In this document: one piece after another, positions 1-64,000 of the stretch | Position numbering within the stretch: the stretch's first letter is position 1 | How the letters are laid out: each line of letters begins with the position of its first letter | NCBI GenBank assembly: GCA_009103225.1 | Contig: RHPI01000810.1 | Location: 1,558,190-1,622,189 of the forward strand | Reading direction: 5' to 3' | DNA from: Chlorokybus atmophyticus | Taxonomy: Eukaryota; Plantae; Mesostigma and Chlorokybus algae | DNA length: 64,000 nucleotides | The notes under the pieces: model-generated | Databases searched by the model: none | Told to the model about the DNA's origin: nothing | The model's input: only the letters and a program-made list of their open reading frames with translations | Position numbers and translations under genes: made by a program

Positions 1-1
1 G

Positions 2-616
2 TGCACACGTCCCGATGTTGAACATGCTGTGGGAGTACTTGCTCGCTATATGTCTGCACCGAGCATGGAGCACTGAAGAGCAGCGAAAGGAGTACTACGC
101 TATGTTAATAAGAGCGCAACAGTTGGCATCAAGTTTGGGAATGGGAGCACTCAATTGGAGGGGTGTTGCGACTCGGACTTTGCTGGTGACCTCGACAGCA
201 GTAGGTCCACAACAGGCTACGTGTTCAAGATAAACGGAAGCGTCGTGAGCTGCAACAGCAGGCTACAACCCACTATTGCAGCATCTACATCAGAGGCTGA
301 GCACATGGCAGCGGCAGCAGCTGTGAATGAGGCACTTTGGCTTTGCAAGCTTGTGGCAGACCTGGAGCACCCTATCGCGTGCGTCGTCATCAACTGTGAC
401 AACCAAGGAGCCATCAAGTTTTTGAAGACATCCCGTTGCCTCGGCGAGGATGAAGCACATTGATGTTATGCATCACTTTATGCGAGACAGGGTTACATGG
501 AGAGAGGTGGAGTTCCAGTACGGTAATACTGAGACATGCTGGCGGACTTCATGACAAAGCCATTGTCACCACTCAAGTTCAAGACTTGTTGTGCAGGACT
601 TGGCATCTGTGTTTAA
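2..616 (+). pseudogene. Ty1/copia pol 3' end (RT C-terminus + RNase H), disrupted
   Basis: Frame 2 reads CTRPDVEHAVGVLARYMSAPSMEH*RAAKGVLRY...CDSDFAGDLDSSRSTTGYVF...STSEAEHMA...CDNQGAI. After frameshifts it continues KHIDVMHHFMRDRV...MLADFMTKPL...GLGICV*. These are canonical copia RT/RNase H motifs, with one TGG>TGA stop and two frameshifts. Confidence 0.95.
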
Positions 617-658
617 CGATACAAGCAAGCGCTGGAGGTCAAGCTGCTCGCGTGGGAG

Positions 659-1091
659 TGTTGAGAGTATTCCTACATACGATCAGCATCGACCCTCCAC
701 ACAGGAGTAGAAGTTCGTAAGGGCGAGCACTAGGTCCGGACTTAGCAAGACGGCACCGTCGGATCAGACTCCGGACTCCAGACTGGAGCCTTACTAGCTG
801 CTTCGTATCTCCGCGTATACTTGCTCATATTAGGCGTGTGAGAACTTGTTGGAAAGCTTTAATTGTAAAAAACAGCGCAGCTTCAGGCGAGTCAAAAGGC
901 TGAGTATAGCTTACGCAGTGCTTGCAAATGTAGACTCTCGTCGGACGCGTATGTAACTAGCTAATATAAGAAGCAGCGGACAACTTTTCATAGGTGAATG
1001 TGATGTGACTTGTGTATGCTCTGGTGGCGGTAGCTCTGTCTGTGTGTGTCCATGCTTGCCTCAGCTACATGTGCATGCTAGTTTTTCAACA
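659..1091 (+). mobile_element. Copia 3' LTR, preceded by a polypurine tract at 650-658
   Basis: GCGTGGGAG is followed directly by TGTTGA at 659, and the segment closes with the inverted TCAACA at 1086-1091. A TATA-like TAATATAAG lies near 962. The partner LTR is not in the window. Confidence 0.75.
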
Positions 1092-1867
1092 CAAGTTTCA
1101 TTTCAAGATGCGACAGCAAGCGATGAAGAACAAAGACTGGCTCAGATGAGATTTCCACGCTGCTGCTCAATAATTTGACCACAAAGCACACGATGTCTAA
1201 AAGTCTGTTGCTGAACCGCATCGAGTCGATGGCTATGGCGAGCTCGCCACCATATCATATGCGCCACTGCACAGTCCAGCAACCGTTGTTCTACTTGCTA
1301 CACTAGCTACAGCACCGGCTTGTCCATAGCTGCAGCCATCAAGAGGGCAGAGGAGGAGGCGCCGGAGTTAGTGATCGTCAACCTGACCCCCGCAGGGATT
1401 GAGACCAAAACGGTCGCACGGCAGGCCTAGATCCTAAACCGTTCTGCTGCTATAGTTGAAGAACAACGGGCTGCAGTCGTTGAGATGGGCACGCCTTTAC
1501 GTATGGCAACACATGGCTCTCGTGCTAGAGGCAGTGCTTTCGCCCTCGGGTAAGTTGCATTGCGCGCATCAGCCATCATCATGAATGATTGTAGGTGCTG
1601 CCATCTCTGATTCTCCACTCAAGGACCTATACGCTGCACTTCGTCGCACCTTCCCACCTCAGACCACCAGCAAAGGGAGGAGCTGAAACGGTTTCGACGC
1701 AAGCCCAACAAGGACCCTCTACGCCTGTACTCTAGACTGCAAGGTCTATGGAAGGACACTGACTACAAGATCGTTAATGAGGCTGCTGCTGCAGTGGTGG
1801 TATGTCAATAATTTGGACTCAACCTTAAGTGAGACAACACGCCTGACCCTGAACTATAGCAGGCCCC

Positions 1868-2443
1868 TTGGCTACACACTCAAGGACGCCTTCGAGATTG
1901 CACAAAGCCATCCACAAACGCTTAATGTATGAGAAGGCATTGCTGGACACCAACAGCAGTGCCTTACGGCCTGTAGCCAGCACAACTGCTGAGCCTCCTC
2001 GCCACGAACGTGGCCGGGACGCTTTACCAGCACGCGACAAAGGGAAACGAGCTCATACTGCTTTGTCTGCCCCTGTGCTGTGTCATCGCTGTGGACGGCA
2101 TGGGCACTACCAACAGGAGTGCATCGAAAAGTACTCAAATGTGGTTTGCGAGCATTGACACAAGACAGGTCACTTGGAATTAATCTGCTGGCTCAAGTTC
2201 CCTGAGTTGAGAGTTGCCAGCAGCTACAGCAACAACTACTCTGGTGGCTACAACCACAACAACACTGGAGGCCACAATGGCAACAACTCTGGTGGCTACA
2301 ACAGCAACAACACCGAAGGCCATAACGGCAACAACTCCGGTGGCTACAATAGCAACCACACTGCAGGCCATAACAACGATAACAACTATGCTAACGCTCG
2401 CAAGGAAGAGCAAAGATACAGGAGGAAGAATCGTCCTCCTTAG
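1868..2443 (+). pseudogene. Ty3/gypsy gag remnant with CCHC knuckle and Gly/Asn-rich repeats
   Basis: CHRCGRHGHYQQEC zinc knuckle, followed by three ~48-bp repeats encoding NNSGGYNSNNTEGHNG-like units. Confidence 0.75.
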
Positions 2444-4164
2444 TGCAAAGGACTGGAAAGACGTCCGTGCGCTATTGCCGCCAAGGCTCCAGCTAACCAA
2501 TGACTATATTGCTGCCCTCATGTCACAGATGGCACGCTTGAAGGAAGATCAGGAGCAGGACTACCGCGCCTGCTTCAGTGCCCATCAGGCACTGATGGCT
2601 CATAAGCGTGTGAGAGACATGAGCACTTCGTCACGCGCTCATCCATCCCGACGAGCATGAGGGAAAGCCGCAGCATCGTCAAGAGCTACCTTCCCTAAAA
2701 CCACCAGTGGTGCTGCATCAGCAGCAACAGCCACACCGGCTATAACGTCGACTCCATCAACGTCAGCAGCAACTACTGTAGTTGCTGCTGAAGTTGGTAC
2801 ACTAGTGGGCACCGTGACGCCAACACCGGTGAGCACAATGGCAACAGCCACTGCTATCACCGACTCTGCAGCAGTAGATCGCACCGGTCCCGCTCCAGCT
2901 GTATGAGCACCTGTGTCAGCAGCATTGAGACCACTCTCGCGCCACTGACCATGGCATTATCGCAACCACTATAAGTGCCATCGTCAAGTCCGCTGCCACT
3001 GCAGCGATGCGCGCAGCTACGTTGCCCGCCGCCGACGTCACTCAAGCTGTCCCGCGAGGTCAGCAAGCTGAGCGCGCATGGAAGACCATCGTGCGTGCAG
3101 CAGACCCCACTACCATTGTTTCTGGTCAAAGAGGAGAGCGCACCACGTGCATTGAACGCAGTGATCGCGCTTTCCCCTTGCATGAATATCACACCCTATC
3201 GGAGCAGACGCAGCGACATCTAGAGGATAAGATCCTTGCCGGCACGACGCCTTTCGTTGGACTTTAGGACCAGGTTTAGCCGTCCTAGACTCCAGTCAGC
3301 TTAATCTAGCTAAGTACTCATGACTTTCTTACTTAGTAGACTTCAGTCTTGACCGTTTTGTTGGAAACCGTCAGTCTTAACAGTTTAGACCGTTTAAGAC
3401 TGTTGTTGGGTCTTATGCTGACTAGAGCCACCTTGTATACTGTTTTAAGGTTGTATACCAAGTTCTTTGTAGTGTTAACCGTTACTGGGTATAAGGGGAC
3501 GCCCACACACGTTTAACATGGTTCACTTTGCTTGTGCTTAAGTTTGGTGGCGGCGGAAGCCTTGGCTTGGACGTGGTTTGGACTGGTCTGGTCTGGCGTG
3601 GTCTAGTTTGGTCTTTTTTGCTTGCATAGACGGTTTAAGGGTGTTGTGTTGTGTCTACGCCTAGGAAGCTTGCACCTCAACACCTTTTATGTGAGACCGT
3701 GTCTTTGTGGTCATCTATAGAACATCTGTTGTGCTAGAGTTGACCCTGCAGCTATTTTGGACCTTGCATGACAATATGCAGACCGCGCCACGCCAGCCCG
3801 CACGAGTCCGTCACGAGCCTTTCGAGCCAAGTCCGCTGAACACGTTTTGAGATCGGCACCCAACGTGCAGCAGCACATCAGTGATGCAGTTGACATGCCT
3901 TTAGGTACCGATGAAGCACTGAGGACCCTCACTACTCCTCGGCTCCACGAGCGCTACACCGATCTGAACAAGCGTTCACTTGGCGGCAGGACCAAACTGC
4001 AGCCATCAATGCACGAGCGCAAGCCCTTGCCGCTGCTAATGCTTTCGTTCCTCAACCAACAATCGCTGGCCCATCGTCCAGCACGACACTTCTCGCTATC
4101 GAGACCGAAATTGACAAGGCGAGGGCGCTGGCCCAACAAACCAGGGGGGTGATCGCCCCGTTCC

Positions 4165-7100
4165 ATGCTGACCGACAGTCAGCAATGCCAATTGTTAGGA
4201 CGCGCCATGGATCAGAACAGCATGGTATGGTTATTGACAATGTGCTTCGCTCTCCAAGACCGCCATGTGTCCTTCCAGGAGCTCGAACACCTGGCAGGGG
4301 GGTGGGCCGATCGCGTGCAAGAGACCAAAGCGGCACACACTGACCTCGAAATTGCCCACATGGAGGAGCAGGCAGCAGTCACTGTGGAGGACATCCCAGT
4401 GGTCGCCACCTCTTGGTCCCATGCCATTGAACCACTGGCTACATGACAGACGCGAGAACAACTGGAGGCTCTCCTCAACAAGTGGAGAAGTCAGTTCAGT
4501 TTCAGCGTAAGGGAATTGGGTGTTTGCTCAGTTTACCAGATGGACATCGAGTTGGTGGACACTAAACCGGTGTTTCGACGACAGTATCGTCTCTCCAAGT
4601 TGAAAGAAGACTTGGTGGAGCAGAGGTGCAAGGCTCTGCTAGATGCAGGCCTGATTGAGGATTCCACACCGGACTTTGCGGCCGTGATCGTTATGCCCCT
4701 GAAGAAGGATTCAGCAGGCAACTGGACAGACCGGCGCAAGTGCGGCGACTATCGCCCCCTCAACAACAAGATCAAACAAGACAGGTATCCAATGCCTACT
4801 GCAGAGGGTATCTTTGTTGATGTAGGAGACTGCACCGTCTTCAGCATCCTGGATATGCGATAAGGGTACAACCACATCGCCATCAAGGAGGAGGACAAGC
4901 ACAAGACCTCTTTCTGGGGCAACCGGCAGCTCTACCAGTGGAAGGTCATGCCCTTCGGACTGAAGAACGCTCCTGCCAAGTTCCAGCGCGTCATGGACAA
5001 AGCCTTGAAGGGGCTGGACTCCGCCCGATGCTATACTGACGACATTCTCATCTTCAGTTGCAGTAACGACGAGCACCTGCAGCACATCGAGGAAGCGCTG
5101 GAGAGACTCAAGGGGGTGGGGATGACAGTGCACCCCGACAAGTGCACCTTCTTCACTCGCAAGGTACCCTACCTAGGGCACATGATTGTGCCCCACGGTG
5201 TGTACGTACAGCAGGCAAAGGTGGAGGCTTTGGCGGCTATCCCTGCTCCCACAAACCTTATGCGTCTGCGTGCCTTTCTGAGCCTTGCAAACTATCATCG
5301 CCGGTTCGTGAAGAACTTCGCAAAGATCGCGCGACCCCTCAACGAGCTCGTGAAGAATGAGGTGGAGTTTGCGTGGAAGGGCCCACAGCAGCAGGCGTTT
5401 GAGGAGCTAAAGGGCAGGCTCACCACCGCTCCCATCCTGCAACGTCCTGACTACAACAAGCCCTTCATCCTCCACACCAACTGGAGCAAGCTTGGGATGG
5501 GGGCTGTGCTGGTACAGCACGATGAGAACAAGAAGGAGCGGGTGGTGTCGCACGCCAGCCGAAGCAACAACAGCGCTGAGGCCAACTACAGCAGCTACGA
5601 GGGGGAGTGCTTCGCTGCAGTATGGGCTATCTCCTTCTTCAGACCTTTCCTTTTTGGTCGACAATTTCAGCTGATCACCGATTATCAGCCACTCAAGTGG
5701 TTGATGACCAACCAACATCTGACAGGGGAAACTTGCTCGCTGGGCCCTGTTGCTGCAGGAGTATGACTTCGAGATCGACCACCGCGCCAGCCTCACCAAC
5801 TAGGACGCTGATGGCCTCAATTGTAACCCTCACCGCAGTACCAACAATGCAACGGGCTCGGCACGAGCTCGGCCCCACAGCAGCAACTCCCACTTTGGCG
5901 GCCATGTTTGCTGTTGCCGCGTTACGGTCAGGGCGCCAGATCAACACCACCTCAATGACAGAGGAGGTTCCTGCCCTTGAGTCTACCGACCCCATAGTAA
6001 CCACACCCCTAAGGGACGTCCATGCGGTCGACATCGAAGTCGACGACACCGAGCTGGCACCCACCGATACCAGGCAGGACATATGGCTGGACAAGCCATC
6101 ACTCTCCTTCCTTCAAAGTGGCCAGCTTCCCTCCAATATGAGTGCACGAGAGAAAGATCGTGTCAGTTAGCGCACCCGCCACGATCGGTGGGCGGATGAC
6201 AACGTGTACCGCCGCGTTCAGGACGAGGACAAGGAGGTGCCAACATCAGCCACACGCGAGGGCATCATCGCTGCCCTCCACACGGAGCTTGAACACTTCG
6301 GCGTCAAGCGTACCGTCAACCTGGTAAGGGCGCAATATTGGTGGTATGGGCTGTCCAAACAGGTGCAGGGGTTCGTTAGTTGCTGCCAGCAGTGTGACAT
6401 GGTACGCGTCAGCCTCACACGCAGCGCCACCTTGCACCCTCTGTCCATCTCTGGGCTATTCTATTGCTGAGGACTCGACATCTTGGGAGACTTGGCACCC
6501 TCGGCGCGGGGCAACCGCTACATCCTGGTCATGATCGAGCACTTCTTCAAATGGGTGGAGCTGGTGCCATTACCCGACAAGAGCAGCAGGGGGGGGCTCA
6601 AGCTTTCCTCTCCCATGTCCTCAGCCGGTTCGACAGCTGCGCTGCGGTCATCACCGACCAGGGCACTGAGTTCAGAGGGGAGTTCGACACCCTGCTGGAC
6701 AGATGCTACATCAATTATCACCATATTTCGTGTGACCACCCTCAAGCCGACGGTCTCGCCGAGCGGACGGTGCAGACGATCAAAAAGGCACTGCAAGTAC
6801 GTGCTGGATTATGAGAAGAACACCTGGGACGACCACCTTCCGTGGGTGGCTCTTGGCTACCAATTGTCGAAGCAGGCGGCTCTGCGCGAGTACAGCCCAT
6901 ACTACTTGCTGTTCGGGCGTCCGCCGTTGCTTTCCTTTCGTGCACATCAGGAAGTAGACCGTGTGGTGAACAACCTAGACGATCCCGACTGGATGCACCA
7001 CGACATCACCACACGTGCCACGCTGTTCAAGCACACCGTCTCAATGGCCTTTCACAACCAGCGCATCGCATTGCATCGTGACACTCTGCGCTACGAGTGC

Positions 7101-7530
7101 GTGCGGAGCGGCTTCTACAAGGAGCGCCTATGGCGGTTTCAAGCAGGTGACTTTGCCTACCGCATGGCAGCCATCAAGGACACGCTCGACACCTCCGTGG
7201 GCCGCACCGTCTACAAGGTACTCAAGGTGTACCCCATAGGAGTGCTGGACCTTCTTGGTCAGAATGGCGAGAGGTTGAAAGACAATATGTTGAACTGCGC
7301 ACCATGTCACCTCCCTTACATAGCAGGCTTTGCGTGCATCCAGCACCTTCGCCCCGCCCGCAGCACACTGTAAACGCTGCGGCAGCGCCGGCAATGACGC
7401 ACTTATGATGCTCTGCGATGGCTGTAACAAGGGCCTGCATTGCTACCTGGAGCCCCCATTTGACGCAATACCCATGGAGGAGTTCTGGTGCGACAATTGC
7501 CGCACCAACGGTCCTCCTCACCCGCATTAA
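4165..7530 (+). pseudogene. Ty3/gypsy pol (RT-RNase H-integrase-PHD), disrupted
   Basis: RT: RKCGDYRPLN, FSILDMR*GYNHI, MPFGLKNAPAKFQRVMD, YTDDILIFS. RNase H: ILHTNWSKLGMGAVL, YSSYEGECFAAVWAI. Integrase: HTELEHFG...CQQC zinc finger and core (DQGTEF, HPQADGLAER). C-terminal PHD: CKRC...MLCDGCNKGLHC...WCDNC. Several stops and frameshifts; no protease motif recognised. Confidence 0.95.
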
Positions 7531-7568
7531 CAGCTGAGCCCTGAAGCTGGTACCTCCCTAGAAGCTCA

Positions 7569-7808
7569 GGGGGGGGGGGGGGGGGGGGGGNATACAGCAT
7601 GTACATTAAGGAAGACACGGCCTCCACATGTCCGTATGACTTAGCAACAGTGGAGGGGCTCCACCAAGCATTCCTCGCCATACAAGCTGGGTTATCTTTT
7701 ACTTTTGCCACATGTTATAACATGTTGCAGCAGCAGGGCGAGCAAGCATGACTTTCCCTGCAGCGGCCCGAGACAGTGCGACCCTCGACTTCCCCCGACC
7801 CAACAGCT
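7569..7808 (+). mobile_element. Gypsy polypurine tract (poly-G) and 5' part of the probable 3' LTR
   Basis: A G-run follows pol directly and is followed by a segment (7596-7808) that recurs at 8419-8629. The downstream end of the LTR is not defined, and there is an N at 7591. Confidence 0.6.
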
Positions 7809-8418
7809 GTCATGCCTAGTGCCCACACGTCATACCAGCCTTCATCGGGCATGTCTACATCAAAACCGTCGCCCGGCCTACCAACATACCAACGCTCTCG
7901 CGTCCCTGACCAGTAGTTAGGTCATGACTTCAGGGTAGCTCACCACCATAGCCTACATAGGCACCGCGCGTAGCTGTTCAGTTGTGAGTTCAGTTATAAG
8001 TTGAGTTTTATATCGAGTGACAATCGCTGTGGAAACAGCCTCGATATGACCGTTAGCTTATGTTCTGAACAATTATCATTTGACTTGTACAAGTAGTCAC
8101 AGTGTTCACCGGATCAGCTGATGACACTGTGAGTGAGAAAGCTGAGAGCTTGTGAAACGACTTGAACTACGAACACGCCATCCCGGTTACCAAGAACCCC
8201 CTCACTGTGTGAGAGCCTGTGCATGCTCGTGTGTGCATCGTGCTTGTCATCGCTGTGGGCCTGGTGTGCCTGGTTGCAGAGTGCTTGTTGCATAGTATCC
8301 ACGTGTTTCTTGCTCATTCACCTCACTTGACAGTGTAACACATTTTCCGCTCATGCAAAGAACTGTGTAAACAGCACTACCTATAGTAGTGGCCTGTTGA
8401 CTGTGTGTCCTACAGTAA

Positions 8419-8629
8419 AGCATGTACACAAAGGAAGACGCCGCCTGCACATGTCCGTATGACTCAGCAACAGGAGCGGCTCCACCAAGCATTCCTCGCC
8501 ATACCAGCTCAGTTATCTTTTACTTTTGCCACATGTTATAACATGTTGCAGCAGCATGGCGAGCAAGCATGACTTTCCCTGCAGCGGCCTGAGACAGTGT
8601 GACCCTCGACTTCCCCCAACCCGACAACT
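8419..8629 (+). repeat. Diverged direct repeat of 7596-7808 (truncated LTR-like copy)
   Basis: Shared blocks such as CACATGTCCGTATGACT, CTCCACCAAGCATTCCTCGCCATAC and GTTATCTTTTACTTTTGCCACATGTTATAACATGTTGCAGCAGCA. Confidence 0.9.
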
Positions 8630-8634
8630 ACCGG

Positions 8635-8674
8635 TGTATGTATATATACATATATATATATGTATATGTATATG

Positions 8675-8714
<40 letters not shown>

Positions 8715-8768
8715 TATATATATATACATATACATATACATATATTTACATGCATATGTATATATATA
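8635..8768. repeat. (TA)/(TACA/TATG) compound microsatellite
   Basis: Visible TATA/CATATA runs. Confidence 0.9.
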
Positions 8769-9631
8769 CCGCGGTGTTTATGTATATTTAATTATACTAC
8801 TCGCATCCAAAAGATAAAGGTGAAGGTGGATTTTACCACTATAAAAGTGACTTGGGGAGGGAGACTTTGTTCGACTTGCCGTTTTGTCCAATCACATCGC
8901 GAGATTACCAGGCGGATGTTAGCATTATGCGCCCTGCGTCACCTGCTAGCGCAAGGTTGGTTGCGGAGTTCGGGTCAAGTCTTTACATGTTTACCTCATG
9001 TGCTACCACGGTTTACCAATTATTATACATGCAAGTCGCAGCCTTTTACTTGCTTGCCGCGCGGCCTGCTACTAGCAGGCCGTGGGGCAAGCCATGATTA
9101 GGCCGCGGGGTTGAACCGGCAATTTGGCAATGATGAGGTCGTAAAGTTATTATGGTTTGTAATAATGGAAGGATCAATCCCAGCGTTTTGAGTTAGTTAA
9201 GTATGAAGTCTCGTATCGTTGATGGAACCGGTCACAATTTCAATGATAATGTGTACAGCTTTAGCATGCAACCTGAATGCATTTTAATGTAATCGTCGAA
9301 TCCTCAATTGCGTTAAGGAGTAAAGACGCATTGTTAACAAATTAGTTACAACTGTAATTGCGATTTGGAGAAGTCTTTCCCATGGCCTGAACCCTTAATT
9401 ACGTAAACACCGAATCCTCAACGTTGTTACGGATCCGGTACTTACGATCGTCACCGGCGGATTGCCATTGGTGACAGGTCGCAATAAATTTCCGGCTGCA
9501 ACTACAACATATATACGAATCCGCAATAAAATTTTGCGAAATCCGCAAATAGTGTCCGGCTTCATTCATTACAAAGTTGCGGATCCAACCTGATTTGCCG
9601 AAACCCATTTCTACCGGAGCAGGAATGCCAT

Positions 9632-11195
9632 TTGTCGCAAGGCAGTATGAAAGATTACATAGCACATCTGATGCAAACCAGTATCCTCAGTAGGCTGGCG
9701 AACTCAATCGTGCGCTCTATACATGTGGTCTTTAATACGCCCAGATACCAGTCTGGTGTCAAGTCCTCGTTGCAACATACGCGTGACGAAGCGGTGGCAT
9801 CCTCAAGCAGTAGCCTCAACCTGGACACTGAACTGCCCAAGTCATGGCGTGATGTACTCAAGGATCGCAGTCTCAAGCAATCCTTGTGCGAGCTGAAAAC
9901 GGAGCACGTACCCACCATGGTGGCTCCGCACTTAAGGCTGGATCATGAGGTGGTGCTGTCCGGGGGGTCGGACTTGGAGCATGTGGGGGACCAGGCGCGC
10001 GTTGTGTCGCGCAGCTGCAACAACGACTTGTTTTTCCGGTTTATTGATGAATATATATGCAATCATGGGGAAGCAGACTCCAGAGCTGGGTTCATGCACA
10101 ATAAAGCGCCATACAACAAGGATCTGCCATATCGGTGATCTTCTCACTGGACACGGATGTCACTGAAATCGGCCTGGCAGTCAGCGAGACATGAGACATG
10201 TTATTTAAAGATGTGACAGTGCAGGTGGCACAACATTCCAAGGCTGGTGCCCCCCCCCCCCCCCCNCCCCCCCCCCATTCATCAGCTTGACTAGACTGCA
10301 GCAGCATGTGCGAAGCATGCACCAGATCAACGGCATCGCTGAAGGAAAGCGAGGATGGTTGATGCTGTTGGTGTATGCTGCAACTGGATGCGACTACACG
10401 TCCTTCATTTGAGGCATATCAAAGCAGTTTCTCTGGCGCAACGTGCTTGCGCAACATGCAGCTTTCATCACGGGCAATATAACAAACGAGGAGCATGAGA
10501 TGAGCTTCTTTGTGCTAAGGCTTATACGATGTGCTTACTTTTAGAAGTACAGGTCTTCATTTCACAATGGTATGCCAGCGTCCTTGTTCTTTAAACTCCT
10601 TGGCCCTGCAGCCACCACCAGCGACAAGCGATACTTGGCATAGTGGCTAGAGGCCATTCACAAGACAGTGTGGAATAAAACAGCAACCCCACGTGATACC
10701 ATTCCCACGGCCAATGCACTATGACTGCATTCCTTGCGCACCATCTACGCCATCAATATGTGGATGCAAAGCTGCAACCAAGACATGCGTTTGCCTGAAC
10801 TTCATGAATATGGCTACCATGAGGTAGATGGTGTTTGGTAGGCGGTGAAGGATCTACCGGAGAATATGGAGACAGCCATCTCTAGGCGTAACCGTTGTAT
10901 GCATGGCTGCGGCTGCAAACCGGAGAGGTGCAACACCAGAAGATGCAAGTGCAAGAAAGCAGGCAAGTAGTGCATCGAGAGCTGATCATGCATCGGTTGC
11001 AAAAACCATGGTGCTTACAGTTCTGCGGAGGCTGGATGCAGTACACAACAACCAACAACGACACTGCCAGGATCAGTTCATGCATACCAACCTCAAGATG
11101 CAAGAGAACAGTTTAAAGGTTGGTCGTCGACCGATTCCAATGCCTCCGATCCTGAGGTGGAGGACTTGACAAACATGGACATGTACGACATCTGA
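9632..11195 (+). mobile_element. Decayed XPG/FEN1-like nuclease + Cys8 (CXC) finger region of an Academ (AcademX-type) transposase
   Basis: Across frameshifts and stops: CNHGEADSR (10058), IFSLDTDV (10150), H3TH-like TGCDYTSFI*GISK (10383), IPTANAL*LHSLRTIY..MW..LPELHEYGY, and GCGCKPERCNTRRCKCKKAGK*CIES*SCIGCKN (10903-11007). The N-terminal DDE part is not seen. Confidence 0.7.
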
Positions 11196-11241
11196 CCATC
11201 TATGCCTCATCCCACAACATGCAGTGATCAGCGCCTTATCG

Positions 11242-11493
11242 CCCACTGCGTGTGTCCTAGCCTCCTTGAGACTAATGCTGTTGTTACCTGAGACCACGCT
11301 CTCAACTCCGACGGCTACTAACCCAATCGCCTCCCAAGTCGCTGACGCCCACGACTGCTCCACCACCACCGCCGCCGCCGCCGCTGCTGCTGCCGCGGGG
11401 TCTGCAGCGCTGATACACCAATGAGTTGCGCACATAATGCAGAATAGCTTGCGCGATTGCTAGGGTCGACCTCCAAAAATAAAGGTTTGCAAC
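11242..11493 (+). repeat. Left arm of a 252-bp inverted repeat
   Basis: Reverse complement of 13762-14013; no mismatch seen by eye, and the translated ORFs match. Confidence 0.95.
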
Positions 11494-11556
11494 ACCGCCG
11501 ACATTTTTGTGTACACTGCTCACTGCAATTTCTTATTAATGGTGTCAACCTGCAGG

Positions 11557-13352
11557 AGGGATGACGGCTGCGCATACTGCCAAGAAGGCTCTGGTTTGCT
11601 CAGTATGCCATGCATACACTGTCACCAACGGACAGGGCTCTAGAATGATCAGGCATCAAGGTGAATGCGCAAAGTATCGTGATCTCTATGCCTTTACCGC
11701 TGCATGCCGGCATCACCAAGTTGCCAGGCTTCACATCATCGATTGCCGAGCAAAGCACAAGTGCACTGTGCCAGAGTTTTACAAACAACAGTGCACTTGC
11801 CTCGAATGCTAATGTGCTCCATTCGAGTGGCATGGTGCCCCCATGCAATGCATGCCGTATGCACGACAAGGCACTATCACGAGTGGTCAGGCGGTCCATC
11901 TGATGTCGGTGAGCTTACTTCCGTGTGGTAGTCACTCAAATAGTCATGCGTAGCAGCTCTTCATCGACCACGCTGTCTGATTAGTCTTAACGCGCTCAAT
12001 ACGGCCGAGGCGACGCTGCGCAGCAGACCGTGGCTGCCAACATTCGTGCTTGCAATGACCAGCACAAGTTACACGTGCCACCCTGCAACGTGCACCTAGC
12101 ATGTTGACATGTGCATACAAGAGCGCGCAGACCTTCCATCTGAACGAACAATGGTGCACTGCAGACCGATGCACCAAGACATACACAGCTGGACAATTGT
12201 GTTAACGGTGCATGGCAGAAGGAGCAGCATTGGTTGGATGCGCAGTGATGGTGTATTGGCCAGCTGACAAGTGCTGGTACAAGGGGCAGTTCTATGCACA
12301 CAACAAAAGCCTAGGTAAGACCATTTGAAGTGTTACTTGATGGCAGTTGCATTATATCACACAGCAGAGCACTCATGGTGTCCCCTCCTATTGTAGGCAG
12401 GCACATTGTGAGATTTGTAGATGGAAACATCCAGCACTTGGTGATTGACAAGCACAACGTGGTGGTAGTCCACAGCGACATTGGAGACACTATGTGTATA
12501 CGCGTAGGTGGCAGCCGTGTGGCAACCAATCGCAAAATGGAACTTCCACTAGCCACAGCGTGCTTGTGGAGGCACTCAACGCCACTGCTGGTAACGCACT
12601 GTGCGCGACGTTCAGATGGACAACCACATCGCCCCAAAGTGTTGGACTTGTGTTGTGGTGGTGGTGGCGCAGGCATGGGACTACATCGTGCTGGCTTTGA
12701 TGTTACAGGACTTGACATCATGGACCAACCCGAATACCCTTTTCCATTCATCAAGGGGGATGCGACGCATTCAGACCTGGCACACTATGACATCATTTGG
12801 GCTAGCCCCCCGTGCCAGGCATTTGCACGCTGCATACCAGAGCAGCAGCGTAGGCAACACTCCAGCTATTGAAACCATAGTACACTACTGCACGACCTGC
12901 GGGCAAGGCTGCTTTTAAGTGGCAAACATTTTGTCAACTAGAACATCCTTGACGCGTCGCATCACCTGAATCACAACATGGCGTTGTGTGGGACCATGTT
13001 TGGTCTCTCCACCTTCAGGCACCGATTGTTTGAGACGTCCCCATCACTGGCTGTTGACCTCCACTACGGCCACGCCGCAAAGCACATAGGAAACCTGTCT
13101 GGACGCCGCAACACCGGCAAGGTGGGTGTGTCGCAGTCGCACACAGTAATGAGGAAACAGATGTATTGTGTGTATGGGCAAGCAGCATCAAGAGGTTACG
13201 TGAGTGGGTGGAGCATGGCTTTCGGCATTGCCTGGATTGAAGACGAGTATACGCTCGTGGAGTGCATACCACCGGCTTATTCGGAGTATGTAGGCGGGCA
13301 ATTGTTGGCTGCACTGGGTTACGTAGTTAGCAATGAGCCGGTGTCCTGGTAG
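11557..13352 (+). pseudogene. Spliced Tudor-domain / C5-cytosine DNA methyltransferase fusion pseudogene with upstream Cys/His clusters
   Basis: Tudor half LVGCAVMVYWPADKCWYKGQF (12230-12314) is joined by a GT-AG intron (12315-12396) to RHIVRFVDGNIQHLVID. MTase motifs: I VLDLCCGGGGAG, IV WASPPCQ, VI FVN*NI, then LCGTMFGL, FRHRLFE and IPPAYSEYVGGQLL. In-frame stops at 12870 and 12939. Confidence 0.8.
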
Positions 13353-13761
13353 TGACAACAGTGCTTAGTGCATACAGGTGAAAAACGTGTCTGTCAGTTG
13401 CACGAGTGTATTGCATCCACCAGGACTCATCTGTATCCGAATACACGAGGCATTCATGCCACTGCAACCTCATTCACAACGGGGCTGTCGGTAACACATA
13501 AAATCTGCAATGCGCAGCACATTGTATCCTGCTGCCAAGTCACATGTGATCACATACATATTACAATTTTGTTGCTTACAAGCTGAGTGCACTAGAGCAC
13601 AGCAGAACACAGCAGCACAATACAGCATATGCTCGCATTTTATGCTCAATGCCCACACAGAATTCGCTAGGAACCCTTGTCCACGGGAGCATCTTCTGAA
13701 GGCAAACATACTAACAATCAAACAATGCGCAAATGGGACTTGCCCTCCCCCCCCCCAATGA

Positions 13762-14013
13762 GTTGCAAACCTTTATTTTTGGAGGTCGACCCTAGCAATC
13801 GCGCAAGCTATTCTGCATTATGTGCGCAACTCATTGGTGTATCAGCGCTGCAGACCCCGCGGCAGCAGCAGCGGCGGCGGCGGCGGTGGTGGTGGAGCAG
13901 TCGTGGGCGTCAGCGACTTGGGAGGCGATTGGGTTAGTAGCCGTCGGAGTTGAGAGCGTGGTCTCAGGTAACAACAGCATTAGTCTCAAGGAGGCTAGGA
14001 CACACGCAGTGGG
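13762..14013 (-). repeat. Right arm of the 252-bp inverted repeat
   Basis: Reverse complement of 11242-11493; its outer end abuts an N at 14014. Confidence 0.95.
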
Positions 14014-16845
14014 NGGCAGGGCTTCCCATTGCTCCGACCCAGTCGACGCTAGCTGCAGGCACGGCCTCATCCACCAGCATTCATATCATGAGCACCTGCA
14101 GAACACATGCACATGACATCACATCATATGCATACACATACACAGCACCGTCACGCTCCACCACTGCCTGCCAGTGCATCACACATGCATGCAGACTGGC
14201 CAGTAAACAAGTGTGCCAATTAAACATCACCTAGTGGAGGGTGAAGCCTGTTGCCAATAAGCGATTTCACATGCACACAACTACCACCGGACTACGACCC
14301 CAAACATTGTACACACCTGGTCCTGCCGGCACGATGGGATGCCAGCCATCGCCCTCAATATGTGGAGGAGGATGAGGTAGGCCAGGGTTGTCATCATAAC
14401 CATCGTCACCTCCCATCCACGGATGAAAACTCCACTGACCGACCTCAAACGGCAACCACTCCGTGTCATGCCACTGCTCAATCCAGTGACGCCGGCGACC
14501 AGGATCCGCATCACACTGAGTACCAATCACCCAGCGCGCAAGTAACGCGCTGCCTACTTCATGCTCCACTACTAAGAGGTCACTTCCCAAACGCTGTGGG
14601 AAGCAAGCCCTTGCCGAACACGATGCAAGCTGAATCTGACAAACCAACCCCCCCCGGGCAACTCAATATGAAGCTCCCTCACACCTGGTGCAGATCCCAC
14701 TTGCGATCCAGCTACATGCACCGGCCAACCAATTGACACCCAACAAGTGTCAACAACCACACATTCATCTGCGACAACATACAATCACCATCACAATAGA
14801 CCAACAATGGCATTCATTTGCTCGTAGTTAGTCTGATAGAAAGACTGACTGCGCCTGATGTATGGCAGTGAGGCGCTCAGCGAGAAGATAATGCCGTCGA
14901 GGCCTGCGCCGCTAGCGCCTACATGCCCCGCGATCGACTCACCGCCCACGTCGCCCGCGATCCCGCCGCCGTCCACATTAAACCCCGCACCAACCACACC
15001 AACAGCAACCACCAGCATACGAGCAAATGGCGCCAATTCAACATGGCACAGATGCCGAAAAGCGGTAAGATGGACATAAACGACTCTACCGCCCAATAGC
15101 CCACTAACTACGTCAACCGCCGTCTACTCGCAAACAATAAACGGCGGTCGCACTGATAACAGCGCTGTCAAACCCTGACACAACAGCGTAGCACACCCCA
15201 TTGCCGACATCTGAGCACGCTCACTCGATACTGATCTAGCACAGTTAATGTGAGTACATCGCCTTCGCAAAGCGCATTTCGTACAATCACATCAACGTCG
15301 CTAGTCGCAGTTCAGCGCAGCATTATATAAGTCACCACACGCTACTTGACGCACTAAATACGCCGCTCACGCCGCACTCAGCGCTGAACGGGCCGGCATA
15401 AGCTTTGGCCATCAAAAGAACCATTGGCGATCGGATTGTATGGTCGATTTGTGGTTAACTGTATGTACCTTCCCGTTACACACCACCTGCAGCGCAACGC
15501 ATCCGGGAGAGGGAGCGGTCAGCCTGGGAGGTCTTCCAATACATCAGCAAGCATAATGACTATTACGACGCGAAACAATTGCTTGGCCCCCGCTGTTGCC
15601 ATCATGATGCCGTTGCCATAAATTAATATTGATATGCAGCACCTAGTCTACCAGCCATTTGCCTTGTCCACATTATGAGCTTCACTTTGAGTTTGCTTGT
15701 TTAGCAACTCTATTGTTGGTTTTGCATACGCACAGCATAAACTATATGCAACCAACCACATGCACTTGCATACTGCGTACACGACCACATGGCTTAACCT
15801 ACCCTCTACCCCAACTCCCACTTCCCCCCGTGTTAGTCATGCATGCACAGCAGTCCATTTACCTGCACCGCGGCTGTTGTGTTTGTTTGTAGCATGTTAA
15901 TTGAAATGTGTTTGCAAGCATGACCGCATACATGGAATGCGCGCAATTGTTAGGTCATCACATCATCTCTATAGTAGTGTCAAAGTACACATGCATTATG
16001 CGGATAGGCATGGTGCAGCACGGGCAGCAAACATATACGTGTGCATTATTACAGAGGTTGCGCATCGTTGCATGTATGTAAAAATTGAGGCACCTAAATT
16101 ACAAGCACATTTCAGGCAATGATTAACAACAAACACAACAACAATGACCAACATATACGCGCTAATCGAAGCTTAACCACCAAAGCTTAAACACTAAGCT
16201 AAATGGGCTAGCTATATGTAGGATAAGCGCTAGGATGTTATGTATACCCACACCTGTTGTTCATGTCTGCCCCAACATTTGCTGCCCCGCTGCTTGATGC
16301 CCCGCTCCCTCGCATTCACTCCGCTGATGCCCTTAGCTACAAGCACATAGCCAAGCATGCCCTTGCCAATGCCCTAATAGTTCGCTTCTGCCCACCTTGC
16401 ATGTGAGTACACTCGCATCAGAACCACCGGAAAGCCTATGTGTAGTTGTGTAATGTTATACACATAGATACTAGCACAAGCCAGTCTCATGTATACCAAT
16501 GGGTCATCTCGTCGTGAACTATCACGCGATGCGCGACAATGTTGCTGGTGTCATGCAAGAGGCGGGCTGCACGACATCTTGCAAGCATACATTTGTATAA
16601 GATAAGCGCGTGACTGTGTCTCAAGTTTTAGGGTGCCACCCTCGACACTAGCGACCTTGGCAGTCATTGAGCGCCAAGATGGTTATATGGATATTGATGA
16701 GCTGGACGGGTAGAGGTTCGCACATGCTGCTTGACATTATAGGCAACAGGCCACTACCTAGCTGATAAGCTGGATGATGTTGCTGAGCAAGGATGAGATT
16801 CGCACGTGTTGCTTATGATCATATGCAACTACTACTCTACCACCC

Positions 16846-17155
16846 GCCGGCAGACGAGTTTGTCCCACTGGCGGCCGAGACCCACGGGTCGCTCGTGGGA
16901 GCGTTCAACGCGCTCATCGCGAGGTGCGCCAAACAGGCGGTGTACCAGCGTGGCCTGGCGCTGGGGCGTTTGAGCGGCTTTATAGCCATGTACCGGCAAC
17001 GGGTGGCGTGCGCGCTGCAGCGAGCGCAGGGTCTGGCGCTGCTGGAGCGCGGGGCAGCAGCGGTGGCAGCGGTCCCGGGCTGGGCGCCGCTGCAGACGGT
17101 GCCCGCAACGACGCAGGAGGACGCTGTCCTCGCTGGCGCTTCGTGTAGGATCTAG
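16846..17155 (+). mobile_element. 3' end of a restriction-like-endonuclease (RLE; CRE/Zepp-like) non-LTR retrotransposon ORF
   Basis: FVPLAAETHGSL...YRQRVACALQRAQ matches the FxPxAxETxGxL...RQRxSxALQRxN C-terminus of RLE elements. The segment is sharply GC/CpG-rich compared with its flanks. Confidence 0.7.
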
Positions 17156-18039
17156 TACTTTGCATGTGTACGTGCGCTAGCGCACTGGCGTAAATGTGCG
17201 TGTTGTTGGTTAGACATGGCCATGTTCCTGGACCTTTGCCTGTGTCTTTTGAAAATGTGCCAGTAGTGTTTGTGTGGTTGACTCTAGCTGAATTAGCTGC
17301 ATGGTGTGATAAGCGCGACAAGCATTGCACTATTACAACCACTTCCTAACAGACATGAGGTGCGGTACTTCATGCACCCAAGCTACCTTGCGGCAAGCAA
17401 AACACATGCATGCAATGATATGCTAGCATGCCTGTGCTTCACGGGTTGGTTAACATTGGTTAGCTGCTGCCTTCTCTTGCTGCTCGACACTTGCATTGCA
17501 CATGAGGCAATTAGTGTGGTGTAGGATAGGTGGTGAAGGCCCCAGAGGTAATAATTGTGTTGATGTTGGTGGTTGGTGGTTGTGCTTGCGTGCTTGTCAC
17601 TTGCAAATGAGCATGTTTGTGGAATGACTACGATGCATACCCTATGCGTAGCTGCCTACCCAATACACATAGGAAGACTTGTTACAGCAGGGGGTATAAC
17701 CGTGGCTTAGCCTATCCTATCCTCAAGACATGCTGAATAAAAGTTTATTGCCAATGAAATCATGTGGTTGGATGGCACGGCCATTGACAAACTTGTTCGC
17801 CACTTGCGTGCGCCGAGCGAATGCCTATAAGCTGGAAACGCGGTGTGTAGCGCGCTTTGTCATTGGGTAAGCACTTCTATGTCGCACCTTCCAGAACTTG
17901 CAGGCCATCGCCATCATATCCATGGCAATGTGCATTGCTGCGGCAGCAACGCACAGTGGTGCTAAATGATTGTGCATATCATTGTAATTGAATGTATCAA
18001 AGAAACACGCATTCCACTGCACAGAATAGTGATACTCTA

Positions 18040-21000
18040 TCATTTATTCAGAGTTGAATCAGAGACACTGTGCACTGGCTCTGAAACCTCCGTATCTGTG
18101 CCTCGTGTTGTGTCTGTGCCTCCAGGCTCCTCGTCCTCAGCCACATCCCCAAACCCGTACTCCTCTTCAACTCGTTCTATAAGCGCATCTACATCAACAC
18201 CTCGCGTAGCGAGCTCTTCACTGAGAGCAGCGACCTTGGCACCCTCCTGACCAAGAGCAACCAGCAAGTCATCAAACTCAGCCGCGCTGGTCGCAGCCTC
18301 CTCCTTTGCCTTCTCCTCCAAAGCCCTCGCAAGCTGCTGTTTGCAGTCTTCCAGCTCTTGCAAGACACTCGACAACCGTGCGCTTGACTCTGTGGCAGAG
18401 GCCTCGGCAGCTGCCAACAGTGCAGCGAGCCGGTCTTTCTCGTTTGTTGCTGTGTCTGCTCTGGCCTTCTCCTCGATGACTGCTTCAGTTGCCGCTGCCA
18501 ACCGCGCTGTCTGCTCCTCCAGCGTGGCCGTGGCAACCCACTGCCATCCTTCATAACTTTGAGCGTTCTGGTCATAAGATTGAGAGGCATCCCACACTTG
18601 GGACAGCGAGGCATCCCACGCCGGGTTTTGATAGCCGTACCAAGACTGTTGCATGTTGGGATCCACCGTGCCATCCGCCGTCACCCACTGGTTGGTGGCC
18701 TCATCCCACACGACGTTTTGCGGGTAATGGTGTGCGCCAGAACTGTCTGGCGAAGTCCACTGAGCGGCCGCATCACCATCGGCCATGGGAGACGCGTTGG
18801 ACTGCCCTGCCCAAGCGGACGCATCCGAGTATGTTGGGGATGCCTCGTGGTCTCCCACATAGTGTTGGCCCTGTACAGACTGCTGCCAGTCCGGTGAGGC
18901 CCCGGCCATAGCTGAAGCACTGGTCAAATTTTGCAAATCTTCAGACACAGTTGACTGCAGTGGCGTGACGTGTTGTTGTTGGGATCCGCTTTCCTCTTCT
19001 TGTTGCTGCCTATCATGTTGGGATGCGCTCGCTGCCGTTGCATCGACATCATCCTTGGCCATGTCTACAACAGACGTCTCCGGCATGTCTCCAGTAGGCT
19101 CTGCAAATTCCTCTTCTGCATCCTCCACCGGCGGCTGCGTGACTGCAACGTGAGGGTCGACCTCTGCGTGTGATGTTGGCTGCCGAGAGTCAGTGTGCTT
19201 TGCGTCCCGCGAAGGAGACGTTGGCTGGCTGGGATTTGGCGACGCCGGAGGTGTTGGGACAAAGAAGGCCACTTTGCCATTGGGACTGGAAAAAGAGAAG
19301 GAGTTGGAACGAGGAGGGACGGGTGATAAGGGCTTCGTTGCATTTGGGGCTGTGCTGGCAGAGTCGGTGCTTGCGTTGGAGGCTGTGGAGAGGTAGCCCG
19401 GGTCCACGTAGCGGTTGCGCACGTTGCCTCGGTCTCGAAAGGACGGCTTGGCCGGGGTCGGGACTGGCGGTCGGCCATTGATGGAAGACTCTGATCCTAT
19501 TCGGCGTATGCGTCCTGCAGCCGATGCATCCGAGTCGCTCGCACCATCGCCAACATCTGGCATCGGTGAGGCCGGGGCGCTGCCATCAGCTTTGCCATCC
19601 GGGGCTGGCGGCGTTGGAGTCCCCGGCCGCGATGACAGCGGGGTTGCCGACTGAGACTTGGGCGGAGGTGGCAATGGCTCAGGTGCCGCATCATCATCTG
19701 CCCCTCGTTCCCTCCACCGCTTTTGCTGTTATGCATGCAAATTTGTCACACATGCGCATATTTGAAAAACAACCCACAGCCACGCACACGCGCCCTGTTC
19801 AGGACACAATCTGTCCATGCTGACAGTGCAAGTTCCTTGATGGGCTGGCATACAACTACAAACACCAGCAGCATACCTCAGCATCAAAATAGAAGCGATT
19901 CTCTTCACCAAGCTTGGCCTTGACTGGCTGCTGTCTGTCTCCTCTCTGTCAACATGGTCACCTTTTGTCAATACTAATTATGCAACAATCTGTTGACAAC
20001 CTGATGGGCACTTGATGGATGATGTATTAGCAAAAGCCGCAACAAACGTACACCAGTACTGACTGGCAGATTTGCGACACATTGCACATGCGCACTGGTC
20101 CTCGCATGCATTGCTCACAAAACAAACTAATAGTGACTTCAAACACCATGGCCAACTTGACCAGACAAACGACTACTTGCAAGCCAACAAAAGGTCGAGG
20201 GTTGAGACCGAGTATGCTATGATAGTAAAGAGATTGTTGCAGCATCCGTAGGCGCATGTTCGCTAACCAACTCAACTCTATCCATAACTAGTAGACTACG
20301 AGAAAAGTACAACACACAAACGACTGAAACCATGCTTGACAAAAGTGTGTCTAGGTGCTACGACTGAGTATGGTCATGATATCACGTTTAATCTCCCATC
20401 TTTTGCCCGATGATTGCACTATGATTCCCATGCTGCGTTAACAATGTGAGATTGACTCACTGCAAAGTACATAAGAGAAGCTGGACTGAACAGCTGCCAA
20501 GCACCATGGCTTCTCAGTCCATGCTGAATATGACTCAGCTCGTCCGTCTGTGTCCACAAGCCAAAGACATGCGGAATGCGTACAATGCATGACCAGTAGC
20601 TATTGCCCTGTTAACAGCTGCAGTGGTTACGCGTTGGTTCTATCAACCCAATGTTCCTTGACAGGAAGCGATGCGATAACACAACGAAGCAACCCACTGG
20701 TTGGCAGCTGCTGCGGTATCAACATGCAACCAACTGCGCCTTGCCTTTGAGTCAGACACGGCATACTCTATACTGCTTTCAGTAATGCTAGCTAACGGGA
20801 GTGAGTGTGGTGCAAAACTTAACGGCAGCTTAAGCTGGGAATGCCATGAACGACCTCAAGCCATCAACATCCATTGTTACAATGAAATGCATGGCAAGCC
20901 CCGGCGAGAGATCCACGTACCCTTAGCCAACCGAGAAGTCCACTGCCCTTCTTTGTTGCGTCCCCTGCAGGCGACGCTGCCGCCGACGCCGGCCCAGCAG

Positions 21001-21043
21001 CAGAGGGGCTGTCCGGGGCGGGAGCATCCTTCTTCTCCGGCAT
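18040..21043 (-). CDS. Protein with SEC16 C-terminal motifs and a Uso1/p115 (GC6)-like C-terminal coiled coil, ~625 aa, 3 exons
   Basis: Exons 21043-20921, 19945-19877 and 19725-18040 splice in frame at GT-AG sites. They give KKGSGLLGWLR|RGDRQQPVKAKLGEENRFYFDAE|QKRWRERG...LPPPP, then RGNVRNRYVD, AFFVPTPP, and a terminal EFDDLLVALGQEGAKVAAL...GVDVDALIE. Confidence 0.75.
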
Positions 21044-23868
21044 CGCCACACATGGGCGGCTAGAGCAATGCAACAAAGCACAGCTGTCGCCTAGAAGATC
21101 GGCTCCGCCACCAATGCGACCGCCGCCTCCGCCGGCGGCGGTGCCGCAAACCCTACCGCCACGTGGCACGTTGCTAACTGCCAGCCGCGGCGCAAAGCAG
21201 CAGTCGCTGTGAGCTTGGGCCATCATGCAGGCCAAAGGGTCTTTTTCAGCTTCGCTGGTACTTTGTCAACAGCCAACGCTCTGAACTAATAGATGATCTG
21301 CTACATTTCTACATGCGTTGTGTTTCTTGGATTTCAGTTGCAAGATTGCTGATGCCATCAGCATTTGTTGCAGAATCATTGGTTTCATTGAAAATTTGCA
21401 CAACGACATTCGATGATACCATCAGATAACATTAGGGAAGATGTTCAAGTAGACTAAACAAGGCTTCAGTAGACTTGTATTCTTTATTTTATCTGATTGA
21501 TGCAGTCATGCATAATCTATCAAGAGTGCACTATGTTGTTCAATTGCGACAGCTGACTAGAAGGAATTCCATTATTTATGTGAATTAAAGCATGCATTAG
21601 GCTTGCGGGTAAAATTCATTAGATAGTACAAACGTTGTCCGTCATGATTAAGCGTAACGCGTGTGAAGAACGTTCTTCACACGTTCACATGTTCGTTAAC
21701 GAACAAGAAATGCAAATTGTGTATTCAATTTGCAAACACTACATGTGAAGTGTTCCGAAGAGGGGGGGGGGGGGGGGGGNNNNNNNNNNNNNNNNNNNNN
21801 NNNNNNNNNNNNNNNNNNNNNNNNNNNNNNNNNNNNNGGGGGGGGGGGGGGGGGTATGTTGCCGCAAATGATCGCTTATAACCGCAATAGTCTTCATTGA
21901 TGCAATTGTTAAATCCATTATTGATTTGGTTGCACATGTGTATTTATGCAAATGGCCGGTGCACACTTATTTACAGTATCGTTGTTTAGAACCATTCGTG
22001 TCGGTTTTCACAAAATTGCAAAGGTTGCTAACCGATAAACCCAGCGATTGCGTAGAAATGGTCGCCGTATGAGCGCTAATGGCAACGTGCATATCGTCTA
22101 CCTACCCTCAATTGCATAAAGTCCCGAGATTGCAAAAAGTGCTAACAGCAATCATGGCAATATTAATTGGCACGATTGCCTACAATTATTAATATTCAAT
22201 AGCACCGCGTCTTACATACCAGCTGTCGCGTGTATGTATGTCTTCTATCATCTATTATGCTCCCTTATGTTATGTTGTTGACCGATCGGCGGCCACATGT
22301 TGAATGCAACAAATGCCACCCGCAACGTACTTATATATGCACACCGCTGCTGGTGCGAAATCCCGGTGCAGAGGGCACCACACCCCATGTTGGACGTGGC
22401 AACACTAGCTAAGCTAAATGTCGTTGTTCACAAGCACATCGTTTCGTGAGACGCACCATTTACAGGGCACATTTTGTGTATGAGCTTGTGCTATTGATTC
22501 CTACACTAGATTCCTCAGCTGGCTATAGCGAGCAGCAACCAATAGCCAGGCTGCAGCAGTCCTTGGCCAACAAGCATCAGGTGCTCGGGTTTGTATAATA
22601 TAGCATGCAAGGATTTGTACTTGTTTTGGCTGGTGTGCAGGGGATTACGAGCGGGTGTGCGACGATAGCAAGCACGCTGGCATTGGGCACCAGCGTCAAC
22701 GACAGACATGAAGTGCAAGCAAGTTGCGACGATGCAGTGCGGGGAGCACTTGGTGCCCGCACATATAGAATTAGGTCTTGCATCTGCTCATGACTTCACT
22801 AATGAATTGCATGCTGTGCACATGTTGCATGCGATGCATGTCTAACCCTAGCCCTAATCCTAACGGACTCAAAGTCCGCGACTGGCGGCAGTGGTGTTGT
22901 GTTGTGGCAGTGGCTTGTGGCGGTGGGGGGTAGCTAAGTGGCGGCGGGGTTCAGCACTTCATGCACACATAGCACACCCACATCACTTGCACCTCATATC
23001 TTATCCTATCCCTGCCTGGTGAACTCACGCCCCCCTTCGCCCGCAGGTTGTCCTCCTACTAATGTTGCTTGCATTGTACACTCCCATCCCATCCCTGCTG
23101 CACGCACTTGCAGTGCACATGGGTTAATGGGTATAGGTAGAGTGTGTAGACTGTCCCCCCAAGTCAAATCTTATCTCGGTGTCCATGTGCTTGTGCCTAG
23201 TGCTACATATGTTTTATGCTTTGTAGGTTAGCTTGCATGTCTCTCATACCGTATACATGTACAGACAATGCGGGTCGTGCTTGTGCCATCGGCACTGGTC
23301 ACCCCATACTTGGCTGTCATTCTCCCTGAGATGTGCTTAAAACATTCAAAGTCATCAATCTAATTGTTGTGCTTGCTGATGTGCGTGCTATGGAAACACT
23401 CAGCAGCCGGAGTTGGATGTCACGCGATGTAAAGGTGTTGCTCGCAGCTGAGGGTCACAACATATGCGGATGACAACGTTCATACCATGGCGGCGCATTG
23501 CACCTCAGTCAGGTGAGCTTGTGCCCAACCATGCACACAAACGCGATGTGGCCCCACTTTGTTCACCCGACATTTCAGTAGACGCTCTGCAAGTCAGCTG
23601 ATGGCAAGCTCGGTGGCTTCGTGGTGCCCTTTTGCGCACCGAGCAGCTAAGCGTTGCACTGGAGCCACGTAGCCCATAAGAGGGTGAGCCTAACTGCACC
23701 TGTGCATGATATGACCCCACTCCAGCCCCAACGCAGACTTGATGACAGGCTGTCAACTCAGCTTGTATACGATGACAGGCACACCAAGCAATCAACCAAG
23801 CACAACATGCAGACATGTACAGTTACAGCGCGTGCAACAACACCAATTATACAGGTGTCAGGACCAGC

Positions 23869-24973
23869 CTAGTAGTTCTGCTTGTTGAGGATGATGCCCT
23901 CGTACTTGGTTTGGAACCACTTCATGGCATCCTCCTTGGTGATGCGGTGCTGCACACCAACCTGATGGCACGTAACGATGAATGAATATCAATTGCATAA
24001 CCTGCATCAGTATCAGAACCTGCTGCAGTGGACAGTGATGCAGCCCCCGCAACTGCACAAGTATGCACGTACCGAGCTCTTGCAGCGCTTGCGGCGGCCA
24101 ACGCGGAAGCCTGGTCGCTCAAGAACAACATAGAAATCCATGCCATAGATACCGGTGGAAGGATCGTACCTGAAAGCATGCCGAGACACTGAGAAAATCT
24201 GATTCATGATGAAAGATTTTCTACACGTAAAATGGCTGCTACTCACTTGATGCCCAAATCAATGTGCTCCTGAATGCCGAACCCAAAGCAGCCATTGTCT
24301 GAGAAGTTGCGGCGCAGCAGCTCAAACTCCTTCACCTTCAGGCCAGACTCCAGCAACTGCAGGGCCTTCTCACCGCGCACAGTGACATAGCAGGCAATCT
24401 TCTCATTACGTCGGATACCGAAACTACGCACCGTGTATCGCGCTGCGCACATAACATAAGCGATCGCCTCTAGTTCTTATGTGCAATGCCACTACAGTAC
24501 TGATGAGCAACAACCTCGCCATGCGTCCCAGTCATGAGCAAACCCTAAGCAACCACTGCATTGTAAGTGGTGACTGAAGGGCACAAACCTTTTGTGAACA
24601 CAGGCTGCTGACCAGAGAGCTGCTCCAGCACCTGTAATGCACCACATACGTCTGTTTGTGACCCTGAACTCAGCAGACTCCTCCCAATCAACCACAAGGT
24701 GAAAGCTCCTCTTCCATCCAAAACCTAACCTAACCCTACCTTGGAGGCACGCGTAAGCCTATCGCCCGACTCGCCTACAGAGCAGTTCAGCACGAGCTTC
24801 TGCACCCTGATCTCACGCATAGAGTTGGCAAGCTTCTTCTCTTGCACCTGAGGAGCAGCATCAGACCAACCCTCATCACTCCAGCCCCAACAGACACAGA
24901 GCCGAAAATGACGCTAACAAAAGCGGAGCATACACACGCGGTACCCCGACACGCCACGCCCCATGCTCACCAT
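23869..24973 (-). CDS. RPL11: 60S ribosomal protein L11 (uL5), 6 exons
   Basis: Exons 24973-24971, 24847-24740, 24631-24589, 24442-24247, 24169-24073 and 23961-23869. They read M|[36 protein letters not shown]|VLEQLSGQ...[18 protein letters not shown]...[12 protein letters not shown]...[12 protein letters not shown]. Confidence 0.98.
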
Positions 24974-25361
24974 TTTGACGCCGCGTCGGCAGCCGCCGTC
25001 GCCTGCTCCGCCGCCCGCCCAAAGAGACCACGCCAATGTCGCCGCCCCCGCCTTGCGCCCAGCAAAGGTCTTACACAAACCGCGACGGCCGCCGCAGGCG
25101 AAAACCACTCTCGCAGCCGAAAAAATCCGCCTGCAAGTTCAGCCCGGATTGTCACGTTCAATTAGTCTGTTGATTCGCTGAACCAGCCGATCAATGAACC
25201 GCGGTGGTTTTTTGTCGGAGTTCGGGTTTTCTGGAATCTAGGGGCTTTATGAGCTTGCGGACTGTGTTTATGGGCTTGCCGCCGCCGGGCCGGCGACGCA
25301 CATAACGACGTGCGGGCGGACATCGAGGAGGTCGCCAGCGACGAGAGGGGCCGGTGCGTTA

Positions 25362-25385
25362 TTAGGGTTTGGCGAATTAGGGTTT
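25362..25385. promoter_or_regulatory. Two telo-boxes (TTAGGGTTT) in the RPL11/Snf2 divergent region
   Basis: TTAGGGTTT at 25362-25370 and 25377-25385, with a site II TGGGCT at 25271-25276. These are established plant elements of translation and proliferation genes. Confidence 0.55.
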
Positions 25386-25443
25386 GAGTTGGGAGGTTGG
25401 CGGGAAGAAGTTGCGTTTGAGCTGGAGCGCAGCTTCGCCCTGT

Positions 25444-28400
25444 ATGGGCGAGCTGATGGGAGCGGGCAGCCTGCTGGTGCGGGAGGACGGGGCGGCGAGC
25501 GGCGGCGGCGGGGTCGGCGTGGGCGGTGGAGCTGTCGGTGGCGATGGGGTGGATGATGGGTACCGCCGCCTCGTTGGGGCGGTTCAGCGGGCGCGGCGGG
25601 CCGGCGTCGCTGCCGACGACCCGAGGCTGCAGGCGCTGGGTCGGCTGGCTGCGGAGGAGAGGGCGCGGGCCTGGTTGGCCGCAGGGTCTGCTGGCGACAA
25701 TGACGGCGATGAGGGCGGCGGTGCTGCCACCGCCCTCGTCGCTCAGCTTAGGGCGCAGTTGAAGGCTTTCACCCTGTTGTCCAGAAATGCGCCTGTGTCC
25801 AGCCAGCTCCTGTCGGCTGCTACCGCTGATTGCGTCCCTTTCCCCTCCCCACCAGCACTCAACAAGCTGCAGGTCAGTGTTCTGTGCTGGTCATTGTTGT
25901 AGGTGGGCAGCAAATATTCAATATGTCTTGCATGCTGGCGTGTATCTTAGCAGCTGCAAACGACGGACAAGGTGATGATTCTTGATGCAAGGAAAGCGTG
26001 CTCCATCGCTTACATGTGATTGGGTACACCAGCAGGATGTTGCACGACCAGCATTGCCAGCTGGTGCGGTGGACCAGTCAAGTGACGGTGAGGTGGCGGT
26101 ACACAATGGCCCACCTGCCATGCCGGTTGTGGTACGGGAAGGATCAGGATCGCCGGCACCTGATTGTCAACAGCTACCGTACGCGCAGCTCAAACAACAG
26201 CGGGAGTCACGCTTCTCAAGCAAGCGAGTAGCACGCATTCAGGAATTGCAGGGTAAGCAGCCCTGCATCTCGATGGGGTTGCATGTTTATCATGTTTATC
26301 TTTGTGCTGACCACTGTGTGTTGTTGCAGAGTTGCAGCAGTGCTTGCCACTGCACTTGCAAAGCGCTTGCTTGATCGAGTTGAAGCAGCTGCAGGTGAGC
26401 TTGCTACCAGGGCAACTGCTTACCCTGCTGCCCCGGCACTCATTGCAATGCTTGACCTGGTAGTCTTGTGTGCAGCTGGTTGGACTGCAGCAGAGACTGA
26501 GGAGTCATGTTGCCTTGGAGAAACGGCTGCAGGAGCATTGCAGCTCTGTAGATACATTATTTGAATGGACAAGGCTGCACCGGTCCAAGAAAGACTTGCT
26601 GCACGCTGAACAGATTGAAGCAGCAGCTGCCGTCGCAGCAGCGGCCGCCTCTGCTGCTGTCGCAAGGGAAAAGGCCTCGGGCATCAGTGATGAAGAGCGC
26701 AGACGAATTGATGCAGAGCGACTTCTTAGGTATGGTATATACCTCAGGGGCTGCTGCCAATTTCCATCCCTGCATGAACATTTGACAATTGCCGTAAGCA
26801 ATGGCTCGCTGATTGTGGGCTGATAACAGGAATGCCGCTGAAGAGCGGGCTCGCGCAGCTGCTGAGCGACGCCGGTTTTTGTTGGAATTGTCAAACCACT
26901 CGCGTGACTTCAGGTCGCATACGTCAGGTGTCGCCAAGAAGAGAAAGCAGACAATGGACTTAGTACAGAATTGGCATGCGCGCGAGCGTGTGCGCGCAGG
27001 CCGTGCAGAAAAGCAACGGCTTATGGCACTTAAGGCAGATGACCAGGAAGCTTACCTCAAGCTGGTGGAAGAGTCCAAGAATGAGCGTTTGAACACGCTC
27101 TTGGGCAAAACAGATGAGCTGCTTCAGCAGCTTGGGACTCTTGTCCGGCAGCAGAAGGGTAAAGGCGGGGAAGATGAGGAGGACGAAGAGTCAGAAGCTG
27201 CGCCTTCAGAGGTTGAAGGCGCTCACCGCGATCTTCTTGCTGGTCAAAAGCGGTACAATGCCATGGTTCACAGAATTGAAGAGAAAGTTGCAGGCCAGCC
27301 TACTTTGCTCCAGGTATGTCGTTGGTTTGCATAGTTCTTGTTCAAGGCTGGGACGGCTCACCTGCTGAGTGTGTGTTGGTTGTGCCTGCCAGGGTGGAAC
27401 GCTTCGGTCGTACCAGGTGGCGGGGTTGCAGTGGATGTTGTCCCTGTACAACAACAATCTGAATGGCATACTAGCCGATGAGATGGGTGAGTGTGCACTA
27501 AGTATTACGCGGACGTACTGATGATTTGCTTGCATGTTGTTTGTGATTAGTCGCAACTAATGTTAGTTGTTGTGACAAGTTATGCTGTCACGTCGTTGGT
27601 GTGATCAGTGTTGCGGCGCGATGCAGTGCGTTTGCATCCTCTCTTCTTACCTAGTCCTTGCATGCCAGGTTTGGGTAAAACAGTGCAGACTATCGCACTG
27701 CTTGCTTACCTCCTGGAGCACAAAGGTGTTCAGGGCCCGCATCTCATTGTTGCACCCAAGGCCGTGTTATCGAATTGGATGCTCGAGTTTAACAACTGGG
27801 TGCCAGACTCCATGGTTGCTGTGTTGTATGACGGTCCTATTGCGGATCGAAGGGTTATTAGGGAGCAGATCGCCAGAGACGGCAGCAACTTCAACGTTGT
27901 TGTCACCCATTACGACTTGATCATGAGGGACAAGGCTTTCCTTTCCAAAATCCAGTGGCATTACATCATTATCGATGAAGGCCATCGCCTCAAGAATCAC
28001 GAATGTCAGCTGGCACGCGCTCTAGCGGGGGCGTACGAGACTATGCATAGACTACTGCTGACTGGCACACCAATCCAGAACTCCCTATCAGAGCTGTGGT
28101 CGCTTCTGAACTTTTTGCTTCCCAGCATCTTCAATTCCCAAACCAATTTTGAGCAGTGGTTCAATGCGCCATTTGCAAACAGCATGGACATTGCGCTTAC
28201 CGATGAAGAAGAGCTGCTTATCATCAACCGCTTGCATCAGGTACATGCTTGCGGCTGATGCTTGCCTTGTTTGGAGTGCGTCATAGCTGACTGGTTGACT
28301 CTGTTGCAGGTTCTTCGACCGTTCTTACTCAGGCGCAAAAAGCTGGAAGTAGAAAAGGAGCTTCCACAGAAGATGAGCATCGTCCTGCGTTGTGATATGT

Positions 28401-29929
28401 CTGCTTGGCAGAAGGTGTACTACAAGCAGATTGTGGAGTCCAGCAGCGTTGGTATTGAAGGCCAGGGCACCAGAGTCAAGGGGCTGCAGAACGTTGCCAT
28501 GCAGCTGCGCAAGTGCTGCAACCATCCGTACCTGTTCCTTACACATGTAAACTACGTCCCCGCACGTGATGATGAAATATTCCGCTCTAGTGGCAAATTT
28601 GAGCTGCTGGACCGCATGCTTCCAAAGCTTCGCGCTGCCGGGCATCGTGTGCTGCTCTTTTCACAAATGACCCGCGCTATGGACATCCTCGAGGACTACC
28701 TCAGTTGGAAGCAGTTCAGATACCTCCGCTTGGATGGCAACACCAAGACAGAGGACAGAGGGGAGTTGCTGCGTGAGTTCAACGCAAAGGACTCTGAGTA
28801 CTTCATCTTCCTGTTGAGCACGCGAGCTGGTGGACTTGGGCTCAACCTGCAGACTGCCGACACTGTCATCATGTTTGACAGCGATTGGAACCCACAGATG
28901 GACCAGCAGGCTGAGGACAGGGCCCATCGCATTGGCCAGAAGAAGGAAGTCAGGGTGTTTGTGCTTTGCTGTGTTGGTTCGGTTGAGGAAGACATCTTGG
29001 CAAGAGCGGACAGCAAGAAGGCCATTGATGCAAAAGTCATTCAGGCCGGTATGTTCAACAACTCCGCAACAGCACAAGAACGAAGAGAGTTCCTTGAAGA
29101 GGTGTTGCGGCGCGGCACGGAGTCCTTGGGTCGCGATGTGCCGAGTGAACGGGAAACTAACCGGCTGATAGCGCGGTCTGACGATGAATTCCGAATGTAC
29201 GAGCGCATGGACAAGGAGAGACGGCTGCGTGAGCAGTACACCGCGCGGCTCTTGACTGAGGACGAGCTGCCAGACTGGGTGTTCCAACCAGAAGACATAT
29301 CGAAGAAGAATGCAGACTCGCAACAGGCGGATGGAGATGGTACACTAACAGGCAGGCGGGTGCGCAAAGAAGTGCAGTATGCGGACGTACTCACCGACAG
29401 GCAGTGGCTTCAGGTAGTGTGTCTTTGCTGCTTATTGCATGCATCTACAAGCAAGCGTTGTGCGCTCAGTCTCATGAGGTGCTTTACCATTCTCCCACAG
29501 GTTGTGGACAATGGGGGTGATCTGCAGAGTGCAGTGCAAAAAGAGAAGGCAAAGCACAAGCAGAAATCTGCCAGTCACAAGCTAACTGCAGACGATTCAC
29601 AGGGCACAGAAACAATTGGCAATGCACCCGATGGCAAGAAGAAGAAAAAGAAGAGCCTGCACCAGCACGCACTCGAAAACAACACCAATGGGTGGATGCC
29701 GGCATCCCGCTCGGATTCTGGCAATGACTCCAGAGAGTTGCATGTTGGCAATCACCCCAAAACAATGAAGCGGCCTCGCAGTGGGAGCGCTCTCGCTGAT
29801 GAAGATGAATTGTCTAACAAAGACAAGCGCTCAAGGTCCGGAACTATGAAAGCGGAGTATGAGAGTGATGCCAGTGAGCACGTTTCTCGCCCCAAACGCA
29901 AGCACTCGAAACGCCATCTTCATCATTAA
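25444..29929 (+). CDS. CHR12: SWI/SNF Snf2-subfamily ATPase, CHR12/CHR23 (MINU)-type, spliced
   Basis: QLQ ([13 protein letters not shown]), HSA-like region, NGILADEMG|[50 protein letters not shown] and SnAC ([12 protein letters not shown]). No bromodomain. Confidence 0.9.
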
Positions 29930-30910
29930 CCCCTGTACAGAGTTGGTGTGTTCTTCCTTCTTGCTTGACTGTGGTAGAATTCTTTGTGTCGTATATTGTG
30001 GAGTGGCAGGCTGTGCCTTGCTTTCTCATTATTCCTTTGACACACGCACACGCACACGCACACGCACACGCACACATGTGCAGAGGAGGTGTTGGCTGTG
30101 CATCTCCTCTGCTTTGTGCCAAGTGGATTTTATACAACGACATTGAGGTTGCAGAGTGTATGTATGGGTTCAGACAAGTAGGGGGAAGTCAGCACAATAT
30201 ACAAGCCAGCACGTCTGAAGTTGTCCTAGTCTTCCCTGTGCATATCTAGCTGTGTGTGCAAAACAGGACATCAGGTGTGGTGTTGATTACCCAAAACAGA
30301 AGGGGACATGACCTTACATCAAGGTATGCCATTGTTGCTGCATGCGCATGCAGCGCGTGATGACAATGTGCAGTGAAATGCAATCCAAGCCAGATTTACA
30401 TGCCTCAATCAGAATTGCGTCCCCAGGTCAGGCATTGGGACAAGTGTCACGACTTTGTTAGCGCTCTCAGGAACAATTTCACTGGTACTGTGACCGGCAG
30501 CAGGCAAGGTGTCTGGTGGTACTCAGCATGTGTCACACAACCTGTTACACCGGTATGTGTTCAATTGATCGTGCCTGGCGGTGGATGGTTAACCTCTCCC
30601 TGCTGCTCCCCCGCGGTGCTCTGCAGGTGCTTCCTTTGCTGCTTGCTGCTACCCCTTCCCTCTGCCCACACTCCTCACACGGTCTATAGTTTGTGCACTA
30701 AGCTATAGCCTAGTGGGGCCCCCCACCCCATTGTTTTTGCCTTGCTTGTGCTGTAATATCAATCTTTGCTGTGTTGTGCTTGCTTGCTTGACTGATTGGC
30801 CCCAATCCATATGTTGTGTACTATGCCTACCGATAATCAGGCATGGATACACAGACGGAAAGTACACATGTACATCTGCTCACATATCTTCTAATATACA
30901 GCAATGCGCG

Positions 30911-33055
30911 CTATGGTACATTATACAGTTGCGTTTCATCTGGAGGAGTCGAGGGTTTGGTTGCCTGCTGATCCTGACCAACCGGTGACTGCTTACTGGT
31001 TTCCCAGTTGAGTCCAACAAAACCCAACACCATGATCACCCCACCCACTATGAGAAAGAAGCTCAGCCTGATCTGCCCCAACAGCGTGTCCCTCGCCACA
31101 GCGATGGGGATCTGTATCGACATGCCCACCGTGGCCACTGTTGGTGATGTCAACAGCACCGCGCGAGCCCACAAGTAGTCGCTCAACACATTGTCCGCCA
31201 GCCCTGTCAGCATGTGTGTAAGAGAGAGCAACTGCGCATGTGCGTGTGCGCGTGCACATACACGATTTGCGGTGTGTGTGATGTGATGCACCTCACCCAC
31301 CTTTAACGATTATCAACATGGACAGCTTGGGCGTTAGGGCTGCCAAACCGGATACGCCAAGCGCACACTGAGTGAGCAGTACCGGCAGCAGCAGCACTGC
31401 ATTGAACAGTCCAACAAACCTGCCAGGGGCATCAATCAGTGGCTTATGTAGTGTACATATGCTGCTTTAAGTTATAGTATGTACCGCCATTGATACTTGC
31501 CACATGCACAAGCGAATCTACACGCAAGCAGGTTCGTAATTGCCCACGCACTCTAATGCACATGCACACTCGCACTACACAAAGCCACATGCGCGCATAC
31601 ACACGCATACGCACATGCACACAAAGAGTGGTACATTGAGCACATTCCCACAGCATACCCGAAGAAGAGTGTCATGCTCGTGTTGCCATCTTCCGGCAGG
31701 TTGCGTCTGAGATACGTCGTGTAGCAGGCGTATACGAAGGCGGATGCGAGACACAACATGTCCCCCGCGAGGGTGTTGTGGGCCTCCTCTCCCTCTTTCT
31801 TGTCGGCCACCGCCACGAAAGCCGTGCCCAACACGCACCCGAACACCGACACAAGCTTCCCCCACGCAAACGGTTCGGATAACAACAACACGGAGAGGAA
31901 GTATGTGAAGAGGCTGGATGACGAGCTCAGGATAGTGTTGGACTGCAAGCAAGCGGGAATATGTGCATGTGTCCGTGTGCGCGTTCGCGCGTGTGTGCGT
32001 GTGCATGTGCGCGTGTGCGTGTGTGTGCGTGTGGGTTCACACACTTCCTCTGCAGCTTTGTTTGGATGGGCACATAAACCACACGACTGCACAGAACTTA
32101 CTGTCACTGTGGTGAGTTGAAGGGATGCGTTGAACAGCAGCTGCGCTCCAAACCACAGCGGGCAGAAGAAGACCGCGAGCAGCGCCGTGTCGCGGTACTG
32201 ATGAAACCGCCTCGCCCCGTGCGGGCTTCCCCCATTGACGCCACTACTAGTCAACACAGGCGACCGCATGGAGAAACTGTCTTCGGGAGATAAGATCGCC
32301 TCACGCTCTACTCCATCGCCCTCATCAATGGCAAACAAACCTGCGATGAGAAGGATGATAAGCAGCAGCTTACATGCGTGTGTGCTTGTGCGTCTCTGTG
32401 TGCGTGTGCGCGTGCGTGTGCATGCCATGGTCGTGATACTGTTCTTGTACCGTGGCGTCTGCGCAGGCGGCCGATCTTCTTCTTTCTCAGCCATTTGGAG
32501 GCCTCGTGCAGCGGCAGATAGATGATGAACAGGGCGTTGCAGATGTACGTAACGACAAACGCGGGCACGCCCTGCATAGCGAGGGACATTACAACACAAC
32601 TTGTGTGTAGCCGAGTGCGCGCACGCGTGCTTGCGTGTGACATGACATAACGTCGTATGGGATGCATGGCATCATGACAGTGAGTGTGCGCTTTGCACGC
32701 TTGCTTTCTGCGTAACAACACGCGTGTACATGTGCTCTTGACCACTTACACAACCCTCAACGGGTAGCAACACAACGATATGAGCATCACTACTACTTGT
32801 TGAACAAAGCTGTGGAGCAATTTAAGCATGCATGTCACTACGGTCACATGCACACGCACACGCACAATGCATGCACGCATGCATGCCAGCGCACTCGCAC
32901 GTACTTGTTTGAGTACACACAACAACACAAGAACTAGTGACTGCTCTCACCTGCGCCTCAACGTCCTTTACAACAAAGGATGCCGCCACCCATATGAGCG
33001 CCACCAGCAGTATGAAGAGCAGCCCCTTGTAGTAGTTGCCACTGCTCACATCCAT
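30911..33055 (-). CDS. EamA/DMT-family transporter, SLC35F5/THI74-like, spliced
   Basis: KGLLFILLVALIWVAASF, FCPLWFGAQLLFNASLQLTTVT|SNTILSSSSSLFT, GDMLCLASAFVYACYTTYLR and DNVLSDYLWARAVLLTSPTVATVGMSIQIPIA. Confidence 0.9.
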
Positions 33056-33752
33056 GCCAGCAGTCGCCAGCAGCTGCGCCTCACAGTGCTCATGCACGCA
33101 TTCTTCTATACGCACAACTGCTGCTTGTGTGTATTAACGAAAAAAAGAAGCAGACGCCCTGTCACAGCATGAACAGAAATTATTAAGCAAGTGAAGTGAA
33201 GCCATGCTAACTTGACAATTACAGGCAAGCTTCAGAAGGCACTCCGATGCATGTCCATTATGGAAGCTGTTGCTTACTTGTTGTGTTCACTCAAGAATGC
33301 AAGGCAGCGTAAGTAAGCGCAAGCAAGAAAGAGCAGGCAAGAGTGCTTCAAGCTTGCATTGGACAGGCAAGCTGGGCAGCTTCACACTGAAGCAGAGTGC
33401 TTCTTTTCATGCGGATTGACAATGTGTGTCGTGATCGGTTACTCGTCAAGCACCTTTAAAACCAAAAGACAGAGTCGAGCAAGATAGCTAGTTGCAGCTC
33501 CTTGTCCGGCAGGCCTGGCCTGGCCTGGCCTGGTCTGACCTGGTCCTCGTCTGGTGCTTGTCCTTGTCCTGGACGTGGGCCTAGGCGTGCGTGCGTTTGC
33601 GTGTTGCGTGGGCCTTGTAGAAGGCCGCCCCAACAACACCTGCCCGCCCAACGGCCTGGCCTGGTCTAGTAGAGTGGCCACTAGACCAGGGCAAGCTTCA
33701 GCTTGTGTGTCCGTTGGGCGGCGGCGGTGGCGGCGGCGTGGGCGGCGGCGAA

Positions 33753-36034
33753 ATGGCGTCGTTGCAATGCTTGCCGTTGACGGCGTCGTCGCCGTCGTCG
33801 TCGTCATCAAGGACGGCCGCCTCTGCCCCTTCCAAATACTACGCTTCCGCAGCTGCTGCAGCGCACACGAGGGCTGAGCTCAGTCTCTTGCCCAGCTTGC
33901 AGAAGAAGTGCAAAGGCAGCAGACAACTTGCTCACTTTACAGCTGGTAAGTGGTTACGCACATCAAAGAACACAAAGACTCACCAAGACACAGACACACG
34001 TGCAAAGCAACATGACACAACTCCGTGCAAGCTGCACGCACGTGAGCTGGCATTGCAAGCCGTCCGTCTAGTTTCACAATGTGTTACCAATGCGCACCTC
34101 CTTCCTTTATGCATCTGGGGACTGAGGCGCCTTTGTCCTGCAAGCGGTATTTCTACATATATGACGCACAGCCCAAGCTCATCCAATCACAATACACGCA
34201 ACTTTGAGTGTGTTTAGCGTGCTGCGAAGAGATACTGCATACTGCATGCATTTGTCTGCTTTTCCATCAAGCAAGCATGCACACACGCTGCATGCATGGT
34301 AATATTAGGTTCATGTGCATAGGTTACAAATGCAAGAAGGGCCGTATGCGCTCTCCTTCCACAATGAAGTACAGCCCCAGCAGCAGCAACATAACCTCCG
34401 GCCCTTCTCCCTCCCCCTCCTCATCCTCATCATCAGTATCATCCGATGACAGCAACGGCCAGCCCTCTCCCCTCGACCTCCCCTCCACATCCACCGAATC
34501 CGCGGACAACATCTCGATCGCGTCGCTGCCGGCCATCGAACGGTTCATTGCAAAGTGGCAGCCGCCGAGATACATGTGGCGAGCCGTGGCGGCGTTTCTG
34601 ATCTGCGGACAGGTGGGTGTGGGGGATTGTGTGATGTGTGTTGATCAGTTATTATTGTGGAAAGCACAACCTGTGTATGTGCGTGTGGTGGTTGGTTGTT
34701 TGCCGCATATGCAGTGCGTGTACGCGCAGCTTCGTGCTGGTGACGTGGTTTCACAGGATGCTCTTTGTAGAGTACCAATGCTGTGCGTGACTTCATGTTG
34801 ACGACACAACACGACACGCGCTTGTTTGTGCACGCATACGCATGGGTTCTCAACACATGAGCACAATGAGGTGCTTGCTGTTCTCTGTTGTGTGTATCAA
34901 TTCTTTGTTGTGCACAGGTGCTACTGCGCATTGTGACAGGGCGGATTCACTGGAAAAACACTTTAGTGCAATTGGCCGAAGTCGGGCCAAACTCATTGGG
35001 AGTCACGCTGCTGACCGCCGCATTTGTCGGGATGGTGTTCACAATACAGGTGTGTGTTGCAATGCCACTATCTTACTGTCATATCACATGATTGACACAT
35101 GTGTGTTGTGTAGTTTGTGCGCGAGTTTGCGAGGCTCGGACTCACGCGCTCCGTGGGCGGCGTGCTGGCGCTGGCGCTCGTGCGGGAGCTGTCGCCGGCC
35201 ATCACGTCCATCATCATATCGGGACGCGTGGGGTCCGCCTTTGCCGCTGAGCTCGGCACCATGCAGGTGATTAAGTTGTGCCAGACAGGTTGGCAATGGT
35301 TGGCTTGTAAACACGTTCACCCGAACATGCTGACGCTTGTGCGCGCGCGTGCATGCACGCACGCGCGCGCACACACACACATACGCATGTCAACACTCGA
35401 TGCTGGTTATGGCAACTTGCAGTGACTGCATGGGTAGGTTTCGCATGTGTGCGTGTTTCAGAGAGAGACAGATTTCTTATCTCATCTTGCATTTCATGCA
35501 CACGCTTCTGCGCCTGCTTGAGTGCATGCAAGTGTATATGTGCGTGCGTATATGTGTGCGTATGCGTGTGACAAAAGGTTGAATGCCTGCATGCAGGTCT
35601 CGGAGCAAACGGACACGCTGAGGGTACTGAGGACAGACCCTGTGGACTATCTAATTACCCCCCGCGTGATAGCGTGCATGGCGGCGCTGCCTTTTCTGAC
35701 AGTGATATCCTTCACTGTTGGTATGGCGGCCAGCGTGTTGCTGGCGGACGGCGTGTACGGCATCAGCTCCAACATCATATTAGACTCGGCCGCCCGCGCG
35801 CTCAACCTCAAAGACATGGTCAGCACCCTCTGCAAGTCCCTCGTGTTCGGGTGGCTCATAGCCATCATCAGTTGCACGTGGGGCGTCACCACACTCGGCG
35901 GGGCGAAAGGTGTCGGCGAGTCCACCACGTCTGCCGTCGTTATATCCCTCGTATGCATCTTTATCGCCGACTTCATCCTCTCTTGGCTCTTCTTTCAAGG
36001 CCCAGGCGACTCCCTCAAAGCCGCCCTCGGGTGA
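33753..36034 (+). CDS. TGD1: Plastid lipid ABC transporter permease (MlaE family), spliced
   Basis: Ser/Ala-rich transit peptide; [61 protein letters not shown]|[34 protein letters not shown]. Confidence 0.95.
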
Positions 36035-36410
36035 AATGTGTGCTTGTGGACACAGTGTGGGTGTGTATGCAAGCATGTTCTCGTGCGTGTGGGTTGAAAT
36101 GTTCAAGTGGTTCAAGGTGCTCGAATCTTGGATTTCATAATTCGTTGCGTGTGCAATGAAACTGTCTTTTAGAAGGTGTATATATACATTGATAACTATG
36201 CCACATATAATCTGCTTAATGCGTCATCTACAACTAGCGAGAACCACATCTAAGCTGGTTTTCTATACTCTATACAAGTGATGCGAATCACCATCGTCAC
36301 GTTGCGACGACATATGACTTTATTGATAACAATCAACTGTACATATGCAAGACTGATGCATGCGTGCCATGAAGCGCGAACTTGCAGCGTGTTGCCATGT
36401 GCTGCTCGTG

Positions 36411-38301
<1,891 letters not shown>

Positions 38302-39234
38302 TGTAAGAGTCAACAACAGGCTGCAGGGCCCCAGGAGAAGCCCTTGACAGCTGACAACTGCTGCTGCAGTGAAAACTGCTTGCGTTCTTGCCTTCAGCTC
38401 AAGCCGCTATGCATGACCAATCCGATGCTGAGCAAGTGTGCGTGTGTATGTATACGCATACACATGCACGCACGCAGGATTGACCAACACACGGGCACAG
38501 GCATACGAGTGCACGCACAATGCATTGCGCTCGGGTCAAGCTGCTGTTGTGTGCTTTGGTGCTGCTTACTTGCCGGCAGTGGATTTGGTCCGCTCGGAGC
38601 ATGGAGAAGTACAGAGCTGGCAGAGATTGCAAACCACCAACCAAGCTTCCAATTTGCTGTAAGAGCTAGGTAGTTCAAGCTACCATGCAAGCAGACCAGC
38701 GACACCAAAGCAGGCTGCAGCTGGCTTGGCAATGCCAAGAATGCACGCAAGCAGCACAAGCACAGGCACCCTTGTAGTTGCTATGCTTTGCAATGGTGTG
38801 AAGCAAGTGGGGGCATCACGAGGTGTCGATAGGTGTCCTCATGCAAATCGCCCTCCTCGTCCTCGTCCTCGTCCTCCTGCTCCCTCCTACCATGCGTATA
38901 GCTGGCTACTATTGCCGCCGGCAAGTGGCAACGCAGTGAACGTGTCACTCGAATGCATCGAAGCTGCATGCCTGCTGTTTGGGCCCAATTTAGGCAAAAG
39001 CCGAGTCGCTGCGCGTGACATGTTGCGACATGAGTCATGTCACATGACAGCGCCAAAGTCAGCGCTGGTGCCACCTGACTCAGGTGACCTTGGCGGCAAA
39101 AAACTAGGGGAGACTAGTGTGCAAAGGTACGAGTGGGACGCTGATAGTACCTGATGTTTTGTCCTGTCCCCCCCCCTCCCCCCCATTCCCCCCTCACACA
39201 CATGGCACCTCGCCAATGCGGATATGGATCGTAC

Positions 39235-39794
<560 letters not shown>

Positions 39795-40630
39795 NATACC
39801 CACGTCATGCGCATCTGACGCAACTGGCAACCTATAACCAATGTTAAAAGTAATGATTTTGTAAGACCTTATAATGCTTATGTTCGCAACGCTTAAACAC
39901 ATGATAACATTTTCACAACTTAGCTTGCGATACATGTTTAATTGCTGTTTAAATTTCATAATTATACATCTACATGCGTAACGCCACAAATTGCTATATA
40001 TTTACATGACCATTATGGTTACCTATGATAGGCACGTATACTATATAGTATAGCCTATAAAAAGTGGTGTCATTGCTTTTTTGTGGTATAAAATGTGTAC
40101 GTACCAAACGCACATACCATACTTACAATCATTGCAAATACATGTGTGCCTGATTCGATTTCCTCGCATTCGCACTTTAAAGCGAGTACCGTTGCTCGAC
40201 CACCTCAAAAATATATGTAGATTACTTTATGAGATTACGGCTGCATATAACAAGAAAATAATGTGCATGCATTATAGTAGTTCAACCGCGTGTAAACGCT
40301 ACATTCAGCATCATTACTGTTGTCGTTGGTCAATAACAACAACAACAACAACAAGAACGACACAACTGTCACCGCTCATTAGTATCTGTATTGTACTTTT
40401 ACCGTTACTTCAAGGGCCAAGGGGGGGACACCTTTTGAAGGAGCCCACCCTATCCCCACCAGTACGTCGCTGCTGGTATAGTGTCTCTTGTACCGCGCGT
40501 CGCAGCCGCGGAGGGACGGCCTAGGCCTTCTATCCCCTTTTGCTCTGTGTCTGTCTGTGTGTCGCCAGCCGCGTGGGCGTCGCCGTCGCCGGCGCCGTCG
40601 TCGTTGTGGTCAGTGCGCGGTTGCGACGCC

Positions 40631-43600
40631 ATGGCGTCTGTCGTCGCTGGCTTGGTGCAGGTCGTGCCGTCCGTGACGTTGCTTTCGTCGCCGTCGTGTT
40701 CGACCACCACCGCCGCCTTCTCCTTCAAGCGAGCGCCGGCTGCTGCTAGCGCCGCCCCCGCCGCCGCCGCCTCCTTCTCTGGCCGGCCTCTGGCGCCGCC
40801 AACGGTGGGCTTCAGCAGCAGAAGGAGGCGGCACCGCCGTCAACATGCAGACGTGGTCGTCGCCTCCGCATCCGCAAACCCCTCCGCCGCCCAGACAGAC
40901 TCCGCCGCCTCCACCTCAGACAGCGGTAAGCCAAGTCATGCGTTTGAGTCTTTGCTCAGTCTCTTTGTCTTTGCTGCTGCCGTGCGTGTGTTACTCTTGA
41001 AAGCAGCACTTGAATCACACACATACCCCTTTTGTACACACGGGCTTTCAACTGGTCAGTTCAACAGCAACAATTTTTTGACCCTACACCAACACCAACA
41101 CCAACACTGGTCGAAAAGCAGGATTGGAGAGGGACGTGTTGGGTGCTTTACGGCGGGTGATCGACCCAGACTTTGGTATGGACATCGTTGCGTGCGGGTT
41201 TGTAAAAGACCTCATCTGCGACGCTTCTACCGGCCAGGTGAGGGGAAAACCACATTGGTTCCATCACTTGCACTTATTTTACGTATGCATGTGTCGTTGC
41301 TTTGGGCACATTGGCACTGTATGCATAATGCAATTGTGGAGTGGTGAAATTGGTAGTGAGGTGGTTTGTGTTCTTCTTGCTTCCTGTGCAGGTGTCTTTT
41401 AGGTTGGAGTTGACGACGCCAGCTTGCCCGGTGAAAGACATGGTATGAAAACCTTGGGGTAGATATGGCCATGTCAACTAGTTGTGTATGCGCATTGATG
41501 TAAAGACACGCAGGCGCACACAGACAGAGACACATATGCAAACATGCATGCCCGCACGTACCTGCATGTGTGTGCGCATACAGTGTGGACCGTTTTGCGT
41601 TCGCTTGTAAGCGTGCATAGACGTTCACACGCATGCCCGCGCATGCACACATGGACATGCGCGCACGCGCACGCACGCACTCTTGCACACACATCACACA
41701 CACACACACATGCTTCCGCACAGACCTTGCAACAAAGATCACACACACACTGCTTCACATCTCTCTCATTGGAAAAATCATCACTCACTCCATCGCAGTT
41801 TGAGTCGCAAGCGCGCGAGTACGTGGGTGCTCTGCCGTGGGTGAAGGACGTGTCCGTGAAGATGTCTGCGCAGCCACCAAAGCCGCTGCTGCCCAACGAC
41901 GTCCCGCCCGGCCTGTCGCGCGTCTCGAGCATTGTTGCCGTGTCCTCGTGCAAGGTGAGTACTGTTAACCTGTTTTCGTCAACGATGATTGGGTATGCAT
42001 TCTACACTTGCGTTCAGGCGAGAGTAGCAGACATGTGTGTATGCGTGTGCATTCACCCACGCGTGCGCATGCACACACATGCACACGCATGCAACAATAC
42101 GCCTCTGGGTGTGTGCACGCGCATGCTGGTTTGTACGCATACACACATATGCATGCACTCAAAGGTGTGCATGCGTGCATGCGTGCACAGGCGCACGCGC
42201 ACACACACTCTCTCCCACACCCGCACACCTTCTCTGCCCTCTCAGGGCGGCGTGGGCAAGTCCACCGTCTCCGTGAACCTCGCCTACTCCCTGGCGATGA
42301 TGGGCGCCCGCGTCGGCATCTTCGACGCGGACGTGTACGGCCCCTCGCTCCCGACGATGGTGTCGCCCGAAGTACGAGTGCTGAGGATGGACGAGCAGAC
42401 CAAGGCCATACAACCGACGGAGTACCTGGGAGTCAAATGCGTGTCGTTCGGGTTCGCGGGACAGGTGGGGAGGGTTGGCGTTTGTTGGGGTTGGAGGCGT
42501 GCGTTGGAGGTGTTAGTTGGGTAGCAGTCAGGGTCAAGGGCGTTGCACATGCATGCTGCTTTGATGTGCGTGTTCGTGTGTGTGTTGTTATGTGTGCGTA
42601 TGCGTTTTCGTCTGTTTTGGACAAAAACTTACACATACACGCGCACACGCGCACACATGCACCCACATACTTACGCACACACCCACATCCACACCCACAT
42701 ATGTCAACACGCATGCATACACTGACATAAAAAATGGCCAGCCCATGTATCAACATCAACTCACCCCTTTCCCCAACGCAGGGCAGTGCAATCATGCGCG
42801 GTCCTATGGTCTCCGGCGTGGTCAACCAGCTCCTGACCACCACCGACTGGGGCGAGCTCGACTACCTCATCCTCGATTTCCCTCCCGGCACCGGCGACAT
42901 CCAGCTGACCATATGCCAGGTGGTGCCGATATCCGCCGCGGTCATCGTCACGACCCCGCAGAAACTCGCGTTCATCGACGTCGCGAAGGGAGTGAGGATG
43001 TTTTCGAAATTGAATGTGCCTTGCGTGGCGGTAGTGGAGAATATGTGCTACTTTGATGGAGAGGACGGGAAGAGATACTATCCGTTCGGGAAGGGGTCGG
43101 GAGAGAAGGTGAGGAGGTTGCGTGGCGTCGCGCGCGCGCGCGTGTGTGTGTGTGTATGTGAGTGTGGGGGTGCGAGTGTGCATGTAGGCGTATGCATGAG
43201 TGTGTGGGTGCGCGAGTGTGTGGGTGTTTGCGCGTTCGTGTGCGTTTCAGTACGTGTCTTGCAGTAAGCACGTCATGATTAAGTCATGTTCTTTTACTGT
43301 ACGTGTACTTGTACATTAGACGCACTTGTACGTGTACTTGCAGATGTGTTTCTTAGCGTAGGCACATGTGCATATAAGCACATGTACACGCACACATGAG
43401 CAATGCAAGTCATAATGGGTGTCCTTGTTGCTTTCCGACGCTGTACATTGACATTGGTATTGGTATTGCTATTGGTATTGGTATTGTTCAAGACTTCGTT
43501 GCAACTCACTTGCGCAACCGCGTTCTCAAGATCAACATGTGACCAACCCTCGTCGTGTGGGTGCGTGTTCGTAGGTTGTTTCGGACTTTGGCATCCCCCA

Positions 43601-44620
43601 CCTGTTTCAGATGCCCATCGCGCCGACGCTCTCGGCCTCCGGCGACAGCGGCCAGCCCGCCGTCGTCGAGGACCCCACGGGACAGGTCGCGCGCGAGTTT
43701 GGAGAGCTCAGCGCGTGTGTCGTGCAACAGGTGGGGAAGGGTTGGTTGTTGTTGTGGTGTGAAGAGTTGGTTGGCGTGCTTGGGGTGATGTGTGTTGTAT
43801 CATGGAAGGCACATTGCGTGCTGATATTCCTATGTGAACTTGTGATGTGGCTTTGTTGCGTTAGCACGCAATGCACAAGTACAAGTGATTACGCTGTGTT
43901 TGCAAAGTATTGTGTCCATGTCTGAATGGCAATTGCGTGGCTGGGTACTGCACACACGCTCACTCATGTGGGTTTTTCCCTCAGGTTGCTAAATTGAGGC
44001 AAGCCGCGAAGAATGCTGTGGTGTACGACGCGGACCGCAAGGCGATCGTTGTGCGGCTGCCGGGATCGCAGGACACGTTCGCGCTGCATCCGGCCACAGT
44101 GCGCAGGAACGACCGCTCCGCTCAGAGCGTTGACGAGTGGACCGGCGAACAACGTCTGCGGTACGTACTACTGTAGCGTGCGTGTGCGTGTGCGTGTGCA
44201 CGCCTATGCACACAAAAGTGATGTTGTGTGCATGCGTGTGGGCGCATATGTATGTGTGTGTGTGTGTGTTACGTGTGCATGTGTGTGCATATCCAACATT
44301 GCAGTATCTGTCCACTTGATTTTGCAATGCTCTGCACCAGGTACACTGATGTTGCCGAGGACATTGAGCCCGCGAGCATCGCTCCCATGGGCAACTATGC
44401 TGTGTCCATTACATGGCCGGACGGGTTTGTTCAGGTGGCACCTTTCGAGCAGCTCGCGCAGATCGAGCGGTTGATTCTCGACAGCGCTACCGTAGTGAAC
44501 ACGCCGCCAAGCAACACAAATGTGAGTTCTGAAGCCGATGATGTTTCACCGGCCAGCGCTGCGCAAGCCATCATGAAAAACGCTGAAAGGCGGCGTGAGC
44601 AGCAGACGGCCGCTGCATAG
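40631..44620 (+). CDS. HCF101: Plastid Fe-S scaffold P-loop NTPase (Mrp/NBP35 family), spliced
   Basis: DUF59-like VIDPDFGMDIV...LELTTPACPVKDM; SSCK|GGVGKSTVSVNLA; DADVYGPS; LDFPPGTGDIQLT; VENMCYF; C-terminal DUF971-like MGNYAVSITWPDG. Confidence 0.96.
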
Positions 44621-46597
44621 GTGATAGGGTTAGGTTTGATGTTTATGTATTGGATTGGTCGGCTATATTGCAGCTAGTGCAGGCTTGAGTTATACGTATA
44701 CATGCCATGCTATAATGACACTGCGTTGTCGCAAACAAAGCCACAGTGGTGTTGTGATGGGGGCTGCTTGTGCCCTGAAGTCGCATAATTTGCTGCTGTG
44801 CGCAGGGTATGAGTCATGTTGCATACATGCGGTCAGGCTGTGCACACACACATTGCATGCAGTGAATGCCGTCGACATTCTTTTGTACACACGCACTACC
44901 AAAGCATCTCAAGCCAGCCAGCACAGCGCCACACTTACATTACACCCGGTGCATGTGTGAATGCACCAATGACTGTGGTGTCAGCATCAAGTAGTATATA
45001 AAGAATGCAATGCAGCGTATGTGATGGATTTTGGGTAAAACTCGTATGATGGTGCACACATTGCACGAGCGACAGTACAGCTGACAGTCGCACTGCGCAG
45101 CAAGGGTGACGTGAGGGGAAGAGGCGGAGCAGAGGGGCAGGGCACAGGGGCAGGGCAGAGGGGCCCTCAACGAGGGTTACAAGATGCGCGACTGCATGGG
45201 GACCGCGGGAGTGAGGTGGTGGGTGAAAGAGAATGGGAGAGTGGAAGTGGGAGTCCGTCTGCTGCTCGTGCTCCTCGCTGCCACCGAGAAGTTGAGGACT
45301 GATTGGCTGCACAGCGTGCGTGCAGGTGACGGACTTGAAGTGCATGCATGTCTGACGTGGTGAAGTAGTGGTAGTGTGATAGCATGGGTGCGTGACTCGG
45401 TGGTTGGATATGTGAAACCAAAGTTCGTGTGCAAGCATAGTTGTTGCATCAGCACAGCTACCATGACTTGTGCATGAGCATGCCCAACCTGTAGCAAGGG
45501 ATGCTGGCTGCAAACTGCATGCTTGCAATAGCACCTTCGATTCCCTGTACACACCCAGCGGGGCGCCAGAGCCCCAATCCCCTCTTCTTGCAAGTATGGT
45601 TACAACCTATACACATAGGCAAAAACACAATTCAAACATATGTACGTGCATGTCAAGTGATGCCCGCACTCGCTCCCCTGCCTCTGCCCATCCAGCATCT
45701 GCACACGCGTAGCCTAGCAGCCCCTGTAGGCTGCTGTGGTAAGACTGGTTGTGACGTGTTATTTGTTTGGGTTTGCAGCACACACGGCAAAAACTACGCA
45801 ACTGCAAAGGCGACGTTGAGTGCCATGCTGACGTCAGACATGCGTGCTGCGCGATGGCTAACCCTAACTGGCCTGGCGGCAGCGCTGGCGGTGCCGCAGT
45901 GCAGCGGGTGGGGAGTGGACGGCGGCAGAGTTGTAGAGGAGGGCGGGGGAGTCGTTGGGTCTGCTGCTGTCGTGTCGCTGATGCTGCAAAGAGTGGAGCT
46001 AACCACACCCATGGCGCAGGTGACCGACCTGAGCATGCATGCATGACTGACGGGGGCAGGTAGTGCTAGTGTCGTAGTTGTAGTTAGACGTAGCCCGATG
46101 GTGTTGTAATATCAATGCAAGTGAATCTGGTGTGCGTCACACTGTGCAGGTTGCCGGCCTGTTTCACACCATGCATGCAGCACTGCAGCATACTCCTATA
46201 CACAGTGGCAAACCAGTAAAGACATTCAGCAGTTCCAGTTACTATAGCAATCCGATGCGACACCCAGCTGAGAAAGCATGAGTGCTGTTGCCTCTTGGCA
46301 GCTAGTCTGTCGTATCTGAAGCAACTTGTGTAGGGTAGTATTACATTGCGAAACATGACCCTTTCACTTAGATTATAGGCTCAAGTCAGTTGCCACGGAC
46401 CTCACCCGGTACAGAGTTCGTCGTGAGTAAGTTAGTCCCAGAAAGTACTTGCCTGAGTGGTGTCCTTCATGAGAGATAGCGTTCGCATGTGGAGGCCAAC
46501 ATATACACCAGTAGGGATTATATATCACATGAGCATAACTTACAGCTGCCAACTTATGACTAATAACCAACTGTTGCTGTTCAGCTCCATAACCACA

Positions 46598-49052
<2,455 letters not shown>

Positions 49053-49848
49053 GGCTGAGCTTTGAACTTGCTCAACCGATGGCTGGCTACTCCACCTAGC
49101 AGTTCAGCAGCCTCTCAGACTGCTCCCCTCCTCTGCTGCTTGCACAACCTCCGAGGACGCCCCGCCCCCGCCCGACAACGCTGCTCGAGACAACACTTGC
49201 CAGCTGGCAGCTCAGTCGGTGTGCCCAGCATTGTAATAAGCATCAAACCCCAAAACCCCAGAACCGCTTCGCGTCCGCGACCTCCACATTTCTTCCAGTA
49301 ATCAGCAATTGCCTTAGATTGTTCCGCACATCGCTGGTTCAGTTCAGTCTTGAAACGAGCACAGATGTCCTTGCCCGCATTTTTCGGGGAAAACCGACAA
49401 AAGCTTTCCCGGTTTGACCTTTCGGCGTTGGCGAGTTGCTGACGCAGATATCGCCAGCGTACGTATATATCGGCACTGGAACATGTTGATAGAGTCTGTG
49501 AGCAGATTTCCGCAGTATGCCATGCTGTGTGCGTTTTGTGTGACGTTTGCGTGCAAATCAACTGTGCATTGATGGTTGAGTTGCCGCGCTTTGGCCCCTG
49601 GTCAAGCTCGTTTGGCCTGGAGGCGGCGGTGTCGGTGGCCTTGTGGATTTGATCTCACCTGACATGTAAGCGGCTACAAGCCTGGTGACAAATCAAAGGG
49701 GGCTGGATACGTCCGCCCGAAGATATAGCACAAGTGGAGCTGCCAGCAGTGGTCTGTTGTGATCAGGCTATGGGGCGCAGGGCTGCATTCTGGTTGTGGC
49801 CTGGTCTAGACAACCATATCAGGCCTAATTAAGAGTCAAGCTGTTAGC

Positions 49849-52406
49849 ATGAGGCTTTGGGTGTGGTGGATCGTTGCTGCTTTTGCGGCAGCAGTGTGCA
49901 AGTGTGCACTTGGGCAAGAAGCGGCTGTAAGCTTAGAAGCTTTAAGCGCACAGTCTGAGTGCAAAGCTTTCCAGTCGAGCAGGCCGAATATAACCGACTG
50001 GGACGCCCAATGCGACCGCTCCCCGCCCTGCCTCAATCTCGGCTTCTTTTTCAAATGGCCGGCAGACTACTCTGTCTGCCGCTCCCTGCCAAAAGTTACT
50101 GACTGGCCCACTTATGACCCTTATGAGAAGGACACAGCTTCACAAAGGGTATGCCCATGTTCAAATTCTGTCTGTCATTTCCACATTATTGTAAGTGTGT
50201 TAATAGCGTGCTTTGCATGTGGTGGTTGCTGTTGTTGTGCAGTGTAGCTAAGTGGTTGGTAGTTGAAGGTGATCTGTTCTTGTCAATCGGCTTTGAAGTG
50301 GTTTTGTGAGTTGCAATGCGCGTATTTTGGATGTGATCAGCTTGTTTGGTACATGCATTTTACAGGCAATGCTGCCATGCATGGCCGTGCAGTCTCCCAA
50401 CAGGTTGCAGGTTTTGTGCACGTCAACACACACAACAAGTAACAGCTTACTGCGCATGCATGCAAGAAGCATATGTTGGGAACAACTGTTGCAATTTCAG
50501 TCACATTGCACACACGCGTACATGCTCGCACTTGCACTCATGACTAATGTCGATTGGCTTCCCAGAGTGCAAAGGACATCGCGCAGCTGCTGCCAAACAG
50601 GACGGTGCTTTACCTCGGCGATTCGGTGTCGTACCAAGTGTACTACTCCACAATTTGCTCGCTTGCTCGCGCAGATGCGTGGGCTGAACACCACCCACAA
50701 GAAGGGGAGCTAAAATCAGCCCTCTACAAGGCCGGAGCCGCCTGGGCACAGGTAAGGGATGTTTGTTTGTTTGTGTGTTACGAAGTTGTTGTTTGATATC
50801 AACCAACAAAGAGGGAGATTGCGTGTTTGTACGTGCATGTGCGTGCGCCTGCGTGCGAGTATATGGTTGCTTGCTTTGATACCTCAATCCTGTTGTGCGT
50901 GCAAGAGTATTCATTTGTGTTCTTGTTTGGTTGTCTGTCGGTTGGTCGCTTGGTCGCTTGGTCAGTCTATCTCCGTTTTGCGTGTTGTTGGCTTATTGTG
51001 TGCTTGCTTCTGTCATTCATAGGTAAATTATGCTCCTGAGTCTGCCACAACATTCCTCTTTGCGCGTGTGAGCGTGTACAACGAGGGGATTGTGAGCAAC
51101 ATGTTGGCCTTGGCAGACGTGATTCACGTCAACTATGGTCTGCACTACACGCAGCAAACCAGCGAGGATTATGTTTTTGATGTGACCAAACTCTTTCAAC
51201 AATTGAACCAATTTGCTGCGAACCCGAGCAAGCTCGCACTCTTTCGCGAAACATCCGCCCAACATTTCCCCGCGTCGGGCGCGTTTGATAAGTCCAATCC
51301 CGCGCACAAGTCCGATTGCATGTGCGAGCAGTTGAGTAAAGCAGCCAAAGCAGACAACTACATCATGCGGCAGAACTCTGTAGTGCACTGGCTCGCGTAC
51401 CGACACCCCAATGTAAAGGTGGTCCCATTTTACGAGCGCACGTCTGTGCGGCACAACATGCACTTCCAGATGTGCGACCCCAATCGTAAGAAAGACACGC
51501 GGGCTGCCGACAGCGGCTGCTGCGATTGCACGCATTACTGGTGAGGATCATATTGCTGTTGTTGTTGTTGTTGCACACGTTGCATGCAAGCGCTGGTTGA
51601 TGCAACGCGTGTGTTGTGGACAGCTGGACGCCTCAGTTATGGAATGCTGTCATGGCGGACGTGTACAATGCGCTGACTGAAGGTCAGCGCGCATTGTGTT
51701 CAACACCTTGCTATCTATGTACCCAATGCTTTGCTACATGTGCACACAACAAGTAGTAACGATGCTGGAAGGTCATGCCACAGTGCGGCCTTCGTTGCGT
51801 GTCCCACAGCACGTCAACAGGCATCTAGTGCCATTACTCGCGTGTCAACCTTACAACTGTTGTGCAGCATTGGAAGCGGCGCATGCGGACTTAGAATTGC
51901 AAACAGATGCCACCTTCGAAGACACAGACACGGACTCGTTGTTGTTGGCTGAAAGCTTGGACTTGGACTCCGACTTGGACATGACGTTGGGCAACACGCG
52001 CGTGCGGAGTTTGCGGGAGAGAGAGCGGGAGATGGAGAGGGGTGATTACCGCCACTTGCGCGCGATGACGAGCGAGATGTGGTTTGTTGTGGTATTGTTG
52101 CTTGCGGTGGCGTGCGCGTACTACTTCCTCCATCGCGTGAGGGGTTATAAGGCGAGGGCGTTGTGGCTCCTCGTCTCGCCAACCATGCGCACGCAACGCC
52201 GCTCGCCCATGCCATCCAGCAACAACACGGGGATGAGTGTAGCTGCCTCCTCGGCTTCTTTAACGCATAAAAAAGGGGTGCAACAGATAAACGTCCCTTC
52301 TTTGGGCGGTGCTGATATGGACGGGCTCGCGCGTACCAGCAGCGTCGATACAAATGCGCTGCAACGGACCCCGCGCACTCCGGGCAGAGCGTTGTCAAAA
52401 GTGTAA
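49849..52406 (+). CDS. SGNH/PC-esterase (TBL-like) putative O-acetyltransferase, spliced
   Basis: N-terminal signal peptide; YLGDS; VNYGLHY; FRETSAQHF; DCTHY|CWTP (DxxH); C-terminal hydrophobic helix WFVVVLLLAVACAYYFL. Confidence 0.8.
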
Positions 52407-52689
52407 GTAGCCGCTTTCGTTGTGCGCGTGTCTGTAGGCTTCCCTGCAGAAGGCCAACATGTTTGGTGTATTCGCTCGCTAGCATTGTAGTCTGCTCCTA
52501 GTGTAAGTCACAGAGCAATAGCATTAACAGCTTAGAATACTTGCAAGTAGTCCCTGCTTGAGCATGGTGTGTTACACTTGTGGCTTGCACTCTAGCACCA
52601 TCTGCTTATTCAGAAACTTAGAAGAAACACCATTGTACAACTTCAGCCCACATAAACAATATTATGTGCTATGTGCCGACCCCATTCAT

Positions 52690-53542
52690 TTAACGGTGAT
52701 GGTGTTCACAATCTACCACGGTGAGAGTGACCCGCACGGGCTTATCCCAACTGCTGTCATCCAGCAATAAATGATTGCCGCTACTGCCGCTATCTACACC
52801 ATCACCATTGCGGCTTTCTACAACTATCCCCTGAAGTGCTCTACCGTCACCAGCGCTTGCGTTGCTGTTAGTCATGCTGTTGGTCATGGCATCCCTTTTG
52901 CGCCAGATAACCCCCCTATCGTAGAGTATCTTCAGCAGCAGGAATGTTGCGTACGATGAGATCTCAAAGCAAGCTGCGCTCACGAGTGTTGCAATAAGTG
53001 GTGCTACATAAATGGACAGAGTGCAAGTATTACGCAACGCGCACAAGCCAACACATGCGCACTTAATGACGCTTGCACGTGCATATGCATATGCACGCGT
53101 GATGTGCGCCCTTGCGTGTAGCAGCACACACGTATGTGGGTGGCGCGTGCGCATATGCTCACATGTGCACACACTCACGCGCGCACACTCACGTATGCAC
53201 GAGCATACCTGGTCCGAAGACGGGCCACAGCTCAAACCAGAAGCTGTAAGCCAGGAAGGCCGTCAATCCGGTGATGAACAGCACCAGCCTTCGCGCATAC
53301 GGGACACAACACATGATGATGTCAGCCACACCACCACCACCACCACCACCACCACAACAACAACAACAACGACACCAACATTGTTACCATCCGTATGAGA
53401 TCTCGGTGATGTGTCGCAGCCAGACAACGCGCCAGAGCTGCGGCAGCAAGGCAATGGCAAACAGCACCCCGCCCGCGGTGCCCAGCGCGTTGAAGGCAGC
53501 GTCCGCAGCTGCCGAGTCGCTCCTTCCTTCACCCCCCGCCAT
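52690..53542 (-). CDS. Single PQ-loop (MtN3/SemiSWEET-like) membrane protein, 3 exons
   Basis: ALGTAGGVLFAIALLPQLWRV..EISYGW|LVLFITGLTAFLAYSFWFELWP|..FEISSYATFLLLKILYD. The start codon (53542) and the exon 3 acceptor are uncertain. Confidence 0.7.
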
Positions 53543-54225
53543 GCCACATGTGTGTGTATGTGCACGTGCGCGCGTGTGTATACTCACTCACTCACTCACT
53601 CACTCACTCATCCGTTCGGTCAATCAGTATCTGGAATGAATCACTGGCTCAGTCGCGCGCTACAGCACCTGCGGGTTAGCACACGGTCCAAGGAGGTGAG
53701 GGGATGCATGCAAGCGGCAAAAGGAAAGGGAAACAAGACGATGTTTCAGTCAGTGACATGCATGTATAAGTTGATGCTCAAGCATGCAGCAGAAAGTGCT
53801 ACAGATGACGCAGCTGCAGAGCATCGCTGTGCATGCGCGAGCCATACACACAACCATGCGTTGCTGGCGAGGCGCACGACGAAGACGAAGACGAAGACAA
53901 AAGTCTTGTTGAACATGACAGTGATTGGTTTATTGCTGTTTCTGTTGATGATCGTGTACTTGTTGGGATTGCTGTCGACAAGCAAGCGTACCTGCAGGCA
54001 TGCGGACGGAGAAGGAGAGGAGAGGAGAGGAGGCACGCCGCAAAGTCGGACGGGAAGACGTCAGGGCCAGGAGGAACCGTCTCGCAGGAGACGGTGCCAC
54101 GCCGCTTGAGTTACATACAACTGCGAGCACGTGGCATGATCACCGCCGCCACCTCAACGCCGCCGCCGCCGCTTTTGCTAACACTGCGTTTATAGTTATG
54201 CAGATTTCCAGCATTTGATGTGTTC

Positions 54226-54298
54226 GGGGGTGTAGCTCATATGGTAGAGCGCTCGCTTTGCATGCGAGAGGTACGGGGATCGATACCCCGCGTCTCCA
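54226..54298 (+). tRNA. trnA-UGC: tRNA-Ala (anticodon TGC)
   Basis: 73-nt cloverleaf: D arm GCTC/GAGC, anticodon stem CTCGC/GCGAG with loop TTTGCAT, T arm with GATCGATAC, G3:U70 pair, and a downstream TTTT terminator. Confidence 0.92.
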
Positions 54299-55332
54299 GC
54301 TTTTGCAAATGTCTTGACCTTTGGTTTATGACGACAGGGTAAAGTGCCCTGGATTGAGGCGTTTCCAGGATGTACTGTGTAGAATATATGCAATGGTGTG
54401 CATGTGACTCACCATTGCACGGCCTTGTCACATACGCAAGCACAAGCACAGTTCAACATGGCAGCAACTTGTTTTACCACCGAGCTGCCTATGCAATCTC
54501 AGCTATCTAGCTTCGCTATTGCCCTTGCCCCTTTAGTCAACATGCATGCGTCATTACCTGTACACAAGGCGTTTCACGTGTGTATATTATAACACCTCCG
54601 AGAACTCTCTCGCGGGCATGTAGATGCATTTCTTGTAGCCCTGCACACTGGCTATCAACTATTTGGATTATACTTACGACCAATTAATTATCGTGCGAGA
54701 CATGTTGCAATGGGGTGGTATCAGCTCACTCCCCTTCAAGTCGTCAACTCTACATCTGTTGAAGGCCACAAAACAAACTGTACCAAAATAATTGCACACA
54801 GAGAATGTAGCGAACAATGCACTTGAAGTTACCAAACAAGCATAAACTTACACGACATTTTGATGCAGCGAAGCTGCATAAATCAGTCACTTCAATGTAT
54901 ACAAAATTGGTGTATTTCCGTCACCCACTTCGCATATTGTGTAATTATAATGTGTTGCATCATTATCGTACTATCAACATACCTTTTACAACTCATGACA
55001 TTAACTAGTTGCGAACGCAATTCTTTCATATCATAGTGCCCCCAACGCGCAAGGAACATCACTACTCACATCAAGTGACTGGATGAATGGAGCACTCTTG
55101 GCAATTTCCATTCACCCTACCGACAATCATTTCAGACATCACGAGAGCCAAAATTGCTACTCACAAGGTGTGCGCAAACCTACGAAGAATGGTGTGATGA
55201 AAGTGGAGTCCAACATGTTGTGAAGACTCAACACACTATACAAGAGCAAAAGAGGATGACCGCACCCGCGCAAGCTTAGCAAATATCTTGTTGATTACTC
55301 AACGCAGCTCAGCCGTTCCTGTGCGCCCTGCA

Positions 55333-57347
55333 TTACTTGCCAGATTTTGCCCCCTTCAACCCTGTTGGCACACCCTCAACCTCCAGCGCACCCTGGAGAT
55401 AAGCCATCAGTTAGCATGCAGATTCAATGCTTATTGAAAACAAACAAGAGCAATTATATAAATAGAACAAGCAGAACAAGAGGCAGCTTACCAAATTTAG
55501 TAGCAGGCTGTCCGAGTTCAAGTACACGCGGTTCGTGGAAGTGGCAATAGTCTGCGCAATCTCGCGGGCAGCCTGCAGGTAACAAACATATGAGTGTCAA
55601 TGATGCTACATGCACAACCCTGCGTCATTGGTGACAATGCGAACCTCAATGCGCCGCAGCGTGATGAAAGCGGGGTTGTTCTTGATCGCCTCTCCAATGA
55701 GGAGCGCCGACGTGGCTTCTCCTGAAGCTCGGATCACAGCACTCTTCTTGTCTTGTTGTGCCTTCTCCACCTGTTGAAGACGAACACATGAGCCCACCAC
55801 ACATTTGCCAACTGCCAGTGCTCCAGGGACAGCGTCAAGAACCTCATGTGGCACACATACAAAAGCACTTACAATGTACTTAGCGCGCTCGGCTTCTTGT
55901 TGCGCCACCTGCTTGGCCTCCACAGCAGACGTGTACTCCGGACCGAATGTCAGCTGCAATAGTACAAACCACACGCGCGTCAAACGAGTTGTCATTGCAT
56001 GCTACACGGAAGCTTGTTTGCAGCCTTTTACGAGATGCGCACCTGTGTTATTGACACATCGTCCAGCACTATGTGGAAGCCAGCAGCTCTCTCCTGTGCA
56101 GACGCACGCAACCCTTGTTAGACACAGTACATATATGCCTGCATGAGAGTGCGTGTAAGCATCCACACCTAAGTGCATGTACATACATGAAAATCTGTGT
56201 ATGCACATACATGCACACACATGCACATACAGACAAAATGACAATTATAGAAGCATGCGCACACACACACATACTGCGACAAGCAATCGTATGTCTGTAA
56301 CTGCAAGCATGAACACTAACTTGCGCGTCTTACTCCTTGGGAGAACACACGCGTGCAGATGCATTCACATGCATATGTGTGCCACTGCCACTCAAAACCC
56401 AAAATCCGAATGTGACGCACACACACACCTGCAGTATGCGTCTTATGTCTCTGGACACGACTTCTCTCTGCGTGATGAGTTGCGACGCGTTGTACTGGGC
56501 CACGACGGACTTGAGCGTTTCCTGCACGATGGACGGCAGCACGCGCTGGGCCCAGTCCGTCCCGAGCGTGCGGTAGATCTCGGCGAGCTGGTTGGGGTCG
56601 GGACGGGTGAGCACACGCAAAGCGATCTTCACCATCTGCAAGTCCTTGCTGCCGGAAGTGGACTCGACCTGAGGGCAAAGAGAGTGGGGGTGGTTGGGTG
56701 GGGGTGGGTGCGTGTGCGTGTGCGTGTGTGCATGCGAGCACGTGAGCATGCAAGTGTGCATGTGGGTGGGTGGTGCGTGCCAGTGCACGCATGTGTGCGT
56801 GCCAAGGTGGATGCATGTCTGTCTCCACGTATGTGTGTATTATGTGAATCGACATTGAGTGTGTGATAAGTGCGAAAATCACAGCATGGAGACTGAAACT
56901 GAAACTGAGCTGCAGTGACAAAATGTGGTATGTGCAAAGTATCACATGCATGTCATGCAGCATGAAAAAGACAACCCCTGACAACCCCATGCATGCAGTC
57001 ACGCATACGCACTTGCACGCATTCAGGTCAAGCACACGCACAAATGCGCGCACACATACACACACGCACACACCCGTACACACGCGCACACGTACCTGGT
57101 TGGGGCGGGTGCGGACGTCATAGATGATGGGCCGTTCAAACCACGGGATCATCACATGGGTTCCTTCAGAATAGACCTTATCTTTGATTCCCACTATGCG
57201 GTTGAACACAATAGCTCTGTGTCCTCCCTCCACGTTGTACAGGCTGTTCGCTACCCCATACAAGCCCAGCCCACCCAGCACCGCCGCCCTGATAGCTGCC
57301 GCTCCCGGACCCCCCGTAGGTAGCTTCACGTTCCTAAGAGTGTTCAT
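55333..57347 (-). CDS. PHB2: Prohibitin, type II (PHB2-like), spliced
   Basis: [85 protein letters not shown] and [14 protein letters not shown]. Confidence 0.96.
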
Positions 57348-57458
57348 GGCTAACCTGTGGACAGTCTCTCAGCCACTCAAACAAGGCCAACCACACCGCC
57401 AACGACACCACCGCCGCCGCCGCCGCTTGCCAAAGAAAAAGCAAATTCAATGACAAGT

Positions 57459-57523
57459 AAACCCTAATTTTGCTAACTGAGCCGGTTCGGCAAGGCTTGT
57501 TTGTGGTAAATGGGCTAGCCAAT
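57459..57523. promoter_or_regulatory. Telo-box, site II and CCAAT in the PHB2/HMG divergent promoter
   Basis: AAACCCTAA at 57459-57467, TGGGCT at 57511-57516 and CCAAT at 57519-57523. Confidence 0.5.
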
Positions 57524-57628
57524 CCGGGTCGGTAGTTTCCCGCGCGAAAGGCGTTCAAAGCGTTTGTTTTAGTTGAGAATATTATTTGCGGCGGCAGCGG
57601 CGGCGGCGGTGTTGGTGTGGGCGGCGAG

Positions 57629-58325
57629 ATGGGTGTTGCTGTGGGCGGCGTGGTGGGTGTGAGGAAGGGTTCGGTGAAGAAGAGGGTGAAGAGGAGGACG
57701 GGCTTCGCTTGCTTCTGCGATGAGAGGCGAGAGGGCGTGAGAGCAGAGCTGGCCGCCGCTGGGGCAGAGGCGGCGGCGGCGGTAGATGACCAGGCGAAGG
57801 TGGAGGCTCCTGCCACCGCCGCCGCCGTCCGTGTGCCCATGTGTGACGTGCAGAGAGCGTTGGGCGTTCAGTGGAAGGCTTTGACAGAAGACCAGAAAAA
57901 GGCAGGCAATGGGATGGGAGTGGGTTGCTTACTACTGTTTGGTTGCGTGCATGTGGGTGTTTTGATGATGAAGATATCGTTGCAGGTGTATTTGGACAAA
58001 GCTAAAGCGGAGCAGCAGCAGTGTGCACTTCAAGAACAGGTGAGGATGATTTGCATAGTCATATGTTTGCAACCGTGTAGCCAGCCATTGCTTGCTTGCA
58101 TGTACACTGGCAAGCAGTGCTGCTGTTGATGTTGGTGGTGCATATACGTGTCTGCGCTGTACAAGCAATATGGATGCGTGCAAATGCGTACACTTTGCAT
58201 GCATAATCAGGAAGCTGCTGACGATGGTGCCGGAGATGATGATGTTGCTATGGAAGAGCCACCGTGCACATCGGGAGAGGCCGCGTTTCCAATCTCCAAA
58301 GTAAAGGTCAGCAGGAAGTGTCTCT

Positions 58326-58364
<39 letters not shown>

Positions 58365-59252
58365 GCACGCATGCACGCACGCACGAATTCCGCTTAGGCA
58401 TGGGCGCACACGTACGCAGTAATGCTTGAGTCGCAGTACATGCACACCTGTGCAATGGCTCATACACATATCAACATGCACACGCCGACACACGCGGCTC
58501 CTATGCAGCGCATGATGCAAGCAGACGAGGACCTGCGCCATGTGTCGAAAGAGTCCACATTTGTTGTCGCCAAAGCCACGGTGCGGATACCCTTACAACT
58601 GCTACTGTTGTGTTGTCTGTACGACATCACACAGATGTGTTGCTTATGTTGACATCGCAGGAGCTGTTTGTGGAGTTGCTTGCGCTGGCGGCGCAATCCG
58701 TAGCATCCACTAAGAAGCTCAAGCAGATACGGCACCAGCACTTGGGTCAGTTTGCGTGTCATGATAAAGCTGATTCGATGTCTATTACACCAGTGATGCG
58801 ATGTCAACATTACACATATACATGGACATGGACATGCGCACACACGCACTCACATTTATGCATGCAAAAAGTACGCGCGCGCAGACACACACACACCACC
58901 AAGAATGACATGACTACTTGTGCAGAGCAAGCAATGAAAGCGAGTGAGCGGTTGCACGAATTCGCAGGTCAGAGCTTCAGCAAGCAATGCACATCAGGCT
59001 TTCTCAACAACACCGAGAACAGACGATGATCTCTCAACAAACACACTATTACACGCATCCAACATCATGTTGTTCCTGTGTGCAGCTCCCGAGCACGCAG
59101 TATTTGACCGCAAGTCAGAGGAAGAGAACGCTGAGAGGTTGGCTGCTGAGGAAGCAAAAAGACACAAAGGCAAAGGCGTGGCAACGCCGAGTGATAATAG
59201 TAATCACAATAACAATAACAGGTCTATCAAGGACTTCTTCTTGGTTACGTGA
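57629..59252 (+). CDS. HMG-box + H2A-like histone-fold (NF-YC/DPB3/CHRAC-type) protein, spliced
   Basis: HMG box: RRTGFACFCDERR...VQRALGVQWKALTEDQKK|VYLDKA. Histone fold: FPISKVK|RMMQADEDLRHVSKESTFVVAKAT|ELFVELLA. C-terminus NRSIKDFFLVT. Confidence 0.8.
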
Positions 59253-59511
59253 CCTCTCGTTGCTATTGTTGTATATTCTAACACAACCACTATTGTACAG
59301 TACACCACAACGTCGCAAACACTAGTGTCGGTTTTGTATTCTTGTACCTTGTTTTGTTACTGTTACTGTTACTGGTTTAGTCTGCGGTGGTGGCAAGGCC
59401 GCGCGCAATAAATAAAGATATATGACACACATTGTGCCTTTTCTTTCCACCCGTGTACCTGTTCAAGAGCGTAGCGCAGTGTTTGGATATGTCGTTGGTT
59501 GTCCTCTGATG

Positions 59512-60694
59512 CTATTGAGGGGCTCCACTCTCGCCGGCACCTGGTTGCTCTTGTCCTTCACCGTCACCCGAGGAAGGCTGCAACTCCTCCAGCTGCATCC
59601 GTAGTGTTGTGTTTGTTGCTGTAAACGACAGTACCACTACCCCCACGTGGCTGTGTGATAGCCAACATGCATGCGTGCTTTGATGACGTTGGTGATAATC
59701 TCGCACACAATATGCATTTGCGCACATGAGAACACACCCCCAAGCACGCACACATTGGCGTACACTCATACTCACACGCACAGATATGCACATGCGCACA
59801 CACTTACACACATGCGCGCAAACAGGTACACACACCTTGGCTTTGAGTTGGTCGTGTGCGGCCTGCAGGTCCTCAAGCTTGCGGCACAGCTCGTCGCGCT
59901 CGGCCTTCAAAGCCTCAAAATCGGCCGGCGTCGGGGCTCCCAACGACGACTTTATAAAACTGTGTTGGTGTCGCACGCGTATGAATCGTCGTCCCACACG
60001 CAAGCAAGCATGCACGCACGCACGCACACCTACAATGGCAACACTTGGCACTCACTCTATGGCCACACCGGGCTTCTCCCGCTCTTCATACAGGGACACC
60101 AGCACTGTTGCGTGAATTAATCCAGATGAGTAACAAAGTGTGAGATTTGCGTGTGTACTCACGCTCATGCGCACGCGCGCGCACACACACACACACGCAC
60201 GCGCGCACGCACGCACGCTTACCTTTTGTGAGTGCGTCTATGGCTCCGCTTGCTTCCAGATACTGCCTGTACGCCTGCTTCTTGCTGTCCGCTAAAACAA
60301 CAGACTCAACAGCCGCCTGGACAAGTGCAGATATCGAATGAACAGCAGCACTCTGTGCACAAGATGCAAGGTAAATCAACGCACGTGCCAGTCAAAACCG
60401 CACTCGCCTTGTGTTTGTGTGCGCGCATGCCCGCGTGCGTGCGAGCGTGCGTGTTGGTGCGTAATGCCAAACGAGTCTATATATCTATCTATATAGATTT
60501 AAGTGTGATTTCGTGCGCGAGTGCAGGAATCTGAGCTTGATGTGCGTATGCTTGTGTCCAACTGATTGTGCTTCTCCGTGTGCGTCTGTATTGCACTGAG
60601 TCGTGTGCTTCAATGTTGAGTTGTGACTGCGTGAGTTAAGCACACATGAGAGTGTTGATGCTCAGGTCAATGACCAGCCCTGACTGTGTACCAT
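59512..60694 (-). CDS. MYCBP: c-Myc-binding protein (AMY-1) homolog, spliced
   Basis: M|AAVESVVLADSKKQAYRQYLEASGAIDALTK|VLVSLYEEREKPGVAIE|FIKSSLGAPTPADFEALKAE plus a coiled coil. Confidence 0.88.
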
Positions 60695-62128
60695 GCTTGC
60701 GAGAAGGCGGCGTCAATGCGCGAGCGCACGCCTCTCCCCCTCAGCAACGATGCCAACGCCGATGTCGCCGCCGTTGCCGCCAGTTAGGGTTTCGCCGCTT
60801 TGCTTGTGTGCTATTTCAGGGGCATAGCCCACGTGACTCGGTCGAGGTTCCATCCATGTCATGAACTACCGGTATTGCATGGTTTCTCTGTCGCAGTCAT
60901 AAGTACTACCGGTTTTGATTGTGCTTCAGTAATTCTTTGAGCATGCAAGATGACTTTAGTTAGATCCGTGCACTCCATTGATTAACTCCATTGAGGCGCA
61001 TTCGATTCAAATTAAAACGAGGTCTTAATTTAGCGGGATACTTGTGTGCACATTGTTGGGTTACTTAACATGCGTGTATACGTGATTTACAGCTAATAAA
61101 TTAGCAAATGATTGTTAGCAATTAGCGAATTGCACATTTCTCACGTATTGATATAAATCATTACATTATCGTATCATACAAATATTCATACTTGGATCAT
61201 CTCGTAATGGCTCTTACTTTGCCACAATGCGTATGATCACCTTATAAACGTTTTACTCTATAAAACAATCAAATGCATATAAGTGGCATGACCAGATGTG
61301 GCCAATCACGTTTGTAATGCATTGATTATACTGATCAAGTGACATGGCTGACACAACACGATGAGTAGTAATTTATTTGCTTTTATTAATCGGTATCGTC
61401 GAGATATGCTTCTGATGGCATGAGCATGGAGCAGGAAATGGAGCGATCCATTTCCTGCTCCATGCCCTTGGATAAGCGATCGATTGATGGCTTATCATTG
61501 TTAGCTCGAATGTTCAATTGAAGGCCCTGAAGGCTAGTAGAAACACTTGTGTATGTGCACTTCTTGTGATCTCATGTATGACATGCATGCTGGCATGTCA
61601 AACAAAGAGGTGGTTCTAGTAGTGGTAGTGAGGAATAGGCTAGCCCGGTGGTAAACTACTTGATGACAATGACAGCGTGCATGCTGCTGGCTGCTCACAC
61701 TGCTTGCATGCGCCTCGCACACCACATTGTATGTACTTCACGAGTTTTCACACATGGAGTATGGTACACCCACTTCCTCAATACTAGTCTACTGACATCC
61801 TTGTTGTTACAGCATACATGTTTTGCATATAACCAGTGTGCAACCTGCACTTATTCGCATGCAGTTCAATGACCTTGACACTCTAACCCACCATGAGCAA
61901 TGTGGGGATTACAGAAGAGTGCTGCAGCTCGACATGCACTGCACACCCACAACAATAGCATCCAGTATTCGCAATACCAACAGCTCATACGCTTCGCGAA
62001 CAAGCACAGGCCATAATCACAATGCAATACGACAGCTATTGAAGTACACGGTGACCCAATACTCAACTGGCAACATGTTGTTGAAGGCGACATGCGTACA
62101 AAAGTCACACAACACATGACGTCATGTG

Positions 62129-64000
62129 TCAACATTTGTCTGGCGCAGACTCCCCGGCAGTCTCTGCCTTCTGTGCATCAGGCTCATCGGTGTCCTGACC
62201 AGCAACGGCATCCGCCTCCAATGCACCCTCCAACATACCCTCGTGTGGCTGCTGTTGTGCATGTGCAGCCACACTCTCATCCCTTTGTGCATCAGCTTGC
62301 GGACTGGAAGGCAAGTGCTTTCCAGCAGCAGCAGTGGCATCAGCAGCAGTAGCAGCATCTTGCGCGGGACTTGTATCATCTGCAGGTGGAGACTTGTCCA
62401 CACCATTGGCTTTGCCATCTATGTGTGGGTCTCTGGCGGGTGACCGTGATGTGCCGCGAGCCAGGTCGGGTGACTTGCTGTCTGGTGCCGGTAATGGATT
62501 GTGCAGTGGTGATGGTGACTTGGACCTTGCGCGTGCGAGTGGGCTACGCGAGCGGTTGGAGTCCCTGGACTTGCTGCGCTTGCTGCGCTTGTGCCGCGAC
62601 TTGCGGTGCCGCTTGTGTCTGGACTTGCGGTCTATGCTGCGGCTTCTACTTCTACTGCGTGAGGGAGAACGGCTTCTACTGCTGCCACTCGCCGCTCGCT
62701 TCCTGTGCTTGCGCCTCCTCTTACGCTTTTCTTCATCGCTGCTCAGCAGGACAAACAGTGTCAACAAGTGCCGTAACAAAACATGCAACGTGCTGGAAAC
62801 ACGAAATGTTAACAGTAAAATTCAACAACACGCTGGCAGCAAACACACCCACGTGCACGCATGCACATACATGTGCACGCGCATTCACACATGATGTATG
62901 CTGGCGCAGTGTGCGAGAGGTACCTATCCTCAGGGGATCGCCTCCTCTCTGTTCTTTTCCGCTTGGCCTCCGGTGATGCCGAGTCTTTGCTGCGTTTACG
63001 TCGTCGCTCAGACGAAGGTGAGTCCCTGCGCGCATGACGCCCTCGCTTTTCTTCCGGTGGTGACAAGTCTTTGCTGCGTTTGAGTCGGCCATCGGGTGAA
63101 GGCGAATCCCTGCGCGCATGGCGGCCTCGACTACGCTCTCGGCTGCGGTCTCGCCGGTGCTTGTGCTTTGATGGCGATCGTGATGGTGATGGAGAGCGAC
63201 CCCGTTTTGATCGTGGCGGGGGGGAGACATCACGATGTTTATCAACAGACTTCTGCCGACTATCGGACCTGTACCGATCTTCACTCACGCGCTTACGGTC
63301 ATCTGCCCTAGCACTGGTTCTATGATCATCTATCCGTGGACGGTCATTCCGGCCGGGTGCGCGCTGGTGTCGATCCTGCTAAGGTGATATAACAGTTCCG
63401 TCACAACTGCAGTCAATGCATGCTGGCAATGATCAGTCAACCAGGTTTTTGCAACAATCAGTTGGAGGATGTCAATCCACCAGATACATGTATGTGTTGA
63501 TATGTACACGAATACATGCAGTACACGTAGACACGTACAAACATGCCTAGACCTACGTATAATGAACATACATGAAGATTTGATTCAGGCAACAACCTCA
63601 TGCAGACAAGCATGTCTGTTGGTGCCTTTGCATTTATGTTCCAGAAAACGTGTGACATGAGAGGCATGCTGAACTTCAACAGAAAGAAGACGTGATGGTG
63701 TTCCAGGCTGAAAGAAAAAGAGCCTTGAGTGACCACAGTTGGCAATGTGTAGTGTTCATGCAAAATGGAAGTCATCTTGGTCAGTGTTTGCTCCGGTCGA
63801 CAAAAGAGCTATCCAAACACGTGTTTAAGAATATCCGACTGGTGGTCTCATCAAGCACAAGCATGTATGATGGTAAATGGTTCATAAAGATGAGGAAGCG
63901 AAATGCGCGGGTGGGAGTGCGGACCTGTGCGTGAGCAGGCGGAGGTGGAGGCGGCGCAGGAGCGTTCGCAGCAGCTGCAATGCCGACGCCATGCTTCATC
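62129..64000 (-). CDS. 3' part of an RS/Lys-rich low-complexity protein (N-terminus outside the window)
   Basis: Spliced exons rich in RSRS/SPSP and HKR repeats, ending in an acidic Ala-rich tail with the stop at 62129. No family-defining domain lies in the window. Confidence 0.7.

Follow-up and report, generated by a model that had tools for sequence, protein, structure and literature searches.

The window, a 64,000-nucleotide stretch of the Chlorokybus atmophyticus genome, is eukaryotic DNA in which genes are densely packed and their GT-AG introns short; it carries genes for an SNF2 protein, a plastid-type MlaE permease (which we take to be TGD1) and an NTPase (presumably HCF101-like), a gene content indicative of a green alga. 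It also holds the remnant of what was probably a single gene, in which a Tudor domain split by a predicted intron precedes a compact C5 cytosine methyltransferase of phage type. The features at and around this locus are as follows.

9530..11195, plus strand: decayed gene whose reading shows nuclease motifs of PIN/XPG type and ends in a CXC cysteine cluster, just upstream of the Tudor-methylase (six-frame reading by eye)
11242..11493, unstranded: left arm of an inverted repeat, 252 nt, 100% identical (self-blastn)
11557..12205, plus strand: Cys-rich stretch in the frame of Tudor exon 1, with five stops
12206..12314, plus strand: first half of a PDS5/RDM15-type Tudor domain, with cage Trp 12257 and Tyr 12278 (PDB 7DE9, E 2.1e-4)
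12315..12396, plus strand: predicted 82-nt GT-AG intron (cage spacing, host-like signals)
12397..12475, plus strand: second half of the Tudor domain, with Phe 12414, Asp 12420 and Asn 12426 (residue spacing after the predicted splice)
12476..12629, plus strand: open linker, ~50 codons long; ATG occurs in frame at 12492 and 12537
12630..13352, plus strand: compact phage-type C5 cytosine methyltransferase, pseudogenised (motifs, phrog_363, short variable region without an MBD)
13762..14013, unstranded: right arm of the inverted repeat, flanked by a run of C and by the single-N gap at 14014

The methylase is read in a single plus-strand frame, 12315-13352, which is interrupted by a TGA at 12870 and a TAG at 12939, the latter replacing the glutamate of the ENV motif (*NI in the window copy). 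The preliminary description of this DNA had claimed one frame split by these two stops, which our reading confirmed, and the motifs it listed are all present, namely motif I (VLDLCCGGGGAG), motifs II-III (GLDIMDQPEYPFPFIKGDA), motif IV (WASPPCQ), LCGTMFGL..RHRLFE and the C-terminal motif (IPPAYSEYVGGQL). Both DLCCGGGG of motif I and the catalytic SPPC are found, with the catalytic Cys intact at 12813. ENV is kept in 15/15 proteins of the MBD group and 12/12 of the sister group, two sets of relatives described below, and the window copy departs from the MBD group at 23 of 93 group-conserved columns. With these two premature stops (12870, and 12939 in place of the ENV glutamate), the window copy is a dead pseudogene that cannot be active. 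The CpG observed/expected ratio is 0.68 at the locus versus 0.71 in the host SNF2 gene.

The N-terminal part had been proposed to fit the PDS5/MSH6-type Tudor pattern, a proposal to be dropped if no Tudor match was found. A match was found for the unspliced first-exon ORF (12206-12325), whose best PDB hit among 177,635 sequences is 7DE9 (E 2.1e-4, the next being E 0.19), the Tudor domain of RDM15 (PMC8184781). Pfam returned a weak Tudor_KDM3B match for 12206-12316 (E 0.31) and none for 12206-12325, while the second half alone matched nothing in Pfam and nothing in the PDB below E 0.8. The assignment to this type thus holds for the first exon and for the rebuilt residue spacing, whereas the second half has no match of its own. 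In RDM15, the H3K4me1 site is described as W616, Y623 and Y641 with D643 and D645, and the H3R2 pocket as E647 and Q654 (PMC8184781). The likeness of the window domain to the RDM15/PDS5C Tudor (PDB 7DE9) and the plant MSH6 Tudor lies in the sequence of the first half and the spacing of cage and acidic residues; unlike RDM15/PDS5C, it is joined to a methylase.

The two halves are joined by a predicted 82-nt intron with the donor CTAG/GTAAGA at 12315 and the acceptor CCCCTCCTATTGTAG at 12396. Among 43 candidate GT-AG pairs (two donors, with acceptors 40-400 nt downstream), 20 allow the reading frame to continue uninterrupted into the methylase and three satisfy a looser cage pattern; only the splice 12315-12396 (1/43) restores the exact RDM15 spacing, with an aromatic residue at +25 and Asp at +27 from the cage Trp. 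After this predicted splice, W, Y(+7), F(+25), D(+27) and N(+29) fall at the offsets of the RDM15 cage and acidic residues, Tyr641 being replaced by Phe and Asp645 by Asn. At the offsets of Glu647 and Gln654, an ungapped count gives Gln and His, respectively, and these residues of the H3R2 pocket are not matched. The splice signals are those already described for this intron, and they are of the spliceosomal type found in six host introns (69-427 nt, with similar signals); all of the latter end in CAG, compared to TAG for the predicted Tudor intron. A contig of run X1, one of two runs compared with the window, covers 12277-12468 and represents a second Tudor copy with 11 differences, ten of which are listed: six are intronic, and all four exonic ones alter a residue. 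In this copy the acceptor reads CAG, and Asp replaces the Asn found at +29 in the window. From the cage together with the Asp and Asn/Asp at +27/+29, we infer that the window Tudor would read H3K4me1 as RDM15 does.

The methylase domain matches phrog_363 with an E-value of 1e-18 and PF00145 with E 0.0016, under the curated cut-off. Its phage matches comprise 308 records, mostly from actinophages (Mycobacterium and Streptomyces phages), all below 60% identity with the best placed at 39%; the 20 matches listed range from 36 to 39%. Compact phage and prophage C5 methyltransferases of phrog_363 share its motif set, its length and its short variable region, but the window enzyme differs from them by the intron-split Tudor in front and by four motifs of an algal and giant-virus group. 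Database searches gave 5,889 relatives, the five best of which are 280-344 aa proteins, and 7 among the 120 listed carry PF01429. The nearest relatives are proteins of 280-390 aa whose variable (target-recognition) region, lying between RHRLFE and the C-terminal motif, accommodates an MBD; when ten of them were combined into a profile, this region matched MBD2 in the PDB (E 3e-9). Named members are GAQ92615.1 of Klebsormidium nitens and UNPLg00428 of Chromochloris zofingiensis, and the core identity between the window and this group reaches 53%. These MBD-insert enzymes are the closest sequences to the window and have motifs in common with it, yet they bear an MBD in the variable region and no Tudor, the reverse of the window. 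The variable region of the window has 77 aa, compared to 111-190 aa in the insert groups, and is covered by an identical run contig (13008-13161); of 348 proteins measured, 308 have a variable region of 50-79 aa. The MBD-insert profile found no match at the window locus. Among 19 longer relatives, none has a Tudor, PWWP or chromo domain in a search that is weak for intron-bearing genes, and no PWWP match was seen in the window or in 93 proteins scanned.

These relationships modify the earlier view of the enzyme. Its description as a compact type common in actinobacterial phages and prophages stands as to type (phrog_363 and the phage matches), and not as to kinship, as its nearest relatives are MBD-insert proteins and not actinophage enzymes. 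A direct origin from an actinophage was rejected, the algal group being closer. The exclusion of MET1, CMT, DRM and DNMT2 is borne out by the phage type (phrog_363, E 1e-18); membership in these families or in DNMT3 was rejected, with no such matches and only 15-19% identity between a sister-group model and its top structural matches. The suggestion that a prokaryote- or virus-derived enzyme gained an intron and a reader inside algal mobile DNA has to be modified: the algal MBD-insert group lies nearest to the window methylase and a related group occurs in a giant-virus bin, so that no direct jump from a prokaryote into the window locus took place. Furthermore, as the nearest relatives carry an MBD, the enzyme family already pairs with a chromatin reader, and it is likely that the family swaps chromatin readers to choose its methylation sites.

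Four motifs of the algal group, picked by eye after alignment, are all present in the window methylase. Their frequencies are 15/15, 12/15, 12/15 and 7/15 in the MBD group, 8/12, 11/12, 0/12 and 0/12 in the sister group, and 0, 0, 0 and 1 among 286 short relatives. In a 90-row tree with the insert columns, which took in 60 of the 286 short proteins, the window falls inside a 17-row MBD group with an SH-aLRT of 89; without the insert columns, this nesting has a support of 45/27. In a 49-row tree of 180 core columns, which left out two partial MBD proteins, 5/12 sister proteins and 34/60 short ones, the short prokaryote-type enzymes lie on one side in 97% of 200 bootstrap trees, with a split support of 57/84 and the bootstrap unsettled. 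Placing the window outside the two insert groups is also compatible with the data (p-AU 0.55). The presence in the window of two motifs specific to the MBD group favours the loss of an MBD, which, given the weak tree support and this outside position, is a possibility for the window lineage.

The sister group consists of 12 proteins (P0123, P0201, P0220, P0293, P0295, P0297, P0299, P0300, P0304, P0310, P0312 and P0313) with a longer, divergent insert at the same place as the MBD. At least one member of the group, L305:4853-6058, belongs to a giant-virus bin (G001) that has PolB and a weak capsid match. Profile comparison by hhalign aligns the sister insert with the MBD. As it has no MBD match in Pfam or the PDB (only E 0.08-0.5 with the MBD-insert profile), and a fold search with the whole model listed no MBD, the insert is MBD-like at most. 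The sister-group model (pLDDT 89) adopts the C5 methylase fold, with VIA Z 16.5 and an rmsd of 3.9 over 219 residues aligned to DNMT3B, and Foldseek searches with models of the relatives gave DNMTs and M.HaeIII as top matches; the fold is thus seen on models of relatives from both groups, not on the window's own protein. Among viral structures, the sister-group model comes closest to a C5 methylase from Pithovirus. When viral contigs, metagenomes and prokaryote genomes were scanned, the best 80 matches kept were all short-type enzymes. Among 359 methylase ORFs from 353 viral, metagenome and prokaryote loci, a group motif was found in one, that of L305, and an MBD insert in none; a longer DNA pattern search found nothing.

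The decayed gene at 9530..11195 has a Pfam match to TCR/CXC (E 0.016) and no match in the PDB. In the ESM Atlas it resembles cnidarian and arthropod clusters at 0.92 and XRN_N at 0.83, which we treat as a lead only. Many diverged contigs of both runs lie over 9000-9600, consistent with a multi-copy nuclease-like gene. This gene may resemble the Academ(X) DNA transposons, which feature an XPG-like nuclease and a cysteine-rich finger besides a DDE transposase and terminal inverted repeats. The target duplication of Academ is 3-4 bp (PMC10045372). No transposase was recognised near the locus and no element ends were found, the 25 longest inverted pairs in 7500-18000 being the 252-nt repeat and a TA microsatellite. 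The methylase gene may have travelled with the transposon-like nuclease gene upstream, for which we put the odds a little below even. A run contig (11411-11604) crosses the inner end of the left arm of the 252-nt repeat with 0 differences, and none joins the 13762 side of the right arm to 13761; the right arm is possibly an assembly artefact. We rejected the idea that the repeat marks the two ends of an element carrying the methylase, since it stops at an assembly gap, shows no clear target duplication and has only its left junction in a run. Within the left arm there is a site resembling an acceptor, as well as an open stretch rich in Thr and Ala.

The Cys-rich stretch at 11557-12205 includes a donor-like GTGAG at 11909 and has no match in Pfam or the PDB; with no match, its identification as a PHD finger was rejected. 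Judged from the reading frame, it is possible that the stretch represents further upstream (zinc-finger) exons of the Tudor-methylase gene. A broken Ty3-type retroelement at 4447-7530 ends in a PHD-like cysteine pattern (by eye), and is followed by a 216-nt direct repeat (7593-7808 and 8416-8629, 91%). At 16787-17155, a 122-aa ORF without a Pfam match resembles, by eye, the C-terminal end of a non-LTR retroelement protein. The 42 nt at 15439-15480 reach a summed contig depth above 120 in both runs, with loose ends on both sides, and are a high-copy short repeat or an element end. The composition of the locus is like that of the host.

Whether the two domains formed one protein depends on the stretch between them. 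The sequence is stop-free from 12397 to 12869, from the second Tudor half through into the methylase; by chance, 8% of local frames stay open over 233 nt and 18% over 160 nt, lengths comparable to the linker. Since ATG 12537 lies 31 codons ahead of the methylase, near the distance at which 8 of 15 MBD-group proteins start (21-35 residues before motif I), the methylase could have its own start there. The locus might then comprise two adjacent genes, a single-exon methylase preceded by another gene, from a transposon or captured from the host, that contains the intron-split Tudor, with a frame shared by chance or through a lost stop. The Cys-rich frame upstream could belong to such a Tudor gene, and a Pfam scan of 93 proteins, the 19 longer relatives all among them, gave no second fusion, a blank that is weak because the databases searched favour intronless genes. 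However, the 233 nt ahead of the methylase have escaped both stops and frameshifts although the locus is decayed, and the nearest relatives as a rule have a reader fused to the enzyme, whereas the window copy is without theirs. We regard two separate genes as rather improbable, and a fusion of Tudor and methylase in one gene as probable.

The fusion is read from the window assembly alone, because no contig of the two runs lies over 12469-12773 and no joints were seen. The runs contain only 5-10% of the window's words, the assembly has single-N gaps at 10266 and 14014, and the perfect inverted repeat ends at the latter, all of which would suit a contaminant or a mis-assembled chimera. Nevertheless, 10267-14013 is free of N, run contigs are identical to the window over 11411-11604, 12318-12468 and 13008-13161 (though the runs may be the source sample), the composition is host-like, and none of the methylase ORFs examined from prokaryote genomes (81) or metagenomes (80) shows a group motif; an artefact of this kind is very improbable. 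A real fusion might also have been left by a giant virus that had become endogenous, or have arisen by exon shuffling and been dead on arrival, in either case without ever serving the host as a chromatin-guided methylase. The sister-group gene in a giant-virus bin and the Pithovirus enzyme as best viral structural match agree with a viral relic, as does the report that viral-origin orphan DNMTs are often silent (PMC12344493). But the long ORFs recognised in the window, six of them scanned with Pfam, belong to the host or to retrotransposons and no viral hallmark was noticed, the Tudor is split by a host-like predicted intron, and the runs hold diverged copies of both the Tudor and the methylase, one methylase copy having mostly silent changes (4/5 changed codons, among six listed differences). 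We consider such a relic quite unlikely. At a probability of roughly 60%, we favour the window locus as the dead copy of a once-working Tudor-methylase fusion of the histone-read, DNA-write kind.

We propose that such a fusion was a spliced algal gene encoding a PDS5/RDM15-type Tudor ahead of the compact phage-type C5 methyltransferase. The Tudor would dock on a methyl-lysine of histone H3, for which the cage and the pair of polar residues behind it suggest H3K4me1 as the probable mark. The C5 enzyme would then methylate nearby cytosines, presumably to 5mC. With its short variable region, the enzyme would read little sequence of its own and leave the choice of sites to the reader; the relatives with an MBD would, by contrast, recognise 5mC and add further 5mC. 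The family may have moved from phages or bacteria to giant viruses or mobile DNA and then to green algae, the window lineage having replaced the MBD or never having had it. H3K4me1 marks gene bodies in plants (bioRxiv 10.1101/2024.10.15.618488). On a broader scale, we tentatively suggest, with the odds against it, that a phage-derived C5 lineage spread via giant viruses and green algae by trading sequence recognition for exchangeable readers: mostly an MBD inside the target-recognition region, forming a 5mC spreading loop, and here an intron-split H3K4me1-type Tudor on an Academ-like transposon, methylating active gene bodies or the element itself.

A 2011 review by Iyer, Abhiman and Aravind is said to list algal methylase fusions. 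N4CMT of bdelloid rotifers likewise joins a prokaryote-derived DNA methylase to a histone-mark reader in a 'histone-read-DNA-write' arrangement; it is an amino-methyltransferase that makes 4mC and reads silent marks by a chromodomain, and it is encoded by an intact host gene and has been assayed (PMC8885841), whereas the window holds a pseudogene of a C5 enzyme whose Tudor is predicted to read H3K4me1. ChloroDNMT is similarly a lineage-restricted C5 methylase (in chlorophytes and charophytes), often with the royal-family reader PWWP (PMC12344493); the window differs by description, having a PDS5-type Tudor and no PWWP match, with a PWWP in 0/19 longer relatives. Cytosine methylases also occur in algal mobile DNA in KnitGypsy-Dnmt3 (PMC5890265), SymbioLINE/DIRS and the EpiLTRs, the last of which add a chromodomain (bioRxiv 10.64898/2026.05.21.726589). 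Those are DNMT3-like, DNMT4-like or orphan domains in retroelement ORFs, intronless in Klebsormidium, in contrast to the predicted intron, the phage-type enzyme and the DNA-transposon-like neighbour of the window. Orphan DNMTs are described without companion domains (PMC12344493), and the supplement of that paper gives six for Klebsormidium, one of which may be the Klebsormidium MBD protein. The word 'Tudor' is absent from the main text of PMC12344493, PMC5890265 and bioRxiv 10.64898/2026.05.21.726589, and its mention in PMC11244446 concerns KDM4. Our search, confined to the open literature, found no report of a Tudor fusion or a variable-region MBD in the compact C5 family. The principle of a methylase combined with a chromatin reader is already known, as in N4CMT and ChloroDNMT; the Tudor plus phage-type C5 layout and the MBD-insert layout are new to the open literature searched.

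Eukaryotic DNA methylases are thought to derive from repeated prokaryotic or viral captures followed by the gain of readers, and few intermediate stages are known. The present family would supply several: the plain enzyme of phages, one with an insert in a giant virus, algal ones with an MBD in the target-recognition region, and here a Tudor-fused form with a predicted intron. If the Tudor was indeed for H3K4me1, it would point the methylase at gene bodies, which bears on the origin of algal gene-body methylation. The window locus is dead and single, which limits the claim, and the weight rests as much on the MBD-insert family, whose intact members, small and made of one chain, are candidate read-write 5mC enzymes. 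Apparently intact C5 methylases with an MBD2-like insert are P0002-P0006, P0018, P0021, P0063, P0144, P0189, P0289-P0291, P0303 and P0380, from Klebsormidium, Chromochloris and other assemblies. Within P0378-P0382, the Klebsormidium gene model P0380 (GAQ92615.1) has a duplicated MBD-methylase joined to a 145-aa ORF, a HIT-family hydrolase according to JGI; this ORF is also found alone, on contigs equal in length to those that carry P0290 and P0166, and seems to travel with the MBD-methylase. Among the short-type relatives, P0143, P0145, P0017, P0204, P0268 and P0292 have two methylase copies fused in tandem, and others are fused to AlkB-type, ParB, WhiB or DUF3631 domains.
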